Shown: positions 1 to 64,000 of the stretch, piece after piece
How the letters are laid out: every line of letters begins with the position of its first letter
Position numbering within the stretch: the stretch's first letter is position 1
Assembly: GCA_039630575.1 (NCBI GenBank)
Contig: JBCNUW010000008.1
Coordinates: forward strand, 1-64,000
Reading direction: 5' to 3'
DNA: 64,000 nucleotides
From: Candidatus Hydrothermales bacterium
GTDB lineage: Bacteria > Hydrothermota > Hydrothermia > Hydrothermales > JAJRUZ01
Translations under genes and position numbers: made by a program
The notes under the pieces: generated by a model
Seen by the model: the letters and a program-made list of their open reading frames with translations, nothing else
Database searches by the model: none
Told to the model about the DNA's origin: nothing

Positions 1-1057
1 TGATTTCCTTGTAAAGTTCAATAAATTTTTCATAGACAAAATCAACATCCATATTTTTCATACATTTAAAATTAATGTTTTTAACACACCTTAAAGGTTT
101 TGGAGAATAGAAAAAGCAGGGTGAACAGTCAAGATTTAAAAAACAAACTCTATGTTTCACACCAAAGGGGAAAAGCTTGTAGGGAGATGTGGGACCAAAA
201 AGGGCAAGAACTGGTACACCACAAGCTGCTGCAAGATGCATAAGCCCTGAATCGTTAGAAATAAACATTTTACATTGTTTAATCAGAGCGGCTACTTCTC
301 TTATTTTTTTATTAACTATTAAAATTTTTTCCTCCAAATTTCTTTGAAGAAACTCATTAACATCAGCATCATCTTTAGAACCAAAAATTATAAAGAAGCT
401 GCTTTCTATTTTCTTTTTTATCTTCTTAAAAAGTTCAATGAAATTTCTTTCTGGCCACCTTTTCCCAGTATGCCCTTTAAATACACTTGAACCGGCATGA
501 ACTCCTATTAAGAATTTATCGTTTATACCCTTTTCTTTTAAAAAATTCTTTGCTAATTTTAACTCTTCATCCCTTAAATAAATTGAAAGTGGAGGAACAC
601 TTTTAATTTCAATTTTAAAAAACTCCCTCAAAAGTCTTACGTTTTCTAAAACATTATGAGTTCCCTTTTCCTCCATAATCTTTTTATTTTTTAAAAAATT
701 TAGTTCAATAAAATTCATATGTTGGTAAGTATGACCGATTCTTGACTTAGAACCCGTCAGAAAGGAAAAAATGTTATATTCTTTCCTGTTTGTTGGATAA
801 AAGTTAATAACATGGTCATAATTTCTAAATCTTATGGTTTTAAAAATATATAAAAGTCCCTTTAACCTATTCTCTAAAAGAGGGTAATAAATAAGATTAT
901 CAATAAAGGGATTATAAAGTAAAACATCCCTTGTGGAACTAAAAATTGTAAAAACATCTAATTCTACTTCTTTTATATTTTCTTTTAAAAGTTTTAATGC
1001 AGGGGTCATCATTAAGGTATCGCCAATACCGAAAAGTGGACTGATCAAAATTTTCAC
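1..1057 (-). CDS. Glycosyltransferase family 9 (LPS heptosyltransferase-like), 3' end runs off window
   Basis: Not in ORF track. Reverse strand from GTG at 1057 reads MKILISPLFGIGDTLMMTPALKLLK... (GT9 G-I-G-D motif); later SNDSGLMHLAAACGVPVLALFGPT, typical GT9 C-terminal motif; same frame is open at the window edge. Confidence 0.85.
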   Translation of the reverse strand, partial: MKILISPLFGIGDTLMMTPALKLLKENIKEVELDVFTIFSSTRDVLLYNPFIDNLIYYPLLENRLKGLLYIFKTIRFRNYDHVINFYPTNRKEYNIFSFLTGSKSRIGHTYQHMNFIELNFLKNKKIMEEKGTHNVLENVRLLREFFKIEIKSVPPLSIYLRDEELKLAKNFLKEKGINDKFLIGVHAGSSVFKGHTGKRWPERNFIELFKKIKKKIESSFFIIFGSKDDADVNEFLQRNLEEKILIVNKKIREVAALIKQCKMFISNDSGLMHLAAACGVPVLALFGPTSPYKLFPFGVKHRVCFLNLDCSPCFFYSPKPLRCVKNINFKCMKNMDVDFVYEKFIELYKEI

Positions 1058-1078
1058 AATGAATTATAATTTATTTTG

Positions 1079-1108
1079 TTGAAAGATTTAAAAAAAATTT
1101 TTTAAAAT
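1079..1108 (+). promoter_or_regulatory. Putative sigma70 promoter TTGAAA-N18-TAAAAT, 8 nt before ATG 1117
   Basis: Consensus-like hexamers in divergent intergenic region; opposite strand TATAAT (1063-1068) lies 5 nt before GTG 1057. Confidence 0.5.
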
Positions 1109-1116
1109 AAAATGCC

Positions 1117-2112
1117 ATGAATAGAGTATTCATATTTGGTTTTGGTGAAATTGCTAAATTAGTATTAAAAAACATTCAAAATAAAGAAGGTGTTAAATTA
1201 TCCGGTGTAATCGATATTGATCCAGAAAAAGTTGGAAAATCAGTAGCTGAAATAACAGGTTCAAATAAGTTCTCTGAGATTATTGTTGAAAAAGACGTTG
1301 AAAAGGTCCTCGGAAGATATAAAGATGGAATAGTTCTTCATCTTACAGGTTCCTATGTTAAAGATGTGATAGATCAATATATGCTTATACTTGATATGGG
1401 ACATCACATAATAACCACTACCGAAGAAATGACTGATCCATTTTTAAGAAATCCTGAACTTGCGAAGAAAATTGAAAGCAAAGCAAAAAGAAAAAAGAAA
1501 ACTTTACTCCCTACTGGTGTTAATCCTGGATTTGTTATGGATTTTCTTCCTGCATTCTTCTCAGGTGTATTTGAAGAGATTAATTCAATAAAAGTTGAAA
1601 GAATAAATAATGCCAGTAAAAGAAGGTATCCCCTTCAAAAGAAAATTGGGTCAAGCCTAAAAAAAGAAGAATTTTATGAAAAATGGGAAAAAAGAGAAAT
1701 TGGACATGTTGGACTTGCTGAATCCGGTTCAATTTTGGCTAAAACACTTTCACTTAAAATTAAAAATTTAATAGAAACCTGTAATCCTAAAATAGCAAAA
1801 GAATTTATAAAAACAGAATACTTTGAAGTAAAACCTGGGGAAGTATGTGGAATACTTCATGAGGTAAATGTTGAAACTGAAGAAAATATAAAAATAAATC
1901 TTTTCCTTGAAATGAGTCTCGATGCAGAAAATCCCGTTGATAGAATATCTTTAATAGGTAATCCTTCTCTTACAATGGAAGTAAAAGGAGGAATTCCAGG
2001 AGATGAAGCAACAGCTTCAATAGTTACTAATTGGATAAAAAAGGTAAAGGATCTACCACCAGGTATTATTACAATTGACAGACTTTTCTTTAGTAGATAC
2101 TTTAAAAGTTAA
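1117..2112 (+). CDS. NAD(P)-dependent amine dehydrogenase, 2,4-diaminopentanoate dehydrogenase (Ord)/DapB-like family
   Basis: N-terminal Rossmann GFGEIA; TTEEM and TGVNPGF motifs; C-terminal GGIPGDEAT. Confidence 0.7.
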   Translation: MNRVFIFGFGEIAKLVLKNIQNKEGVKLSGVIDIDPEKVGKSVAEITGSNKFSEIIVEKDVEKVLGRYKDGIVLHLTGSYVKDVIDQYMLILDMGHHIITTTEEMTDPFLRNPELAKKIESKAKRKKKTLLPTGVNPGFVMDFLPAFFSGVFEEINSIKVERINNASKRRYPLQKKIGSSLKKEEFYEKWEKREIGHVGLAESGSILAKTLSLKIKNLIETCNPKIAKEFIKTEYFEVKPGEVCGILHEVNVETEENIKINLFLEMSLDAENPVDRISLIGNPSLTMEVKGGIPGDEATASIVTNWIKKVKDLPPGIITIDRLFFSRYFKS

Positions 2113-3037
2113 CCCTCCTACCCCTAAATAAAAGGAAAAGGAAAAAAGGAACCCCTAAAAGGGAAGTAAAAACCCCAACTGGAATCTCTGCACCCCTTAG
2201 AAGTAATCGTGAAAAGTTATCACATAACAAAAGAATGATCGCTCCAATAATTGTTACGGGAAAAAAAATTCTTATATGTTTCCCTGAGCCCTCAATCATT
2301 CTACCAATATGTGGTACAATAAGTCCTACAAAACCTATGATTCCTGTCATAGAAACTACTACACCAGTTGCAAAGGCGATTAAGAGAGAAAGGTAGATTC
2401 TCTCAAATTTTAAATTTATACCCATAGAAATACTTTCTTCATCAGACAGTAAAAGTAAATCATATTTATTTAAGTTGAAAATTAGAACAAAAAGAAAAAA
2501 AGAAAAAGAAAAAAATATTATAATAAACTCCCTCCATTCAACAAATGAAAAGGAACCGAAAAACCAAAAGAAAATTTTTATTCTTTCTGAAGGAGAAGTA
2601 AAAATCAGAAAGGAAAGTAAACTTGATAAAAGCAATGATAAAGCAATCCCCGATAAAAGAAGTATTTCTCTTGGTAAAAATCCGTTTCTTATTGAAATTA
2701 AAATTACAAGAATAACGGTTATTTGAGAAAAAAGAAAAGCTAAAACTTGATTTTTATAGGGGATTGATGGCAAAAAAGTATCAGCAATAAATGCCCCAAG
2801 TGCAGCACCTGATGAAATCCCAAGTAAATAGGGTTCAGCAATCGGATTTCTAAATAAAGTTTGAGTTAAAAGTCCTGAAAGTCCTAATAACGAACCTGAA
2901 AAAATCACTGTTAAGATTCGTGGTAACCTTATATTTAAAATTACATCTTTTTCTATTACTTTTGCAGGACCAATAAATAGTGAAAAGATAAAAAGTGTAA
3001 ACAAAATTAAAAATAAAAGTAAATTACTCCTAATCAA
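2102..3037 (-). CDS. btuC: Cobalamin/Fe-siderophore ABC transporter permease (FecCD/BtuC family)
   Basis: RLPR, FRNPIAEPYLLGISSGA, GIIGFVGLIVPH, EIPVGVFTSLLGVPFF motifs; downstream of B12 riboswitch. Confidence 0.85.
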   Translation of the reverse strand: MIRSNLLLFLILFTLFIFSLFIGPAKVIEKDVILNIRLPRILTVIFSGSLLGLSGLLTQTLFRNPIAEPYLLGISSGAALGAFIADTFLPSIPYKNQVLAFLFSQITVILVILISIRNGFLPREILLLSGIALSLLLSSLLSFLIFTSPSERIKIFFWFFGSFSFVEWREFIIIFFSFSFFLFVLIFNLNKYDLLLLSDEESISMGINLKFERIYLSLLIAFATGVVVSMTGIIGFVGLIVPHIGRMIEGSGKHIRIFFPVTIIGAIILLLCDNFSRLLLRGAEIPVGVFTSLLGVPFFLFLLFRGRRVNF

Positions 3038-3800
3038 TCTGCGATAAAAACTTTAAACCTTTAATCAGTAGAGGTGAAGGTCTTGAAAAGTGATCAGGAT
3101 CTTTAACCTCATAAATTTTTTTATCACGTGTGGCTTTCAATTTTTTTATAGGTGTATTTTTTACGAGTTCAAAGGAGTTTTTAAAATTAAAAATTATAAT
3201 ATCAGGTTGATCGTAAACTAACTTTTCAAGAGAAATTACTCCGTAACCATCAAAAAAATCAGAATAATTTTTAAATCCAACCCAGTTAATCAAATCACTT
3301 ATAAAAGTTTTTCTACCAGGACAAAAAACTCCATTTGTTAAATCAAGAACAAACAAAACTTTTTTCTTCTCTTTGGTATCTTTGTAAATAAATAAAGTAT
3401 CAAGAAAAACTTTAAGTTTTCTTAGAGAAAGCTCCTCTACTTTAAACTCCTTGCCAAGAATAAGATAAGTTTCAATCACATCAAGAATACTTTCATATTT
3501 TATATCAAAGACCTTTATTCCTCTTTTTTTAAAAAAAATTAATTCCTCCTCTTTAACAAGACCTGCAGAGATTATATGGGTTGGTTTCAGTTCGTATATT
3601 TTTTCCTTTGAAACTCTAAGTGAGGATGAAAGAACAATATCTGCCTTTATATAATCAGGATCTAAATAGGTTTTTCCAACAACATAATCAGATAAATTTA
3701 GTTCTATCAGAAAATCAGTTACACTTGGAGCAAGAGAAATAATTTTAGGACTAAATAAAAATAAAAATAAAAAACTAAAAGTTTGATTCAGCAAAAACAT
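3030..3800 (-). CDS. btuF: Periplasmic binding protein, helical-backbone (BtuF-like)
   Basis: KIISLAPSVTD start motif, TFISDLI, SRPSP; operon context. Confidence 0.8.
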   Translation of the reverse strand: MFLLNQTFSFLFLFLFSPKIISLAPSVTDFLIELNLSDYVVGKTYLDPDYIKADIVLSSSLRVSKEKIYELKPTHIISAGLVKEEELIFFKKRGIKVFDIKYESILDVIETYLILGKEFKVEELSLRKLKVFLDTLFIYKDTKEKKKVLFVLDLTNGVFCPGRKTFISDLINWVGFKNYSDFFDGYGVISLEKLVYDQPDIIIFNFKNSFELVKNTPIKKLKATRDKKIYEVKDPDHFSRPSPLLIKGLKFLSQID

Positions 3801-5520
3801 AAACTCTTCTTCTTTCTATTGGATATCCTATTTGAATTTCATAGAACCTGTTGTCAAGATTTGTAACAATTAGTGAGATATTTAAATTTTTACCTACATT
3901 ATAGTAAAAGGATAAATCGTTAAAATGGGCAGATTTTACTTCCTCTTTTGAAAAATTAGGTGTTAATGACATATGGGAACCCAAAAACCTGATTCTATAG
4001 TTAAAAGTAAAATCTTTAAAAGAGAAACCTGTTAAAAAAGTTAAAGTATAAGTTGGAACAATTAATAAATTTTCGCTTTTACCCATCTCTATTTTTTTCC
4101 TCTCTCTAAACAAAATGAAATTGATACTTACAAGAAAGTTTTGTAATTCATAATTTAAAAGACTTTCAAGTCCTTGTATTTTAATTTTTTCTATATTTTG
4201 AGGAGTGTATATAAAATCTTTATCAGGACTCCATATAATTCCCTTATCAAGCTCTCTTTTAAAATAGGAAAGTACAAATAATAAATTACTACTTAAAGCT
4301 TTCAAACCTCCTTCAATTTCTCTTGAAACTTCTGGTTCTAAGTCAGGATTACCCTTAGCCCATCCATCAAAGGGATAATAAAGATCTAATAAAGTAGGAA
4401 CTCTAAACCCCTTTGAATAATTGAAATAAATAGATCCTTCCTCAGATAAGATTAATAATCCTCCCCTGTATACAAATGGTCCTTTTGTTTTAAAAACACC
4501 TTTTAGCTCTCTTCCACCCTCAAAATATGGAACAATCTGGTTTAAAAATATCTCCGATGTAAAATAGGGATAAAGTCTTTCATCTTTAGGATCTATATTC
4601 TCAAAACCATTTCCCTTTAAATATTCTCTCTCATATTCAAAACCCGCTCTTACTTTAAAATTTTCAGTATTTAAAAAAATATCTCCCAAAAATCTGCTTG
4701 ATACATTCCATTGTTTTGAACTTGACTTGGAAAAAATTGATTCAATTTCATCTTTTTTATACTGATATCCCAAGTTTAAATATTCATTTTTAAATCCTAT
4801 ACCTGTAAGAATAGTCTCATCGTTCTGTCTGACTGTATCATTAATAGGATTTCCTATGTTGTTCCTTGAATAAAAGAGTATGGATTTTAAATTTTTATAC
4901 TCATAAAGATTTATGAATCTCGAAAAGTGGCTGTCTTTGTTTTGAAGATAAGGAATAGGAGGAATTGAAGTGTAAGCTGTGTAATAAAAATAGGAATAAT
5001 TTAAACCTGCTTGTCCAGAAAAAAATGTTGTTCTTAAGTTTCCTGCTCCTCCCTTTATATTAAAACCTTTTTTTCTTTCTAATTTGAAATTGACAACACC
5101 ACCTAAAGCATTATCACCGTATAAAGATGAACAAGAAGAGAGGATTTCAACTCTTGAAAGAGGTAAGCCTGAAAGTAGAGATAAGTTGAAACTTCCAGAT
5201 GTTCTTGAATTTAATTTGAAACCTTCTATGTAAACACCTGTTCTAAGAGAGGAAAAACCTCTAAAGAGACCTGTTTGTAGGTAACCTGGGAGTCCATAGC
5301 TGTTTACAAAAAGTGAAGGACTATAGGAAAGGTTTAAAAAGTATGGATCGAATTTAAAAGTAGATAGGAGGATCGAATCTATCATATATGATGTACCTTT
5401 TGAAGTTATAAAACTTTCAGGATATTTTGCAGAAACTTCTATTGGTGGAACTATGTATGGTTGCTCCCTGTGAAAATAAGAAGTTTGGTTTATGATAAAT
5501 ATAAAAATTATTTTAAACAT
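3775..5520 (-). CDS. btuB: TonB-dependent outer-membrane receptor, likely cobalamin (BtuB-like)
   Basis: Plug motif RVEIL..SSLYGDNALGGVVNF, FRVPTLLDLY, GNPDLEPE, terminal Phe; directly under B12 riboswitch. Confidence 0.8.
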   Translation of the reverse strand: MFKIIFIFIINQTSYFHREQPYIVPPIEVSAKYPESFITSKGTSYMIDSILLSTFKFDPYFLNLSYSPSLFVNSYGLPGYLQTGLFRGFSSLRTGVYIEGFKLNSRTSGSFNLSLLSGLPLSRVEILSSCSSLYGDNALGGVVNFKLERKKGFNIKGGAGNLRTTFFSGQAGLNYSYFYYTAYTSIPPIPYLQNKDSHFSRFINLYEYKNLKSILFYSRNNIGNPINDTVRQNDETILTGIGFKNEYLNLGYQYKKDEIESIFSKSSSKQWNVSSRFLGDIFLNTENFKVRAGFEYEREYLKGNGFENIDPKDERLYPYFTSEIFLNQIVPYFEGGRELKGVFKTKGPFVYRGGLLILSEEGSIYFNYSKGFRVPTLLDLYYPFDGWAKGNPDLEPEVSREIEGGLKALSSNLLFVLSYFKRELDKGIIWSPDKDFIYTPQNIEKIKIQGLESLLNYELQNFLVSINFILFRERKKIEMGKSENLLIVPTYTLTFLTGFSFKDFTFNYRIRFLGSHMSLTPNFSKEEVKSAHFNDLSFYYNVGKNLNISLIVTNLDNRFYEIQIGYPIERRRVYVFAESNF

Positions 5521-5528
5521 ATTTTTTT

Positions 5529-5560
5529 AAAAGGGTCCCCAGGTTGGGGATATAACCCTT
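5529..5560 (-). terminator. Riboswitch-controlled intrinsic terminator candidate
   Basis: Minus strand AAGGG-TTATA-TCCCC-AACCT-GGGGA-CCCTTTT: GC stem followed by a short U tract, 8 nt before btuB ATG. Confidence 0.55.
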
Positions 5561-5561
5561 A

Positions 5562-5785
5562 GCCCTTAACCCCGGGGCATTTAAAAGGTTGGGTCGGTCT
5601 CCCGACTTAAGACCTTCATGGAAGTGTTTTCCACCTTCCCAGGAAAAAAGCTTTAACCCTTGATGGGTTGAAACCCTTTTTCCCAGTGGCGGGCTATGCC
5701 CTGAAAACACTTCCTTAACCGGTCTATTACGGTCGCGGGGACGGTGTGGGACTTGCACCCACTTCCCGGCACCCAACCCTTTTTA
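5562..5785 (-). ncRNA. Cobalamin (AdoCbl-class) riboswitch
   Basis: Minus strand: GGGAA, P4 GTGGG-TGCAAGT-CCCAC T-loop, CCCCGCGACCGTAA, GCCACTGGGAA...GGGAAGG, B12 box AAGTCGGGAGACCGACC; P1 AAAGGGTTGGG/CCCAACCTTTT; P13 GCCC-CGGGGTTAA-GGGC whose loop complements L5 CCCCG; GC-rich island in AT-rich DNA upstream of btuB. Confidence 0.95.
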
Positions 5786-5790
5786 GTTTA

Positions 5791-5819
5791 ATTATAAAAA
5801 AAAAACTTAAAAATTTCAA
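5791..5819 (-). promoter_or_regulatory. sigma70 promoter TTGAAA-N17-TATAAT for riboswitch-btu operon
   Basis: Near-consensus hexamers ending ~6 nt before riboswitch P1. Confidence 0.7.
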
Positions 5820-5820
5820 C

Positions 5821-6396
5821 TCATTTATTTTTGAAATTATTAAAATAAACAATCTCTGATAATTTTTTCCTTGCTTTAAATTTTATTTTTATAATATCCT
5901 CCTCTTTATAAATATTGTCAGGATAACCAATAGCAATCAAAAGAGGAACTTTAAAGTTTTCTGGAATGTTTAAAATTTTTTTTATTCCTTTTTCATTAAA
6001 ATACCCAATATAACATGTTCCAAGTCCTAATTCCTGTGCCTGTAAAACTAAATGCTCACTTGCAATACCTATATCGATGAGATAATACTGAGTTCCTACA
6101 ATCCTACCCCCTAACCTTGCTATAAACTTTTCTTTATCCGCTGCTACTACAATTATACAGGGAACCTCAAAGAGAAACTTGTTAATAACACCGTATATTC
6201 CCTGTGTTGCTACCTCAGCAATTTTTTTAACTAATTTCTCATCATCTACCACAATAAACCTCCAAGGTTGTGAGTTACAAGCAGAAGGAGAAAGTCTTGC
6301 AGCATCTATACATTTCAAAATTTTTTCCCTTTCTACCTTGTGATCCTTAAATTTTCTACAGCTGAATCTTTTTAAACAAAGTTCATAAAAATTCAT
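5821..6396 (-). CDS. Nitroreductase family flavoprotein
   Basis: RFSCRKF, AARLSPSACNSQPWRFIVV, LGLGTCYIG, IAIGYP. Confidence 0.9.
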   Translation of the reverse strand: MNFYELCLKRFSCRKFKDHKVEREKILKCIDAARLSPSACNSQPWRFIVVDDEKLVKKIAEVATQGIYGVINKFLFEVPCIIVVAADKEKFIARLGGRIVGTQYYLIDIGIASEHLVLQAQELGLGTCYIGYFNEKGIKKILNIPENFKVPLLIAIGYPDNIYKEEDIIKIKFKARKKLSEIVYFNNFKNK

Positions 6397-7442
6397 TATC
6401 GTTCCAAAAGTAAAAAGAAATTTCCTATTCTTACATTTTTAAGACCTTTGCTTTTTGCTATCTCATAAAACCTATATGCTTCACTTTTATAATTTTTTCT
6501 TGCATCACTCATTTCAAAATGAGGCGCAAAGGCAAGTAAAGCATAGGGGATAGATGGATTTAACTTCGATATAAATTCCGATATGTTTGAAATTTCGTAC
6601 TCATCTATATAACCTGGAACCATAAGTGTTGAAACACATAAATGTTTTGATGATGAATCACTAAGATAACTTACAGCTAACTCTAAATTTTCAAAAACCC
6701 TTTTCCCATCATATCCTGTTAATGCAAAATATACTTCCCTTGAATAGGCCTTTATATCAAACTTTAAAATTCCTCCGCTTTCCTTTACAATCTCTAAAAC
6801 TTTTAAAAGTATTTTTTTATTCCACATTCCATTTGACTCATAACATATCACTTTACCATTTTTAATAGCCTCCTCAGAAAATTTTATTGAATGAATTGCC
6901 TGTGTTGTAGGATCACCACCAAAAAAACAAACACAAAAAACAGAAGGATTAAGTGCCTTTAATAACTCTACATATGAATAAGCTTTGTCTTTCCATGGTT
7001 TTCTATATCTAAAATGATAATTTTGGCAAAAAAGACAGTTTAAAGAGCAAGTTTCATAAAAAACAGCAAGGTTATACTTTCCATAAGCAGTATGTCCATT
7101 ACAAACCCAGTCAGCAACACAGTTTGTAGGAAGTGGATCATAGTAATATTGGAAAAAACCGTAATCGTTTTTAGAGTAATTAATAAATTTTTTATTTTTA
7201 TATGCTCTGAGCCCGCAGAATCCCCTCTCGTTTTCTAAAAGTGAACATTCCCTTGCACAGAGCTTACACTTAATTTTACTTTTACTAGTTGGAAAAGTTA
7301 GTTCAAATTTTTCCCTTGTTTTTTTATGAATAGAAATTAGTTCATCCCTTAAATTTTCAAAATTTTCTAAAAGACAATTTTTACAAATTCTTAAAATGTT
7401 GGTGAGATAATCAAAATTTTTGTTACAAACTTTACACTTCAT
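6396..7442 (-). CDS. Radical SAM protein (PFL-activase/AmmeMemoRadiSam-like)
   Basis: CSLNCLFC (CxxxCxxC), FFGGDP, ESNG, extra N-terminal Cys clusters. Confidence 0.85.
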   Translation of the reverse strand: MKCKVCNKNFDYLTNILRICKNCLLENFENLRDELISIHKKTREKFELTFPTSKSKIKCKLCARECSLLENERGFCGLRAYKNKKFINYSKNDYGFFQYYYDPLPTNCVADWVCNGHTAYGKYNLAVFYETCSLNCLFCQNYHFRYRKPWKDKAYSYVELLKALNPSVFCVCFFGGDPTTQAIHSIKFSEEAIKNGKVICYESNGMWNKKILLKVLEIVKESGGILKFDIKAYSREVYFALTGYDGKRVFENLELAVSYLSDSSSKHLCVSTLMVPGYIDEYEISNISEFISKLNPSIPYALLAFAPHFEMSDARKNYKSEAYRFYEIAKSKGLKNVRIGNFFLLLER

Positions 7443-8167
7443 AGGTATTTTTCCACTAACTCTATATCTTCTTTTCTATCCACAGGAATTGTATCTTTTT
7501 CTGCAAAAACGCAATAAATTGGTATTCCGTTTTCAAGTAATCTCAGCTGTTCAAGTTTTTCTATATTTTCAAGATAACTTTCTTTTAAACTTACAAATTT
7601 TTTCAAAATGTCTTTTTTATATATATATACTCCGATATGCTTTAAATAAAACTCAGGCTCATTGTCTCTTCCATAGGGAATTTTAGATCTTGAAAAATAT
7701 AAGGCTTTGTTTTCTTTGTCTATTACCACTTTAACTATATTTGAATTTTCTACATTTTCTCTTGTTTTGTAAACTAAGGTTGCACAGGGGAATCTATTTT
7801 TTACTGTTTCATTAACAAGTTTTATAAGATCTCCCTCAAAAATTAACGGTTCGTCTCCTTGGAGATTTAAAATGTAATCGTAATCCATATTTTTTGTTGC
7901 ATGGTAAATTCTATCAGTTCCAGAAGGTAAATTACTATCTGTCATAACTACTTTAGCGTCAAAAAAAAGGCATTTTTCCCTTATTCTTTCGTCATCAGTA
8001 GCCACTACAATATTGACATTTTTCAAGAAATTTTTTAGTTCGTCTTTTGCTTTTTTGGCTTTAAGGTAAACCCATTCGATTAGGGGTTTATTTTTAATCA
8101 AAGCAAGTGGTTTACCTTCAAATCTTTTTGAGCCGTATCTTGATGGTATAGCAATTATTAACTTCAT
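7439..8167 (-). CDS. kdsB: 3-deoxy-manno-octulosonate cytidylyltransferase
   Basis: IPSRYGSKRFEGKPL, SGTDR, NLQGDEP, EKLEQLRLLE. Confidence 0.95.
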   Translation of the reverse strand: MKLIIAIPSRYGSKRFEGKPLALIKNKPLIEWVYLKAKKAKDELKNFLKNVNIVVATDDERIREKCLFFDAKVVMTDSNLPSGTDRIYHATKNMDYDYILNLQGDEPLIFEGDLIKLVNETVKNRFPCATLVYKTRENVENSNIVKVVIDKENKALYFSRSKIPYGRDNEPEFYLKHIGVYIYKKDILKKFVSLKESYLENIEKLEQLRLLENGIPIYCVFAEKDTIPVDRKEDIELVEKYL

Positions 8168-9498
8168 ATGTTTACATAAGAGCCGTCATGACAGGCATAA
8201 CATATTTCTTCTCCTAAGATTTCCTTTAGTCCATCCAATGTCATATATGTTAATGAATCAGCACCAATCTCCTTTGATACTTCTTTTTCTTCTTTAAATG
8301 AGGCAATAAGCTCTTCTCTGGTGGGTGTATCAATTCCGTAAAAACAGGAATACTTTATTGGTGGATAGGTTATACAAAGATGAACTTCCTTTGCTCCTTT
8401 CTCTTTGAGTATTTTTACCATTTTTGAGAGTGTAGTCCCCCTAACTATGCTATCATCAATTAAAATTATTCTTTTATGTTTTAAATTTTTTTCAATTGGT
8501 GTTAAGGTGTAAAAAACTTCTTTTTTTCTTATCTCTTCTGAAGGTTTTATAAAGTTTCTTCCTCCATATCTATGTTTTTCAAGCACATCGACAAGTGGAA
8601 TTTCAATTCCTCTTTCTTTTAGTCTTTTAAAAAAACCCTCTGCTGCTGCTCTTGAGGTTTCAGGAACTGGTGAAATTACTGTATCCTTAAATTCAAAAGT
8701 CTCACGATTTTTAAGGAAAACATCACAAAGCATTTTCCCTAATTCCTCTCTATACTCAAAAATCTGTTTACTTTTATACCTTGAAGTTGTTCTTGAAAAA
8801 TAAACAATTTCAAAGGAACAAAATTTATATTCTTTTGTATAAATTTTTTTTAACTTTATGTTCAAATCACTGTCCACAATTAAAAGTGTTCCCCTTTCGA
8901 CTTCTATAAAATCCTTGAAACCTAGCTTTTCAAGAGCAATCGTCTCTGAAGAAACAGATACTCTATTCTCATCAAAAGAATAAAAAAGTGGTCTTATGCC
9001 GTAGGGGTCACGAAGAGCAAATAAAAATTTATTTTTTAATATTCCAAGAAGTGAATACCCTCCCTTTAAATGTGAAAGAGATTCTTCAGAAAATTTTTCT
9101 ATATCTTTACTTTTTTGATAAATAGAAAAAAAGGCTATAATGTCTATTTCTGATTCAAAACCAGGATTTCCAAATTTTTCTAAAATTTCTGAAACATTTT
9201 TAATATGTCCATTATGAACCATACCTAAAGATTCATAAACAACAGGTTGAGCTTCCCTTTTTGTTTTTGTAGTGGGATATCTTGTTTGACCAATAAATCC
9301 CCTACCTTCGATTCCCTTTATTACTTCACTTTTAAAAACTTGATCTACAGTCCCTTGACCTTTTATAAGCTCTCCCTCGAAAGTATAAATTCCTGCTGCG
9401 TCTTGGCCTCTATGTTGAAGCATCTCAAGAGAAATATAGGCGATCTCACCTAAATCTTTTCTTTTCTTTTTTTCAAGGTATCCTATTATTCCACACAT
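8164..9498 (-). CDS. purF: Amidophosphoribosyltransferase
   Basis: N-terminal MCG, QHRGQD, HNG, RDPYGIRPL, DDSIVRGTT, FYGIDTP, Fe-S Cys ligands. Confidence 0.9.
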   Translation of the reverse strand: MCGIIGYLEKKKRKDLGEIAYISLEMLQHRGQDAAGIYTFEGELIKGQGTVDQVFKSEVIKGIEGRGFIGQTRYPTTKTKREAQPVVYESLGMVHNGHIKNVSEILEKFGNPGFESEIDIIAFFSIYQKSKDIEKFSEESLSHLKGGYSLLGILKNKFLFALRDPYGIRPLFYSFDENRVSVSSETIALEKLGFKDFIEVERGTLLIVDSDLNIKLKKIYTKEYKFCSFEIVYFSRTTSRYKSKQIFEYREELGKMLCDVFLKNRETFEFKDTVISPVPETSRAAAEGFFKRLKERGIEIPLVDVLEKHRYGGRNFIKPSEEIRKKEVFYTLTPIEKNLKHKRIILIDDSIVRGTTLSKMVKILKEKGAKEVHLCITYPPIKYSCFYGIDTPTREELIASFKEEKEVSKEIGADSLTYMTLDGLKEILGEEICYACHDGSYVNI

Positions 9499-9499
9499 A

Positions 9500-10519
9500 C
9501 TAAATTTTCTTAATTACTTCAACAGCATACTCTATATCGGAGAAATCTACATCCTTGTGAGTTACAAACCTTATTCTCCCTTTTCCGAAAGGAAGTGCCA
9601 AAACATTTTTTTCTTTCATTTTCTTGCAAATTTCCTCTTCATTCCTTTTTACTTTTATTATCAAAATATTTGTCTCTACTTCTTCTAAATCAAGATCTAT
9701 CCACGGTATATTTAATAGTCCCTCGGCAAGTTTTTTTGCCTTTTTATGATCCTCTTCCAGTCTCTCAATCATTTCATTTAAAGCGACTATTCCGCAAGCA
9801 GCAAGAACACCTGCTTGCCTCATTCCTCCTCCAAGCATTTTTCTTATTCTTCTTGCTTTTTCAATGAATTCTTTAGAGGCACATAAAATAGATCCTACTG
9901 GGCAAGATAAACCCTTAGAAAGACAAAACATTAAAGAATTTACATGTCTAGTTATTTCTTTTACATCTATTTTTAAAAAAACAGAGGCATTAAATATTCT
10001 GGCACCGTCGAGATGAATAGGTATATTGTAATAATCAGCTATTTCTCTAACATCTTTTAAATATTGTGGGGTTAAAACCTTACCACCCCAATAGTTATGT
10101 GTATTTTCAAGACAGATTAAAGAGGTACCTGAAACATGAAGACCCTCCTTTCTTATGTTTTTTTTAATCTCATCAGGTTCAATGTAACCCTTATTACTTT
10201 TAAGAGGTCTTGGTAAAACTCTTGAAATTTCAGCAAGGTGTGCTACCTCAAAGTTGTAAATATGGGACATTTCCTCTACAATAACCTCGGATCCTTCTTT
10301 TGTCCAAACTTTAACTGCTATTGCATTACCCATTGTTCCTGATGGAACAAAGAGAGCTGCTTCAAAACCTGTTTTTTGTGCGGCAATTTCTTCAAGTTCT
10401 CTAACTGTAGGATCATCTCCAAGAACGTCATCTCCCAAAGGTGCTTTTAGCATTGCTTCATACATCTTGGGAGTAGGTTTTGTTACAGTATCACTTCTTA
10501 AATCTACAATTTTTTGCAT
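9500..10519 (-). CDS. ltaE: Low-specificity L-threonine aldolase
   Basis: DLRSDTVT, SGTMGN, ENTHN, HLDGAR, CLSKGL, GGGMRQAG. Confidence 0.93.
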   Translation of the reverse strand: MQKIVDLRSDTVTKPTPKMYEAMLKAPLGDDVLGDDPTVRELEEIAAQKTGFEAALFVPSGTMGNAIAVKVWTKEGSEVIVEEMSHIYNFEVAHLAEISRVLPRPLKSNKGYIEPDEIKKNIRKEGLHVSGTSLICLENTHNYWGGKVLTPQYLKDVREIADYYNIPIHLDGARIFNASVFLKIDVKEITRHVNSLMFCLSKGLSCPVGSILCASKEFIEKARRIRKMLGGGMRQAGVLAACGIVALNEMIERLEEDHKKAKKLAEGLLNIPWIDLDLEEVETNILIIKVKRNEEEICKKMKEKNVLALPFGKGRIRFVTHKDVDFSDIEYAVEVIKKI

Positions 10520-10556
10520 ATTTAAAAATGATAAGGTAATCTTTTATTATAAATAA

Positions 10557-11294
10557 ATGAGAATTATATTTCTTGGAACAGCAACAGGAATTCCCCAAAG
10601 AAATAACTATCCAAGTTCAATTTATGTTGAAAGTAACGAAAGCAAGATAGTTTTTGATTTTGGTGAAGGTTTGATTAAAAGTCTTGTTGAAAGGAACATA
10701 GATATAAATGATATAGATGCTGTCTTTTTAACTCATTTTCATGTAGATCATGTTGCTGGAATTGTGCCACTTCTTTTTGCTTTCAGATATGAAGGCAATC
10801 CGAGAAAAAAAACTTTTTACATTATAGGACCTAAGGGAACAGTTAATTTTTTGAAAAAATTATTCAGGATCTTTAAAGGTCAGATTGAGCCTAAAGGTTA
10901 TGAGCTTATAATAAAAGAGTTAGGAACTTATAAGTTTATAAATTTCAAAGGGATTAAGATAAAAACTTTTAAAACAAATCACAAGAAAGAAAGTATCGGT
11001 TATATAATCTATTTAGGTAAAAAAAGAATATGTTATACCGGTGATACAGGTTATGATAGAAATTATAAAAAAATTTTGAGGAAAGTTGATATTTTAATAA
11101 CAGAGTGTTCATTACCAATTGATGTGAAAAATCATTTGAATCCTCAAAAGTTATTAAGATTAATAGAAGACATTAAACCTTCTGAAACTTACTTAGTGCA
11201 TATATATCCTGTTATGAGAAAAAATATGATAATTAAGTATTTAAAAAATAAAAAAATTTTCATACCTAAAAAGTATTACGAGATATCAATTTGA
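10557..11294 (+). CDS. MBL-fold hydrolase, ribonuclease Z-like
   Basis: LGTA..IP, DFGEG, THFHVDH (HxHxDH), YTGDT, ECS, VHIYP. Confidence 0.75.
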   Translation: MRIIFLGTATGIPQRNNYPSSIYVESNESKIVFDFGEGLIKSLVERNIDINDIDAVFLTHFHVDHVAGIVPLLFAFRYEGNPRKKTFYIIGPKGTVNFLKKLFRIFKGQIEPKGYELIIKELGTYKFINFKGIKIKTFKTNHKKESIGYIIYLGKKRICYTGDTGYDRNYKKILRKVDILITECSLPIDVKNHLNPQKLLRLIEDIKPSETYLVHIYPVMRKNMIIKYLKNKKIFIPKKYYEISI

Positions 11295-11320
11295 TTTTTT
11301 TTACTATTTTCCCATATTCT
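11291..11320 (+). promoter_or_regulatory. Putative sigma70 promoter TTGATT-N18-TATTCT, 6 nt before ATG 11327 (leaderless)
   Basis: Hexamer match and spacing; no SD. Confidence 0.5.
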
Positions 11321-11326
11321 TAAAAT

Positions 11327-12175
11327 ATGGAGAAAGCTTTGGAATGTGATTTAAAATACTTTTCACTTAGTGAAATTTTACAATTGTTAGATAGGTTTAA
11401 AAAAACAGGTAAGATAGAGTTAGATATTAAAAATAAAAAGGGTGAAATATATGTTCTTGAAGGTAAATGTATTCATTCAACCTTTGGTAATACTGAGGGA
11501 ATTGATGCTATTTTTGAGATGGCTCAACTTGTTGAAGGAAAATTAACTTTTTATCCTTCATTGATTTCTGAAAAGAAAACAATTTCTGCACCATTTACTG
11601 TTTTAAAAGATGAGGTAGAAAGGAGAACCTTTGAAATAAGAAATCTAAAAGAAAAATTACCTCCTCTTGATACAGTTATGGTAAAGACAGATAAACCTCC
11701 CTCAGAGTTAACCTTAAGGAAAACTGATTGGAAAATTTTAACCCTTATTGATGGAAAAAAGAATTTAAGGGAAGTAATAGAAACAAGTGGTCTTGGTCTT
11801 CTTGAGAGTCTTAAAAGTCTTGCTTATCTGAATGAAAAAGGGTTAATTGTTGATCCAAAAGAAAGTGAAAAGGCAAAAGTTAGTCTTGTTAAGTTTCTAA
11901 ATGAGTGGTTAAAGGAATTATCAGGGGATGTAGAGACAGAGATTAAAAAATACAGTGAATTTATAATTGAAAATCTAAAAAAAGTAAACCCTTCTTTAGG
12001 AAATTTAGTTAATTTTAAAAAAGAATTTAATCTACCTGAAAGTTTAAATCTTTCTCTTAGAGATGTTGAAGAAATTAAAAGGTCTTTAGAAGAAATTTTT
12101 AAATTAAAGTTGGAGGAAATTTTTGGTAAAATATTAGCAGAAAAAAAGATTGAGATCTTGAAGAAAAAATTATGA
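11327..12175 (+). CDS. DUF4388 (PATAN-like) domain protein with winged-helix segment and C-terminal helical domain
   Basis: L.cdL..FSL.EILQLL...KKTG.I......GEIY..EG..IHS pattern; WKILTLIDGKKNLREV. Confidence 0.75.
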   Translation: MEKALECDLKYFSLSEILQLLDRFKKTGKIELDIKNKKGEIYVLEGKCIHSTFGNTEGIDAIFEMAQLVEGKLTFYPSLISEKKTISAPFTVLKDEVERRTFEIRNLKEKLPPLDTVMVKTDKPPSELTLRKTDWKILTLIDGKKNLREVIETSGLGLLESLKSLAYLNEKGLIVDPKESEKAKVSLVKFLNEWLKELSGDVETEIKKYSEFIIENLKKVNPSLGNLVNFKKEFNLPESLNLSLRDVEEIKRSLEEIFKLKLEEIFGKILAEKKIEILKKKL

Positions 12176-12882
12176 AAGGGTTAATAGAGAAATTAAAGAG
12201 TGAATTTAGTAATATTGAGGGAATAGTTTTATGTGATTTGATTAAAGATGAAGTATTAGAAAAAGAAGGAAGAATAGAGCTTTTTGAAGAAGGTATACTT
12301 CTAATAGGCTCAACTACAAAACTTACTTTGGAAAAAAATATAGGTAAAGATAAATTTGATTTGATAGAGATTGAACTAAAAACAGGAGAAATAATTAATC
12401 TTTTTATGAAAGAAAATATTCTTGCAGGAGTCATTGGAGAGAGGATTGATAAAGATAAAGTAAAAAAAATTTTAATGGAGTTTAAACCTCTTGAAGTTAA
12501 AGAGGAGGTCGAGGAAATAAAAGTGGAAAAAGAGGAGGTAAAAGAATATATACCTACTCCTGAAGAAAAATTGGCTATTAACAAGATAGAGCAGATTAAT
12601 GAGCTTGTAAAAGAGTTTGCACCAGGTGATGAGGAAAGGTGGTTAAAGGTCTCTTTAGCTAAAATAAAAGATTCCTCTCCTGAGCTTGCAGAATTAATTT
12701 CATTAGGGGAGAAGGAGCTTAAGATAGATTTACCATTTAAGGTGAAGTTAAACGAGGATGAAATAAATAAAGCTTTTAGAACTTCAATTGATATTATATG
12801 GAAAATGGCTGTTTCAAAATACGGCATCGATGAGGCAAGAAAAAAGGTGAAAAAAGTTGCTGAAAAATTAAAATTAATATAA
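12172..12882 (+). CDS. Hypothetical protein, possible roadblock/LC7-like N-domain plus helical C-domain
   Basis: N-terminal LIEKLKSEFSNIEGIVLCD resembles roadblock starts; 4-bp overlap with upstream gene. Confidence 0.5.
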   Translation: MKGLIEKLKSEFSNIEGIVLCDLIKDEVLEKEGRIELFEEGILLIGSTTKLTLEKNIGKDKFDLIEIELKTGEIINLFMKENILAGVIGERIDKDKVKKILMEFKPLEVKEEVEEIKVEKEEVKEYIPTPEEKLAINKIEQINELVKEFAPGDEERWLKVSLAKIKDSSPELAELISLGEKELKIDLPFKVKLNEDEINKAFRTSIDIIWKMAVSKYGIDEARKKVKKVAEKLKLI

Positions 12883-13496
12883 TGGAAAATTTAAAATTTG
12901 CAACAATTTTTGAAAGAGGAAATTTAACAGTAGTTAAAGGAGATATAAAAGAGGAGTATAAAAGAATTATAATAGCTCTCAAGGAAGCCTGGGATTTTTC
13001 AGGACTTCCTATTGATACTCTTAAAGTTTTTTTTAATGGAGAAATTCTTGTATTTATAAGAAAAAAAGGAGAAAAAATATTAGTTCTTCTTGGTGAATCA
13101 TCAATAGATATTGAAAAAGTAGAAAAAGAACTTGAGGAAAAATTAAAAGAATTAATCAAAGAGGAAAAAATTGAAGAGGTTAAGGTAGAAGAAAAAGTAG
13201 AGCCTAAAAAGGAAAAAGTTTTAAAGGAGGCAGTTGAGAAAAAGGAAGAAGTTGTTGAAAAAACAGTTGATGAGGTTATTTTTGACAAAGTTTTTGAGAT
13301 AACAGTAAAGCATCTTTCAGCCTTTGGCGAGATGGTATTTGAAAATGTTTTAAAGGAAATGAAAATAGACAAAAAAAGCTGTACACAGAGAATTTTTAAA
13401 AGATTTGTGAAGAAAATTGAAGAATCAGCTCAAATGATTGTAGGACCATCAAAGGCTAGAGAGATGTCGAGCGAAATTTTAAAGCTCTTAGAATGA
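12882..13496 (+). CDS. Hypothetical protein, degenerate roadblock-like N-domain, E/K linker, helical C-domain
   Basis: Translationally coupled ORF; C-terminal KHLSAFGEMVFENVLKEM...IVGPSKA. Confidence 0.5.
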   Translation: MENLKFATIFERGNLTVVKGDIKEEYKRIIIALKEAWDFSGLPIDTLKVFFNGEILVFIRKKGEKILVLLGESSIDIEKVEKELEEKLKELIKEEKIEEVKVEEKVEPKKEKVLKEAVEKKEEVVEKTVDEVIFDKVFEITVKHLSAFGEMVFENVLKEMKIDKKSCTQRIFKRFVKKIEESAQMIVGPSKAREMSSEILKLLE

Positions 13497-14491
13497 AAAT
13501 TTTAAATCCGGTTTTGACTCAAGAAGATATTTCGTTAAATGAGCTTTTAAGACCAAATAGATTGAAAGAATTTATTGGAAAAGATAAGATAAAGGAGAAT
13601 TTGGGAGTTTTTATTCAGGCTGCAAAAAAAAGGAAGGAACCTTTAGATCATGTAATATTTACTGGCCCTCCCGGACTAGGCAAGACAACACTTTCTTATA
13701 TAATTGCAAATGAGATGGAAAGCAACATAAAGGCTCTTTCAGGACCTGTAATTGAGAAACCTTTTGATCTTGCATCTATTTTAACGAATTTAAAAAAGGG
13801 AGATATCTTGTTTATAGATGAAATTCACAGATTACCAAGAAATGTTGAAGAATACCTTTATTCTGCTATGGAGAATTTTGAAATAGAAATAATTGTAGAT
13901 AAAGGACCACATGCAAAATCAATAAAAATTAAAATACCACCTTTTACACTTGTGGGAGCAACAACAAGAATGGGACTTTTAACAGGACCTTTACAATCAA
14001 GATTTGGAATTCATGTAAGAATTGATTATTATGATATTCATGAATTAAAGGAAATTGTGAAAAGATCAAGTAGAATTTTAAATTTAAAAATTGAGGATGA
14101 TGCAGCATATGAAATTGCAAAAAGGGGAAGAGGTACACCAAGAATAGTAAATAGACTATTAAAGAGAGTTAGAGATTTTGCAGATTATAAGTCAAAGAAC
14201 AAAATTGATCTTGAGATTACTAAATTTGCTCTTGAGAAACTTGAGGTGGATGAGCTTGGTCTAAATGAAATGGATAAGAAAATTCTTTATTTAATATATG
14301 AAAAATTTAACGGTGGTCCAGTTGGACTTAAAACACTATCATTGGCAGTTGGAGAGGATACAGGAACAATTGAAGAGGTATATGAGCCTTATCTTCTAAG
14401 AGAGGGTCTCATTGAAAGGACACCCCGAGGAAGAAAGATAACGCCAAGAGCGATAAAACATCTTAATATAATTGAAAAAACTCTTTTTTAA
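13493..14491 (+). CDS. ruvB: Holliday junction branch migration helicase
   Basis: [51 protein letters not shown]. Confidence 0.98.
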
Positions 14492-14496
14492 AATAT

Positions 14497-16173
14497 ATGA
14501 AAGAAAAAATTTCAAAAAGACTTTTTTATGGATTTAGGACAAAACTCTTTCTATTTTTTTTTCCTTACACCTTTGCTATTATAATTTCTTTTGCTCTTTT
14601 TTTCTTAATTTATATGAGAAATACACTAAGAAATAGCATACTAAAATCAACAGATTCTCTTTTCAATATTGCAAGCGACAGAATAAGACAGGCTATTTTC
14701 TTTGAAGATTCATTACTTATAAGAGATTTATTAAGAGATTTTTTAAAAAATGAGAACATTTTATATATTGCAGTTTATTCTGGGGATACCTTGAAAAAAT
14801 TTTACGAATTTGGAAATGAACCGAAAAGGACTCATATAGAAGGTTCCCCCTATGTTGATTGTTACTCTTGTCATGGAAAAGAAGAAAAAAATATATTTGA
14901 AGAAACAGTCAATTATTTTGATATAACTTTTCCAATAATTATATCGGATAAACCTATACCTATAGGGTTTTTAAGAGTTATACATAGTAAAAAAGAAATT
15001 ATTGAACTTCAAAGAAGATCAGGTTTTACAGTTTTAATTTTTTCAGTTATATTTTTTATTTTAGGAGGAGTAATTTCCTTTTTACTATCAACTTTACTTA
15101 TTAATCCTATAAATATTTTTAAAAATAAATTAAGAGAAATTGCTGAAGGAGAGGCAGATTTAACCAGAAAGATTAAACTAAATGGAAGAGATGAGTTTTG
15201 TGAAATGGGAATATTTTTTAATGAATTTTTAGAAAAATTAAGAATTAATGTGTCAAAAACTTTAGAAACATCTGAAAAAATAAAGGCTTTTTCTGAAGAT
15301 ATTTCAAGTGCAACAGAGGAATTAACTGCTTCATCTAATGAAGTAACCGGTACAGTTCAAAAAATGGCTTCCTTAGCCTCTGAGACTGCTTCAAGTGTTA
15401 TAGATGCTTCAAAGTCTGTAAGAGAAATATTAGAGCTTTCCCTATCAACTTCAGAGGAATCAAAAGAGATGGAAAATCTTGAAAGAGAAGCTCTTACATT
15501 TGCAATAAAAGGAAGAGAGATTTCTGAGGTTGTAATGCAAAAATTATCTGAAATGCAAAATGACATCTTATCATTAAAGACAAATATCGAAACCCTTTCT
15601 CAGATGCTAAGGGGAATAAGAGAAATAACAGAGAGTATTCAAGTATTTATGAAAAGAACTAACCTTTTGTCTTTAAATGCCTATATAGAAGCAGCAAGAG
15701 CAGGAGAATACGGAAAGGGTTTTGCAATTGTAGCACAGGAGATAAGAAAACTCTCAGAAGATTCAAGAAGCTCTTCAATCAAGATACAAGAAATTGTAGA
15801 GAATATAAATCAGGGTATGCAGGAAACCTTAGTTGCAATGAAAAAGGTAAACGATTCACTTTTAAGTTCAAAAGAGATTATTTTTGAAACTGTTTCTCAA
15901 ATGAAAAAAATTGCTGATCAAACTGAAGAGACAATGGATCGCACCAGTAAAATTGCAAAACTTTCACACAAAGAAAGGGAAGAAATTGAAAAGCTGGCAA
16001 GATTTATGGATAGAGTGGGTGAGATGGCTGAAAGTGTTTCTGTTTCTTCCCAGCAAATTGCAGCCAGTATGGAGGAACAACTTGCGGCAATGGAAGAGAT
16101 TACAGCAACTGTTTCTGAACTTGGAAAGCTTGGAGATGAACTTAGAGGAATTCTTGGTAAATTTAAGGTTTAA
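14497..16173 (+). CDS. Methyl-accepting chemotaxis protein with periplasmic CxxCH motif
   Basis: Two TM helices, HAMP (DLT..I...GRDEF), signalling tip [37 protein letters not shown] at 14860-14874. Confidence 0.92.
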
Positions 16174-16738
16174 GGTAATTTTAATTTTTTTGTTAGTTTT
16201 ACTTTCCTGTAAAAGAGGGTTTATAAAGAAATTTTACTTTGAATACTATAACTTTTATACCAATGCTGAATATATAAGTGATAGAGGAGAAAGTGGGTTT
16301 ATTTACTCAGTTAAGGATACTTTAACTCAGGAAGGAGAATTTAAAAAATTTATTTTTCTTGATGAAATTAAGTTTTTAAGAAAAGATAAAAATATTATAT
16401 ATGAATTAAAAAAAGTTGAGTATGGTTTAGAGGATTTTCAGATTGATGAATTTACTATTTTTTTTCTAGATGCTTTCCCGATAAAGGAGGAATTTAAAAG
16501 TTTTATTTTTAAGGAATTCTATCTGCTTGGAAATGATACCCTTTTTTTTTACTTTGAAAGAAAAATAAAAACAGAAGATTTAGAAGATGATGTGAAGGTT
16601 AAGGTAGAAGATATCATGATTAAAAATTTTAAAGGTATTTTTGAAAGAGAGGAGGACTCTATTATTATGTTTCTTGAACCCAAAAATCTTCCTTTAATTA
16701 TAAAAAAGGGAAATAAAATATGGAGGAGAAAAAAATAA
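16154..16738 (+). CDS. Hypothetical lipoprotein
   Basis: Re-called start TTG 16154 after AGAGGA; signal [12 protein letters not shown] lipobox. Confidence 0.55.
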
Positions 16739-17832
16739 AAAGGACACCTTTATATCAATTTCATATAGAAAATGGAGCAAAGATGGTTCACTTTGCAGGA
16801 TACGAAATGCCGATTCAGTATGAGGGAATTATAAAGGAGGCACTTCATACACGAAGAAGTATATCTATTTTTGATGTTTCTCATATGGGAGAAATTTATG
16901 TAACTGGAGACGATGCTCTTTTATTTTTATCTTTTGTGACTTCCAATGATCCATCGAAGCTAAAGTATGGAAAAGTCCAATATTCGATTTTACTAACAGA
17001 GAAAGGAACTTGTGTTGATGATCTTTTAATATACAATTTGGAGGATAAGTATCTCTGTGTTGTTAATGCTGTAAATAGATTCAAAGACTTTGAATATATG
17101 AAGGAAATGAGTAAAAGTTTTAAAAATGTATATATTGAGGACAAATCAGATGAGATTTTCCAGGTGGCGGTTCAGGGACCAAGATCCCAACCCTTTATGG
17201 AGGAATTTTTTGATAGATCTTTCTCAGGAGTTAAGTATTACAGTTTCATTGAATTAAATTACATGGGAAGTAGATTGATTGTATCAAGAACAGGTTATAC
17301 AGGGGAAGATGGCTTTGAGATATATGGTGATAAAAAGATTGCTATGGATTTTTTAAATGAGTTAATTAAAAGGGGATCGAAATTCAATTTAAAGCCGGCT
17401 GGACTTGGTGCAAGAGATATCTTAAGGCTTGAGATGGGATATCCCCTATACGGTAATGAGTTAACAGAGGATATTACTCCAGTTGAAGCTGGACTTGAAA
17501 AATTTTTAAAAATTGATAAAGAAAGAATTTTAGGAAAGGAAATATTGAAGGAACAGCTTAAAGGAAACATTGAGAAAAAACTCATAGGTATTGCATCTGA
17601 AGAAACTAAGGCTATTCCAAGAAAAGGAACAGAAGTATTTTATAAGGATGAAAAGATTGGTTATGTTACATCAGGTGGTTTTTCCTACTTATTAGACAAA
17701 AATATTGCTTTAACCTATGTAAAAAAGGAATATTTAAATCTTGATAGTTTTACTTTAAAAGTAAGAGATAAAAAAATAGAATATAAAAGGGAAACTCTGC
17801 CTTTTGTAAAAAATACTTCACTTAAAAGATGA
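16720..17832 (+). CDS. gcvT: Glycine cleavage system aminomethyltransferase T
   Basis: RTPLY, FAGYEMP, FDVSHMG, SRTGYTGEDGFE, GLGARDILRLE. Confidence 0.96.
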   Translation: MEEKKIKRTPLYQFHIENGAKMVHFAGYEMPIQYEGIIKEALHTRRSISIFDVSHMGEIYVTGDDALLFLSFVTSNDPSKLKYGKVQYSILLTEKGTCVDDLLIYNLEDKYLCVVNAVNRFKDFEYMKEMSKSFKNVYIEDKSDEIFQVAVQGPRSQPFMEEFFDRSFSGVKYYSFIELNYMGSRLIVSRTGYTGEDGFEIYGDKKIAMDFLNELIKRGSKFNLKPAGLGARDILRLEMGYPLYGNELTEDITPVEAGLEKFLKIDKERILGKEILKEQLKGNIEKKLIGIASEETKAIPRKGTEVFYKDEKIGYVTSGGFSYLLDKNIALTYVKKEYLNLDSFTLKVRDKKIEYKRETLPFVKNTSLKR

Positions 17833-18614
17833 GATTTTTTAAAAAGGATGAAAACATAAGATCTTTGGAGGTATCAATAATAGGTGGACCACTTGCGAGA
17901 TATTCTATTTCAAAAGATCAAGAGATAGAGAAAGATATTAAGTTTGCCTTTATTGAAGTAGAGAATGAAGAAAAACCCTTAATTGTTAAAGTAAGGGGAA
18001 TTTCAAATAGACCATCCAGGTTAAGACTAAAAAAAATTCTTCCCTGTGATGATAAGGAGATAGTTAAACTTTTAAGAAATATAGTATATGGAATCTTGTT
18101 TAATGAGAAAATCAGTGATGTGAGAATTGTAGATATTGAGCTTTATAAAGAAAGAGGATTTGTAAGATTTACTTTTACTGCTGATAAAAGATACGATTTA
18201 TCTAAGATAGCTCCTACAATTGCGAGGAAGTTACATCTCCATACTGAGTTTAGACAAAAGGGTACAAGGGATTACGCACGGGAACTTGGAGGCTTGGGAA
18301 GTTGTGGAAGGATAATTTGCTGTGGTACTTGGCTAAAAGAAATACCCCCAATTACTATTGATATGGCAAGAAAACAATACATTTTTACTGCTCCTGAAAA
18401 TTTAACTGGAATTTGTGGAAGGCTTCTATGCTGTTTGCGTTTTGAACTTAATGTTTATGAGGAATTATCAAAAGGAATGCCAGAGATTGGTAAGGTAGTA
18501 TTTACAGGGAAGGGAAAAGGTAAAGTTTCAGATATTGATGTTTTTAAAAGAGAATTTAAATTAAGCTATGAAGATGGTTCAGAAGAATGGATAAAAATTG
18601 AAGAAAATTTATAA
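17829..18614 (+). CDS. ricT: PSP1/RicT (YaaT) family Fe-S regulatory protein
   Basis: GGLGSCGRIICC and GICGRLLCCL motifs. Confidence 0.8.
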   Translation: MRFFKKDENIRSLEVSIIGGPLARYSISKDQEIEKDIKFAFIEVENEEKPLIVKVRGISNRPSRLRLKKILPCDDKEIVKLLRNIVYGILFNEKISDVRIVDIELYKERGFVRFTFTADKRYDLSKIAPTIARKLHLHTEFRQKGTRDYARELGGLGSCGRIICCGTWLKEIPPITIDMARKQYIFTAPENLTGICGRLLCCLRFELNVYEELSKGMPEIGKVVFTGKGKGKVSDIDVFKREFKLSYEDGSEEWIKIEENL

Positions 18615-18627
18615 AAGGAGGGTAAAA

Positions 18628-19956
18628 ATGGGACCCAAGATAAATAATATGTTGCCAGGAAAAAAGGCAAAAAAATGGTTGAGTAAGGATAAAAAATTTA
18701 TTTCACCCTCTTACACGAGAGTTTATCCTCTTGTGGTAGAAAGGGGTGAAGGAGTTTTTGTTTACGATGTGGATGGTAATAAATTCTTAGATTTTAATGC
18801 TGGAGTCGCTGTTTTGACACTTGGACACTCACATCCCGAAGTTATAGAAATTGCAGTTAATCAGATAAAAAAACTTATTCATTATTCTGGAACAGATTTT
18901 TACTATCCTTCAGAGATAAAGCTTGCTGAAAAACTTGCTGAAATAGCTCCTGGCGCAAAAAATAGAAAGATATTTTTCTCAAATTCGGGAGCAGAATCAG
19001 TGGAAGCAGCGATTAAACTTGCAAGATATTATACAAATAGACCCTATATTGTAGCTTTTTATGGTGGTTTTCATGGAAGAACAATGGGTGCACTGTCTGC
19101 TACAGCCAGTAAAACGATTCATAGAAAAAGATTTTTTACACTCTTCTATGGCACTGTCCATGCCCCTTACCCTTACTGCTTTAGATGTCCTATAAATCTT
19201 AATTATCCTCGTTGTAACTTTGCCTGTATAAAGTTTATTGAAGAAAACATATTTTCAAGGTTAGTAGATCCTGAAGAAGTTGCAGCCTTTATCATTGAAC
19301 CAATTCAAGGTGAAGGTGGGTATATTCCTGCCCCTCCTGGTTATTTCGTAGAATTGAAAAAACTACTCGACAAGTATAACATTTTGTTGATTGTTGATGA
19401 GGTACAGAGTGGAATGGGAAGAACAGGTAAATTTTTTGCAATAGAACACTACGATGTTATTCCAGATATTATAACTCTCGCAAAGGGTATTGCTTCAGGT
19501 TTTCCCCTTGGAGCATCTATTGCAAGAAGTGGCATTATGAATTGGCCTCCAGGTACTCATGCCTCTACCTTTGGAGGAAACCCTGTATCCTGTGAAGTAG
19601 CTTTAAAAGTAATTGAAAAACTTGAAAATGGACTTTTAGATCATGTAAGAACTTTAGGAGAAAAGGCTTTAAATGAAATTTTAAATTGGAAGAATGAATT
19701 TGAAATTGTTGGTGATGTAAGAGGAAAAGGATTAATGATAGGAATCGAAATTGTCTCTGACAAAAAAAATTTAAATAAAGATAAAATTAAAAGAGATAAA
19801 ATAGTTCAGGAATGCTTTAAAGAAGGTCTTTTGATTTTACCTGCAGGTGAAAATGTAGTTAGAATATGTCCCCCTTTAATAATTAATGAAGAGGAAATGT
19901 TTATAGGACTTGAAATATTAAAGAAAGTTATAAAAAGAGTGTCTGAAGAAAAATAG
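18628..19956 (+). CDS. Class III PLP aminotransferase (ornithine/4-aminobutyrate aminotransferase-like)
   Basis: NSGAES, FHGRT, EPIQGEGG, DEVQSGMGRTG, AKG, STFGGNP; start moved to ATG 18628 after AAGGAGG. Confidence 0.9.
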   Translation: MGPKINNMLPGKKAKKWLSKDKKFISPSYTRVYPLVVERGEGVFVYDVDGNKFLDFNAGVAVLTLGHSHPEVIEIAVNQIKKLIHYSGTDFYYPSEIKLAEKLAEIAPGAKNRKIFFSNSGAESVEAAIKLARYYTNRPYIVAFYGGFHGRTMGALSATASKTIHRKRFFTLFYGTVHAPYPYCFRCPINLNYPRCNFACIKFIEENIFSRLVDPEEVAAFIIEPIQGEGGYIPAPPGYFVELKKLLDKYNILLIVDEVQSGMGRTGKFFAIEHYDVIPDIITLAKGIASGFPLGASIARSGIMNWPPGTHASTFGGNPVSCEVALKVIEKLENGLLDHVRTLGEKALNEILNWKNEFEIVGDVRGKGLMIGIEIVSDKKNLNKDKIKRDKIVQECFKEGLLILPAGENVVRICPPLIINEEEMFIGLEILKKVIKRVSEEK

Positions 19957-19959
19957 TGT

Positions 19960-21471
19960 TTAAATAAGACAGAGCATTATTTCAAACATAACCAAAACTA
20001 AAGAGACAAAAAGAAGAACCTTTTTTAAATTCAAAGAGTAAAGTTCATTTGTATTTTTTATAAAATTTAAATTAGGTGGTATATCTTCAAATTTTGCCAA
20101 AGATGGTAAAACTTTTGGGTTTACCTCTATGATAATTTCTTTCCCATTTTTTAAAAAGTAAACTCCTCTTGAAAGAGGTTTCAAAGTGAATTTTTTTTCT
20201 ACCTTAAGATCGTAAAGTTTTTCCCCTTTATGATTATAAAGTGAAATTTCTTCTTCTTTTAAATTTAATTCGGTTAAAGAACTTTCAGAAACTGTGATTT
20301 TGCTTGAAAGAAAAAATTGAATAACATCTAAGAACAATTTTACAAAATCTGGATTGTAGATAAAATTTGTATGTTCATCAGAGGGATAAAAACTTGCAAG
20401 AGCAATATTTTTACATGCTGAAAAGATATTATGGTTAAAATTCTTTGTTTTAAAGTTTTTTTCTCCTGAAAATAAATGAATTTTCTTAAAACTTATTTTG
20501 CCATCATTCGAAGTTATGTTATTAAGATAACCAGTAAAGATAAACCCTTTTTTTGTTAGCAAAAGCTTTAATTCTTCACTTATTGTATCAGGGAATAAAA
20601 TAAAATTTTTTTCTTCTTTTGCCAAATCTTCAAAATTTTTAAAATTCTTTAAATCAGTTATTACATAAATTTTATTTTCTCCTTTCTTTATTACTTCAGA
20701 AAGGGCTTTTAAAAATTTGTTATGTCCTAAAATTTCTAAATAGACCCCTCTTTCCTCTTCGCTATAGAAGAATCTCTCATTATCATCGAGGTAATCATCC
20801 TTTATATCTAATTTTACAAGTAAAGGATTTAATTGACTTTTTAGTTTGTATCTAAATAAATTTTTTCCTCTATTTATATTTTTTAATTCTCTTAACAATA
20901 AATCCTTTTCATGAAAAATTTCGATCGGAACTTCTTTTATGTCAAAGTCTGATTGAATTGTAATAATTATCTCTTCTGAGATTTTTTTTATGTCTACAAT
21001 TTTTAAATTTTTTATATTTTGTGATCCAATAACATAAATAATTTTATCTACTTCTAAAATTTTTTCTTTGAATGTATCAGGTAAAGGTCCAAGAATAAAA
21101 AGACTTTTTAAACTTTTATCGCTGACAAGTGAATCAAATTTAGAAAAAGGTATTTTTTTTACATCAAAACTTTTTAGTCTCCTTGTCCAAAATGGATGTT
21201 CAAAGTAAACAAGATGATCAAAGTGCCCATATTTAGATTTAATTGTTGGTTGTGAAAATGAAAGGATTATAAAAAAGATAACAAGAACTCTTGTAATTAA
21301 AATAAGGATGTCCTTTAATTTTTTCCTTTTTTTTATCTTTTTTTCTTTTTCAAAAATTTCAACCCATGGGTAAAAAAATTTTATTTTTTTATAGGGAAAA
21401 ATAAGATGAATAATTATAGGAATTAAAGAGAGAGGTATTGCTAATAGAAAAAGGGGTTTTAGAAAAATCAT
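19960..21471 (-). CDS. BatA (aerotolerance N-terminal) domain membrane protein
   Basis: M.FL.PLFLL....IPIIIHL start, ILILITRVL...FSQP; C-terminal TM with E. Confidence 0.75.
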   Translation of the reverse strand: MIFLKPLFLLAIPLSLIPIIIHLIFPYKKIKFFYPWVEIFEKEKKIKKRKKLKDILILITRVLVIFFIILSFSQPTIKSKYGHFDHLVYFEHPFWTRRLKSFDVKKIPFSKFDSLVSDKSLKSLFILGPLPDTFKEKILEVDKIIYVIGSQNIKNLKIVDIKKISEEIIITIQSDFDIKEVPIEIFHEKDLLLRELKNINRGKNLFRYKLKSQLNPLLVKLDIKDDYLDDNERFFYSEEERGVYLEILGHNKFLKALSEVIKKGENKIYVITDLKNFKNFEDLAKEEKNFILFPDTISEELKLLLTKKGFIFTGYLNNITSNDGKISFKKIHLFSGEKNFKTKNFNHNIFSACKNIALASFYPSDEHTNFIYNPDFVKLFLDVIQFFLSSKITVSESSLTELNLKEEEISLYNHKGEKLYDLKVEKKFTLKPLSRGVYFLKNGKEIIIEVNPKVLPSLAKFEDIPPNLNFIKNTNELYSLNLKKVLLFVSLVLVMFEIMLCLI

Positions 21472-22328
21472 AAGAATTTTAAAATCATTAAAAGATTTTT
21501 TTCATATGGTTCTTTACTATTTATTACAAAATTTTTTATTCCTGCCTTTACAATTGTTTCATAAAGATCCCTTTCAAATTCGATTAATTTCTCTTTAAAT
21601 TCATTCCATAATTTTTTTTCATTAACTACAATTTCTTTATGAGTTTCAAGATCCATAAGTATAAAAGGTGGACTTTTTGTTAAATTATAATCTTCATTAC
21701 AGATAAGTCTTATTGAATAAACTTTATTATTTTTTGCTTTTAAATACTTAAGACCTTTTATAAAATCATAAGGCTTATGATAATAGTCAGTAAATAAAAA
21801 TATAATACTTTTATTTTTAACAATTTCAGATAGATAGAGAAAAAGTTCCTTTGGTTCTGTTTTACCCTCGGGTTTCAGATTTTCAAGCGTATCTAAAATT
21901 TTTTCAAGATTTGCCCTTTTTGTGGAAGGAGGTATAAATAGCTTTTGATTGTCTGAGAAAACGTATAGTGATGGTGAATCTCTTTGCAGATAAAACAGAA
22001 AGGAAAGAGAGCCAATTAAAACTTTAGCATATTCAAATTTAGTTGGATTACCAAAATCCATGGATTTTGAAGAATCCAGTAAAAAGTAAACATTTGAGTT
22101 TGTTTCCTCTGAAAATTTTTTTGTATAAAGTCTATCTTTTCTTGCAAAAACTTTCCAGTCAATCATTCTTATATCGTCACCTAAAGAATATCCCCTATGT
22201 TCCACAAACTCCGAGGAATAGCCGTGTAAGGGACTTTTATGAATTCCAAGTAGAATTCCTTCTAAAAGTGCCCTTACCTTAAATCTTAACCCCTTTAATC
22301 TTTCAATTCTCTTTAATTCTTCCCTCAT
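21468..22328 (-). CDS. DUF58 (VWA-like, MoxR-associated) protein
   Basis: GIHKSP.HG.S.EFVEHRGY..GDDIRMIDWK, DSSKSM, FTD. Confidence 0.9.
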   Translation of the reverse strand: MREELKRIERLKGLRFKVRALLEGILLGIHKSPLHGYSSEFVEHRGYSLGDDIRMIDWKVFARKDRLYTKKFSEETNSNVYFLLDSSKSMDFGNPTKFEYAKVLIGSLSFLFYLQRDSPSLYVFSDNQKLFIPPSTKRANLEKILDTLENLKPEGKTEPKELFLYLSEIVKNKSIIFLFTDYYHKPYDFIKGLKYLKAKNNKVYSIRLICNEDYNLTKSPPFILMDLETHKEIVVNEKKLWNEFKEKLIEFERDLYETIVKAGIKNFVINSKEPYEKNLLMILKFL

Positions 22329-23350
22329 ATAAGTTCTTGAATTTTCTCTGCTATTTCCTCTGGTGATAAAATAAAGTCTGAAATACTCTTAACAGCAGCT
22401 GGCATTCCATATATAACTGATGTTTCCTTATTCTGTGAAATAACAATACCTCCTTTGTTTTTTATTTTCCTTGCACCCTCAGAGCCATCTTTACCCATAC
22501 CTGTTAAAATTATTGCAAGAGATTTTTCTCCATAAATCTCTGCAATTGAAGAAAGAATATAATCACCACTTGGTTTTACACCCCATTTCGGTTCATCGTC
22601 AATAAGATCTATTACTACTTTATCTTTTAATTTTTTTAAGGTCATATGAATTCCACCAGGAGCAATATAGATATAACCATTTTTAACAGTTTCTTCATCC
22701 TTAGCCTCTACAACATTTTTACCTGTTAACTTTTTCAATCTATCAACAAATAAGGAGATAAAACTTTTGGGCATATGTTGAACGATAAATATAGGTATAT
22801 CTAAATTTGGAATATTTTTTAATATAAATTCGATAACTGGGGGTCCTCCTGTTGAAGAAACTATCCCAATTGCTAAAATTTTCCTTTCATAAATTTTTTT
22901 CTTTGGTTCAATTCTTTTGTACTTATATCTTAAAATTTCAGGATTAATTTCTTTTGCCAATTTAATCTTTTCATACAGCTCATTTTTTATTTTCTCGATA
23001 TCAACAGATATTGAACCTGATGGCTTTGCTACAAAGTCAAAAGCACCTTTTGATAGCGCTTTTAAAGTTATTTCAGCTCCCTCTGTTGTGTAGGCTGAAA
23101 GCATTATACATGGAATGGGATTATCACTCATAATTTGTTCAAGCACTTCAAGCCCAGTTAAACCAGGCATTTCGTAATCCAAAGTGACTACGTCAGGTTT
23201 TAATTTCTTTATAAGTCTAAGTGCCTCCTCTCCATCCTTTGCTGTTCCAACAACTTCAATATCCCTAAAATTTGATAAAAGATCACTTAAAAGTACACGC
23301 ATCAAATAAGAATCGTCTACAATAAGAACTTTAATTTTATCTGAGGACAA
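22325..23350 (-). CDS. cheB: Chemotaxis response regulator protein-glutamate methylesterase
   Basis: REC domain (VDDS, LDYEMPG) plus SSTGGP, VQHMP, LTGMGKDG catalytic motifs. Confidence 0.95.
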   Translation of the reverse strand: MSSDKIKVLIVDDSYLMRVLLSDLLSNFRDIEVVGTAKDGEEALRLIKKLKPDVVTLDYEMPGLTGLEVLEQIMSDNPIPCIMLSAYTTEGAEITLKALSKGAFDFVAKPSGSISVDIEKIKNELYEKIKLAKEINPEILRYKYKRIEPKKKIYERKILAIGIVSSTGGPPVIEFILKNIPNLDIPIFIVQHMPKSFISLFVDRLKKLTGKNVVEAKDEETVKNGYIYIAPGGIHMTLKKLKDKVVIDLIDDEPKWGVKPSGDYILSSIAEIYGEKSLAIILTGMGKDGSEGARKIKNKGGIVISQNKETSVIYGMPAAVKSISDFILSPEEIAEKIQELI

Positions 23351-23822
23351 TTTCTCTTTCTCTCTTTTTTACTACAATTTTACCTTCTCTTACATTAAAA
23401 AAAACTGATCTACCTTCAGATCCACCGACTTCTTCTTTAACAATTTTTATCATAAGTCTTGTTAAAATATTTCTTGCCTCCAACACATTTCTTGAACCTA
23501 TTGACCAGGGAGAAGATGAAATTGGAGATTCAAATATTGTTGCTCCTCCAATTATGTAAGCTTCTATATTTTCTTTCTTTGAACCCATATGTTCCATTTC
23601 TTTTAACATTTGTGGTATTGCCCTTGTAACATATCTATAAGTAGGAACATTATCTTCTGGTCTTTTTGGTGAAGGTAACATAGCATGGGCAAATCCACCA
23701 ACTTTATTTTTCTCATCAAAAAATATGATAACTACACAGGAGCCTACACCTATTGCTTTGAGGATACCCTCACCTTTTAAAACTTTTCCCTCTCCTATTC
23801 CAACAAAAATTTCATTCTCCAT
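23337..23822 (-). CDS. cheD: Chemoreceptor glutamine deamidase
   Basis: GVGSCV, HAMLP, GGA, IGSRN, EVGG..GR. Confidence 0.93.
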   Translation of the reverse strand: MENEIFVGIGEGKVLKGEGILKAIGVGSCVVIIFFDEKNKVGGFAHAMLPSPKRPEDNVPTYRYVTRAIPQMLKEMEHMGSKKENIEAYIIGGATIFESPISSSPWSIGSRNVLEARNILTRLMIKIVKEEVGGSEGRSVFFNVREGKIVVKKREREIVLR

Positions 23823-23827
23823 TATGT

Positions 23828-24919
23828 TTAATAAAGCGGATCTATGTATTTTCTTATGGCCTCCTTTGCTGGTTCAAAATAGGGGTTTAATTCTGTTACC
23901 CTTTCAAAGACTTTTTTTGCCCCCTCTAAATCTCCAACTCTTGCAAGCACTAAACCATAAAGATAAAGAATATCTTCTGATTGAGGAGCCTTATCTTTAG
24001 CTTTCTCAAGTAGCAAAAGGGCATTTTCATATTCTCCTCTTTCAAATAAAATTCTACCCATACCTGATAAAACTTCAGGAACCTCTGGATGTTTCTCCAT
24101 GTACTTTTTCAGGTATACTTCAGCTTCATCAAAATCTCTCTTACCGATAAGAGTCAAACCTAAAAGTAAATAGGCATCATCTAATTCTAAAGTCTCTAAA
24201 ATTTCTTTTAAAATTTTTTCAGCTTCATTAAATTCACCCTTAAGGTACAAAAACTTAGCACTTTCAAATTTTCTTAACTGGCGTTCCCTTTTTATTGACT
24301 CCTCCATCTTTTCTTTATATAAAATGAACGATTCGTTAAATTCCTTTAATTTTGAAATAAGATCATTAAGCACTGCCCTTTCTTTCTCAAAATTTTCAAA
24401 AAGTTTAGAAATCTTAATTTCAGAATCTTTTATTAAATTTTCTATTTTTTCCTTTTCTAAAGATAGCGCTTTTTCTACTACTACTTCAAAATGTTTCATA
24501 AATTCATTTCTCTCTTTTGTCAATCCTTCAAAAAATAAATTTCTTTCCTCAGAGCTACTTTTTATTGATTCTTCAAATAAATTTTTAAATTCTAAAATCT
24601 TAATCTCTACCTCTTTTTTTGTATCTTTTATAAAATTATTTAATTCCTCAATTTTTAAAATATTTTTCTCTGATGTTTCTCTTAAAAGGTCGTATACTGC
24701 TTTTATGTTTTCATTAAAATTAAGTATGTATTCGAGAATCCCCTCTTTAATTTTAGAATAGTCAAAATCCTCTACTACACCACATCTATTATCTCTATAT
24801 AAAAAACATTTATCTTTCTGACAAGGTACTTCTTTTAAAATATAACTTTCAACTCCACTTTCATCTTTTGACCATAGGGTATTTGACAAAAAGGGGCAAA
24901 TTTTTTCCTCTTTTTCCAT
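23828..24919 (-). CDS. Cys-motif / coiled-coil / TPR protein
   Basis: N-terminal CPFL...PCQKDKC...C, central heptads, ~4 C-terminal TPRs. Confidence 0.7.
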   Translation of the reverse strand: MEKEEKICPFLSNTLWSKDESGVESYILKEVPCQKDKCFLYRDNRCGVVEDFDYSKIKEGILEYILNFNENIKAVYDLLRETSEKNILKIEELNNFIKDTKKEVEIKILEFKNLFEESIKSSSEERNLFFEGLTKERNEFMKHFEVVVEKALSLEKEKIENLIKDSEIKISKLFENFEKERAVLNDLISKLKEFNESFILYKEKMEESIKRERQLRKFESAKFLYLKGEFNEAEKILKEILETLELDDAYLLLGLTLIGKRDFDEAEVYLKKYMEKHPEVPEVLSGMGRILFERGEYENALLLLEKAKDKAPQSEDILYLYGLVLARVGDLEGAKKVFERVTELNPYFEPAKEAIRKYIDPLY

Positions 24920-24928
24920 CTTTAAATT

Positions 24929-27900
24929 TTAAGGTTCTCTTATAGGTAATGGAAAATTTCTATTTGTTTTGCCTCTAAAAAATCTTAGCGGATCCTTAAA
25001 GAAAATGCTTTCCATATAATCAACACCAGTATATTCTCTTTTAAAATGTTCTTTCCATAATTCATCAAGGATTTCAAATTTTTTGTTTTCGATCACACAG
25101 TTGACAAAGTCTCTCCAAGTATTAGATAGTTCTTTACTTTTTAATTCCAAAAGCTTTTCTATTAGGGTTTTAAAATATTCAATCCTTCTCTCTCTATAAG
25201 ATAGTTCTTTTAAAATAAAGACTTCTGTCTCAATATCTCTTATTTTCTCCGCACATATTCTCAGAATTTCAAAAAGTTCCTTCTCATAATCAAAAATTTT
25301 AAGAGTCTCCTTAATTACAGCATAAAAGGTTCCTAAAAGATTAAGTTCAACAATTTTCCTAATTTCCTCTTTTAGTTTATTTACATCTTTAAATCTTATT
25401 GCCAAACTTAATGAAAGACCTATTCCTTCTGGTATAAATTTTCCCCATTTGTTTCTTCTTTTTTCGATTTCCTCAGGATATTTTTCTAAAGTTTCCTGAT
25501 ATAGATAAATTGCACTTTTATCGTTTCTATCAGCTAAAAAGTCAGCATAAGTAAAGAGAAATTCTTTTTCCCGTTCACCTTTAACGAAGGCATCTCTCAT
25601 AATTTCTAAGGATTCTTCCTCAAATTTTTGAATAAATCCCTTTTCTTTAAAAAGTTTAAAGAATTTTATAAAGTCTTTTTTATCTTTTTTTAGTATATAA
25701 AATATTAGTTCCTTTTTTGCTTCGTCGTTTTTAATTTTCTCATAAGAGTATTCTTTTAAGTTGTCAATCAGTTCATAAAGTCTCTCATTAGAGGCAATTT
25801 CATAACTTTTAATAATTTCTTCCTCAAAAGGTAAACCCTCTTCATAGTTTAACTTTGCAAGAATGAAAAGAAGATAAGGGTCGCTCTGTGTTTTTGGGTA
25901 AATTCTTAAGAAAAAGGCGAATTCTTCTTTTAGTTCAGGATTTTCTTCAAAGAATTTTAAAAGTAAAGTTTTATTTTCCTCTTTCTCTATAACTTTAAGT
26001 GCCGTTTTGTATAGATCAATTTCAGGGAAATAGGAAAACTTTGTTTCAATAGTTATGTATATATCTTTTATTTTATTTATCAGTTGTGGAGAGTTTAAAG
26101 CAAGTAAAAAGTAGAACCTTGTTGCTTCAAGCGGTTTATTGAGCAAAAGTGCAAGAGATCCAAGAGTTTGGTAAATAAATGGGGATTTTTCTTTTTTTTC
26201 TCGCTCTCTCAAAAATTCATATAAAAAAATTGGATCAAATTTTTTTTTCTCCTTTAAAAGGTTTTTAATTAGCTCTTTTGCTTTATCAATTTCTCCTTTA
26301 TGATAAAGTACAATTGACTCAAACGAAGAAATATCTCCTAACATTTTTTCATCTCTTACTTCATTTTTCAAAAGTGTAACGAATCTCTCAGCCTCTTCAA
26401 TTTTATTCCATGTTAAAAGTAAATTAACATAAAGAAAAATTAGATGGGGATTTTTTTTCTTTCTAATCTTTTCAGTTAAAATTTTAGAAATTTCCTTAAG
26501 AAAGCCCCTTTCTTTCATTGCATTCCTTAGGTACATAAAAGATTCTTCAAATCTCTCAAGCTCAATAAGTATCGCTCCCTTTAAAAAGTTGAACTCTGGA
26601 ATTTCCTCTCTATAAAACTTTTCAGCAATTCCATGAACAAATTTATTACCTTCCCTATAAGCTTCGTAAAGTTTATAGGCTCCTTCTTTCAATTTTGAGC
26701 TTCTAATAAGGGAAAGTCCCTCTACAACTATGTATTTCTTTGAAAAATTTTCTTTTTCTTTATTTAAAAAATTAATTATTCTATCATTCCAATCTCTATG
26801 TCTTTCTCCAAATTCATCAAGTAGAAGAAGAGCATACTCTGAAGAATCTCTAAATCTTTCTATGAGTTTTTTAATTGTTTCAAAAAATTCTTCACTTTTC
26901 TCCATCATATTTATTTCAGCTAAAAGAATTAATCCTTCTCTAAAGTTGCATAAATTTTCTTTTTTTCTTGAAAATTCTTTCAAAATTAGTTCAATTTCAA
27001 ATTCCTTTCTCAGAAGATATCTAAAAAGTAAAATTCCATTTTTATATTCACCATTTCTTATCAAAGAAGTTGCTAGTGAAAATATAAAAAAGTTTGATTT
27101 TATTTTCTTTTCTTCACAGAGATCTTTTAAAACATTTAAAACTTCTCTATCATTTAGATAATCTGGATTATTTTCATATAGAAAACGCAAATTTTCATCA
27201 ATTTTTTTTTCGTCAATTTCTAATAAAATTCTAAAGGCTCTTGGTGAAAAGGATTTCAAAAGGGACTCTCTCAGTGTTTTTATTCCCTCTACAGTTTTTA
27301 TACCCCTTTTTAAAAATTCTGCTGCTTCCTCTGTTTTTCCTAGCTCTTTTAATATCTCCGAATAAATCATTGATTCCTCTTCATCTAAATCTTCATTTCT
27401 CATTTCTTTAATGATTTCATATGCGTAGTTAAGGTCTATGCCCTCTTTTTGTGTAAGTGAGTTCTTTAAGACTAAAAGTCCCCTTTTTCTTTCACCCTTT
27501 GATAAAAGAAGCTCAGAGAAAAGAAGTTTAAAATATGAAAGTTCTGGAGGCTTTTTTTCAAATTCATTAAGAATATGAGTAGAAAAACTTCTGTCTTCGA
27601 CAAGATCTTCTATGTATTCTAAGGCTTTATTTTCATTTCCTTCAGAATAATATATTAGAAAATTTATAAAACTAGCATATTTTCGTGTGAATCCCACATT
27701 TTGTAGTCTTATTATTTCTTTTTTTAAAAAATTAGTTTGCCCTTTATGTTTGGTATATATGTCGAAAAACTTAAGTGATGCGTCAATATAATTTTTAGAA
27801 AAAAATAAAATAAAATAAACAAAAAGCTGTGATGTAAGTTCTTCTTTTCCTGAATGTTTCTCAAAAAAATGATTCTTTTCTCTCTCTGGGATAAGTGGAA

Positions 27901-28252
27901 AAAGATTTTCTAATTTCTCAAAATTTCCCTCTGAAATTAATTCTAAAATAACCTGTTCTCTTAAAAGAATTTTATCTTTTTCATCGCCACCAAAATACTC
28001 TGTGAATAGTTCAAGAATTTTTTTTCTTCTCGCCGGAAAATTTTTTAACATTAAAAAATGACCGAGAGCCTCTTGATAATTTTTCATCAAAGTGGCTAAT
28101 TCGGCACTTATTTCAAGAAGATCAGGATCTCTCGGTGAAGTTTTTAGGGCTTTTTTACAAAGTGAATAAGCTCTTTCCCACTTACCCTCGTCTCTTAATT
28201 TTTTTGCCTCCTCAAAAGTTTTTTTTGGATCTAAAGCAAAAATGGGAAGCAT
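24929..28252 (-). CDS. Large alpha-solenoid (TPR-like) hypothetical protein
   Basis: 1107-aa ORF, repeated helical TPR-like units. Confidence 0.65.
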   Translation of the reverse strand: MLPIFALDPKKTFEEAKKLRDEGKWERAYSLCKKALKTSPRDPDLLEISAELATLMKNYQEALGHFLMLKNFPARRKKILELFTEYFGGDEKDKILLREQVILELISEGNFEKLENLFPLIPEREKNHFFEKHSGKEELTSQLFVYFILFFSKNYIDASLKFFDIYTKHKGQTNFLKKEIIRLQNVGFTRKYASFINFLIYYSEGNENKALEYIEDLVEDRSFSTHILNEFEKKPPELSYFKLLFSELLLSKGERKRGLLVLKNSLTQKEGIDLNYAYEIIKEMRNEDLDEEESMIYSEILKELGKTEEAAEFLKRGIKTVEGIKTLRESLLKSFSPRAFRILLEIDEKKIDENLRFLYENNPDYLNDREVLNVLKDLCEEKKIKSNFFIFSLATSLIRNGEYKNGILLFRYLLRKEFEIELILKEFSRKKENLCNFREGLILLAEINMMEKSEEFFETIKKLIERFRDSSEYALLLLDEFGERHRDWNDRIINFLNKEKENFSKKYIVVEGLSLIRSSKLKEGAYKLYEAYREGNKFVHGIAEKFYREEIPEFNFLKGAILIELERFEESFMYLRNAMKERGFLKEISKILTEKIRKKKNPHLIFLYVNLLLTWNKIEEAERFVTLLKNEVRDEKMLGDISSFESIVLYHKGEIDKAKELIKNLLKEKKKFDPIFLYEFLREREKKEKSPFIYQTLGSLALLLNKPLEATRFYFLLALNSPQLINKIKDIYITIETKFSYFPEIDLYKTALKVIEKEENKTLLLKFFEENPELKEEFAFFLRIYPKTQSDPYLLFILAKLNYEEGLPFEEEIIKSYEIASNERLYELIDNLKEYSYEKIKNDEAKKELIFYILKKDKKDFIKFFKLFKEKGFIQKFEEESLEIMRDAFVKGEREKEFLFTYADFLADRNDKSAIYLYQETLEKYPEEIEKRRNKWGKFIPEGIGLSLSLAIRFKDVNKLKEEIRKIVELNLLGTFYAVIKETLKIFDYEKELFEILRICAEKIRDIETEVFILKELSYRERRIEYFKTLIEKLLELKSKELSNTWRDFVNCVIENKKFEILDELWKEHFKREYTGVDYMESIFFKDPLRFFRGKTNRNFPLPIREP

Positions 28253-28255
28253 TTT

Positions 28256-29137
28256 TTACCTTTTCTTTGACTTTTTAGCTCTTGTTTCCTCATATTCTAC
28301 AACAAGGGCAGCTACTATGAAAATTGATGAATAGGTTCCTACAGCAATTCCTATGATTAAAGCAAGTGCAAAATCGAATAGCAAAGGACCACCGAGCAAT
28401 AAAAGAACCATTAATACTAAAAGTGTAGTTCCTGCTGTTATTATTGTTCTTGAAAGTGTTTCATTGATACTTCTGTTTGCTATTTCTATAAATTTACCTT
28501 GTCTTTTTTTCATATTTTCTCTTATCCTGTCAGAAATTACTATTGAATCGTTAATGGAATATCCTACTATTGTTAAAAAGGCTGCTATTATTGATGTGGT
28601 AATTTCCTTTGATAGTAAAATAAATATTCCAAGTGTAATAATTACATCATGAAACAACGCTAATATAGATGCAATTCCAAAAGACAGATTAAATCTTAAA
28701 GCAATGTATATAAGCATAAGTATCATTCCTATCAAAACAGCGTAAATTGCCTTAAGTCTCAATTCTTTTCCTATTCTTGGGCCAACTTTTTCAGCTCTTT
28801 CTATTTCAACATTAAGATTTAAGTTTTTCTTCAGAAAATTTACAACTGAATCAGAATCTACATCTTCAGAGTATTTTATTATATGTTCTCTTAAATTTAT
28901 CTCCTGGATTTCAGATTTAGCAAGGTTTATTTTATGGAGTGCACTTCTTAAATTTGAAGTAGTTATCTCTTTATCAGTGTGAATGTGAATTAAAGTTCCT
29001 CCTGTAAAATCTATTCCATAAGTTGGACCTTTGACAAAAAGTAGAATAAGTGAAGATAAAATTAAAAAAGATGATAGGATAAAAAAAATTCTTCTTTTAG
29101 ATAAAAAGTCAATGTTTGGTGTTTTAAAAAATTCCAT
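28256..29137 (-). CDS. secF: Protein translocase subunit SecF
   Basis: GIDFTGG, VGPRIG, HDV, GYSINDSIVISDRIRE, GTYSSIF; SD AGGAGG. Confidence 0.97.
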   Translation of the reverse strand: MEFFKTPNIDFLSKRRIFFILSSFLILSSLILLFVKGPTYGIDFTGGTLIHIHTDKEITTSNLRSALHKINLAKSEIQEINLREHIIKYSEDVDSDSVVNFLKKNLNLNVEIERAEKVGPRIGKELRLKAIYAVLIGMILMLIYIALRFNLSFGIASILALFHDVIITLGIFILLSKEITTSIIAAFLTIVGYSINDSIVISDRIRENMKKRQGKFIEIANRSINETLSRTIITAGTTLLVLMVLLLLGGPLLFDFALALIIGIAVGTYSSIFIVAALVVEYEETRAKKSKKR

Positions 29138-29149
29138 TCAAATTCCTCC

Positions 29150-30652
29150 TTATATTGCCAGTTTTTTAACTTTCTTTACTACTAAAAAGTAATCAAATAT
29201 AGCCCTTGTTACAAAAATTGCTGTAAAGAATGAAGCTGAGATTCCTAAGGCAAGAACAAGTCCAAATCCCCTTATTGGACCTGTTCCAAACCATATTAAA
29301 ACCAGAGCTGCAATAATTGTAGTTAAGTTAGAATCAAGAATTGTAATTAAAGCTCTTTGATACCCTGTGTCTACGGCTGCCTTAAAGGATTTACCGAGCC
29401 TCAATTCTTCTCTTATTCTTTCAAAGATTAATACATTAGCATCTACTGCCATTCCAATTGTGAGGACAAGCCCTGCAATTCCAGGTAATGTTAAAGTACC
29501 TTTAAACAATGACAAAAGAGCAAGTATTATCACCAAATTAAGTAGAAGAGCAAAATTTGATATGAAACCGCCTACAACATAATAAATTGCCATAAAAATC
29601 ATAACTAAAATTCCTCCTAATATTGCACTCTGAATCCCTCTTCTTATTGAATCTTTTCCTAGTAAAGGGCCAACGGATCTTTCTTCTTCAATCTCAACAG
29701 GAGCCGGTAGAGCTCCTGCTCTTAATATCACTGCTAAATCTCTTGCTTCTTCCATTGTTTCAATACCTGTTATCTGTGCATTTCCTGTGGGTATTTTCTG
29801 GGCTATCCTTGGTGCTGATTGGACTATAGAGTCAAGAACTATTGCAAGCCTTCTTCCAACATTTTCACCTGTAACTCTTGCAAAATCTATAGTACCCTTT
29901 CTATCAAAAGAGAGATTTACTATAGGCGTGTTTTGTAAAATTGGGTCATCTCCCTGATAAACTGAATGTATCGCATCTTTTATATGTTCACCTTTAACAT
30001 CTGGATCTTTATTTAAAAGAAAAAGTGGTCTTAGTTTTTTCCCTTCTACTTCGAAAGATTTTCCAAACATAAAAATTTTATCTGGTGGTAATAAACTTTT
30101 AATATCTTCTTTCCTTAAAATTTTCTTTATACTGTCAAAGTAAATCTCTTCAAAAACAATGTCTCCTCTGTATAGGAATAAAAGGGGTTTTATGGAATTA
30201 TCAATTTTATCAATGATTTTTTTTGTTTTTTCAATATCTTCAACTAAGTGAAAAGTTAAAACAGCAGTTTTTCCTATTATTTCTCTTGCCCTTTCTCTTT
30301 CCATAACTCCCGGAAGTTGAACCATTATCCTATCCTCACCAACTGGTTGAATTACAGGTTCATAAACACCCCATTGATCTATCCTATTTCTAATGATTTC
30401 AAGAACCCTATCTCTTGCATCCTTAACTTTTTCCTTTTCTTTAGCCTCTACTTTCAGGACAAGATACATACCTCCAACCAGATCAAGACCTAACGAAAGT
30501 GCTCTGTTAAGTAGTTTTCTTACTTCCTCTTTAGGTTTCCTTTCTAGTTCTTTTTTAGGCATTGAATAGTATTGAAAAGTTGGTAGTAAGGTTATAAAAG
30601 AAAATAAAATAATTATTAAAATTATTAAATATTTCCATCTTAACGTTTTCAC
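29150..30652 (-). CDS. secD: Protein translocase subunit SecD
   Basis: LGLDLVGG, VQLPG, RAGALPAP, TLPGIAG, VDANVLIFERIREE; start re-called to GTG 30652 (track start TTG 30688 lies in a predicted leader hairpin). Confidence 0.95.
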   Translation of the reverse strand: MKTLRWKYLIILIIILFSFITLLPTFQYYSMPKKELERKPKEEVRKLLNRALSLGLDLVGGMYLVLKVEAKEKEKVKDARDRVLEIIRNRIDQWGVYEPVIQPVGEDRIMVQLPGVMERERAREIIGKTAVLTFHLVEDIEKTKKIIDKIDNSIKPLLFLYRGDIVFEEIYFDSIKKILRKEDIKSLLPPDKIFMFGKSFEVEGKKLRPLFLLNKDPDVKGEHIKDAIHSVYQGDDPILQNTPIVNLSFDRKGTIDFARVTGENVGRRLAIVLDSIVQSAPRIAQKIPTGNAQITGIETMEEARDLAVILRAGALPAPVEIEEERSVGPLLGKDSIRRGIQSAILGGILVMIFMAIYYVVGGFISNFALLLNLVIILALLSLFKGTLTLPGIAGLVLTIGMAVDANVLIFERIREELRLGKSFKAAVDTGYQRALITILDSNLTTIIAALVLIWFGTGPIRGFGLVLALGISASFFTAIFVTRAIFDYFLVVKKVKKLAI

Positions 30653-30705
30653 TTTTAGAGGATATTGAATTTGGGGATTGGAACCCAATGGTTTTTGACA
30701 AATTG

Positions 30706-30735
30706 ATTATAAAGAAAATTTTAAAAATTTATCAA
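30706..30735 (-). promoter_or_regulatory. sigma70 promoter TTGATA-N18-TATAAT for secD operon
   Basis: Near-consensus hexamers on minus strand. Confidence 0.6.
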
Positions 30736-30745
30736 ACTTTTAAAG

Positions 30746-30775
30746 TTGAAAAGGTATAATTGAAATAATTATAAT
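30746..30775 (+). promoter_or_regulatory. sigma70 promoter TTGAAA-N18-TATAAT for por operon
   Basis: Near-consensus hexamers; -10 lies inside perfect palindrome ATAATTATAATTAT (30765-30778). Confidence 0.6.
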
Positions 30776-30839
30776 TATATTGGGGGGGAATTAAAGGTTC
30801 TATTCCCTATTTGGGATATCAAAAAGGAGGGTTTCTGAA

Positions 30840-31388
30840 ATGGTTGAAATTAGATTTCATGGGAGGGGTGGACAAGGAACTGTAGTAGCTTCAAAGGTTA
30901 GTGCAATAGCAGCCTTTAAAAAGGGTTTTTATCCCCTTGCCTTTCCGCAGTTCGGAGTGGAAAGAAGGGGTGCTCCTGTTGCTGCTTTTTTAAGAATTTT
31001 TAACCCAGATGAGAAGCTCTATTTAAGATGTAATATATATAATCCAGACATCATAGTGATTTTAGACCCAACTTTACCTGAAATGATCAATGTTACTGAG
31101 GGATTAAAGGATAATGGGAAAATTATTATTAATTCTGATAGGGAACATAATTTTGGCTCTAACTTTAAAGTTTTTGCTGTAGATGCAACCTCCATCGCAA
31201 TTAAACATAAACTTGGCTCAAAAGCCCAACCAATAGTGAATACAGCAATATTAGGGGCTCTTGCAAAAGTTTCAGGAATTTTTGGTATGGAGGAGTTAAA
31301 GCTTGCAATAGAAGAAGAGATAGAATTTAAAGCTATAGAAAATATAAAAGCTGCTGAAGAGGCTTTTTTATCTTGTAAGGAAATATAA
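30840..31388 (+). CDS. porC: 2-oxoacid:acceptor oxidoreductase gamma subunit
   Basis: EIRFHGRGGQG, FGVERRGAPV, NTAILGA; SD AAGGAGG. Confidence 0.92.
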   Translation: MVEIRFHGRGGQGTVVASKVSAIAAFKKGFYPLAFPQFGVERRGAPVAAFLRIFNPDEKLYLRCNIYNPDIIVILDPTLPEMINVTEGLKDNGKIIINSDREHNFGSNFKVFAVDATSIAIKHKLGSKAQPIVNTAILGALAKVSGIFGMEELKLAIEEEIEFKAIENIKAAEEAFLSCKEI

Positions 31389-31400
31389 AAGGAGGTTTAA

Positions 31401-33065
31401 ATGAGTGAAAGAATACATTATAAAAATATTGATGAATTACCTGAAATTGCATTATCAGTTGGTTCAACAAGAGTATTAAAAACAGGATCCTGGAGAAATG
31501 TAAAACCGGTAATAGAAGATAAGGCTGCTCCCTGTACAAAGGCATGTCCAATAGGAACTAAAATTCCACAATATTTTTACCACACCATTGAAAAGGATCT
31601 TGATAAAGCAGCTGATATTCTCCTTGAAAAAAATCCTTTTCCTGCTATTACAGGTAGGGTATGTCCTGCTTTCTGTCAAATAGGATGTAACAGAAAGAGG
31701 TTTGATGAAAGAATTTCTATTAGAGAAATTGAAAGGTTTGTGGGTGACTATATTTTAGAAAGGGGGTACAAAGTTAAAAATTTACCTTCTGACACTGGTA
31801 AATCTATAGCAGTAGTTGGTTCAGGTCCTGCTGGTATGGCAGCTGCTTATTATTTAAGAAGAGCAGGACATAAAGTAACTATCTATGAAAGAGAGTCTTT
31901 ACCAGGAGGTGTCTTGAGATATGGAATACCACCTTATAGGCTGCCTAAGGATATTCTCGACAAGGAATTTGAAATGCTTTTGAATATGGGAATTAAGATA
32001 GAGACAAACAGAGAACTCTCAAAGGATCTTGATTTGGAAGAACTAAGAAAAAATTTTGATGCTTTATTTATTGCTACAGGAGCCTGGATTGAAAAGAAAA
32101 TGAAAATTGAAGGAGAAGAACTTTTTCTCTCCGGTGTTCACTTTCTTAAGGAATTTAACACAGGAAAGGACATCTCAAGGTTTAAAGGAAAAAAAGTAGC
32201 TTGTATAGGAGCAGGTAATGTGGCGATGGATGTAGTAAGAACATTAAAGAGAATAAATGCAAAGCCCGAGATTCTATATAGGAGGACTGAAGCTGAAATG
32301 CCCGCCTTGGAAGAAGAAAGAGAGAAGGCAAAAAAAGATGGAATTCCCTTTCATCTTCTTGTTCTCCCGATCAAGGCGAAAGAAAAAAACGGTAAAACTG
32401 TTTTAACAATACAAAGAATGCAGTTAGGAGAACCAGATTCCTCTGGTAGAAGAAGACCTGTACCAGTAGAGGGTTCTGAGTATGAGGAAGAATATGATTT
32501 TGTCATAAAAGCAATTGGTGAAGAGTCTGATAGGAAGTTATTACCTCCTGAATATCTTGGGGAAGATGGATGGCCCTATGCAGATAAAAAAACTGCTGCC
32601 ACTAAGGTAAAGGGGGTTTTTGCTGGTGGAGATTTTATACAGGGACCTTCAACTGTTGTAGAGGCAGAATCTTGGGCTCAAAAAGCAGCTGAGAGTATAA
32701 ATAGATACTTAAAGGGAGAAGATTTAACTATAAAGGAAAGTGTACCGAAAACCGTTTCCTATATGCTTATAAAAACAGACTACTTTAAAAAAGAAAAGGC
32801 CATTCATCCTTTTGAGTTAACTGTTGAAGAAAGAATCAATTCCTTTGAAGAGGAAGTTAAAACACTTTCAGATGAATTGGCAATCAAAGAAGCAAAGAGG
32901 TGTTTTTCTTGTGGTTATTGTAATTCTTGCGGAAACTGTTTTGTTTATTGTCCGGATATGGCAGTTTTATGGAAAGATTCACGGCCTTTAATAGATTACG
33001 ATTTTTGTAAAGGTTGTGGTGTCTGTGCAAGTGAGTGTCCAAGAGGAATAATAAACATGGTTTAA
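31401..33065 (+). CDS. FAD/NAD(P)-dependent oxidoreductase (GltD/NfnB-like) embedded in a PorD-like delta/ferredoxin subunit
   Basis: N-term TGSWR..KPVI; PC..ACP, GRVC..FC..GCNR; GSGPAG; GAGNVAMD; YRRT; C-term CFSCG.C..C..C...CPD and DYDFCKGCGVCASECP. Confidence 0.85.
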   Translation: MSERIHYKNIDELPEIALSVGSTRVLKTGSWRNVKPVIEDKAAPCTKACPIGTKIPQYFYHTIEKDLDKAADILLEKNPFPAITGRVCPAFCQIGCNRKRFDERISIREIERFVGDYILERGYKVKNLPSDTGKSIAVVGSGPAGMAAAYYLRRAGHKVTIYERESLPGGVLRYGIPPYRLPKDILDKEFEMLLNMGIKIETNRELSKDLDLEELRKNFDALFIATGAWIEKKMKIEGEELFLSGVHFLKEFNTGKDISRFKGKKVACIGAGNVAMDVVRTLKRINAKPEILYRRTEAEMPALEEEREKAKKDGIPFHLLVLPIKAKEKNGKTVLTIQRMQLGEPDSSGRRRPVPVEGSEYEEEYDFVIKAIGEESDRKLLPPEYLGEDGWPYADKKTAATKVKGVFAGGDFIQGPSTVVEAESWAQKAAESINRYLKGEDLTIKESVPKTVSYMLIKTDYFKKEKAIHPFELTVEERINSFEEEVKTLSDELAIKEAKRCFSCGYCNSCGNCFVYCPDMAVLWKDSRPLIDYDFCKGCGVCASECPRGIINMV

Positions 33066-33084
33066 AATTTAAAGGAGATTTAAA

Positions 33085-34278
33085 ATGGAAAAACTAAAGA
33101 CAAGAGAAAAAAAAGTTTTATATGGTAATCATGCTGTTTCATACGGAGTAAAGGTTTCAAGAGTGCAGGTTATATCAGCTTATCCTATTACTCCACAAAC
33201 TCCGGTTGTAGAGTTACTTTCAGAAATGTGTGGAAAAAAGGAACTTAATGCAACTTTTGTGAATGTTGAGTCAGAACACTCTGCTATGGCAGTTTGTATT
33301 GGTGCGAGTATATCAGGTGCAAGAGTATTTACAGCAACTTCCTCCCAGGGTTTACTTTTGATGCATGAACTTTTGCATTGGGCAACTGGAGATAGGCTTC
33401 CGATTGTAATGGCAGTTATAAACAGAGCTGTTGCTGCTCCATGGTCAATTTGGTCTGATCAAAATGACACAATATCCCAAAGAGATACAGGATGGATGCA
33501 AATTTATTGTGAGTCAAACCAAGAGGTTCTTGACTCTATTATTTTGGCTTACAAAGTTTCTGAAAAGGTTTTTCTTCCTACAATGATTGTTCTTGATGCT
33601 TTTATTTTATCTCACACTGCAGAGCCAGTTGAGATTCCAAGTCAAGAGGAAGTTGATAATTTTCTACCTCCACTTGTTCTTCCATGGGCATTAGATCCGC
33701 AAAAACCTGTTGCTATAGGTGCTGTTGTTTCTCCTTCAGGTCCCTATATGGAATTAAGGTATAAAATACAAAAGGCAATGGAAAAAGCCCTTGAGGAAAT
33801 TGAAAATGCTTCTTTGGAATATGAGAGTATTACTGGCAGAAGATGGGGAGTTTTTGAAGAATTTATGATGGATGACGCTGATACTGTTATAGTTGTTTCA
33901 GGTGCTATTTCCTCAACTTTTAAATACACTGTCAATGAGATAAGAAAAGAAAAAAATAAGAAAATTGGTGTATTAAGAATGAGGGTTTTAAGACCTTTCC
34001 CTTTTGTGAAATTGAGAGAAATTTTAGGTGACAGAAAGAGGATTATTGTTGTGGATAGAAATATTTCTTTTGGGTCAGGTGGTGTTTTTTTCAATGAAAT
34101 AAGGTCTTGTCTTTATAATTTAAAAAGAAGACCTAAAATTTTGGGCTATATAACAGGTTTAGGTGGAAGAGATATTACACCTAAAGACATTTATGATATG
34201 ATTGAGGATGCTGAAAAAAGAAAGGGTGAAGAGGATATTATATTTTTTGGGTTAAAAGAAGAAAATATAAACTTATAA
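33085..34278 (+). CDS. porA: 2-oxoacid:acceptor oxidoreductase alpha subunit
   Basis: AYPITPQT, ESEHSAM, TATSSQG, RPFP, GLGGRD. Confidence 0.93.
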   Translation: MEKLKTREKKVLYGNHAVSYGVKVSRVQVISAYPITPQTPVVELLSEMCGKKELNATFVNVESEHSAMAVCIGASISGARVFTATSSQGLLLMHELLHWATGDRLPIVMAVINRAVAAPWSIWSDQNDTISQRDTGWMQIYCESNQEVLDSIILAYKVSEKVFLPTMIVLDAFILSHTAEPVEIPSQEEVDNFLPPLVLPWALDPQKPVAIGAVVSPSGPYMELRYKIQKAMEKALEEIENASLEYESITGRRWGVFEEFMMDDADTVIVVSGAISSTFKYTVNEIRKEKNKKIGVLRMRVLRPFPFVKLREILGDRKRIIVVDRNISFGSGGVFFNEIRSCLYNLKRRPKILGYITGLGGRDITPKDIYDMIEDAEKRKGEEDIIFFGLKEENINL

Positions 34279-34292
34279 AAGGAGGTTAAATT

Positions 34293-35219
34293 ATGGCTTT
34301 TGAGTGGGAGGATCTTTTACAGGAAGAGCTTTTAGATCCTGGAATTTTATCCTGTCAAGGGTGTGGTGCAGTGATAGCTTTAAGGCATATTTTAAGAGCA
34401 CTTGGAAAAAATACAGTTGTTACAGTTCCAGCCTGTTGTTGGACTATTATTGATGGGCCCTATCCTTATCATTCCTTAAAAGTTCCTCTTTTTCATACTG
34501 CTTTTGAAACAGCAGCTGCTGCAGCCTGTGGCATAAGGGCAGGCATGAATGCAAGAGGTAAAAGTGATGTGAACGTTTTAGCCTATGCAGGTGATGGAGG
34601 CACCTTTGATATAGGACTTCAGGCACTTTCTGGAGTTGCAGAAAGAAACGAAGATATTATTTATATCTGTTATGATAATGAAGCCTATATGAATACTGGA
34701 ATTCAGAGATCAGGGGCTACACCTTATAAGGCATGGACTGCCACTACACCTTTTGAAAGTCCTAACCAAAGACCAAAGAAAAATATCGTAGAAATAATGA
34801 GAGCTCATAAGATACCTTATATAGCTACAGCAAATGTGGCTTTTCCTCTTGATCTTTATAAAAAAGTAAGAAAGGCAAAAGAAATAAAGGGAACAAGATT
34901 TATACATGTTTTGTGTCCCTGTCCCCCTGGATGGAGAATGGATTCAGAATTAACAGTTAAAGTTGCAAGACTTGCAGTTGAAACAAAGGTTTTTCCACTA
35001 TATGAGATTGAAAATGGCGACTTTTTGAGAATAAATTACATGCCGAAAGGTCTACCTATAAAAGATTATCTTACAATTCAGGGAAGGTTTAGACACTTAA
35101 GAGAGGATGAAATTATAGAAATACAGAAAATAGTAGACTATAGCTTTGATAAATTACTTGAAGAACATAAAAGATCAAATGGAACAATTGATAACATAGA
35201 AAGAGGAATATATAAATAG
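34293..35219 (+). CDS. porB: 2-oxoacid:acceptor oxidoreductase beta subunit (TPP-binding)
   Basis: CQGC, GDGGTFDIG, YDNEAYMNTGIQRS, PCPPGW. Confidence 0.93.
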   Translation: MAFEWEDLLQEELLDPGILSCQGCGAVIALRHILRALGKNTVVTVPACCWTIIDGPYPYHSLKVPLFHTAFETAAAAACGIRAGMNARGKSDVNVLAYAGDGGTFDIGLQALSGVAERNEDIIYICYDNEAYMNTGIQRSGATPYKAWTATTPFESPNQRPKKNIVEIMRAHKIPYIATANVAFPLDLYKKVRKAKEIKGTRFIHVLCPCPPGWRMDSELTVKVARLAVETKVFPLYEIENGDFLRINYMPKGLPIKDYLTIQGRFRHLREDEIIEIQKIVDYSFDKLLEEHKRSNGTIDNIERGIYK

Positions 35220-35249
35220 GTTCAAAGCCTAAAAAAAATTTTTGCTGAA

Positions 35250-36221
35250 ATGGAGGTAATTGAAGAAGGTAAAGTAGAGCTAATTCAAAGGCCTGATGTG
35301 GAAGAATTTAGGAAATTTGTAAGAGAAAAGAAAAGAAGAGGTTTTGTGGACAAAGTAATGGATGAAAAGGAGGCAGTAAAGGAATTTATAAATGACGGTG
35401 ACTATATTGGAGTTGAACTTTATGGCACTGTGAGAGCTCCTCTTTCGGTTGTGCGAGAAATTGCAAGACAAGGGAAGAAAAACTTAAGACTTGCAGGTCA
35501 AGGTCTTCTTGAGATTGATTATCTTTTAGCCTTAGATCTAGTTGAAGCAATGGATGTTACCTATATTGGTTATGAAGTTTTAGGTCTTTCTCCGATTTTT
35601 AGAAGAGCTGCTGAAAGTGGAAAAATTAAAATTGCAGAATGGTCAAATGGAGCAATGTCGTGGAGATTTAAGGCAGCAGCTATGGGTATCCCTTTTATTC
35701 CTGTAAGGAGTATGCTTGGTTCAGATACTTTTAGATACTCATCAGCAAAAGTTGTTAAATGCCCTTTCACAGGATTAAAACTTTGCCTTTTACCAGCCTT
35801 AATACTTGATGTAGGGATAATACATGTTCATAAATGTGATAAGTACGGAAATGCTGTGATTGAGGGTATCTCTGGTTTTGCCTTTGAGATGGCAAGGGCA
35901 TCAAAAAGACTTATAATAAGTACTGAAGAGATAATCTCAACTGATGAGATAAGACGATATCCCGAGAGAACAATAATTCCTTATTTTCTTACTGATGCTG
36001 TTGTTTATGCACCTTTTGGATCCCATCCTGGTGAAATGGTTTACCTTTATGAAAGAGATGAAGAGCATTTAAAAATGTTTCTTGAAATGGCACAAACGGT
36101 AGAGGGTACTAAAAAGTATATGGAAGAATATGTTTTATCTTTAAAGAATCATCAAGAATATCTTGAAAAGATAGGGATGGAAAAACTTTTAAAATTAAAG
36201 TATGAAAAAATGGAGAGGTGA
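35250..36221 (+). CDS. Family I CoA-transferase subunit A (glutaconate CoA-transferase-like)
   Basis: AAAMGIPFIP.RSMLGSD, DVGIIHV, APFGSHP. Confidence 0.85.
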   Translation: MEVIEEGKVELIQRPDVEEFRKFVREKKRRGFVDKVMDEKEAVKEFINDGDYIGVELYGTVRAPLSVVREIARQGKKNLRLAGQGLLEIDYLLALDLVEAMDVTYIGYEVLGLSPIFRRAAESGKIKIAEWSNGAMSWRFKAAAMGIPFIPVRSMLGSDTFRYSSAKVVKCPFTGLKLCLLPALILDVGIIHVHKCDKYGNAVIEGISGFAFEMARASKRLIISTEEIISTDEIRRYPERTIIPYFLTDAVVYAPFGSHPGEMVYLYERDEEHLKMFLEMAQTVEGTKKYMEEYVLSLKNHQEYLEKIGMEKLLKLKYEKMER

Positions 36222-36982
36222 AAATGAATTATTCAAAAACTGAGTTAATGATTTGTGTAGCTGCAAGGATGATGGAAGATTATTCTACCTGTTTTATTGG
36301 AACAGGTATACCAATGCTTGCAGCCTCTCTTGCTCAAAGACTTTATGCTCCTAATCTTATTCCCATATTTGAGTTTGGTGGAATAGGAGCTATATTAAAG
36401 AAACTACCAAGAGCTGTGGGAGAGGGAAGGACCTTTTTCAGAGCTCTCGCTGCCACAGGAATATGTGATATCATGGAAACAGCCCAAAGGGGCTTTATTG
36501 ATTACGGCTTCCTGGGAGGAGCCCAGATAGATCCATATGGTAATCTTAATACAACAGTAATAGGTGAACATAAAAAACCTAAGGTTAGACTGCCAGGAAG
36601 CGGAGGTGGAAATGATGTTGGTTCTTTATGCTGGAAAACTATTATTATTATGAAACATGAAAAGAAAAGGTTTATAGAAAAGATTGATTTTATCACAACA
36701 CCTGGATACCTGTCTGGTAAGGGAAAGAGAGAGGAAGCAGGTTTACCTGAGGGAACAGGACCATATAGAGTTGTAACTGATCTTGCTATTTGTGATTTCG
36801 ATGAGGAAACAAAAAGGATGAGAGTTATCTCTATTCATCCAGGAGTTTCTTTGAAGGATGTTTTAGAAAATACTGGTTTTGAGCTTTTAGTTAAAGAACC
36901 TCTTGAAATTACAAAGGAGCCAACTGAGGAAGAATTAAAAGTTTTAAGAGAGGAAGTTGATCCTCAGAGGTATTACATATAG
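36218..36982 (+). CDS. Family I CoA-transferase subunit B
   Basis: GTGIP, IFEFG, GFLGGAQIDPYGNLNTT, RLPGSGG, DFITTPG. Confidence 0.88.
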   Translation: MKMNYSKTELMICVAARMMEDYSTCFIGTGIPMLAASLAQRLYAPNLIPIFEFGGIGAILKKLPRAVGEGRTFFRALAATGICDIMETAQRGFIDYGFLGGAQIDPYGNLNTTVIGEHKKPKVRLPGSGGGNDVGSLCWKTIIIMKHEKKRFIEKIDFITTPGYLSGKGKREEAGLPEGTGPYRVVTDLAICDFDEETKRMRVISIHPGVSLKDVLENTGFELLVKEPLEITKEPTEEELKVLREEVDPQRYYI

Positions 36983-36985
36983 ATA

Positions 36986-37060
36986 CGGGGAGTAGCGCAG
37001 TTCGGTAAGCGCGCCTGGTTCGGGACCAGGAGGACAGGGGTTCAAATCCCCTCTCCCCGA
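36986..37060 (+). tRNA. tRNA-Pro(CGG), CCA not encoded
   Basis: Acceptor CGGGGAG/CTCCCCG+A, anticodon arm CCTGG-TTCGGGA-CCAGG, T arm AGGGG-TTCAAAT-CCCCT. Confidence 0.97.
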
Positions 37061-37063
37061 TCT

Positions 37064-37594
37064 CTATCTTTTGATTAATTCTTTAAGACAAATATCTTTA
37101 ATTTTTTTAAAAATATATTCTCTTTTATCTTCGGTAATTTCATAAATTTTAACATCTTTTCTTTCTTTAATTTTTTTAATAAAGGGGTGGGGTGATATAG
37201 AAATAGTAGCAACTATATTTATTTCTGAATTAAAGGCTTTTTCAATTGCATTTTTGAATTTCTCAGAGAAAAGTTCCATTTTTCCTATTTCGTCTATTAT
37301 AAGCAGGGTCTTATTTTCTATCGCTTTTATAATTTCTGGAACGCCTATCTCTTCAAGGGCATTTATATCTACACCGTATCTGCCTACTTTTAGGTTTGTT
37401 TCAAAGTTTATATGAGCAAAAATTTTTCTCTCTCCGCCAAAATTTTCTATGAAAAACCCTTTCCTCTCACCTTTTTCCTTTATTTCAGCGGTAAAAAAGC
37501 CATTTGAAGGTATTTTATTTTTAAGTTCTTCATAGATTCTTTTTATTAATGTAGTTTTTCCTGCTCTTGGTTTTCCTGTTACAAGTATTTTCAT
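37064..37594 (-). CDS. NTPase_1 (THEP1-like) nucleoside triphosphatase
   Basis: VTGKPRAGKTT, GFFTAEI, VGRYGVD, IIDEIGKMELFS. Confidence 0.92.
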   Translation of the reverse strand: MKILVTGKPRAGKTTLIKRIYEELKNKIPSNGFFTAEIKEKGERKGFFIENFGGERKIFAHINFETNLKVGRYGVDINALEEIGVPEIIKAIENKTLLIIDEIGKMELFSEKFKNAIEKAFNSEINIVATISISPHPFIKKIKERKDVKIYEITEDKREYIFKKIKDICLKELIKR

Positions 37595-37645
37595 AATAAA
37601 AATTTATAAGAGAAAAAAAACGAAATTTTCATTTATAATAATTTT

Positions 37646-38221
37646 ATGAAGCCCTTTGAAGTAAAAATTTTTAAGAAAGATAATGTTATTTATGTAAATT
37701 TAAAAGGTAAAATAGATACAAGGACAGTTAATGATTTTAAAGAAGCATTGGAAAAAGTTAAAAGTGAAGCTAAAGAAAAAATAGTGATTAGTTATAAAGA
37801 TGTTGATTATGTATCAAGTGCAGGTTATGGGGCACTTTTAAAGTTTTGTGTTTACTCAAAAAAAGAAAATAAAAGTGTAATTGTAACAGGTATGAAGCCC
37901 GAAATAAAAAACATATTTGACATAATGGAATTATATAGGTTTATTGAATATAAAGAAAACTTACAAATACCTCAATTTTTAGAAGAGGTGGAGATGGAAA
38001 AGAAAAGAGAGCCCTTATATGAAATTGAGAGATGGCTAGAGGAAAAAGTTGTTGATAATCCGATGCTTGAACCAGAAGAGCTTTTTGAGATTTATGGGAA
38101 AATAGATAAAAATATTACTTTAGAGGAATTTAAAGATGTACTTAAAAGAAAAAAACTCTTTACAAAAGAAGAGAGGCTCCTTTTTGCCTATATGAAATTA
38201 AAAGAAAAGATTTTAAAATGA
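37646..38221 (+). CDS. STAS-domain anti-sigma factor antagonist with C-terminal helical extension
   Basis: LKGKID, VDYVSSAG phosphoacceptor motif. Confidence 0.8.
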   Translation: MKPFEVKIFKKDNVIYVNLKGKIDTRTVNDFKEALEKVKSEAKEKIVISYKDVDYVSSAGYGALLKFCVYSKKENKSVIVTGMKPEIKNIFDIMELYRFIEYKENLQIPQFLEEVEMEKKREPLYEIERWLEEKVVDNPMLEPEELFEIYGKIDKNITLEEFKDVLKRKKLFTKEERLLFAYMKLKEKILK

Positions 38222-39657
38222 GCTTTAAAATAAAAATTAGTATCCTTTTTTCAATAATTTTTGTTTTTTTCTTCTTTTTAATTTATGATTATTTAACTAA
38301 AAGAGGTGAAAGTTATATTATTGAGGAGTTAAATAAAAGAGGTAATTCATTGGCCACATCCCTTGCAATGGTTGCAAAAGAACCACTAATTGATGAGGAT
38401 CTTGCTGAACTTAGTAGGCTTACATATTCAATTAAAAAGGAAGAAAATCTCGTTTTTGTTTATATTGTTGATAAATACAATAAAATCAGAGGTTCTCCTG
38501 ATTATGAAGAAGTCGGCAAAAACGTTGAGGATATTTTAAGAATTTATAAGGCAAAACAAAACTTTTTTCTATTTGAAAAGGATGTTTCAATGGGAGGAAT
38601 CAATATTGGAAAGGTTTATTTAGCCCTTTCTTTGGAAATACTTGAAAAGGCAAAAAAGGATTTTAGAAAAGTAGCATCTATAATTTTTTTCCTCTTTCTT
38701 TTTTTAGGCTTAATATCAATTTTTCTTTTCTCATACATATCCTTAAAACCATTAAACTATATTATTAAAGCTCTCAAAAGAATTGGTGAAGGAGATTTGG
38801 AGAAGGAAATAAGATACCCCTCAAAAGATGAATTCGGAAAAATAGTTGAAGTAGCTGAAGAAATGAGAATTAAACTTATTGAATATAGAAAAGATTTGAT
38901 GGAAAAGGAAAGGTTAAGAAGGGATGCAGAACTTGCTAAAGAGATTCAGAAGATGCTTTTACCAGAAAAATTACCAGACCTAAGAGAGTATGAAATTTCA
39001 TACTATTACGAACCAGCTTTCTATGTAGGGGGTGACTATGTTGATGTTTTGAAAACAATTACCCATACTTTCTGCATAATAGGAGATGTTTCAGGAAAGG
39101 GTGCCTCTTCATCTCTTATTATGGCTTTAACAAAGTCCTTTATATATTCGAATTATAAAACATCAAGAAGTCCTATAGCTTTTGCAGCAAATATTCATTC
39201 CTTCTTAAGAGACAAAATCCCGGATGATATGTTTCTAACTCTTTTTCTACTATACCTTGAAGACAACGGCAACTATACTTATTCTTCTTGTGGACATACT
39301 CCACCACTTTTATATACTTCAAATACAAATCTTTTAAGAAAGTTTAAAACAAATGGGGTTCCTATTGGTTTTTCCTTTGTTTCATCTGAAGAATATCCCA
39401 GTTTTGTGCAAAAGGGTCAAGGTAAATTAGAAAAAGATGATGTTCTTTTTCTTTACACAGATGGTCTTATAGATGTTAGAAACGAAAAGGGTGAAACATT
39501 AGGCGAAGATGGTATTTTCAATTTATTTTATGAGATAGTTAGAGAGGTGAAAAGTGTGGAGAAAATTAAAAATAAAATGGTCGATAAAATTAAAGAATTC
39601 ATGGGAAAATCTGAACCAGAGGATGATATAACTTTTCTGATTATAAAAAAGAAATGA
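38218..39657 (+). CDS. Membrane SpoIIE/RsbU-type PP2C phosphatase with HAMP
   Basis: 2 TM, HAMP, AKEIQ..LLP, VGGDY, GDVSGKG, GH.PP, YTDG, DDIT. Confidence 0.92.
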   Translation: MSFKIKISILFSIIFVFFFFLIYDYLTKRGESYIIEELNKRGNSLATSLAMVAKEPLIDEDLAELSRLTYSIKKEENLVFVYIVDKYNKIRGSPDYEEVGKNVEDILRIYKAKQNFFLFEKDVSMGGINIGKVYLALSLEILEKAKKDFRKVASIIFFLFLFLGLISIFLFSYISLKPLNYIIKALKRIGEGDLEKEIRYPSKDEFGKIVEVAEEMRIKLIEYRKDLMEKERLRRDAELAKEIQKMLLPEKLPDLREYEISYYYEPAFYVGGDYVDVLKTITHTFCIIGDVSGKGASSSLIMALTKSFIYSNYKTSRSPIAFAANIHSFLRDKIPDDMFLTLFLLYLEDNGNYTYSSCGHTPPLLYTSNTNLLRKFKTNGVPIGFSFVSSEEYPSFVQKGQGKLEKDDVLFLYTDGLIDVRNEKGETLGEDGIFNLFYEIVREVKSVEKIKNKMVDKIKEFMGKSEPEDDITFLIIKKK

Positions 39658-40646
39658 TACTACTTTTATTTACTTTACCTTTACTGAAGGGTCTAACAGG
39701 AGTTTCATATCCTGTTGATTTTCTTGATCGTTTCGTGACATCTGCTTTTACAAAACCAGAGGAAAAGTTTGGATTTTTTTACGAAATTCCAACTCAAATG
39801 AGTTTTTTTTCAATAGTTTATAGGAATTTTTCATTTGAATCGGATACCAGAAATTATGTTTCTTTTTCAAGTGGAACTTATGCAGAAAAGGTGTCTTTTT
39901 CTTTAAGAACAAAAATAATTTTTGTTAATAAAACCCTAGATGGTATAGGAGTAGGTTCAGCTCTATTACATGCTCCCAATAACTTTATGTCTTTTGGCTT
40001 TTATGCTGAAGGAATACAAAATTTAAGGATTAATACTAACTATTTAACCGCACAAATTGGTATTTCTCTTCATCAAAGAGGTTTTGCCTTTAACACTGAA
40101 CCTGTTTTTACAACTGATTCTTTAGGCATAAGGCTTGGTGCTACATATCTTTTGAATTTAAGTAATTTTTTATTTGAAAATTTAAAATTTTACGCTGGGT
40201 TACAAGCTTTTAAAAAGAGAGTATTTTCCTTTGGTATCAGTTTTAAAAAAAGTGATATGAAATTCATGGTAGGTTTATTTGGTGAGAAATTTTATTTTGG
40301 ATATGTACTTGATTTTAAAAAGAGAATTTTAATAAAGGAAATTGTTAAAATAAAAGAAGTGCCAATTTATGTTGAAAAAAAAGAAACCCCACCTGAGAAA
40401 GAGATTGTAAAAAAACCTTTAAGAAAAAAAGAAGAGGAAAAAAAAGAGGAAATCCCTCCCTTAACTGAAGAGGAACTTGAATTTTATTACAAAAAAGGTA
40501 TAGAGTTTTATAAAATGGAATTATTGGAAGAAGCAATAAGGTCCTGGGAAGTGATTGTAAAGAGTAATCCTTCATATAAAGATACAAAAAGACTTTATGA
40601 AAAGGCAAAGGAAAGATTAGAAAAACTTAAGAAAATTACAGAATGA
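39654..40646 (+). CDS. Putative outer-membrane beta-strand protein with C-terminal TPR (PorV-like architecture, uncertain)
   Basis: Short signal-like N-terminus, alternating aromatic beta strands, K/E/P linker, TPR YYKKGIEFY...AIRSWE. Confidence 0.45.
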   Translation: MILLLFTLPLLKGLTGVSYPVDFLDRFVTSAFTKPEEKFGFFYEIPTQMSFFSIVYRNFSFESDTRNYVSFSSGTYAEKVSFSLRTKIIFVNKTLDGIGVGSALLHAPNNFMSFGFYAEGIQNLRINTNYLTAQIGISLHQRGFAFNTEPVFTTDSLGIRLGATYLLNLSNFLFENLKFYAGLQAFKKRVFSFGISFKKSDMKFMVGLFGEKFYFGYVLDFKKRILIKEIVKIKEVPIYVEKKETPPEKEIVKKPLRKKEEEKKEEIPPLTEEELEFYYKKGIEFYKMELLEEAIRSWEVIVKSNPSYKDTKRLYEKAKERLEKLKKITE

Positions 40647-41746
40647 AAGGATTTGGAACTTCTTCTCATTTAGAAATAGGTGATAGAGTCTATTATATAG
40701 AGACAAGCTACCTATCAGCACAAGGAGAAATATTTTCAAAAGTAACAAGAGAAGGTAAAGTAGTATCAATAAAAAGGATAGAAGTGGATAAAGATTTGGA
40801 GGAAAGAAAAATTTTTGAAACCTTGAAAAATTTTCATGAAAACTTAGTAAATGAGATTAAAACATGGCTTTCCATAAAAGAAAAGGTAAAAGAGGAGCCT
40901 CTTGAAATGTACGTGAAATTAGCAGAGAAAATGTTAAGAATTGGACTTCTTGAGGAGTCAAAAGAACTTCTTGAAGATAAGATAAAATTAAATGAAAATT
41001 ACGGTCCATTAAATTTTGTTTTAGGACAAATTTACTTTTACTTAAAAGATTATGAAAAATCAAGCTTATTTTTCGAAAAGGCTATACAGGATAGAGATTA
41101 TGCTAACTATTTTCTATGGGCAGGAAGAGTTTTTAGAATAAAAAATGAATTTACAAGGAGTATATCTTATCTTAAAAAAGCTATTGAAAAAAATCCCTCT
41201 TATGCAGAAGCTCACTTTGAGATGGGTCTTTCTTTACTAGACCTTGTACTTAACTCTGGATCAACTATTCCCTTCAAAACTATAATACTTTCTTTCAAAA
41301 GTGCAGAGATCTTGGATCCAAGGTTTAGAAATGAAAAATTTAAAAACGGTTTAACCTTACTTGAAAATGGCGAAATTGTGGAGGCAAAAAGACTTTTTGA
41401 AGAATTCTTTTATTCTCTTAAACCCCATGATGTTCATGAAATCCTTGAGGAATTCATCATTCTTACAAAATATGCAGATAGGGAAAAATTGAGGATAGTA
41501 GTAGACGATTATATTTTAAAACTAAAAGAATTAAGAGATGAACATCCTGAATATGCTGATGTTAGGTTTAACTTAGCACTAGCTTTTTTCATTAAAATAA
41601 AAACTCTTTTTGAAGAAGCCCAAATTGAGCTCGAAAATGCCCTTTCAATAAATCCTGATTATGAAGCTGCAAAAAAGGCATTAGAACTTTTAAAAAATGA
41701 AAGTGAAGGCTTTGCCCTTTTTATTAAAACTATCGGGAGGTTATAG
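40643..41746 (+). CDS. TPR protein
   Basis: TPRs with NPSYAEAHF, PEYADVRFNLA, INPDY. Confidence 0.75.
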   Translation: MKGFGTSSHLEIGDRVYYIETSYLSAQGEIFSKVTREGKVVSIKRIEVDKDLEERKIFETLKNFHENLVNEIKTWLSIKEKVKEEPLEMYVKLAEKMLRIGLLEESKELLEDKIKLNENYGPLNFVLGQIYFYLKDYEKSSLFFEKAIQDRDYANYFLWAGRVFRIKNEFTRSISYLKKAIEKNPSYAEAHFEMGLSLLDLVLNSGSTIPFKTIILSFKSAEILDPRFRNEKFKNGLTLLENGEIVEAKRLFEEFFYSLKPHDVHEILEEFIILTKYADREKLRIVVDDYILKLKELRDEHPEYADVRFNLALAFFIKIKTLFEEAQIELENALSINPDYEAAKKALELLKNESEGFALFIKTIGRL

Positions 41747-41747
41747 T

Positions 41748-44267
41748 ATGATTTTTGTTCTAATTTCTTTCTTAAACTTAGAAATAAAGAATCTATTAAA
41801 TGAAAAAGGTTATATTAACTTGTGGCTAAAATCAAATAATATCACAAGACTTTCAAATATTCTTGAAAATCATGGAGCTAGAATAAGAGCCATTTCTAAC
41901 TGGGAAAAATTTCTATCTTGCTATTTTCCAGTACACCTTCTAAAATTTATAGAGCTTAAAGAAACTTTCAGTGAATATTATGTTGTTAAAAAGGGGAAAA
42001 AATTTTATAATAATGTAAAACCTCTTTCCTTTTCTCCATCAGATTACGGAAGCTCTTATGAAGTGATAAAGTTCTTAAAAATTGACGAAGTTCATAAAAG
42101 AGGTTTTATAGGTCAAAATGTAAAGTTGTCGATATTTGATACAGGTTTTGATCTTAACCATCCTGCTCTAATTCACATAAGGGAGGGCAACAGAATAAGA
42201 TTTACCTATGATTTTAACAGTGGAGATTCACTGTTCCTTAAAGTTGGAAGTATAAATTATGGTGTACCAAGAATAAGAGCGATTGGCTATGTGGGAAAAA
42301 CATCTCTAACAGGTAATAAAGATACCCTGTATATTTTTTATAATTTTTTAAATGAAAGAGATAATAGTAAAAATCTCTGGAAAATATACGGAAATGTTTT
42401 TTTAAACAATAACTTTACACAAAGAGACAGATTTAATCCCTTAAGCCCTGATACGATCTCTCTTTTACCCTCTGCAGTTTATTATAAGGGTAAAGTGTGT
42501 TTAGCTTATAAGATTTTACTTTTAAACAGTGAGGCTATTAATGTGACATTTCTGAGTAAAAACCTTACAAAAGATTCTTCTAAAATTTTAGTACAAACTC
42601 CTTTTATTTATGACATTGACATTTTTGATTTTAAAAACAATATAAACGTTATATATTCAGATACTTTTTCTATTAAAATAATCGACCTTAAAAGCAACTT
42701 GTTGTTCTCAAAAAATGTAAAGGCTTTTTCGGTAGATGCAGAAAAAAAGAACGATTTAATTTTTGTTTTATATGAAATTGGAATTCTAAAACCTTTATCA
42801 GGAGTTATAATTCTTGATACACTTTATAGAGTTATAAAAGATACTATTATCTCACCCGGACAATTTTCCTCTATTAAATTTAAGGAAGATACGACACTTG
42901 TTCTTCTTGTATCTGGAAATGAAAGGGATACTCTTTATGAATTAAAGTTTGATGATAGTTTTAATATTTTTCTTAAAAAAACTATAGATGTGGGTTTTTT
43001 TATAAGAAGCCCCGTATACTTTCAAGATAAAATCTACTATACAAAAAATGGGTTTATCTATCACTTTTATAGAGGAGCTATAGATTCTATTCTTGAGTAT
43101 TTCGTTGATGATTTAAATTGTTATAATGATTTTGTTGTTTTTAGAAGAAGAGGAGATAGGAAAGTTAATCTTGATCCTTTAACGGATTTTACAGATCCTC
43201 TTTCAGGTGCTTATCATGGAACGAGGATGCTCGGATTGATAGGAGGTTATACACCTGGTGAGCTTATAGGAACAGCTCCTGGAGCTGAGTTTTTACTTTT
43301 TAAAACAGAGAGAACAAAAACCGTTGAAGGTTATAATTTTGAAAATGTTGTTGAGGAGGATTTTTGGGTTGAAGCTCTTGAACTTTCTCATAGGTTAGGT
43401 GCGAAAATTGTGTCTTCTTCTTTAGGATACTCAGATTGGTATACAAAGAAAGACATGAACGGGAAAACAGCAATATCTTCAAGGGTTGCTTCTAAGGCTC
43501 TTTCAAAGGGTATTTTAGTTTTTACTGCTGCGGGAAATGTATCTCATCAAGATACAACAAAGGCTGATACAACTATTGTAGCACCCGGTGACGCTGATTC
43601 TGTTATAACTGTTGGTGGAGTAAAACTTAACGGTAAAGTTTGGAATAGCTCTGCTTTTGGTCCTACCTCTGATGGAAGAATAAAGCCAGACATAGTTGCT
43701 CCTTATACTTCAAATACTTTATATAAGGAGATTACTTCTTCAGGAGATTCTATTTATTCATATTCTCAAGCTCAGGGGACTTCTGTTTCAACAGCACTTA
43801 TGGCTGGTTTTGCTGCCTCTGTCCTTTCAGCTCATCCAAGTTGGAGTGCTAGAAAACTTTATCTCTCTATAATTAAGACTTCTTCAAAGTACTTATCCCC
43901 TGACAACTTTTATGGTTACGGTGTTCCGGACGCACTTAATGCTTTAAATTACGAAAAGGTTGAAATACCCTCAAGAGAAGGTGAGAAATCTAGAATAATT
44001 TCTGTTTATCCAAATCCTATGAAAGGTGAAATTCTAAATATTGATTATATTGTTAATGAAGGTCTAACACCTGTGTCTTTGAAAATTTTTACCCCTTCAG
44101 GAAGAAAGATTTATGAAAAAAGTTTTATAATAAAACCTTTAGGTAGATATAAAGAGGTGATTAATTTAAATTTAGATATGGATAAAAAAATTTCTTCTGG
44201 TTTTTACATAATAGTTCTTGAAACTTCAGAATCAAAAGATTATATGAAATTAATTGTTGAAAAATGA
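41748..44267 (+). CDS. S8 subtilase with large insertion and T9SS C-terminal sorting domain
   Basis: FDTG, HGT, AAGN, GTSVS catalytic motifs; KPDIVAP; CTD VYPNP...IFTPSGRKI...SGFYII...KLIVEK; start ATG 41748 after GGGAGG. Confidence 0.85.
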   Translation: MIFVLISFLNLEIKNLLNEKGYINLWLKSNNITRLSNILENHGARIRAISNWEKFLSCYFPVHLLKFIELKETFSEYYVVKKGKKFYNNVKPLSFSPSDYGSSYEVIKFLKIDEVHKRGFIGQNVKLSIFDTGFDLNHPALIHIREGNRIRFTYDFNSGDSLFLKVGSINYGVPRIRAIGYVGKTSLTGNKDTLYIFYNFLNERDNSKNLWKIYGNVFLNNNFTQRDRFNPLSPDTISLLPSAVYYKGKVCLAYKILLLNSEAINVTFLSKNLTKDSSKILVQTPFIYDIDIFDFKNNINVIYSDTFSIKIIDLKSNLLFSKNVKAFSVDAEKKNDLIFVLYEIGILKPLSGVIILDTLYRVIKDTIISPGQFSSIKFKEDTTLVLLVSGNERDTLYELKFDDSFNIFLKKTIDVGFFIRSPVYFQDKIYYTKNGFIYHFYRGAIDSILEYFVDDLNCYNDFVVFRRRGDRKVNLDPLTDFTDPLSGAYHGTRMLGLIGGYTPGELIGTAPGAEFLLFKTERTKTVEGYNFENVVEEDFWVEALELSHRLGAKIVSSSLGYSDWYTKKDMNGKTAISSRVASKALSKGILVFTAAGNVSHQDTTKADTTIVAPGDADSVITVGGVKLNGKVWNSSAFGPTSDGRIKPDIVAPYTSNTLYKEITSSGDSIYSYSQAQGTSVSTALMAGFAASVLSAHPSWSARKLYLSIIKTSSKYLSPDNFYGYGVPDALNALNYEKVEIPSREGEKSRIISVYPNPMKGEILNIDYIVNEGLTPVSLKIFTPSGRKIYEKSFIIKPLGRYKEVINLNLDMDKKISSGFYIIVLETSESKDYMKLIVEK

Positions 44268-45610
44268 AGATAAAAAGAATACTTATTGCCAATAGAGGGG
44301 AAATAGCTGTTAGGATAATTTATGCCTGTAAGGAGTTAGGTATTGAATCAGTTGCTGTTTATTCAGAGGTAGATAGGGACTCCTTACATGTTTTTTTGGC
44401 GGATCAATCAATTTGCATAGGACCTGCTCCGTCTTCTCAAAGTTATTTAAATATTCCAAGAATTATATCAGCAGCTGAAATTACAGGGTGTGATGCGATT
44501 CATCCTGGATATGGTTTTTTATCAGAAAATGCAGAATTTTCGGAGATAGTTAAATCATCTGGTTTTATTTTTATTGGTCCTGAACCTGAACATATTTCAA
44601 AGATGGGTGATAAGGCAATGGCAAGGAAAATAATGAAGGAAGCTGGTGTTCCTGTAATACCAGGTTCTGAAGGTGTGGTTGAGAGTTTAGATGAAGCATT
44701 GGGTGTAGCAAGGGAGATTGGTTTTCCTGTAATTTTGAAAGCCAGTGCAGGAGGCGGTGGAAAGGGTATGAGAGTAGTTAAAAGTGAAAAAGATTTTGAG
44801 ATTAATTTCAAAACAGCACAGGCAGAAGCTAAGGCTGCCTTTGGAGATGGAAGATTATATATTGAAAAGTTTATAGAAAAACCCAAACACATTGAAGTCC
44901 AAGTAATAGGTGATGGAAATGGTAAAGTTTTAACACTGTTTGAAAGAGAATGCACCATTCAGAGAAAACACCAAAAAATTTTAGAAGAAGCTCCTTCACC
45001 CTCAATAGACGAAAAAACAAGATGTAAACTTATGGAATTTGCAAGAAAAGGTGCTGAGGCTATCAATTATAAATCTGCGGGAACTTTAGAATTTCTTATG
45101 GATGAAAATAAAAATTTATATTTCATAGAGATGAATACAAGAATACAAGTTGAACATCCTATTACAGAATTTATTACTGGAATTGATTTAATAAAAACAC
45201 AGATAGAATTAGAAGAGAAAGGAAAATTGGAGTTAGATCAGAGTGCTATAGAAAAAAGAGGACATGCTATAGAGGTTAGAATAAATGCGGAGAATCCGGA
45301 TAAAGGTTTTATGCCCTCTCCAGGAATTATAAAGACATTGCACCTTCCTGGCGGTCCAGGTGTAAGGGTGGATTCCTTCATATATGCAGGATATGAGGTT
45401 AAACCTTTTTACGATTCTTTGATTGCAAAACTCATTGTTTATGAAAGAACAAGAGATGCAGCAATAAGAAGATTAAAAAGAGCACTTGAGGAGACAATAA
45501 TAGAAGGAATCCATACAACCATTCCGCTTCATAAAAAAATTATTGAGGATAAGGATTTCATTGAAGGTAATTTTGATACGAATTTTCTTGAAAAATTTAT
45601 AAAAAAATAA
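44264..45610 (+). CDS. accC: Acetyl-CoA carboxylase biotin carboxylase
   Basis: IANRGEIA, HPGYGFLSEN, GGGGKGM, EMNTRIQVEH, YDSLIAKL. Confidence 0.96.
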   Translation: MKIKRILIANRGEIAVRIIYACKELGIESVAVYSEVDRDSLHVFLADQSICIGPAPSSQSYLNIPRIISAAEITGCDAIHPGYGFLSENAEFSEIVKSSGFIFIGPEPEHISKMGDKAMARKIMKEAGVPVIPGSEGVVESLDEALGVAREIGFPVILKASAGGGGKGMRVVKSEKDFEINFKTAQAEAKAAFGDGRLYIEKFIEKPKHIEVQVIGDGNGKVLTLFERECTIQRKHQKILEEAPSPSIDEKTRCKLMEFARKGAEAINYKSAGTLEFLMDENKNLYFIEMNTRIQVEHPITEFITGIDLIKTQIELEEKGKLELDQSAIEKRGHAIEVRINAENPDKGFMPSPGIIKTLHLPGGPGVRVDSFIYAGYEVKPFYDSLIAKLIVYERTRDAAIRRLKRALEETIIEGIHTTIPLHKKIIEDKDFIEGNFDTNFLEKFIKK

Positions 45611-45618
45611 AATTTTAT

Positions 45619-47652
45619 TTAAAAAGATATTTCCTCTTGAGCCCAGGAAATTAACCTGTTTCTACCACTTTTTTTTGCTATATAAAGTGCTCTATCTGCC
45701 TTTTCTATCAAAGTTCCCCTTTCCTTTGTATCCAAGGGGAAAGAGGCAATTCCCATACTAACAGTAACAAAAACCCTTTCTCCATCCTCTGTGTAAAACT
45801 CCTCTTTTTCTATTCTCTTTCTTATCTCTTCACCTTTGTGTTTTGCATATTCTTTTGAGCCTTCTATTATCAATGCAAACTCTTCTCCTCCATATCTTCC
45901 AGGAATTCCAACTCTTTCTGTTTCCTCTCTTAGAATCTCAGCTATTTTCACAAGAACTTTATCGCCAAATGGATGGCCATACGTGTCGTTTATTTTTTTA
46001 AAATGATCAACATCAACCAAAATTAAACTAAAGGGTGTATTCCTTTTAATATGATCCAAAAGTTTTTCCTGAAAGGTTTTATGATTATAAAGCCCTGTTA
46101 GTGAATCTCTCACAGCAAGATCCAAAGTTTTTTCAAACAAAAGTGCTTTTTCTAATGAAATCTGTGCCTGTTGAATTAAAAACTCAAAGATTTCTTTATC
46201 TTTTTCATCAAAATAGTCTGAATATTTTGAAAAGAGAGCAAGAGCATAATTTATTTTCCCCTCGATTCTTATTGGAAAAGCAAGAATTGACCTTATATCA
46301 GGATTTATCTTCCCTATAACCGGAATAGAACTTTTTATTCTACCTGTAAAAACTGGAAAACCGCTTTTAAAAAGTAAGGAAATTATTGAATCCTCTGAGT
46401 GCACAAACCTAGAACCTGATTTTATCCAATCCTTTTCCTGATTGATTGCCAAACATCTTATTTCATCTAATTTTTTCTCAAAAATACATATTATATCACT
46501 TTTTTTTAAAATTTCGGAAACATGGATTATCTTTTCAGCAACCTCCTTTAAGCGAAGCTTACCCGCTGTCTCTTTTGCTAACTCAAAAAGAGCCCTAAAT
46601 CTTGATGCTAGCAAATTTTCATTCTTTAATAAAACGAAAAATTTCAAAAATAAATTTGTTTCTTTTGAGAGTAAGTCTAAAAATTTAAGATCATTTTCAG
46701 AAAATCCTTTTATCTCCTCTTTATCTGCATAAATAAATCCATAAAGATCTCCTTCAGAAAAAATAGGAACAATACACACTGATCCGAGTTTTACATTAGA
46801 TTCGTAAAAACCTATATCATAGCCAGAACCTGAAAATTCAGGAAAATAAATTCTTTCATTTTTTTCTGTAGCTAATTTAATAAGAGGGGAATATAATGGA
46901 ACTATCCCTTTGTTTTTAAAAAATTTCTTTTTTGAATAAGAAGTTTCAACTCTAAAACCCTGTGCAAGTGGATCATAAAATAAAAAGGCTATTGAATTTG
47001 GAAAAATTATATCTTTGTATACTTCCTTTAAATGATTTAGAGCAAATTTAAAAAGTGGAACCGGTTTCTCAGGATAAACCTGAGTTTTTAGCTCTTTTAA
47101 AAGTTTTTCAGAGGGAACCTTTTCAATTTCAAAAAGCCTTAACTTTGAAGAAATTTTTTCAATTTCCTCCCTTAAAATTTGACCTTTTCTACTTTCTCGG
47201 TATAAAAGAAGAAATAAAAATATGGAATATAGAAAAAAAATAAGAGAATAGTAACCAGTTTCTTTAAAAATTATAAAAGTTGGAAAGAAAGATAAAAATA
47301 ATATCAAAAAGGGCGAATCGAAGAAAATTAAAATAAAAAGAAAAGAGAAATAATTAAAGTATGCTTTGTAGAGAAAGGAAAAAAAAATAAAAACTGAAAA
47401 TAGAAGAAACTTATGGGTAATACTCTTTAAACCAAAATTAAGATTTAAAAAGTCTAAAATAACAAAAATAGTTAAAGTAAAAAGAGATAAAATTGAAATT
47501 ATAGGAGGTACCTCAAATTCAAATTTTGATGTAAAAAATGACCCCAAAAGAAGTAAAAAAGATAAAAAAATTAAAAGTGTGTCTATCCTTTTTTCTTTAA
47601 TAAATCTTTTTAATTCTTGTACCTTGATAGTAAAACTTGAGAATACGCTCAT
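45619..47652 (-). CDS. Membrane GAF-GAF diguanylate cyclase
   Basis: N-terminal TM helices, two GAF-like regions, DSLTGLYN, DVDHFKKINDTYGH, RYGGEEF. Confidence 0.9.
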   Translation of the reverse strand: MSVFSSFTIKVQELKRFIKEKRIDTLLIFLSFLLLLGSFFTSKFEFEVPPIISILSLFTLTIFVILDFLNLNFGLKSITHKFLLFSVFIFFSFLYKAYFNYFSFLFILIFFDSPFLILFLSFFPTFIIFKETGYYSLIFFLYSIFLFLLLYRESRKGQILREEIEKISSKLRLFEIEKVPSEKLLKELKTQVYPEKPVPLFKFALNHLKEVYKDIIFPNSIAFLFYDPLAQGFRVETSYSKKKFFKNKGIVPLYSPLIKLATEKNERIYFPEFSGSGYDIGFYESNVKLGSVCIVPIFSEGDLYGFIYADKEEIKGFSENDLKFLDLLSKETNLFLKFFVLLKNENLLASRFRALFELAKETAGKLRLKEVAEKIIHVSEILKKSDIICIFEKKLDEIRCLAINQEKDWIKSGSRFVHSEDSIISLLFKSGFPVFTGRIKSSIPVIGKINPDIRSILAFPIRIEGKINYALALFSKYSDYFDEKDKEIFEFLIQQAQISLEKALLFEKTLDLAVRDSLTGLYNHKTFQEKLLDHIKRNTPFSLILVDVDHFKKINDTYGHPFGDKVLVKIAEILREETERVGIPGRYGGEEFALIIEGSKEYAKHKGEEIRKRIEKEEFYTEDGERVFVTVSMGIASFPLDTKERGTLIEKADRALYIAKKSGRNRLISWAQEEISF

Positions 47653-48829
47653 AGTTTATCCCTTTTTTTGCAAGTTCTAAAGCACCATATTGACATAAAC
47701 CTACTCCGTGTCCGAAACCTCTTCCTAATATTATAAGCCTATCTTTTTCCTTTTTAAAATGAAAAAAATTCGATGGCAAAGGACTTTTTTTCCCGATTAC
47801 TTTACGTATATCATATCCTTTAAAACTAAAGACCCCCTTTTTTGTCTTAATCTCTATTTCAGAAACCCTACCAGATGTCTCGCTTTTTGAAATTTTAAAA
47901 TCAATTACATCACTTGTTGAAAAGGATATACCAGTTAGAGAAGTTAAATTCATTGAGAGATTCTCAACAAACTCTTTTTTTTCAAATTCTCTTTTCCATC
48001 TAAAGTAAGGAGAATTTTTGCAAAGATCTTTACCATTAAAATTACAATTAACAGATTTTAAATAGGGTATAAATTCTTTACTTGGAAAAATCTCATCGTA
48101 ATTTGCAGTTTTTCCTCCACAGGTAGAATGGAATAAGGCTAAAACCACTTCATTTCCGTAGACAAGTACCTCACCTCTTGTCATTTTTATCGCAAGATCT
48201 GTAATCTCATTTTCTTTATCTTTGCCACCATAAACCTGGTCTTTTATATCAGAATAGAGATGAAAAAAATTATCCTTTTTTTCTATATATTTTCTCAAAG
48301 CATAACTTCTTGCACAAACTGTTTGTGCTTTTAAGGCTTCAAAATTTGATAGATAGGGATTTCCTATTTCAAGAGGAACAACTGATTTTAAATAATCCTC
48401 TATTTTGACCCTGTTTATAACTCTTAAATAAGGGTCAACTTCTATTTCACCTCTGAATCTTTTTCCCTGAACTTTTAAATAACCTACCCCTTCAACATAA
48501 AAGACAAGCGGTAAAGAAATATTTAAGTTTTTTCCATTTAGATATACAGCATACATGTTATTTTCTCTAATAAATTTTAATGTTTCGTTTGCATAAAATT
48601 TATATTTTTTCCCTTTTGAATCAATTGCAAAAAAAATAACAGTTCCTGAAATAAAAAGTGGATTTTCACCTTCATTAATTAGAACCTTCAAGACAGGTTC
48701 TTTAATTTTTACCCTTTTAATCCTTTTTTCATAAATCTTTTTTCTTTCAGTTTTTTCTACTGTTGAGTATCTTTTTAGCTCCCTTTTGGCACAAGAAAAT
48801 AAAAGCAAAACTATTAAAAATTTCTTCAT
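47597..48829 (-). CDS. SpoIID/LytB-domain lipoprotein (peptidoglycan lytic enzyme)
   Basis: Lipobox LFS-C; YL.SVVP.E, ALKAQ..ARSY, DQVY, FHSTCGG, GFGHGVGLCQYGA. Confidence 0.9.
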   Translation of the reverse strand: MKKFLIVLLLFSCAKRELKRYSTVEKTERKKIYEKRIKRVKIKEPVLKVLINEGENPLFISGTVIFFAIDSKGKKYKFYANETLKFIRENNMYAVYLNGKNLNISLPLVFYVEGVGYLKVQGKRFRGEIEVDPYLRVINRVKIEDYLKSVVPLEIGNPYLSNFEALKAQTVCARSYALRKYIEKKDNFFHLYSDIKDQVYGGKDKENEITDLAIKMTRGEVLVYGNEVVLALFHSTCGGKTANYDEIFPSKEFIPYLKSVNCNFNGKDLCKNSPYFRWKREFEKKEFVENLSMNLTSLTGISFSTSDVIDFKISKSETSGRVSEIEIKTKKGVFSFKGYDIRKVIGKKSPLPSNFFHFKKEKDRLIILGRGFGHGVGLCQYGALELAKKGINYERILKFYYQGTRIKKIY

Positions 48830-49827
48830 TTTATAATCTTTTTAAGGTGGTTCTCAAAAAAGAAATAGTGAGAACCCATCCAGTAGATCTTATCACATTT
48901 TTTACATATGTAGAAGTTTTCTTGTGTTTTATATGTGTAATAGGGAACTTTCCCTTTAATTTTTGCTTTATCAATTTCTTCTATATGACTGTTACATAGA
49001 GGACATCTTGAAAAAACATCAATTTTTTCTTTTAAATCAAAAAAATCTATAATTCTTTTTATTCTTATTTTAAATTCTCCTTCGGGAACTTTAAAAATCT
49101 TCCAACTTGGAAATAAATTTATTTTCTTTTTTCTTGTTATTAAAAATCTTTTTTCTTCATAAATACCTTTTATGATGTTTCTTAAATTATTGGAACTTAC
49201 AGTGTCAAATCCTATTAACCTAAGCCACTTTGCCTCTCTTAGGCAAGTTGAATCACAGATGAATTTAGGTTTTCTGTTTTTTATTTGATCATAAATTTCT
49301 TTTGCTTTTATTTCCAGGGTTTTTTTATCACTTTCGTTTTCTACCACAAAATCTGCTAATTTTTCTTTATCTTTGAATATGTTTTGAAAATAAATTATTT
49401 TTTTGAAAAGATCTAAATCATATCCTTTATTTTTTGCCCTTTCAAGTAAAATATTTTCACTGGCTTTCAAATAAACTACATAATCCATGATTCTATCTGC
49501 TTTTGCTTCATAAATAAGGGCACCCTCTACTAAATAGTAACCATCTTTTCCATTCTCAATAATTTTTTTTACTTCTTTTTTTATTTTTCCGTGAATCCAT
49601 CTTTCATATTCAGATTTTATTTTAATATCTTTAAAAATAATTTCTGCAATTTCTCTCCTTTCCAAATAGGAGCCAAAAATTTTTTTTATTTTTTCTTTAT
49701 TCTCTTCGATTATCTTATGTCCTATCTTGTCAGCTTCAATCCAAATAGCACCTTTTTTTTCGAGTATTTTACAAAATTCACTTTTACCTGAGGAAATATT
49801 ACCGGTAACACCTATTACTATTTTCAA
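48826..49827 (-). CDS. coaE: Dephospho-CoA kinase fused to Mut7-C (PIN-like, zinc ribbon) domain
   Basis: GVTGNISSGKS, ADKIGH; then KFICD...AKWLRLIGFDT, SRCPLCN, CKKCDKIYWMGSH in one frame. Confidence 0.85.
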   Translation of the reverse strand: MKIVIGVTGNISSGKSEFCKILEKKGAIWIEADKIGHKIIEENKEKIKKIFGSYLERREIAEIIFKDIKIKSEYERWIHGKIKKEVKKIIENGKDGYYLVEGALIYEAKADRIMDYVVYLKASENILLERAKNKGYDLDLFKKIIYFQNIFKDKEKLADFVVENESDKKTLEIKAKEIYDQIKNRKPKFICDSTCLREAKWLRLIGFDTVSSNNLRNIIKGIYEEKRFLITRKKKINLFPSWKIFKVPEGEFKIRIKRIIDFFDLKEKIDVFSRCPLCNSHIEEIDKAKIKGKVPYYTYKTQENFYICKKCDKIYWMGSHYFFFENHLKKIIK

Positions 49828-51467
49828 AAACTTTTATGTTTATATTTTTCAATTTTTTTCTTTAGATTTTTATTTTTTGGTGAAAGTTTTAAAGCTTTTT
49901 CCCAATAATCTAAGGCTTTTTCCATCTCACTTAACTTAAAATAAAGATCCCCCAAATGCTCGATTATAACGGGATCATCAGGAACATTATCTGCTGCTTT
50001 CTTTAAATAAACATAGGCAGTATCATATTTACCCATCATATAGTATACCCAGCCCATTGAGTCAAGGTAATACCCATTTTCAGGTTCATACTTTAATGCC
50101 TTTTCTATAAGAATTTTTGCTGTGTCAAGTTTTAAACCTCTCTCTGCAAGCATGTAACCCCAATAGTTGTAAGCCTCTGAGAAAGTTGTATCGAGTTCAA
50201 TTGATTTTTTAAAAGCCTTTGAAGCTTTTTTGATATCATTTAAATCTGCGTATATAGCACCAGCTTCAAACCACTTTGTTGCATCAAGTGAATCGAGCTT
50301 CAAAGCCTTCTCGTAAAGGTAAATGGCTTTTTTCAATTTCCCCTTTCTTTTTTCGAGAAATCCACTAAGATAAAAATAAGAGGAGTTATTTTTATCCTTT
50401 ATTTCTCTTAGAACATTTTGAGCCTCAGTTAATTTTCCCTCTGTAATAAGTAAAAAGGCATAGTAAATAAAGTATTCAGAACTTTTTGGATTAATTTCAA
50501 TTGCCCTTTTTATATGATAAAAAGCCTTTTCCATTAACTTTTCCCTATAAAATATCCTTGATAAATAATAGTGTGCTAAATCGCTATTTGGATTAAATGT
50601 TAAAGCAAGGGAGAAAAACTTAATTCCTTCTTTAAGTTCATTTTTAATATATTTTAAAAAACCGTACTGTTCAATAAAATCAAGATCATAAAAATAATCT
50701 TCTATCTTATCTTTTAAGAGAGAATCAGCCAAATCGTATTCTCCAAGAGAAATTGCTAAATTTAAAACCTTTTTTAGTAAATTTTTGTTTTCACTTCCCA
50801 TATGACTGAGAAGTTTTCTATAAGTTTTTAAGGCTTCTTTTATATTATTTAATCCTTCATAGCAAATAGCCTTTTCTAACAAAATTTCTAAAGATGTTTC
50901 CTTTTTCTCTAGTGTTTCTATAATTTCAAGAGCACTCTTAAATTCTTTTTTAATTGATAAAGTTCTTACTTTATCTATAAGATATTTTCTTAAATTATTA
51001 GAATCTATTTTAATAAGTTCATCTAAAATAAAAAGTGCCTTATCAAACTCACCAATTGACTGGTACAAGGCAAAAGTTAAATATAAAAGATCCTTATCCT
51101 TTTTAAATTTATCTCTAAAAATTTTTTCAAATTTTTTAAAATTTCTGTAATCTCTTGTAAATATACATGCTGATAGAAAGGGATAAACCAATGTTGAATC
51201 AACTTCAAATTTTTTTTTGAAATCGAAGAAAACTTTTTTCAACTTACTATACTCTTTCATTTTATAAAGCAAAAATATATACTCTCTGTATAATTCCTTA
51301 TCTTTTTTAACTTTTAAAAGTTTTTCAAGATACTTTCTTGCATTAATAAGATTTTGTTCTTCGTTTGCCTTAGAATATAAAATGTAAAGAAATATTGGAT
51401 TTTCAATCTCTTTTCTATATAAAAAGCAAGCTGAATAAAAAATGAACAAAAGTATAAATAATTTCAT
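49824..51467 (-). CDS. Exported TPR (lipo)protein
   Basis: Signal/lipobox YSA-C; multiple TPRs incl. AYNYWGYMLA, YLDSMGWVYY, EHLGD. Confidence 0.85.
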   Translation of the reverse strand: MKLFILLFIFYSACFLYRKEIENPIFLYILYSKANEEQNLINARKYLEKLLKVKKDKELYREYIFLLYKMKEYSKLKKVFFDFKKKFEVDSTLVYPFLSACIFTRDYRNFKKFEKIFRDKFKKDKDLLYLTFALYQSIGEFDKALFILDELIKIDSNNLRKYLIDKVRTLSIKKEFKSALEIIETLEKKETSLEILLEKAICYEGLNNIKEALKTYRKLLSHMGSENKNLLKKVLNLAISLGEYDLADSLLKDKIEDYFYDLDFIEQYGFLKYIKNELKEGIKFFSLALTFNPNSDLAHYYLSRIFYREKLMEKAFYHIKRAIEINPKSSEYFIYYAFLLITEGKLTEAQNVLREIKDKNNSSYFYLSGFLEKRKGKLKKAIYLYEKALKLDSLDATKWFEAGAIYADLNDIKKASKAFKKSIELDTTFSEAYNYWGYMLAERGLKLDTAKILIEKALKYEPENGYYLDSMGWVYYMMGKYDTAYVYLKKAADNVPDDPVIIEHLGDLYFKLSEMEKALDYWEKALKLSPKNKNLKKKIEKYKHKSF

Positions 51468-51477
51468 TATATGAATT

Positions 51478-52266
51478 TTACTCTAATTCAATTATTAACT
51501 CCGCTCCACAATTTTCACAAAACCAAGAATCAGGAGAATTTCTGTGCCCACACTTTTTGCAGATAACCTCCCCCCTTTCCACTGTTTTACTCTCTTTACC
51601 AAGATCTTCAAGGAGCTTCTCATTAACGCTTACCTCTTCAAGCCCCTTTCCCTCACCTTCTTCTGTAACTTCTTCCAAAAGACCCTCTATCTCCATAAGC
51701 TCTTCTTCTACCTCAGTGCCAGCTTTTGCTTTTGTTTCATCACTTTTTTCTTCCATTTCTACAAGCTCTGTCAGTTCCTCAAATTCTGTCTCCTTTACCT
51801 CCTCTAAAGGTTTATAGGCTTTTTCAATAACTTCTTTTGGTTCACCTTTTTCTATCAAAGAGCGTAAATCATTTATTTCTCTGTCTATTTGGTTAAACTT
51901 TTCTTTTATCTTTTTAAGTTCAGCATTTTTCTCTTCAATTACTGATCTATAACTTAACTCATCATATTCTCCGATAGAATACCTCAGTTTAATCTCTTCA
52001 ATTTCGTCCTCTATTTTTATCTTACCTTTTTCGATCTCTTTCCTTGTGCTGTAAAGAGTTTCTAGGTATTCTTTTACAACGTCTTTTCTTTTTTCTAATT
52101 CTTGTTCAACTCTTTTTAATTTTTCCTGATATTCTAAAAAAACTTTCTTAAAAATATGGGGTTTTGTTTCCTTTTCCTTTTCTTTAAGCTTTAGCAGCTT
52201 TTCTTGGAACTCTTTTCGTTTTATTTCAAGTTTTTTAATTTCATCAATATTTATTTCTTTTTTCAT
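51478..52266 (-). CDS. Coiled-coil protein with acidic linker and C-terminal zinc ribbon
   Basis: Heptads, LRYSIGEYDE, CKKCG...FCENCG; SD AGGAGG. Confidence 0.75.
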   Translation of the reverse strand: MKKEINIDEIKKLEIKRKEFQEKLLKLKEKEKETKPHIFKKVFLEYQEKLKRVEQELEKRKDVVKEYLETLYSTRKEIEKGKIKIEDEIEEIKLRYSIGEYDELSYRSVIEEKNAELKKIKEKFNQIDREINDLRSLIEKGEPKEVIEKAYKPLEEVKETEFEELTELVEMEEKSDETKAKAGTEVEEELMEIEGLLEEVTEEGEGKGLEEVSVNEKLLEDLGKESKTVERGEVICKKCGHRNSPDSWFCENCGAELIIELE

Positions 52267-53014
52267 AATTCCTCCTTAGAATTTGTTTTATCTCTAATTC
52301 ATAATCGTAATTTACTCTTCTATTATAAAGTAAAGGTTCATAAATTTTCCATAGTATTTCTGGGGAAATTGTTCTTTTTCTTACTTGGGAAACTATTGTA
52401 TTGATTATAGATTGAATATCGAGTTCTTTTAATTTTGTTTCAGCCTTTTCTGAAAAGTCTACGGTAGGTGCTCCAAGTTCAAAAAGTGTAAGAAGGTTGT
52501 TAAGTTTTGTTAGTTTAGCTTCACTTTCTATCACGATATTTTGAATAGAAAATTCTTTTATATTTATACCCCTTACCTTTAACTCTTTTGAAAACCACCT
52601 AAGGGCTATATCATGGTCAACTTTTGGAAAATGAACATAAACTCCCTTTTCCAGTTCTCTTAAAACTTTATTTCTTTCAAAGGATCTTTTATCGCTAAAT
52701 ATGAATGCAAAAATATCTTTGGTATTTAAGTCAAAGAGTTCTCTTTTAAACCTTATGTCTTCTGAGCTGTAAATAATATTCATGTAGCTTTCCGTCTTGA
52801 AAAATGAAATATTTGCCTCTTCTTTTATGACCTCGTTCATGTTAAACTCTTTTCCAATATAAACTCTTTTTTTTGAAATATTGTTTATTTTCATTAACGA
52901 TTGAATTGCCTTTAAAACAAGAAAAAATTCATCAAAAGTAAAAAAGAAAAATTTATCATTTTTAAACTCGGCTATATTTTTTAAAAAAACTTGATAATCA
53001 GATAGAGAAAACAT
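52244..53014 (-). CDS. Hypothetical protein, possibly divergent DNA polymerase III delta (HolA-like)
   Basis: FFF..DEFF start, ISFF, WF.KELK.RGI.I pattern; weak. Confidence 0.4.
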   Translation of the reverse strand: MFSLSDYQVFLKNIAEFKNDKFFFFTFDEFFLVLKAIQSLMKINNISKKRVYIGKEFNMNEVIKEEANISFFKTESYMNIIYSSEDIRFKRELFDLNTKDIFAFIFSDKRSFERNKVLRELEKGVYVHFPKVDHDIALRWFSKELKVRGINIKEFSIQNIVIESEAKLTKLNNLLTLFELGAPTVDFSEKAETKLKELDIQSIINTIVSQVRKRTISPEILWKIYEPLLYNRRVNYDYELEIKQILRRNYEKRNKY

Positions 53015-53079
53015 AATATTTATTGTATTATATTTCAGGATTTTCTTACAATTTAAATTTTGGAAAAAGGAGGATCATT

Positions 53080-53253
53080 ATGGCCATAGACAAAGAACTA
53101 CTTGACATTATTGCTTGCCCAAAGTGTAAGGGGGATCTTATCTATCGAGAAGAAGAAAATGTGCTTCTCTGTTTGAACTGTAAGCTAAAGTATAAGATAG
53201 AGGATGATATTCCTGTTCTTATTGTTGAGGAAGCTATACCTTTTGAGGAATGA
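53080..53253 (+). CDS. Trm112/YcaR family protein
   Basis: LLDIIACPKCKGDL...C..C...Y.I.DDIPVL; ATG 53080 after AAGGAGG. Confidence 0.88.
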   Translation: MAIDKELLDIIACPKCKGDLIYREEENVLLCLNCKLKYKIEDDIPVLIVEEAIPFEE

Positions 53254-56200
53254 TTTTTGTTTTTTTAATTTTTCTTGAAATAAAGTTTTCTTATAAGTTT
53301 GATGTAAAGGCTGAGACACTAAAAAATTTAATAAGATTTAGAGGACAGAGAGTTTTTACCTTTGAAAAAGGTCTACCTGATTTACCTTCTTTCTTCATTC
53401 CTGTGGAAATTGATCCTAAATTTGATTATGACGTTAGTTATAAAATTTTGAAAAGTGAAATTATTAAAGGAGACTTTGATGTAGAAAGGGTACCAGAAGT
53501 AAAAGATGAGGGTCTTTCCTACTATGATATAAAGACGGATTTTAAAAAGCCTTTTCCTATAAATTTATTGATTAATCAGGGACTTTCCTTTTTAAGACTT
53601 AAACCTGTTCTTTCTATTATTTTTTTTCCAGTAGTAATAAATGAAGAAGGAATCAAAATCATCAAAGAAGTTGAGATAATATTAAAAGAAAAAGGTACAG
53701 GAAAGTTAAATTTTAAAGAGATTCAAGAAGATGAAAAATTTTCTTTCTTTTATAGTAGAAACTTAATCAAAAACACTGAAAAAGAGTTTTTACCCTTAAA
53801 TTTTAAAAAATTTTTTTTCTTTGATGATAAAGGTCTTTGGATAAAGATTACTGTTTACAAAAACGGTTTATATCTTTTAACCTATGAGGATGTTAAAAGG
53901 GTATTAAATATTGAGCCATCTCAGTTAGACATAAGGAGAATTGCTCTTTATAGAAGGTTAAAGGCTTTACCGCCATCGCCGGATTCTTCAGAAGTTGAAC
54001 CTGAAAAGGTTCCCCTTTTATTTATTGATAGGGGAATAGAAAATATTTTTGATCAAGCAGACAGTTTAATTTTTCCAGGTTTTACAGCTACAGGATATAG
54101 AATTGAAGATAAAGGTCCCTATTATTATTTTAATCCCTATACTGATTGCTCATTTTATTTTATTTCTTTTGAAGGAGATTCAGGTTTGTTTGTTAATTCA
54201 GTTGATGGTAGTCCTACTTTTGATTTTAAATCTAATGAGGGTATAAGGATAACAAGGCATGAGAAAAACATTGTGAATCTTGCAAAAGCGGGCTTAAGAT
54301 GGATAGGAGAAGCTATAAAAAATGATTCCTTTGTTTTTTATCTGTTAAATTTTAAAAATCCTTCATCAGAAACTGCTCTTATAAATTTTAATTTAATAAT
54401 TAGAGAAAGGGAAAATTTGAATCAACCGATTTACACATTGAACCTTTTCATGAACAAAGACCTAATTTATAGTAAAAATTACTTTTCCTCAAGTTATCCA
54501 TACGAGGATTTAATAAGATTTAAATACCCTTTAACCATTTATCCAGTTTTTAAATTAAATATACAGGGTTTTATAAATGTTGATTTCTTTGAAGTTATTT
54601 ATAGTTCAAAGCTTATAGATTTAAGTGACACTTTTAGTTTTTATCTTGATCCTTTGAAAACTAAAAATGTAGTTGTAAAGGGGAATTTTAAAAGAAAAGG
54701 TAAACTCTTTAAAATTTTGAGTACATCTTCATATTTTAATTTGGTTAACTTTTTTTATAGTGAAGATTCTCTCGTATTTAATCCAGGATTAGAAAGTGAT
54801 ACTTATCTGGTTATGTATTCAGAAAGTTTGATTCGACCTGAGATTGAGAGATTTTCTAAGAAAGAGCTCAGAAAGATAACTGGTGCTCATATGCTTATAA
54901 TTGGACCTAAGGAGTTTAAAAACGTTTTTTCCAATTTTATTGTTCACAGAAGAAATAACTTCTTTTTTGACACTTTAAAAGTTGAGAATCCCTCAATTCA
55001 ATATGTGGACATAAATGAGATATTTGATGAGTTTGGTTTTGGGGTTAGGGATCCGGTAGCCTTGAGAAATTATTTAAAATTTTCTTTTCTAAACTATAAC
55101 CCGCGTCCTATTTATGTTCTCCTTGCAGGTAAGGGAACCTATGATTATAAAAATTACGAATCTGGAGGTGGGATAAACCTTGTTCCACCATATGAATGGG
55201 GTTATGGTGTTGACATAAATAATCCACCCTTTACCTATGATAATTTTTTTGTCGAATTTGACGGTGGTGCTTTAGATCCAGATATGATAATTGGGAGAAT
55301 TCCAGCAAAAAATCTATCTGAGATTTATGAGTTTATAGATAGGACAATTCAATACGAAACAAAAGGAAAAGACAACACTTTCAAAGTAAGTGTTTTAGGA
55401 GTTGCAGACGATACGACAGGTTCGAGAGGTAGTTTTGATGGAATAAATCATACCTCTCAAGTTACAAGAGTCTTAGGTAGGTTACCCAATTATTTGGATA
55501 AGAATACCCTTTACATGATTGATTATCCTTATGTTCATGATAGGAAACCAGATGCTACACGAGATCTTCTGAGATACATTGAAAGGGGGATGGGTTTTAT
55601 ATTTTTCTTTATTCACGGAAATCCAAACCAATTAGCCCATGAAGAGCTTTTGAAAATTGATGATATTGATCTTTTTTATTATAACAAAAAGCCATCATTT
55701 GTCCTTCTTGGTTCATGTAAGACAATGAATTTTGATAGGCCTTCTGGAGCAATTGGAGAAAAGTGGTTAATTAAAAACGGTATAGGTGCTTTAGGTTCCA
55801 CTTATCTTACATTTCCAAGTGAAAACGAATTTGTTATTGATAACTTTTTCAGAAATCTTTTTTACAATAAATTAAAGAGTTTTGGTTCAGCTGTTTACTC
55901 AGCCATTCTTTTCAATATAGATTACGTTTTCCTTGGCGACCCCTCAACGTTTTTTAATACTCCCTCAAAAATTGATAATTTTCTCTATATACCAGATACA
56001 CTATATTATTCACACTTTTCTGATTCTCTTTTTAAATTTTTTTCAACTCTTGACTCAGTAAATGTTAAATTCAACGAGTATTCAGAGATAGCTGTTATGA
56101 AAATAGAAAGCTCAGCTAAAATTGAAAGTCTGCGTGTTCGAAATAATATTCTTTATCCACTTTTTAGAAAAGGTAATATTTTATTTAAGGGATTATCAGA

Positions 56201-56972
56201 AATAAAGAATTTAGAAGCAAGTTTTAAATTTAAAATTCCTTTTTTGAATTCAAAATTTTTGAGGATAACTGTTTTAAATCCAATTCCAAAAGTTGAAATT
56301 TGTGTTAAAGATTCAATTCCTACATCACTTTCAAAGGATGAAACAGTTGACTTTAATCCTCCTAAAATATACGTTTCAGTAAATGGAAAAGAATTAAAGG
56401 AAAATGATACATTACCTAAAGATTTTAACCTATCGATTTCTTTAGAAGATGAAAGTGGAATTAATATTGCAACCGATACTATAATTCTTCAAATAGGTTC
56501 TTTAAGAGAGCCACTGAACGATTATTTCTATTATAAACCTAAAAGTTTCAATGAGGGTTTTATTAGTTACAGAGTAAAAAATCTTTCTGTAGGAAAAAGT
56601 TATTTAAGTATATCAGCCTATGATCTTTTTCATAACAGAGCCTTTTTTACAAGAAATATCTTTATAGAAGAAGAGGACACACTTTACTTAAAAGTAAAAG
56701 ATGTGTTACCCTATCCTAATCCAGCTTCTGATTTTGTATATATAGGTTTTAGAAACAATAAGGTAGGTCTTTTTAAAGTTAAAATTTATACTATTAGGGG
56801 TATTAAAATTTTTGAAAGTCCTGAGGTTATATTCAATGAGGGATTCAATTCAATTAGGTTTAACATAGATAAAAGAATTTCTAATGGTCTTTACTTTTTT
56901 ATTTTAGAGGGAAAGGATTTAAAAACAGGCAAAAAAGTAAAGGAGAGGGGTAAGTTAATTGTATATAGGTAA
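53250..56972 (+). CDS. Peptidase C25 family, PorU-like T9SS sortase with C-terminal sorting domain
   Basis: C25 propeptide-like N-term, WIKI.V...GLY, IFDEFGFG..DPVALRNYL, YVLL.G...YDYKN, IGRIP, HG and SC dyad, LGDP, DESGIN, YPNP CTD. Confidence 0.8.
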   Translation: MIFVFLIFLEIKFSYKFDVKAETLKNLIRFRGQRVFTFEKGLPDLPSFFIPVEIDPKFDYDVSYKILKSEIIKGDFDVERVPEVKDEGLSYYDIKTDFKKPFPINLLINQGLSFLRLKPVLSIIFFPVVINEEGIKIIKEVEIILKEKGTGKLNFKEIQEDEKFSFFYSRNLIKNTEKEFLPLNFKKFFFFDDKGLWIKITVYKNGLYLLTYEDVKRVLNIEPSQLDIRRIALYRRLKALPPSPDSSEVEPEKVPLLFIDRGIENIFDQADSLIFPGFTATGYRIEDKGPYYYFNPYTDCSFYFISFEGDSGLFVNSVDGSPTFDFKSNEGIRITRHEKNIVNLAKAGLRWIGEAIKNDSFVFYLLNFKNPSSETALINFNLIIRERENLNQPIYTLNLFMNKDLIYSKNYFSSSYPYEDLIRFKYPLTIYPVFKLNIQGFINVDFFEVIYSSKLIDLSDTFSFYLDPLKTKNVVVKGNFKRKGKLFKILSTSSYFNLVNFFYSEDSLVFNPGLESDTYLVMYSESLIRPEIERFSKKELRKITGAHMLIIGPKEFKNVFSNFIVHRRNNFFFDTLKVENPSIQYVDINEIFDEFGFGVRDPVALRNYLKFSFLNYNPRPIYVLLAGKGTYDYKNYESGGGINLVPPYEWGYGVDINNPPFTYDNFFVEFDGGALDPDMIIGRIPAKNLSEIYEFIDRTIQYETKGKDNTFKVSVLGVADDTTGSRGSFDGINHTSQVTRVLGRLPNYLDKNTLYMIDYPYVHDRKPDATRDLLRYIERGMGFIFFFIHGNPNQLAHEELLKIDDIDLFYYNKKPSFVLLGSCKTMNFDRPSGAIGEKWLIKNGIGALGSTYLTFPSENEFVIDNFFRNLFYNKLKSFGSAVYSAILFNIDYVFLGDPSTFFNTPSKIDNFLYIPDTLYYSHFSDSLFKFFSTLDSVNVKFNEYSEIAVMKIESSAKIESLRVRNNILYPLFRKGNILFKGLSEIKNLEASFKFKIPFLNSKFLRITVLNPIPKVEICVKDSIPTSLSKDETVDFNPPKIYVSVNGKELKENDTLPKDFNLSISLEDESGINIATDTIILQIGSLREPLNDYFYYKPKSFNEGFISYRVKNLSVGKSYLSISAYDLFHNRAFFTRNIFIEEEDTLYLKVKDVLPYPNPASDFVYIGFRNNKVGLFKVKIYTIRGIKIFESPEVIFNEGFNSIRFNIDKRISNGLYFFILEGKDLKTGKKVKERGKLIVYR

Positions 56973-57189
56973 ACTTTTGAAAATTCTTCTTTTGATTTTT
57001 ACTATATTAATACCTTTTAGATTACCAGAGAGAATTTCTTATACTGAAAAAGTTATTACAGTAAAAATACTTAGGAAAAGAAAAGGAAATTCACAGTTGA
57101 AATTTCTCTTCACAGAAAGGGAAACTTTTGTTATAGTAGAAAATATAGGCTTTGAGAAAAATCTTTTGGGAGAAATAAATTTAAATTGA
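56959..57189 (+). CDS. Small hypothetical protein (uncertain)
   Basis: Fills the gap between porU-like and nuoI; hydrophobic N-terminus; TTG start. Confidence 0.3.
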   Translation: MYIGKLLKILLLIFTILIPFRLPERISYTEKVITVKILRKRKGNSQLKFLFTERETFVIVENIGFEKNLLGEINLN

Positions 57190-57225
57190 ATGGGAAAGTT
57201 AAAAAAATTTTTCTTATAATAAAGA

Positions 57226-57729
57226 ATGTTAAATGCCCTTTTGTTGACCCTTAAATATTTCTTTAAAAGGAAGGTAACAGTTGCATATCCTGAAAGAAGA
57301 AAGAATCTCTTTTTTAGGACAAGATGGGTTCATAGACTTCAGAGGTGGGAGAATGGTCTTGAGAGATGTATTGGTTGTATGCTCTGTGCAGGTGCTTGTC
57401 CTACAGATGCAATCTATATTGAGGCTGATGAGAATGATCCAGAAAATCCTGTTTCCCACTCTGAAAGGTATGCTAAGGTTTATGAAATAGATTATGGAAG
57501 GTGTATACTTTGTGGTTTTTGTATTGAGGCTTGTCCAACTGAGGCTCTTGTAATGGATAAGTTTTATGAACTTGCAGGTTATTCAAGAAGAGAAATAGTT
57601 CTAACAAAGGATAGGTTACTCGATCTTCCCCAGAGTCTATCAAAGCGAGCTTGGCTTTCTTTTGAAAGAAAGGGAGATCCTAAAGGAACACCTATAATAA
57701 TTCCTAAAGAGGAAACTCCCTTTGTATGA
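57226..57729 (+). CDS. nuoI: NADH-quinone oxidoreductase subunit I
   Basis: VT..YPE, ERCIGCMLCAGACP, IDYGRCILCGFCIEACPT. Confidence 0.93.
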   Translation: MLNALLLTLKYFFKRKVTVAYPERRKNLFFRTRWVHRLQRWENGLERCIGCMLCAGACPTDAIYIEADENDPENPVSHSERYAKVYEIDYGRCILCGFCIEACPTEALVMDKFYELAGYSRREIVLTKDRLLDLPQSLSKRAWLSFERKGDPKGTPIIIPKEETPFV

Positions 57730-58175
57730 AGATTTTATTTCTTTTAATGCCGATTACAGCTTTTTTGATTCTCATTTCAAGGAAATATACCCATCTGCTT
57801 TTCTTTTTTTTCTTAAATATACTTGTAACTTCCATTTTATACTTTTTTTTAAAGCTTAATTTTTTTGGACTTGTAGTGCTTTTACTTTATCTTGGTTCAA
57901 TTCTTGTTATTTTTGTATTTCTTTTACCTCTTTTGAGAATAAAGGAAGAAATTAAGGAGAGGAAATTTAAGGTTATTTTATATCTTCTTTTAACTTACCT
58001 TTTAATATTTCTTTCATTAAATCTTTCATCGCTTTTTGAGAAAAATGACGCCTATTTTGAAGTTAAAAAATTTAGTGAGATAGTTATAAAAGATTATTTA
58101 GGTTTTGAACTTGTATCAATTTTGCTTCTTGTTGCAATTGTAGGCTCATATATTTTAATTAAGGATGAACATTGA
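57726..58175 (+). CDS. nuoJ: NADH-quinone oxidoreductase subunit J (divergent)
   Basis: LLYLGSILVIFVF, FELVSILLLVAIVGS; position. Confidence 0.75.
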   Translation: MKILFLLMPITAFLILISRKYTHLLFFFFLNILVTSILYFFLKLNFFGLVVLLLYLGSILVIFVFLLPLLRIKEEIKERKFKVILYLLLTYLLIFLSLNLSSLFEKNDAYFEVKKFSEIVIKDYLGFELVSILLLVAIVGSYILIKDEH

Positions 58176-58437
58176 AATTTTTTCGATAATTCTTACTTTT
58201 TTTCTTTCTTTACTAATAATTTTATTTAAAAGAAGTTTTGTTTATTTTTTAGTTGCTATAGAAATAGCTTTTAACTCACTTTTAATTCTTTTTGCTATTA
58301 ATATAAAAGAAAAAGGATTTGAGTTTTCTACATTTTTTATTTATATACTTGCTGTAGTTGCGGCAGAAACAGCTATAGGTCTTTCTATACTTTTGATATT
58401 AACCAAGGGAAGAGAAAGTGATAACTATGACATCTGA
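58165..58437 (+). CDS. nuoK: NADH-quinone oxidoreductase subunit K
   Basis: IEIAFN and AAETAIGL conserved Glu motifs. Confidence 0.8.
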   Translation: MNIEIFSIILTFFLSLLIILFKRSFVYFLVAIEIAFNSLLILFAINIKEKGFEFSTFFIYILAVVAAETAIGLSILLILTKGRESDNYDI

Positions 58438-60217
58438 ATTTAAGCTTTTGGCTATAATACTTCTCCCCCTTTTTGGTTCTGTAATTCAAGCAGTTTTGGG
58501 ATTAAAAGACTCAAAAAAGGCTGGTTTTTTAGCTACTATTTTTGTTTTTCTTTCTTTCCTACTTCACTTTTCTTTAACTGATGTAGAGAGAAAAGAGTTT
58601 ATTTATATTCCCTTTATTATTTTTTCAGATATTGAAGTTTATTTCTCTTTAACTTTTGACAGAATAAGTTTTCTTATGGGTTTAATGGTAACTTTTGTTT
58701 CTTCTTTGATTCACCTTTATTCATCGGGTTATATGGAAAAAGATGATTCACCCTACAGGTATTTTGCCTTTTTGAATCTTTTTGTATTCTTTATGTTGGT
58801 TATTGTTTATTCGGGGAATTTTCTTATGATGTTTATAGGTTGGGAAGGTGTTGGTGTTTGTTCTTATTTGTTAATTTCATATGAGTCATGGAGGGATGAT
58901 GCAGCGAGGGCAGGAACTAAAGCCTTTTTACTTACAAGACTTGCCGATTTTGGTTTTATATTATTTCTTTTGATTTATTATAAAATTTTTAAAACATTTG
59001 ATATTGCACATTTAAAGAATGCAGTGAAGGATCCCTTATTACCCTATCTTTTGTTTTTTGCAATTGTTGCAGCTTGTGGTAAATCAGCTCAGTTTCCCTT
59101 TTATGTATGGTTACCTGATGCGATGGAAGGCCCAACACCTGTTTCAGCGCTTATTCATGCAGCAACTATGGTAACTGCTGGTGTATGGCTTTTTATAAGA
59201 GTTTTTCCTCTATTTAGTCTTTATCCTGATATTTTAAATATTATAATTTTTATTTCTGTGATAAGTTTTCTTCTATCTGGTCTTATTGCATGTTTTGAGA
59301 AAGATCTTAAAAAAATTTTAGCCTATTCTACTATATCACAGATTGGCTATATGTTTTTTGGAATTGGGATAGGTTATAAGTTTCTTGCTTTTTTGCATCT
59401 TTTGACTCATGCTTTCTTTAAGGCACTTTTGTTTTTATCCTCTGGTAATGTTATGCATCTTATACATAAAAAAATAGATATATATAAAACAAGAGGGATA
59501 AGAAAAGTTCATTCTTTTACTTCTTATAGTTTTTTAGTTGGGGCTTTAGCTTTAATTGGTTTTCCATTGACAGGTGGTTTCATAAGTAAAGAACTTCTTA
59601 TAAATGCATCTTTTGATAATCTTTATTTGTTTTCACTTGCTTGCCTTGGTGCCTTTATAACCTCCTTTTATATAATAAGAGCCTATGCTTTAACCTTTGA
59701 GGGAAATGCAGAAAAAAAGGAATACGGAAAAATTGACCCTGTTATGAATATTTCTCTTTTGATCCTGTCTTTTTTTGTAATTTTAACCGGTTTACCTTTA
59801 TTTGAAGAATTTTATTTTGATATTTTAGAAAGTAAAGTACATGTTAAAAATCCTATTATCTATCAATTTTTCCCTTTATTTCTATCAGTATTGGGTGGTT
59901 ATTTTTCTTTTCAGATATATTTGAAAAATATTAAGTATAGCCCAGAGAAATTTAAAAGGTTAGCAAGTTTATTAGGATCAGGGTTTTATTATGACTATCT
60001 TATCTCAAAGATTCTTTATGGTTCTCTTGTTTTGATTACTAACCAAATATCTAAACTTTTTGACCGAGGACTTATTGACATTCTTTTAGTAGAGGGGGCA
60101 GCAAAAATTACCTATTTAAAGGGAAAGTTAACATATAAACTTTTTGTAAGAAAACCATCCTTTTATATTACCCTTTTGATTTTTCTTTTTTTTCTCATTT
60201 TATTTTTATATTTTTAA
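58418..60217 (+). CDS. nuoL: NADH-quinone oxidoreductase subunit L
   Basis: GWEGVG, KSAQFP..WLPDAMEGPTPVSALIHAATMV, LAYSTISQ, HAFFKALLF; ATG 58427 alternative start. Confidence 0.93.
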   Translation: MITMTSEFKLLAIILLPLFGSVIQAVLGLKDSKKAGFLATIFVFLSFLLHFSLTDVERKEFIYIPFIIFSDIEVYFSLTFDRISFLMGLMVTFVSSLIHLYSSGYMEKDDSPYRYFAFLNLFVFFMLVIVYSGNFLMMFIGWEGVGVCSYLLISYESWRDDAARAGTKAFLLTRLADFGFILFLLIYYKIFKTFDIAHLKNAVKDPLLPYLLFFAIVAACGKSAQFPFYVWLPDAMEGPTPVSALIHAATMVTAGVWLFIRVFPLFSLYPDILNIIIFISVISFLLSGLIACFEKDLKKILAYSTISQIGYMFFGIGIGYKFLAFLHLLTHAFFKALLFLSSGNVMHLIHKKIDIYKTRGIRKVHSFTSYSFLVGALALIGFPLTGGFISKELLINASFDNLYLFSLACLGAFITSFYIIRAYALTFEGNAEKKEYGKIDPVMNISLLILSFFVILTGLPLFEEFYFDILESKVHVKNPIIYQFFPLFLSVLGGYFSFQIYLKNIKYSPEKFKRLASLLGSGFYYDYLISKILYGSLVLITNQISKLFDRGLIDILLVEGAAKITYLKGKLTYKLFVRKPSFYITLLIFLFFLILFLYF

Positions 60218-60218
60218 T

Positions 60219-60247
60219 TTGATTTTTTTAATCTTTAAATTTAAAAT
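60219..60247 (+). promoter_or_regulatory. sigma70 promoter TTGATT-N17-TAAAAT, 6 nt before ATG 60254 (leaderless)
   Basis: Hexamer match and spacing; no SD. Confidence 0.55.
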
Positions 60248-60253
60248 TTAAAT

Positions 60254-61672
60254 ATGAAAGAAGAATTTAAAGAAATTGAGGAACTTTATCAAAAGTGGGA
60301 AAATGAAGGGAAAAAATCAAAAACTTTTGCAGCTTTAGCTGATGCCTATAGAAAGAGAAAAATGTATGATGAGGCTTTAGCTGTTCTGGAGGAGGGTTTA
60401 AAATTTCATCCTGACTATTCTGTCGCATATTACATAAAGGCAAAGATCCACCTTGAGAGAAATGAGTTAGAGTTGGCAAGAATAAATTTAAATAAGCTTG
60501 TTGAATTAGATGAGAGTCATGTTGTTGGATTAAGACTCTTAGCTGAAACCTGTGAGAAATTGGGTAAAGAACAAGAGGCTCTTTTAGCTTATAAGAAACT
60601 TTACGATCTTGACCCATTGACTTCAGAGGTTGAAGATAAGATAAAAGAATTAGAGGAAAAGTTAATTAAATTGTCTTCAGAGGAGGATAGACTAGGTGAG
60701 AAAGAAGAGAAAGCACCTACATTTCTTACATCTTTTGATGAACCCCTTTTGGATATTCTTGAAGATAAAGATATAATTTCACCTCAAGTTGAGCTTCCTG
60801 AAATTCCGGAAGAGGCAAAGGAAATCTTAAGAGAAATAGAAAATGAGCAAGAGGAAAAGGAGGAGATAAAATTAAAGGAATTCAAATTCGTAGAGGATGT
60901 GCTTGAGAAGAAAACAGAAGGTGAATTCATAAGTCTTGAAGAGTTCAATAAAGAGGAACCTGGGATAAAGGTTGAGGAGGAAAGCCTAATTGAGAAAGAT
61001 ATTTATGAGGAAAAGGAACTTTTAGAAGGAGGTGAAGAAGAAAAAGATAAAGATATTTTGTTAGAGGAGAGTTTATTTGGAGAAATAGAGGAAGAACTAA
61101 TTTCAAAGAGTATTGAAACAGCTAAATTTTTAACAGAGGATTTTGAGGATATAATAAAATCTGAAGATGTAAAGGATATAAAGGGTGTTTTTGAAGAAAA
61201 AGAAGTTATGTTGAGTGGTCATCCTTCAAAGTTTATGGAAGAGTTAAAAGTTCAGGAAAAGGAAGAAGGAAAGGAGGAAGAATTAATTATAGAGGAAAGG
61301 GAGCCACTCTCATTAGGTGAGATTATAAGAGAACCTGAAAGACCCTCTGAGAGTATAGAGGAGATTTTTGTTGAGAAGTCTGCTGAAAAAATAGATTTTG
61401 TTAAATTAATGGAAAAAGAGAAAGAGGAGGTTATTAAATTAGATGAGAAGGTTGAAGAAAAGCAGGAATTCGAAGAGAGGAAAGAGGAAGAAAAAGGTTT
61501 TATAGAAATTCCGGAGGAGGTTAAAGAACTTTTTGAGGATTTAGAGAGAGCAAAGGAAGAGAAAACTTCTGAAGAGCAAACCAGGAAGGAGATTACTGAA
61601 GATGAAAAAATTACAGAGAAAAACTATAGGAGTTTTGTCGAGTGGATTAATTTCCTTAAAAGATCGAGTTAG
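60254..61672 (+). CDS. TPR protein with long acidic low-complexity region
   Basis: FAALADAYRK...GLKFHPDY TPRs; Glu-rich ~300 aa; short C-terminal F.EW helix. Confidence 0.75.
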   Translation: MKEEFKEIEELYQKWENEGKKSKTFAALADAYRKRKMYDEALAVLEEGLKFHPDYSVAYYIKAKIHLERNELELARINLNKLVELDESHVVGLRLLAETCEKLGKEQEALLAYKKLYDLDPLTSEVEDKIKELEEKLIKLSSEEDRLGEKEEKAPTFLTSFDEPLLDILEDKDIISPQVELPEIPEEAKEILREIENEQEEKEEIKLKEFKFVEDVLEKKTEGEFISLEEFNKEEPGIKVEEESLIEKDIYEEKELLEGGEEEKDKDILLEESLFGEIEEELISKSIETAKFLTEDFEDIIKSEDVKDIKGVFEEKEVMLSGHPSKFMEELKVQEKEEGKEEELIIEEREPLSLGEIIREPERPSESIEEIFVEKSAEKIDFVKLMEKEKEEVIKLDEKVEEKQEFEERKEEEKGFIEIPEEVKELFEDLERAKEEKTSEEQTRKEITEDEKITEKNYRSFVEWINFLKRSS

Positions 61673-62717
61673 ATATTTAAGAAAAGTAATAGAGTTAAAT
61701 GAAGCAGATGCATTATTTGTTAACAGTTTGTCAAATGTTTTTTATCTTACCGGTTTTACAGGTTCATCTGGTTATGTTCTTTTGACAAAGAGGAAAAATT
61801 ATTTTATAACAGATTTTCGTTACAAGTTACAGTCAAAAAAGGAAGTGGAGGAAGATTTTGAAATTGTTATAATAAATAAGTTTGACGAAATATTTGAACT
61901 TTTGGGAGAAAGAGAGAAAAATGTTCTTTGTGAGAGGGAGTCTTTCACTTTTGATTTTTATAATAGTTTTAAAAAGAGAAAATTTAAGGTTAAGGTGATT
62001 GCGTCTCCTGTTTTAAATTTGAGGTTATATAAAAGTGAGGATGAAATAGAAAAAATTAGAAAAGCTCAGAGATTCTCTGAAGGTGTTTTAAAGAAAATAC
62101 TAAATATTTTAAAACCTGGTAGGACGAAGGAAAAAGATCTTGCGCTTGAAATTGAGTATATGATAAAAAAAAGAGGTTTAGGCCTTGCTTTCCCACCGAT
62201 TGTAGCATCTGGTGCCCATTCAGCTTTACCTCATGCAAAGCCAAGAAATGTGGTGATAAAGAATGAAACCCCACTTTTGATAGATATGGGAAGTACTTAT
62301 AAAGGTTACAATTCTGATATGACAAGAACCTTTTGGGTTGGTAAAAATCCACCTGATTGGTTTAGAGAAATTTATAAGATAACTTTAGAATCAATTTTAA
62401 TGGTTGAAGAAAAGATAAAAAGGGGTATGAAAGCCAAGGATGTAGATAGTATAGCAAGGGGTTATATTTCTGAAAGGGGATTTGGTGAAAAGTTTGGTCA
62501 TGGGTTAGGACACGGTATAGGAGTTGAAATTCATGAGAAGCCTTCTGTATCTCAGAGAGGTGGCGAAGTTATTGAAAAGGGGCTTGTTTTTACGTTAGAA
62601 CCTGGTATTTATTTAGAAAATAAAGGTGGAGTTAGAATTGAAGATTTAGTTTATATTGATAGAAAGGGTGAGCTTAAAATTTTAACTAAATTTACAAAAA
62701 GGTTGCTGAAAATTTAA
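61602..62717 (+). CDS. Xaa-Pro aminopeptidase (M24B); true start probably slightly downstream
   Basis: YLTGFTGS, TDFRY, ALPHA, DMG..Y.GY.SDMTRT, GHGLGHGIG.EIHE, EPGIY, GGVRIED. Confidence 0.92.
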   Translation: MKKLQRKTIGVLSSGLISLKDRVRYLRKVIELNEADALFVNSLSNVFYLTGFTGSSGYVLLTKRKNYFITDFRYKLQSKKEVEEDFEIVIINKFDEIFELLGEREKNVLCERESFTFDFYNSFKKRKFKVKVIASPVLNLRLYKSEDEIEKIRKAQRFSEGVLKKILNILKPGRTKEKDLALEIEYMIKKRGLGLAFPPIVASGAHSALPHAKPRNVVIKNETPLLIDMGSTYKGYNSDMTRTFWVGKNPPDWFREIYKITLESILMVEEKIKRGMKAKDVDSIARGYISERGFGEKFGHGLGHGIGVEIHEKPSVSQRGGEVIEKGLVFTLEPGIYLENKGGVRIEDLVYIDRKGELKILTKFTKRLLKI

Positions 62718-62720
62718 AAT
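62691..62720 (+). promoter_or_regulatory. Putative sigma70 promoter TTTACA-N18-TAAAAT for efp
   Basis: Hexamer match overlapping end of the peptidase gene. Confidence 0.4.
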
Positions 62721-62765
62721 ATTAAAATCAAAAAGGTTCAAACCCTTAAAAAAATTAATTAAAAA

Positions 62766-63314
62766 ATGCCGGATTTAAGGCGCGGAATGGTAATCAATTT
62801 TGAAGGAAAATTTTATGAAGTTATAGATTTTCAGCACATAATGATGGGTAGAGGGCAGGCTCATATAAAAACTAAGCTGAAAAATATAGAGACTGGACAA
62901 GTAATAGAGAAAACTCTAAGGGAAGCTGATCATTTCGAAGAAGTAGAGTTAAGAGAAAGGGAAGCAACTTTTTCTTATACAGATGGTGAAAATTACATTT
63001 TTTATGATTCAGAAAGATATGAGGAGATTGTTTTATCAGCTGAAAAGATAAGGAATCAACTTTTATATTTAAAAGAGGGTCAGGAAGTTAAGGTACAGTT
63101 TATAAATGAAAAGGCTGTTGGAATAGTTTTACCAACTGCTGTTGTTCTTGAGGTTGTGGAAACTGATCCTGGAATAAGAGGTGATACTGCTTCTGGTGGT
63201 TCAAAGCCTGCAAAGTTAGAAACAGGTCTTGTTGTAAAGGTTCCACTTTATATAAAAGAAGGAGAAAAAATTAAGGTTGATACAAGGACAGGAGAATATA
63301 TTGAAAGGGCATGA
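62766..63314 (+). CDS. efp: Elongation factor P (Arg-type tip loop MGRG)
   Basis: DLRRGM, RGDTASGGSKPAKLETG, VPLYI, DTRTGEYIERA. Confidence 0.96.
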   Translation: MPDLRRGMVINFEGKFYEVIDFQHIMMGRGQAHIKTKLKNIETGQVIEKTLREADHFEEVELREREATFSYTDGENYIFYDSERYEEIVLSAEKIRNQLLYLKEGQEVKVQFINEKAVGIVLPTAVVLEVVETDPGIRGDTASGGSKPAKLETGLVVKVPLYIKEGEKIKVDTRTGEYIERA

Positions 63315-63778
63315 ATGACAAAGATTTAAAGAAGATTGAAAGGTTAATTGAGTTGATGGAAAAAAGTGGTTTAACAGAGTTAGAGATTAAGAAACCCTTT
63401 TTTAGAATTCATTTAAGAAAAAAAGAAAAGGTCGAAAAGCATAAGATAGAAAGGTCAAAAGATGAGGTTGAGACTACTCTGAAGGAGATTAAAAAGGTAG
63501 AGGAGGTAAAAAAGGAGCCTGAAAAGAAAGAGGATAAATTCTACTATGTAACTGCTCCTCTTGTTGGAACATTTTATAGGGCACCTGCTCCGGATGCAGA
63601 GCCTTATGTTGAGGTGGGATCAAAAATAAGACCAGGACAAGTTTTGTGTATTATTGAAGCTATGAAGATAATGAATGAGATAGAATCAGATGTTGAGGGA
63701 GTTGTGAGGGAAATTTTAGTGAAAAATGGTGAGCCAGTTGAGTATGGTCAGAAATTATTTAAAATAGAATTAGTTTAA
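63311..63778 (+). CDS. accB: Biotin carboxyl carrier protein
   Basis: APLVGTFYRAP.P, IIEAMKIMNEI. Confidence 0.95.
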   Translation: MNDKDLKKIERLIELMEKSGLTELEIKKPFFRIHLRKKEKVEKHKIERSKDEVETTLKEIKKVEEVKKEPEKKEDKFYYVTAPLVGTFYRAPAPDAEPYVEVGSKIRPGQVLCIIEAMKIMNEIESDVEGVVREILVKNGEPVEYGQKLFKIELV

Positions 63779-63779
63779 T

Positions 63780-64000
63780 ATGGCTTTAAATTTGAAGTTG
63801 TTATTAAAAAAAATGATCGAAGAAGAAGCATCGGATTTACATCTGAAGGCTGGTTTGCCTCCAGTTTACAGGATACATGGTAAGCTTGTAAAGTTAAATG
63901 TAGAGCCATTGACTCCCAAAGATTTGACTGAAATTGTAAAGATTATAATGACGGAAGAACAGCAGAAAAGATTTCTTTCAAGAAAGGAGATTGATTTTGC
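63780..64000 (+). CDS. pilT: Type IV pilus retraction ATPase PilT/PilU family, partial
   Basis: Not in ORF track. ATG 63780 reads MALNLKLLLKKMIEEEASDLHLKAGLPPVYRIHGKL...EIDF, typical PilT N-terminus. Confidence 0.8.
   Translation, partial: MALNLKLLLKKMIEEEASDLHLKAGLPPVYRIHGKLVKLNVEPLTPKDLTEIVKIIMTEEQQKRFLSRKEIDF

What the first reader, a model, noticed from the sequence alone, without database searches (positions are those of the whole stretch)
30674..30807. Recurrent tRNA T-arm-like hairpin (RGG-TTCNANN-CCY) in 5' leaders: candidate undescribed cis-RNA element
Seen: the divergent secD/porC intergenic region holds two copies, each in the sense orientation of its own gene and ~13 nt after the predicted TSS. 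They are GGG-TTCCAAT-CCC (minus, 30686-30674, secD) and AGG-TTCTATT-CCC (plus, 30795-30807, porC). Two more copies precede CoA-transferase A (35217) and efp (62733). All keep a 7-nt loop with TTC at positions 1-3 and A at position 5, matching U54-U55-C56-x-A58 of the tRNA T-loop (this window's tRNA-Pro has GGGG-TTCAAAT-CCCC). Loop-to-start distances are 31 (if secD starts at GTG 30652), 29, 29 and 42 nt. The three at 29-31 nt have no SD; the 42-nt one has a strong SD and the weakest stem. Four GC-containing matches in a few hundred nt of very AT-rich intergenic DNA, all sense-oriented, looks non-random, though the motif was defined post hoc. Inference: an SD-independent translation-initiation signal, a tRNA-mimic processing/stability site, or a site for a T-loop-binding protein.
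Basis: partly seen in the sequence, partly recalled or inferred. Interest (0 to 1): 0.8.

Follow-up and report, generated by a model that had tools for sequence, protein, structure and literature searches.

The report
T-loop hairpin marking translation starts
One family of uncultured WOR-3 bacteria puts a tiny copy of the tRNA T-arm about 20 bases before the start codon of more than a hundred mostly housekeeping genes, often where related bacteria have an ordinary ribosome-binding site, so it is probably an undescribed signal that helps ribosomes start translation.

Summary
Of 163 non-tRNA GGTTCNANNCC sites, 125 lie in sense 10-45 nt before an in-frame start and 5 in antisense. The flanking third pair covaries: 79 of 125 Watson-Crick against 42 expected. 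It is a 2-3 bp RNA hairpin with a tRNA T-loop. It is tied more tightly to the start codon than to the promoter. SD-less copies end 17-24 nt before the start (73 of 82), and SD-bearing copies sit about 6 nt further away (p=1.6e-9). Copies occur inside operons. The expansion is confined to one family: 119-202 pattern hits per genome against 6-57 in 245 other phylum genomes. Outgroup orthologs have an SD and no hairpin (infC, rpsL, efp). Best reading (0.55): a translation-initiation enhancer that replaces or adds to the SD. It is not SD-exclusive: 27% of hairpin genes keep an SD, the same as background. Tests for tRNA-like cleavage went against that rival. No reader protein and no RNA data were found. 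No Rfam match, and nine literature searches found no description. The scan noted this element three times before on other DNA.

The parts
30674..30686 (-). T-loop hairpin before secD (G51-C63, G52-C62, G53-C61 closing UUCCAAU); core ends 22 nt before the GTG start; no SD
   Evidence: kept in G001-G005, with G-C to A-U at the third pair in G005
29150..30652 (-). secD coding sequence, GTG start at 30652
   Evidence: TIGR01129 above cut-off, match from residue 2; start conserved in G001-G005
30706..30735 (-). sigma-70-like promoter for secD (TTGATA-18-TATAAT), consensus match only
30746..30775 (+). sigma-70-like promoter for porC (TTGAAA-18-TATAAT), consensus match only
30795..30807 (+). T-loop hairpin before porC (core 30796-30806, third position A.C unpaired); core ends 33 nt before the ATG
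   Evidence: kept in G001-G004
30825..30831 (+). Shine-Dalgarno AGGAGGG of porC, present together with the hairpin
   Evidence: sequence; anti-SD intact
30840..31388 (+). porC (2-oxoacid:acceptor oxidoreductase gamma subunit)
   Evidence: TIGR02175 above cut-off
35218..35230 (+). T-loop hairpin overlapping the porB stop codon; core ends 20 nt before the ATG (35250) of a CoA-transferase subunit A-like gene; no SD; operon-internal
62734..62746 (+). T-loop hairpin before efp; core ends 20 nt before ATG 62766; no SD. The 10 WOR-3-type outgroup efp leaders printed show an SD-like AGGAG and no hairpin
   Evidence: kept in G001
37038..37050 (+). T-arm of tRNA-Pro (36986-37060), the sequence model of the element; not itself a leader copy

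Best explanation
The element is a cis-acting mRNA hairpin that folds as a tRNA T-loop: an invariant G52-C62/G53-C61 stem, U54 and A58 fixed, a 7-nt loop, and a variable third pair. It promotes translation initiation at a start codon about 17-24 unstructured A/U-rich nt downstream. SHOWN from sequence: the motif, strand bias, stem covariation, start-anchored spacing, dependence of spacing on the SD, occurrence inside operons, restriction to one family, and SD in outgroup orthologs. INFERRED: the hairpin stays folded just outside the footprint of the initiating 30S and is bound there, by the platform or mRNA-exit region of the ribosome or by an unidentified T-loop reader. That tether would supply the recruitment an SD gives in related bacteria, or add to the SD (rpsA, rpsU, rpsF, dnaK, porC), where the hairpin is pushed further upstream. 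Possible origin (inferred): SD-less genes that follow tRNA genes at the same T-loop-to-start distance, already present in outgroups.
For: Spacing has a sharp floor: 1 of 112 copies lies closer than 17 nt and 86 of 112 lie at 17-24 nt. This fits E. coli 30S footprints of -15/+15 and -20/+10 (passages of 10.1101/2025.04.04.647229). The median distance is 20 nt without SD (n=82) and 26 nt with SD (n=30), p=1.6e-9. Of 112 copies, 21 overlap the upstream gene or its stop and 16 lie within 10 nt after it; 38 of 53 with gaps under 60 nt have no promoter-like site. Outgroup orthologs of hairpin genes carry an SD in 14 of 15 (G006) against 74 of 157 other genes, and in 19 of 21 (G012) against 63 of 109. 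infC has a hairpin at 21-22 nt and no SD in 5 of 5 family genomes with a match, and GGAGG without a hairpin in 5 of 5 sister-family genomes; rpsL has a hairpin in 6 of 6 and none in 4 of 4. In G005 a gene is inserted between rpsL and rpsG; there rpsG has a hairpin at 22 nt and no SD, while the 5 genomes with the coupled arrangement have an SD. Hairpin/SD swaps between orthologs also occur within the family (g871, g597, g1296). Covariation: the third pair is Watson-Crick in 79 of 125 against 42.4 +/- 4.9, 0 of 5000 shuffles, with off-register controls flat. In orthologs, 8 of 32 show two-sided changes that keep the pair. C56 variants have a G-C third pair in 12 of 16 against 31 of 125. Genes include tuf, rpsL, rpsT, rpsO, rpsU, rpmE, rpmF, infC, dnaK, groES, rpoD, rho, gap, mdh and acpP (68 of 125 scanned), which is a general housekeeping set and not a regulon.
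Against: There are no RNA, ribosome or reporter data. There is no SD anticorrelation within the genome. SD loss is family-wide (48 vs 88 of 172 G006 pairs; 39 vs 82 of 130 G012 pairs). The excess loss at hairpin genes (kept in 6 of 33 vs 61 of 137, p=0.005) disappears among independent non-leaderless genes (5 of 23 vs 10 of 30, p=0.54), and many SD-less genes have no hairpin. No reader was found. bS21, bS1, bS18, uS7, uS11, uS13 and IF3 show no clear family-specific extension, apart from 3-4 extra C-terminal residues in bS21. Of 110 copies, 52 have a promoter-like site within 70 nt, many at 8-17 nt, so a 5'-end role is possible. In 10 of 32 ortholog pairs the third position is unpaired in one or both genomes. 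A codon-bias proxy for expression did not differ (p=0.63). Start calls come from my own simple gene caller and contain errors. The whole pattern is one evolutionary origin.
Confidence: 0.55

Rival explanations
1. Minimal t-element: a tRNA 3'-processing nuclease recognises the T-loop and cuts about 11 nt downstream. This leaves a short-leader 5'-phosphate mRNA that is translated without an SD, extending the way genes behind tRNAs are released.
For: G000 tRNAs lack encoded CCA (0 of 40 last-in-cluster), and 15 of 40 are followed by an SD-less ATG ORF at 17-27 nt from the T-loop (outgroups 7 of 37, one of them a mis-parse; p=0.08). The genome has many leaderless genes (peak 6 nt after a -10 box). 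An RNase Z-like gene (window 10557-11294) is in 6 of 6 family genomes and 0 of 5 sister-family genomes at E<=1e-12. Plant mitochondrial t-elements carrying GGTTCRANYCC do this (passages of PMC1920247).
Against: No acceptor-stem-like pairing was found: 54 of 200 partner swaps reach the observed score. The RNase Z-like protein is about 48 residues shorter than B. subtilis RNase Z across the region of the flexible arm (that this arm binds the T-loop is recalled), and it also occurs in families without the expansion (f8, f13, f26, f27, f28). No RNase Z scored above cut-off and no HARP was found. Sense copies inside coding sequence are not avoided: 9 observed against 7.8 +/- 2.5, though power is low. 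Distances differ between tRNA-led genes (median 23) and free SD-less hairpins (median 20), p=0.00025. Cutting a promoter-proximal leader has no obvious benefit.
Confidence: 0.15
2. Docking or modification site for a tRNA T-arm enzyme or other T-loop-binding protein (TruB, TrmI, a TRAM protein) that stabilises the message or keeps the start region open. Any effect on translation would be indirect.
For: The core equals the TruB/Pus4 consensus GUUCNANNC, and TruB modifies 3-bp stem-loops in vitro, about fivefold slower than 6-bp ones (passages of PMC13492117). TruB and TrmI are present. The YacL-type PIN-TRAM gene is remodelled in the 2 family genomes examined.
Against: TruB and TrmI are equally present in outgroups that lack the element. 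U55C and C56 variants occupy orthologous positions. No RNase J was found to be blocked. Modification alone does not explain the tight start-anchored spacing. The remodelled TRAM protein is only 45% identical within the family, against a 65% median.
Confidence: 0.15
3. Transcription-level element: a B-box-like DNA site or a nascent-RNA antitermination or promoter-escape signal near the transcription start.
For: 52 of 110 copies have a promoter-like site within 70 nt (background 56 of 594), with a cluster 8-17 nt after the -10 box. The sequence resembles the Pol III B box (recalled; the search listings are mostly about it).
Against: Spacing follows the start codon and the SD, and is uncorrelated with promoter distance (r=-0.03). 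Third-pair covariation and the strict loop length point to a fold. Copies overlap upstream genes. No B-block_TFIIIC domain was found in 5 of 5 genomes.
Confidence: 0.1
4. Neutral remnants of tRNA genes or a dispersed repeat or mobile element.
For: The core is identical to the T-arm, and some 'hits' in relatives are tRNA genes.
Against: There is no conserved sequence outside the 11-13 nt. Orthologous spacers are about 42% identical while the core is kept. Single mismatches are nearly absent.
Confidence: 0.05

Closest known systems
tRNA T-arm / T-loop motif (part of Rfam RF00005)
   Same: G52-C62, G53-C61, U54, U55, C56, A58, a 7-nt loop, pyrimidine preferred at 60; an A52-U62 variant as in this genome's tRNA-Ala and tRNA-Phe
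   Different: Only 2-3 bp, no D-loop partner, no acceptor stem, A rather than G at 57; placed in mRNA leaders at a fixed range from start codons
Plant mitochondrial t-elements (Forner et al. 2007, PMC1920247; passages read)
   Same: GGTTCRANYCC T-arm upstream of mRNA 5' regions
   Different: t-elements are tRNA-like folds of about 70 nt with an acceptor stem whose ends coincide with mRNA ends, up to hundreds of nt from the start; here there is no acceptor stem, spacing follows the start codon, and no exosite-length RNase Z was found
Shine-Dalgarno and SD-independent initiation signals (leaderless starts, A/U-rich S1 enhancers, Bacteroidota-type A-rich context; recalled)
   Same: Genome-wide, start-anchored, on highly used housekeeping genes; the A-rich spacer has A at -3 in 59 of 82 SD-less copies
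   Different: A structured, sequence-specific hairpin with no complementarity requirement to the intact anti-SD; it can coexist with an SD
TruB/Pus4/TRUB1 mRNA target sites GUUCNANNC (PMC13492117; passages read)
   Same: Same loop consensus in a short stem-loop
   Different: Those are scattered, mostly unmodified sites; here the sites are selected, sense-oriented and start-anchored, and the enzyme is not family-specific
T-box riboswitch Stem I, RNase P and L1-stalk T-loop modules (recalled)
   Same: T-loop fold used as a docking surface; T-boxes are in mRNA leaders
   Different: A single isolated loop, no interdigitated partner, specifier or antiterminator; no Rfam hit

Membership tests
Any Rfam 15 family | match at gathering score, or a significant E-value | tested here: not met
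   The window has only Cobalamin and tRNA hits; in 30600-30900 the best E is 0.25, far below gathering
tRNA T-loop motif | 7-nt loop closed by G53-C61 with U54 and A58 | tested here: met
   No enrichment of 6- or 8-nt loops, or of changes at 53, 54, 58, 61; median predicted P(G53-C61) 0.84 at 37 C
tRNA T-loop motif | U54.A58 reverse-Hoogsteen pair and U-turn in 3D | not testable with these tools
   Inferred from sequence identity only
t-element (RNase Z/P punctuation signal) | acceptor-stem-like helix stacked on the T-arm | tested here: not met
   Pairs 4-9 not above shuffle; long-range acceptor-like pairing 11.73 vs 11.67 +/- 0.13, 54 of 200 swaps at or above
t-element (RNase Z/P punctuation signal) | element end coincides with a mapped mRNA end | not testable with these tools
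   No transcript-end data were available
t-element (RNase Z/P punctuation signal) | host has an RNase Z with the T-loop-binding arm | tested here: not met
   No TIGR02651 match above cut-off; the best homolog is 245 aa and lacks about 48 residues in the arm region; genome 94.7% complete. RNase P RNA is present
T-box riboswitch | Stem I with specifier, T-box antiterminator, amino-acid-related genes | tested here: not met
   No Rfam hit; no conservation beyond 13 nt; genes are functionally unrelated
TruB/TrmI substrate site | GUUCNANNC in a stem-loop, enzyme present | tested here: met
TruB/TrmI substrate site | modification present on the mRNA | not testable with these tools
   Needs RNA chemistry
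Palindromic transcription-factor or B-box DNA site | orientation-independent, promoter-anchored, cognate protein present | tested here: not met
   125 sense vs 5 antisense; spacing follows the start; PF04182 not found in 5 of 5 genomes
Translation-initiation signal (works-like claim) | narrow spacing to start codons and SD in orthologs that lack it | tested here: met
Translation-initiation signal (works-like claim) | mutual exclusion with SD inside the genome | tested here: not met
   stratified ortholog test p=0.54
Translation-initiation signal (works-like claim) | raises initiation when present | not testable with these tools
   Needs reporters or toeprinting

The most novel reading that the evidence does not exclude
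A bacterial lineage has evolved a further genome-wide initiation mode beside SD-led, leaderless and coupled starts. A minimal tRNA-elbow mimic in the mRNA docks directly on the ribosome (30S platform, or the L1 stalk of a 70S) and tethers the start codon about 20 nt away, like a micro-IRES, and it arose by copying the T-arm from tRNA-mRNA co-transcripts.
Probability: 0.4. Interest if true: 0.93.

Novelty: categorically new. Interest (0 to 1): 0.8.

Why it matters
How bacteria choose and boost start sites without a Shine-Dalgarno sequence is an open question. The known answers are unstructured A/U-rich leaders, leaderless mRNAs and coupling. A structured, sequence-specific 11-13 nt signal on about 7% of genes, including tuf, infC, several ribosomal proteins, dnaK and rpoD, would be a new kind of ribosome-recruitment element. 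It arose in one family while the sister family kept SDs at the same genes, so clean ancestral controls exist. It is short enough to test at once in reporters and toeprints. If it is instead a cleavage or protein-binding mark, it is still an undescribed genome-wide use of tRNA mimicry in bacterial mRNA.

Tried and rejected
RNA data: no RNA holder listed for window 29000-36000; this is no evidence either way.

Literature, nine searches, listings and abstract starts only: GGTTCGAATCC+upstream+bacteria+motif (6 papers, 5 listed); T-arm+translation initiation+SD+hairpin+tRNA-like (3 papers); GTTCRA+bacterial genomes+upstream; GTTCRANYC (eukaryotic or organellar); T-loop+SD+GGTTC; T-loop motif+UTR+bacterial mRNA+SD (241 papers, 30 listed); GGTTCRA; WOR-3+SD; TRUB1/GUUCNANNC (51 papers, 15 listed). 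None listed describes this element. The library lacks most subscription journals, and I read no supplements, where start-site motif tables of large surveys could hold the motif.

Reader candidates: bS21 is present in 61 of 64 class genomes. bS1, bS18 and RNase P RNA are in 5 of 5. TrmI and TruB are in 5 of 5, outgroups included. RNase J was not above cut-off in any of 5. YqeY and B-block were found in 0 of 5 and HARP above cut-off in 0 of 11. Alignments of bS21, bS18, bS1, uS7, uS11, uS13, uS12 and IF3 show no clear family-specific addition; the middle, with most of uS2, was cut from view. The RNase Z-like gene was rejected as a specific reader.

Other lineages: 50 genomes of mixed phyla gave 0-19 hits with a stricter pattern, against 69 in G000; one of them, G289, is unpublished and the claim stands without it. 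They gave 2 and 10 loci with a non-tRNA copy before an ORF. The two metagenome loci with two copies each are AT-rich, one of them with genes closely like the family's own. Wider spread is therefore not excluded.

A codon-bias proxy was uninformative. No covariance model was built, because the element has no conserved columns beyond 13 nt.

Full report
Observation. The window has 5 matches to RGGTTCNANNCCY including tRNA-Pro, against 0.29 expected. Rfam finds only a cobalamin riboswitch and the tRNA, and nothing credible in the secD/porC gap. The best EF-P relatives are labelled WOR-3 or Ca. Hydrothermia at 52-62% identity. The genome is 1.89 Mb and 30% G+C.

Genome-wide test. GGTTCNANNCC occurs 207 times, 44 of them in tRNA or tmRNA genes. 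With my own gene caller (1711 genes), 125 of the 163 others lie in sense 10-45 nt before an in-frame start, 5 in antisense, 9 and 16 inside genes in sense and antisense, and 8 elsewhere. Controls with A58, U54 or U55 changed give 1 of 69, 3 of 72 and 1 of 58. When starts are chosen without using the motif, 112 of 1693 genes carry it. Single changes at 52, 53, 54, 55, 58, 61 and 62 are found 0-1 times each, only C56 is tolerant (13 sense, 4 antisense), and true 6- or 8-nt loops are absent.

It is a hairpin. The bases flanking the core pair in 79 of 125 copies (A-U 37, G-C 30, U-A 11, C-G 1), against 42.4 +/- 4.9 in shuffles, 0 of 5000 reaching it. Further pairs and off-register controls are flat. 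Among 32 orthologous pairs with G001 and G005, 8 change both sides and keep the pair, 12 are identical, 2 change one side, and 10 are unpaired in one or both genomes. A52-U62 variants occur 6 times in sense and twice in antisense. C56 variants have a G-C third pair in 12 of 16, against 31 of 125. The predicted stability is small (median -2.2 kcal/mol), so a partner probably stabilises the fold; this is inference.

It follows the start codon. One of 112 copies ends closer than 17 nt to the start, and 86 end at 17-24 nt. SD-less copies have a median of 20 nt and SD-bearing ones 26 nt (p=1.6e-9). E. coli 30S footprints cover -15/+15 and -20/+10 (passages of 10.1101/2025.04.04.647229), so the floor matches a fold that sits just outside the initiating subunit. 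A promoter-like site lies within 70 nt for 52 of 110 copies, against a background of 56 of 594. Its distance is broader and uncorrelated with the start distance, and 38 of 53 copies in gaps under 60 nt have none. Twenty-one of 112 copies overlap the upstream gene or its stop. The 68 of 125 genes that I scanned include tuf, rpsL, rpsT, rpsO, rpsU, rpmE, rpmF, infC, dnaK, groES, rpoD, rho, gap, mdh, acpP and dnaN, plus unassigned proteins. rpsA and rpsF were identified. Coding G+C is higher in hairpin genes (33.9% vs 30.2%), but a codon-bias proxy does not differ.

Distribution. With the pattern plus ATG at 16-28 nt, the 6 family genomes give 119-202 hits and the other 245 phylum genomes 6-57; in the genomes whose matches were listed, many were tRNA ends. 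Fifty genomes of mixed phyla give 0-19 with a stricter pattern that gives 69 in G000; G289 among them is unpublished and not needed for the claim. The viral and metagenome scans were truncated and showed no clear second lineage.

Relation to the SD. The anti-SD is intact. In partial samples, the hairpin is kept in 21 of 22 G001 and 11 of 14 G005 orthologs, and in 0 of 16 sister-family G006 orthologs, 14 of which have an SD against 1 of 16 in G000. A rerun with wider SD words gave SD in 14 of 15 (G006) and 19 of 21 (G012) orthologs of hairpin genes, against 74 of 157 and 63 of 109 for others. That rerun dropped pairs under 35% identity or with masked leaders, and one G012 hit to the motif was not inspected. 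infC (5 of 5 against 0 of 5) and rpsL (6 of 6 against 0 of 4) show the swap cleanly; the G010 bin also holds a second, family-type infC with a hairpin. In G005, rpsG follows an inserted gene and has a hairpin without an SD. Against a simple replacement: 30 of 112 hairpin genes and 423 of 1581 others have an SD word, and 25 of 78 against 114 of 420 among independent non-leaderless genes. SD loss is family-wide, and the excess at hairpin genes (p=0.005 pooled) is not significant after stratifying (p=0.54, small and overlapping samples). The hairpin therefore marks genes that needed a strong start and often, but not always, let the SD go.

The processing rival. G000 tRNAs lack encoded CCA, and 15 of 40 are followed by an SD-less ORF at 17-27 nt from their own T-loop; outgroups show 7 of 37, one a mis-parse (p=0.08). 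This suggests an origin, and it raised the t-element model (passages of PMC1920247). An RNase Z-like gene in the window is in 6 of 6 family genomes and 0 of 5 sister genomes. However, it lacks about 48 residues in the flexible-arm region (the arm's role is recalled), and it occurs in families without the expansion. The free hairpins show no acceptor-like pairing, their spacing differs from tRNA-led genes (20 vs 23 nt, p=0.00025), and sense copies in coding sequence are not avoided (9 vs 7.8 +/- 2.5). I put this rival at 0.15.

None was identified. Two weak leads remain. One is a family-only pair swap in 16S helix 23 near E. coli 680-710, in 3 of 3 family genes and 0 of 27 others, among five such columns. 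The other is a YacL-type PIN-TRAM gene that in the 2 family genomes examined keeps one membrane helix and the TRAM domain but appears to have lost the PIN motifs. It is only 45% identical within the family. The core also equals the TruB consensus (passages of PMC13492117), so modification may occur, but TruB and TrmI are not family-specific.

Prior notes and literature. I wrote my reading before consulting the scan's notes. Three notes describe the same element on other DNA: e1-7028513 and e1-1172608 in this genome, and e1-5318325 in another. They agree but are not independent support. Nine literature searches listed nothing on it. I saw listings, and passages of three papers, and no supplements.

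Verdict. This is a real, family-wide, start-anchored T-loop hairpin in mRNA leaders that is not a member of any family tested. It most likely works as a translation-initiation enhancer (0.55); the binding step and the function are inferred, not shown. Interest 0.8.

Noticed in passing
window 10557-11294 (+): 245-aa RNase Z-like metallo-beta-lactamase that lacks the flexible-arm region; patchy in the phylum (60 of 251 genomes at E<=1e-12). No RNase Z above cut-off was found although the tRNAs lack encoded CCA, so how tRNA 3' ends are made here is unclear.
   Followed up: partly
L593:1459-2130 (-); L594:1054-1710 (+); L592:724-1728 (+): The radA-linked YacL-type PIN-TRAM gene is cut to one membrane helix with a degenerate PIN domain in G000 and G005, but is canonical (334 aa) in sister-family G006.
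   Followed up: partly
L366-L368 (16S rRNA of G001, G004, G005): A-U replaces an otherwise invariant C-G pair in helix 23 (about E. coli 680-710) in 3 of 3 family genes and 0 of 27 other class genes.
   Followed up: partly
genome-wide; examples G000:C4, C23, C56 tRNA genes: Many tRNA genes are followed by an SD-less protein gene only 9-16 nt after the discriminator, also in outgroups: a tRNA-punctuation-like layout in a bacterium.
   Followed up: partly
window 5547-5791 (-): Cobalamin riboswitch (5575-5791). It contains a GGGTTTCAACCC hairpin, and a C56-variant copy of the element (GGGTTATATCCCC, near 5557) lies 26 nt before the next start.
   Followed up: no
L318:16686; L551-L561: infC starts at ATG in both families of the order; the usual bacterial non-AUG start used for autoregulation (recalled) is not seen.
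   Followed up: no
L561 (G010): The G010 bin holds a second infC locus of the family-f1 type, with the hairpin; probably contamination.
   Followed up: no
genome-wide: Leaderless transcripts look common: a -10 box ends 5-7 nt before the start in 114 genes used for training, with a clear -35 signal.
   Followed up: partly
L569:2003-2383 (-): A 126-aa gene is inserted between rpsL and rpsG in G005.
   Followed up: no
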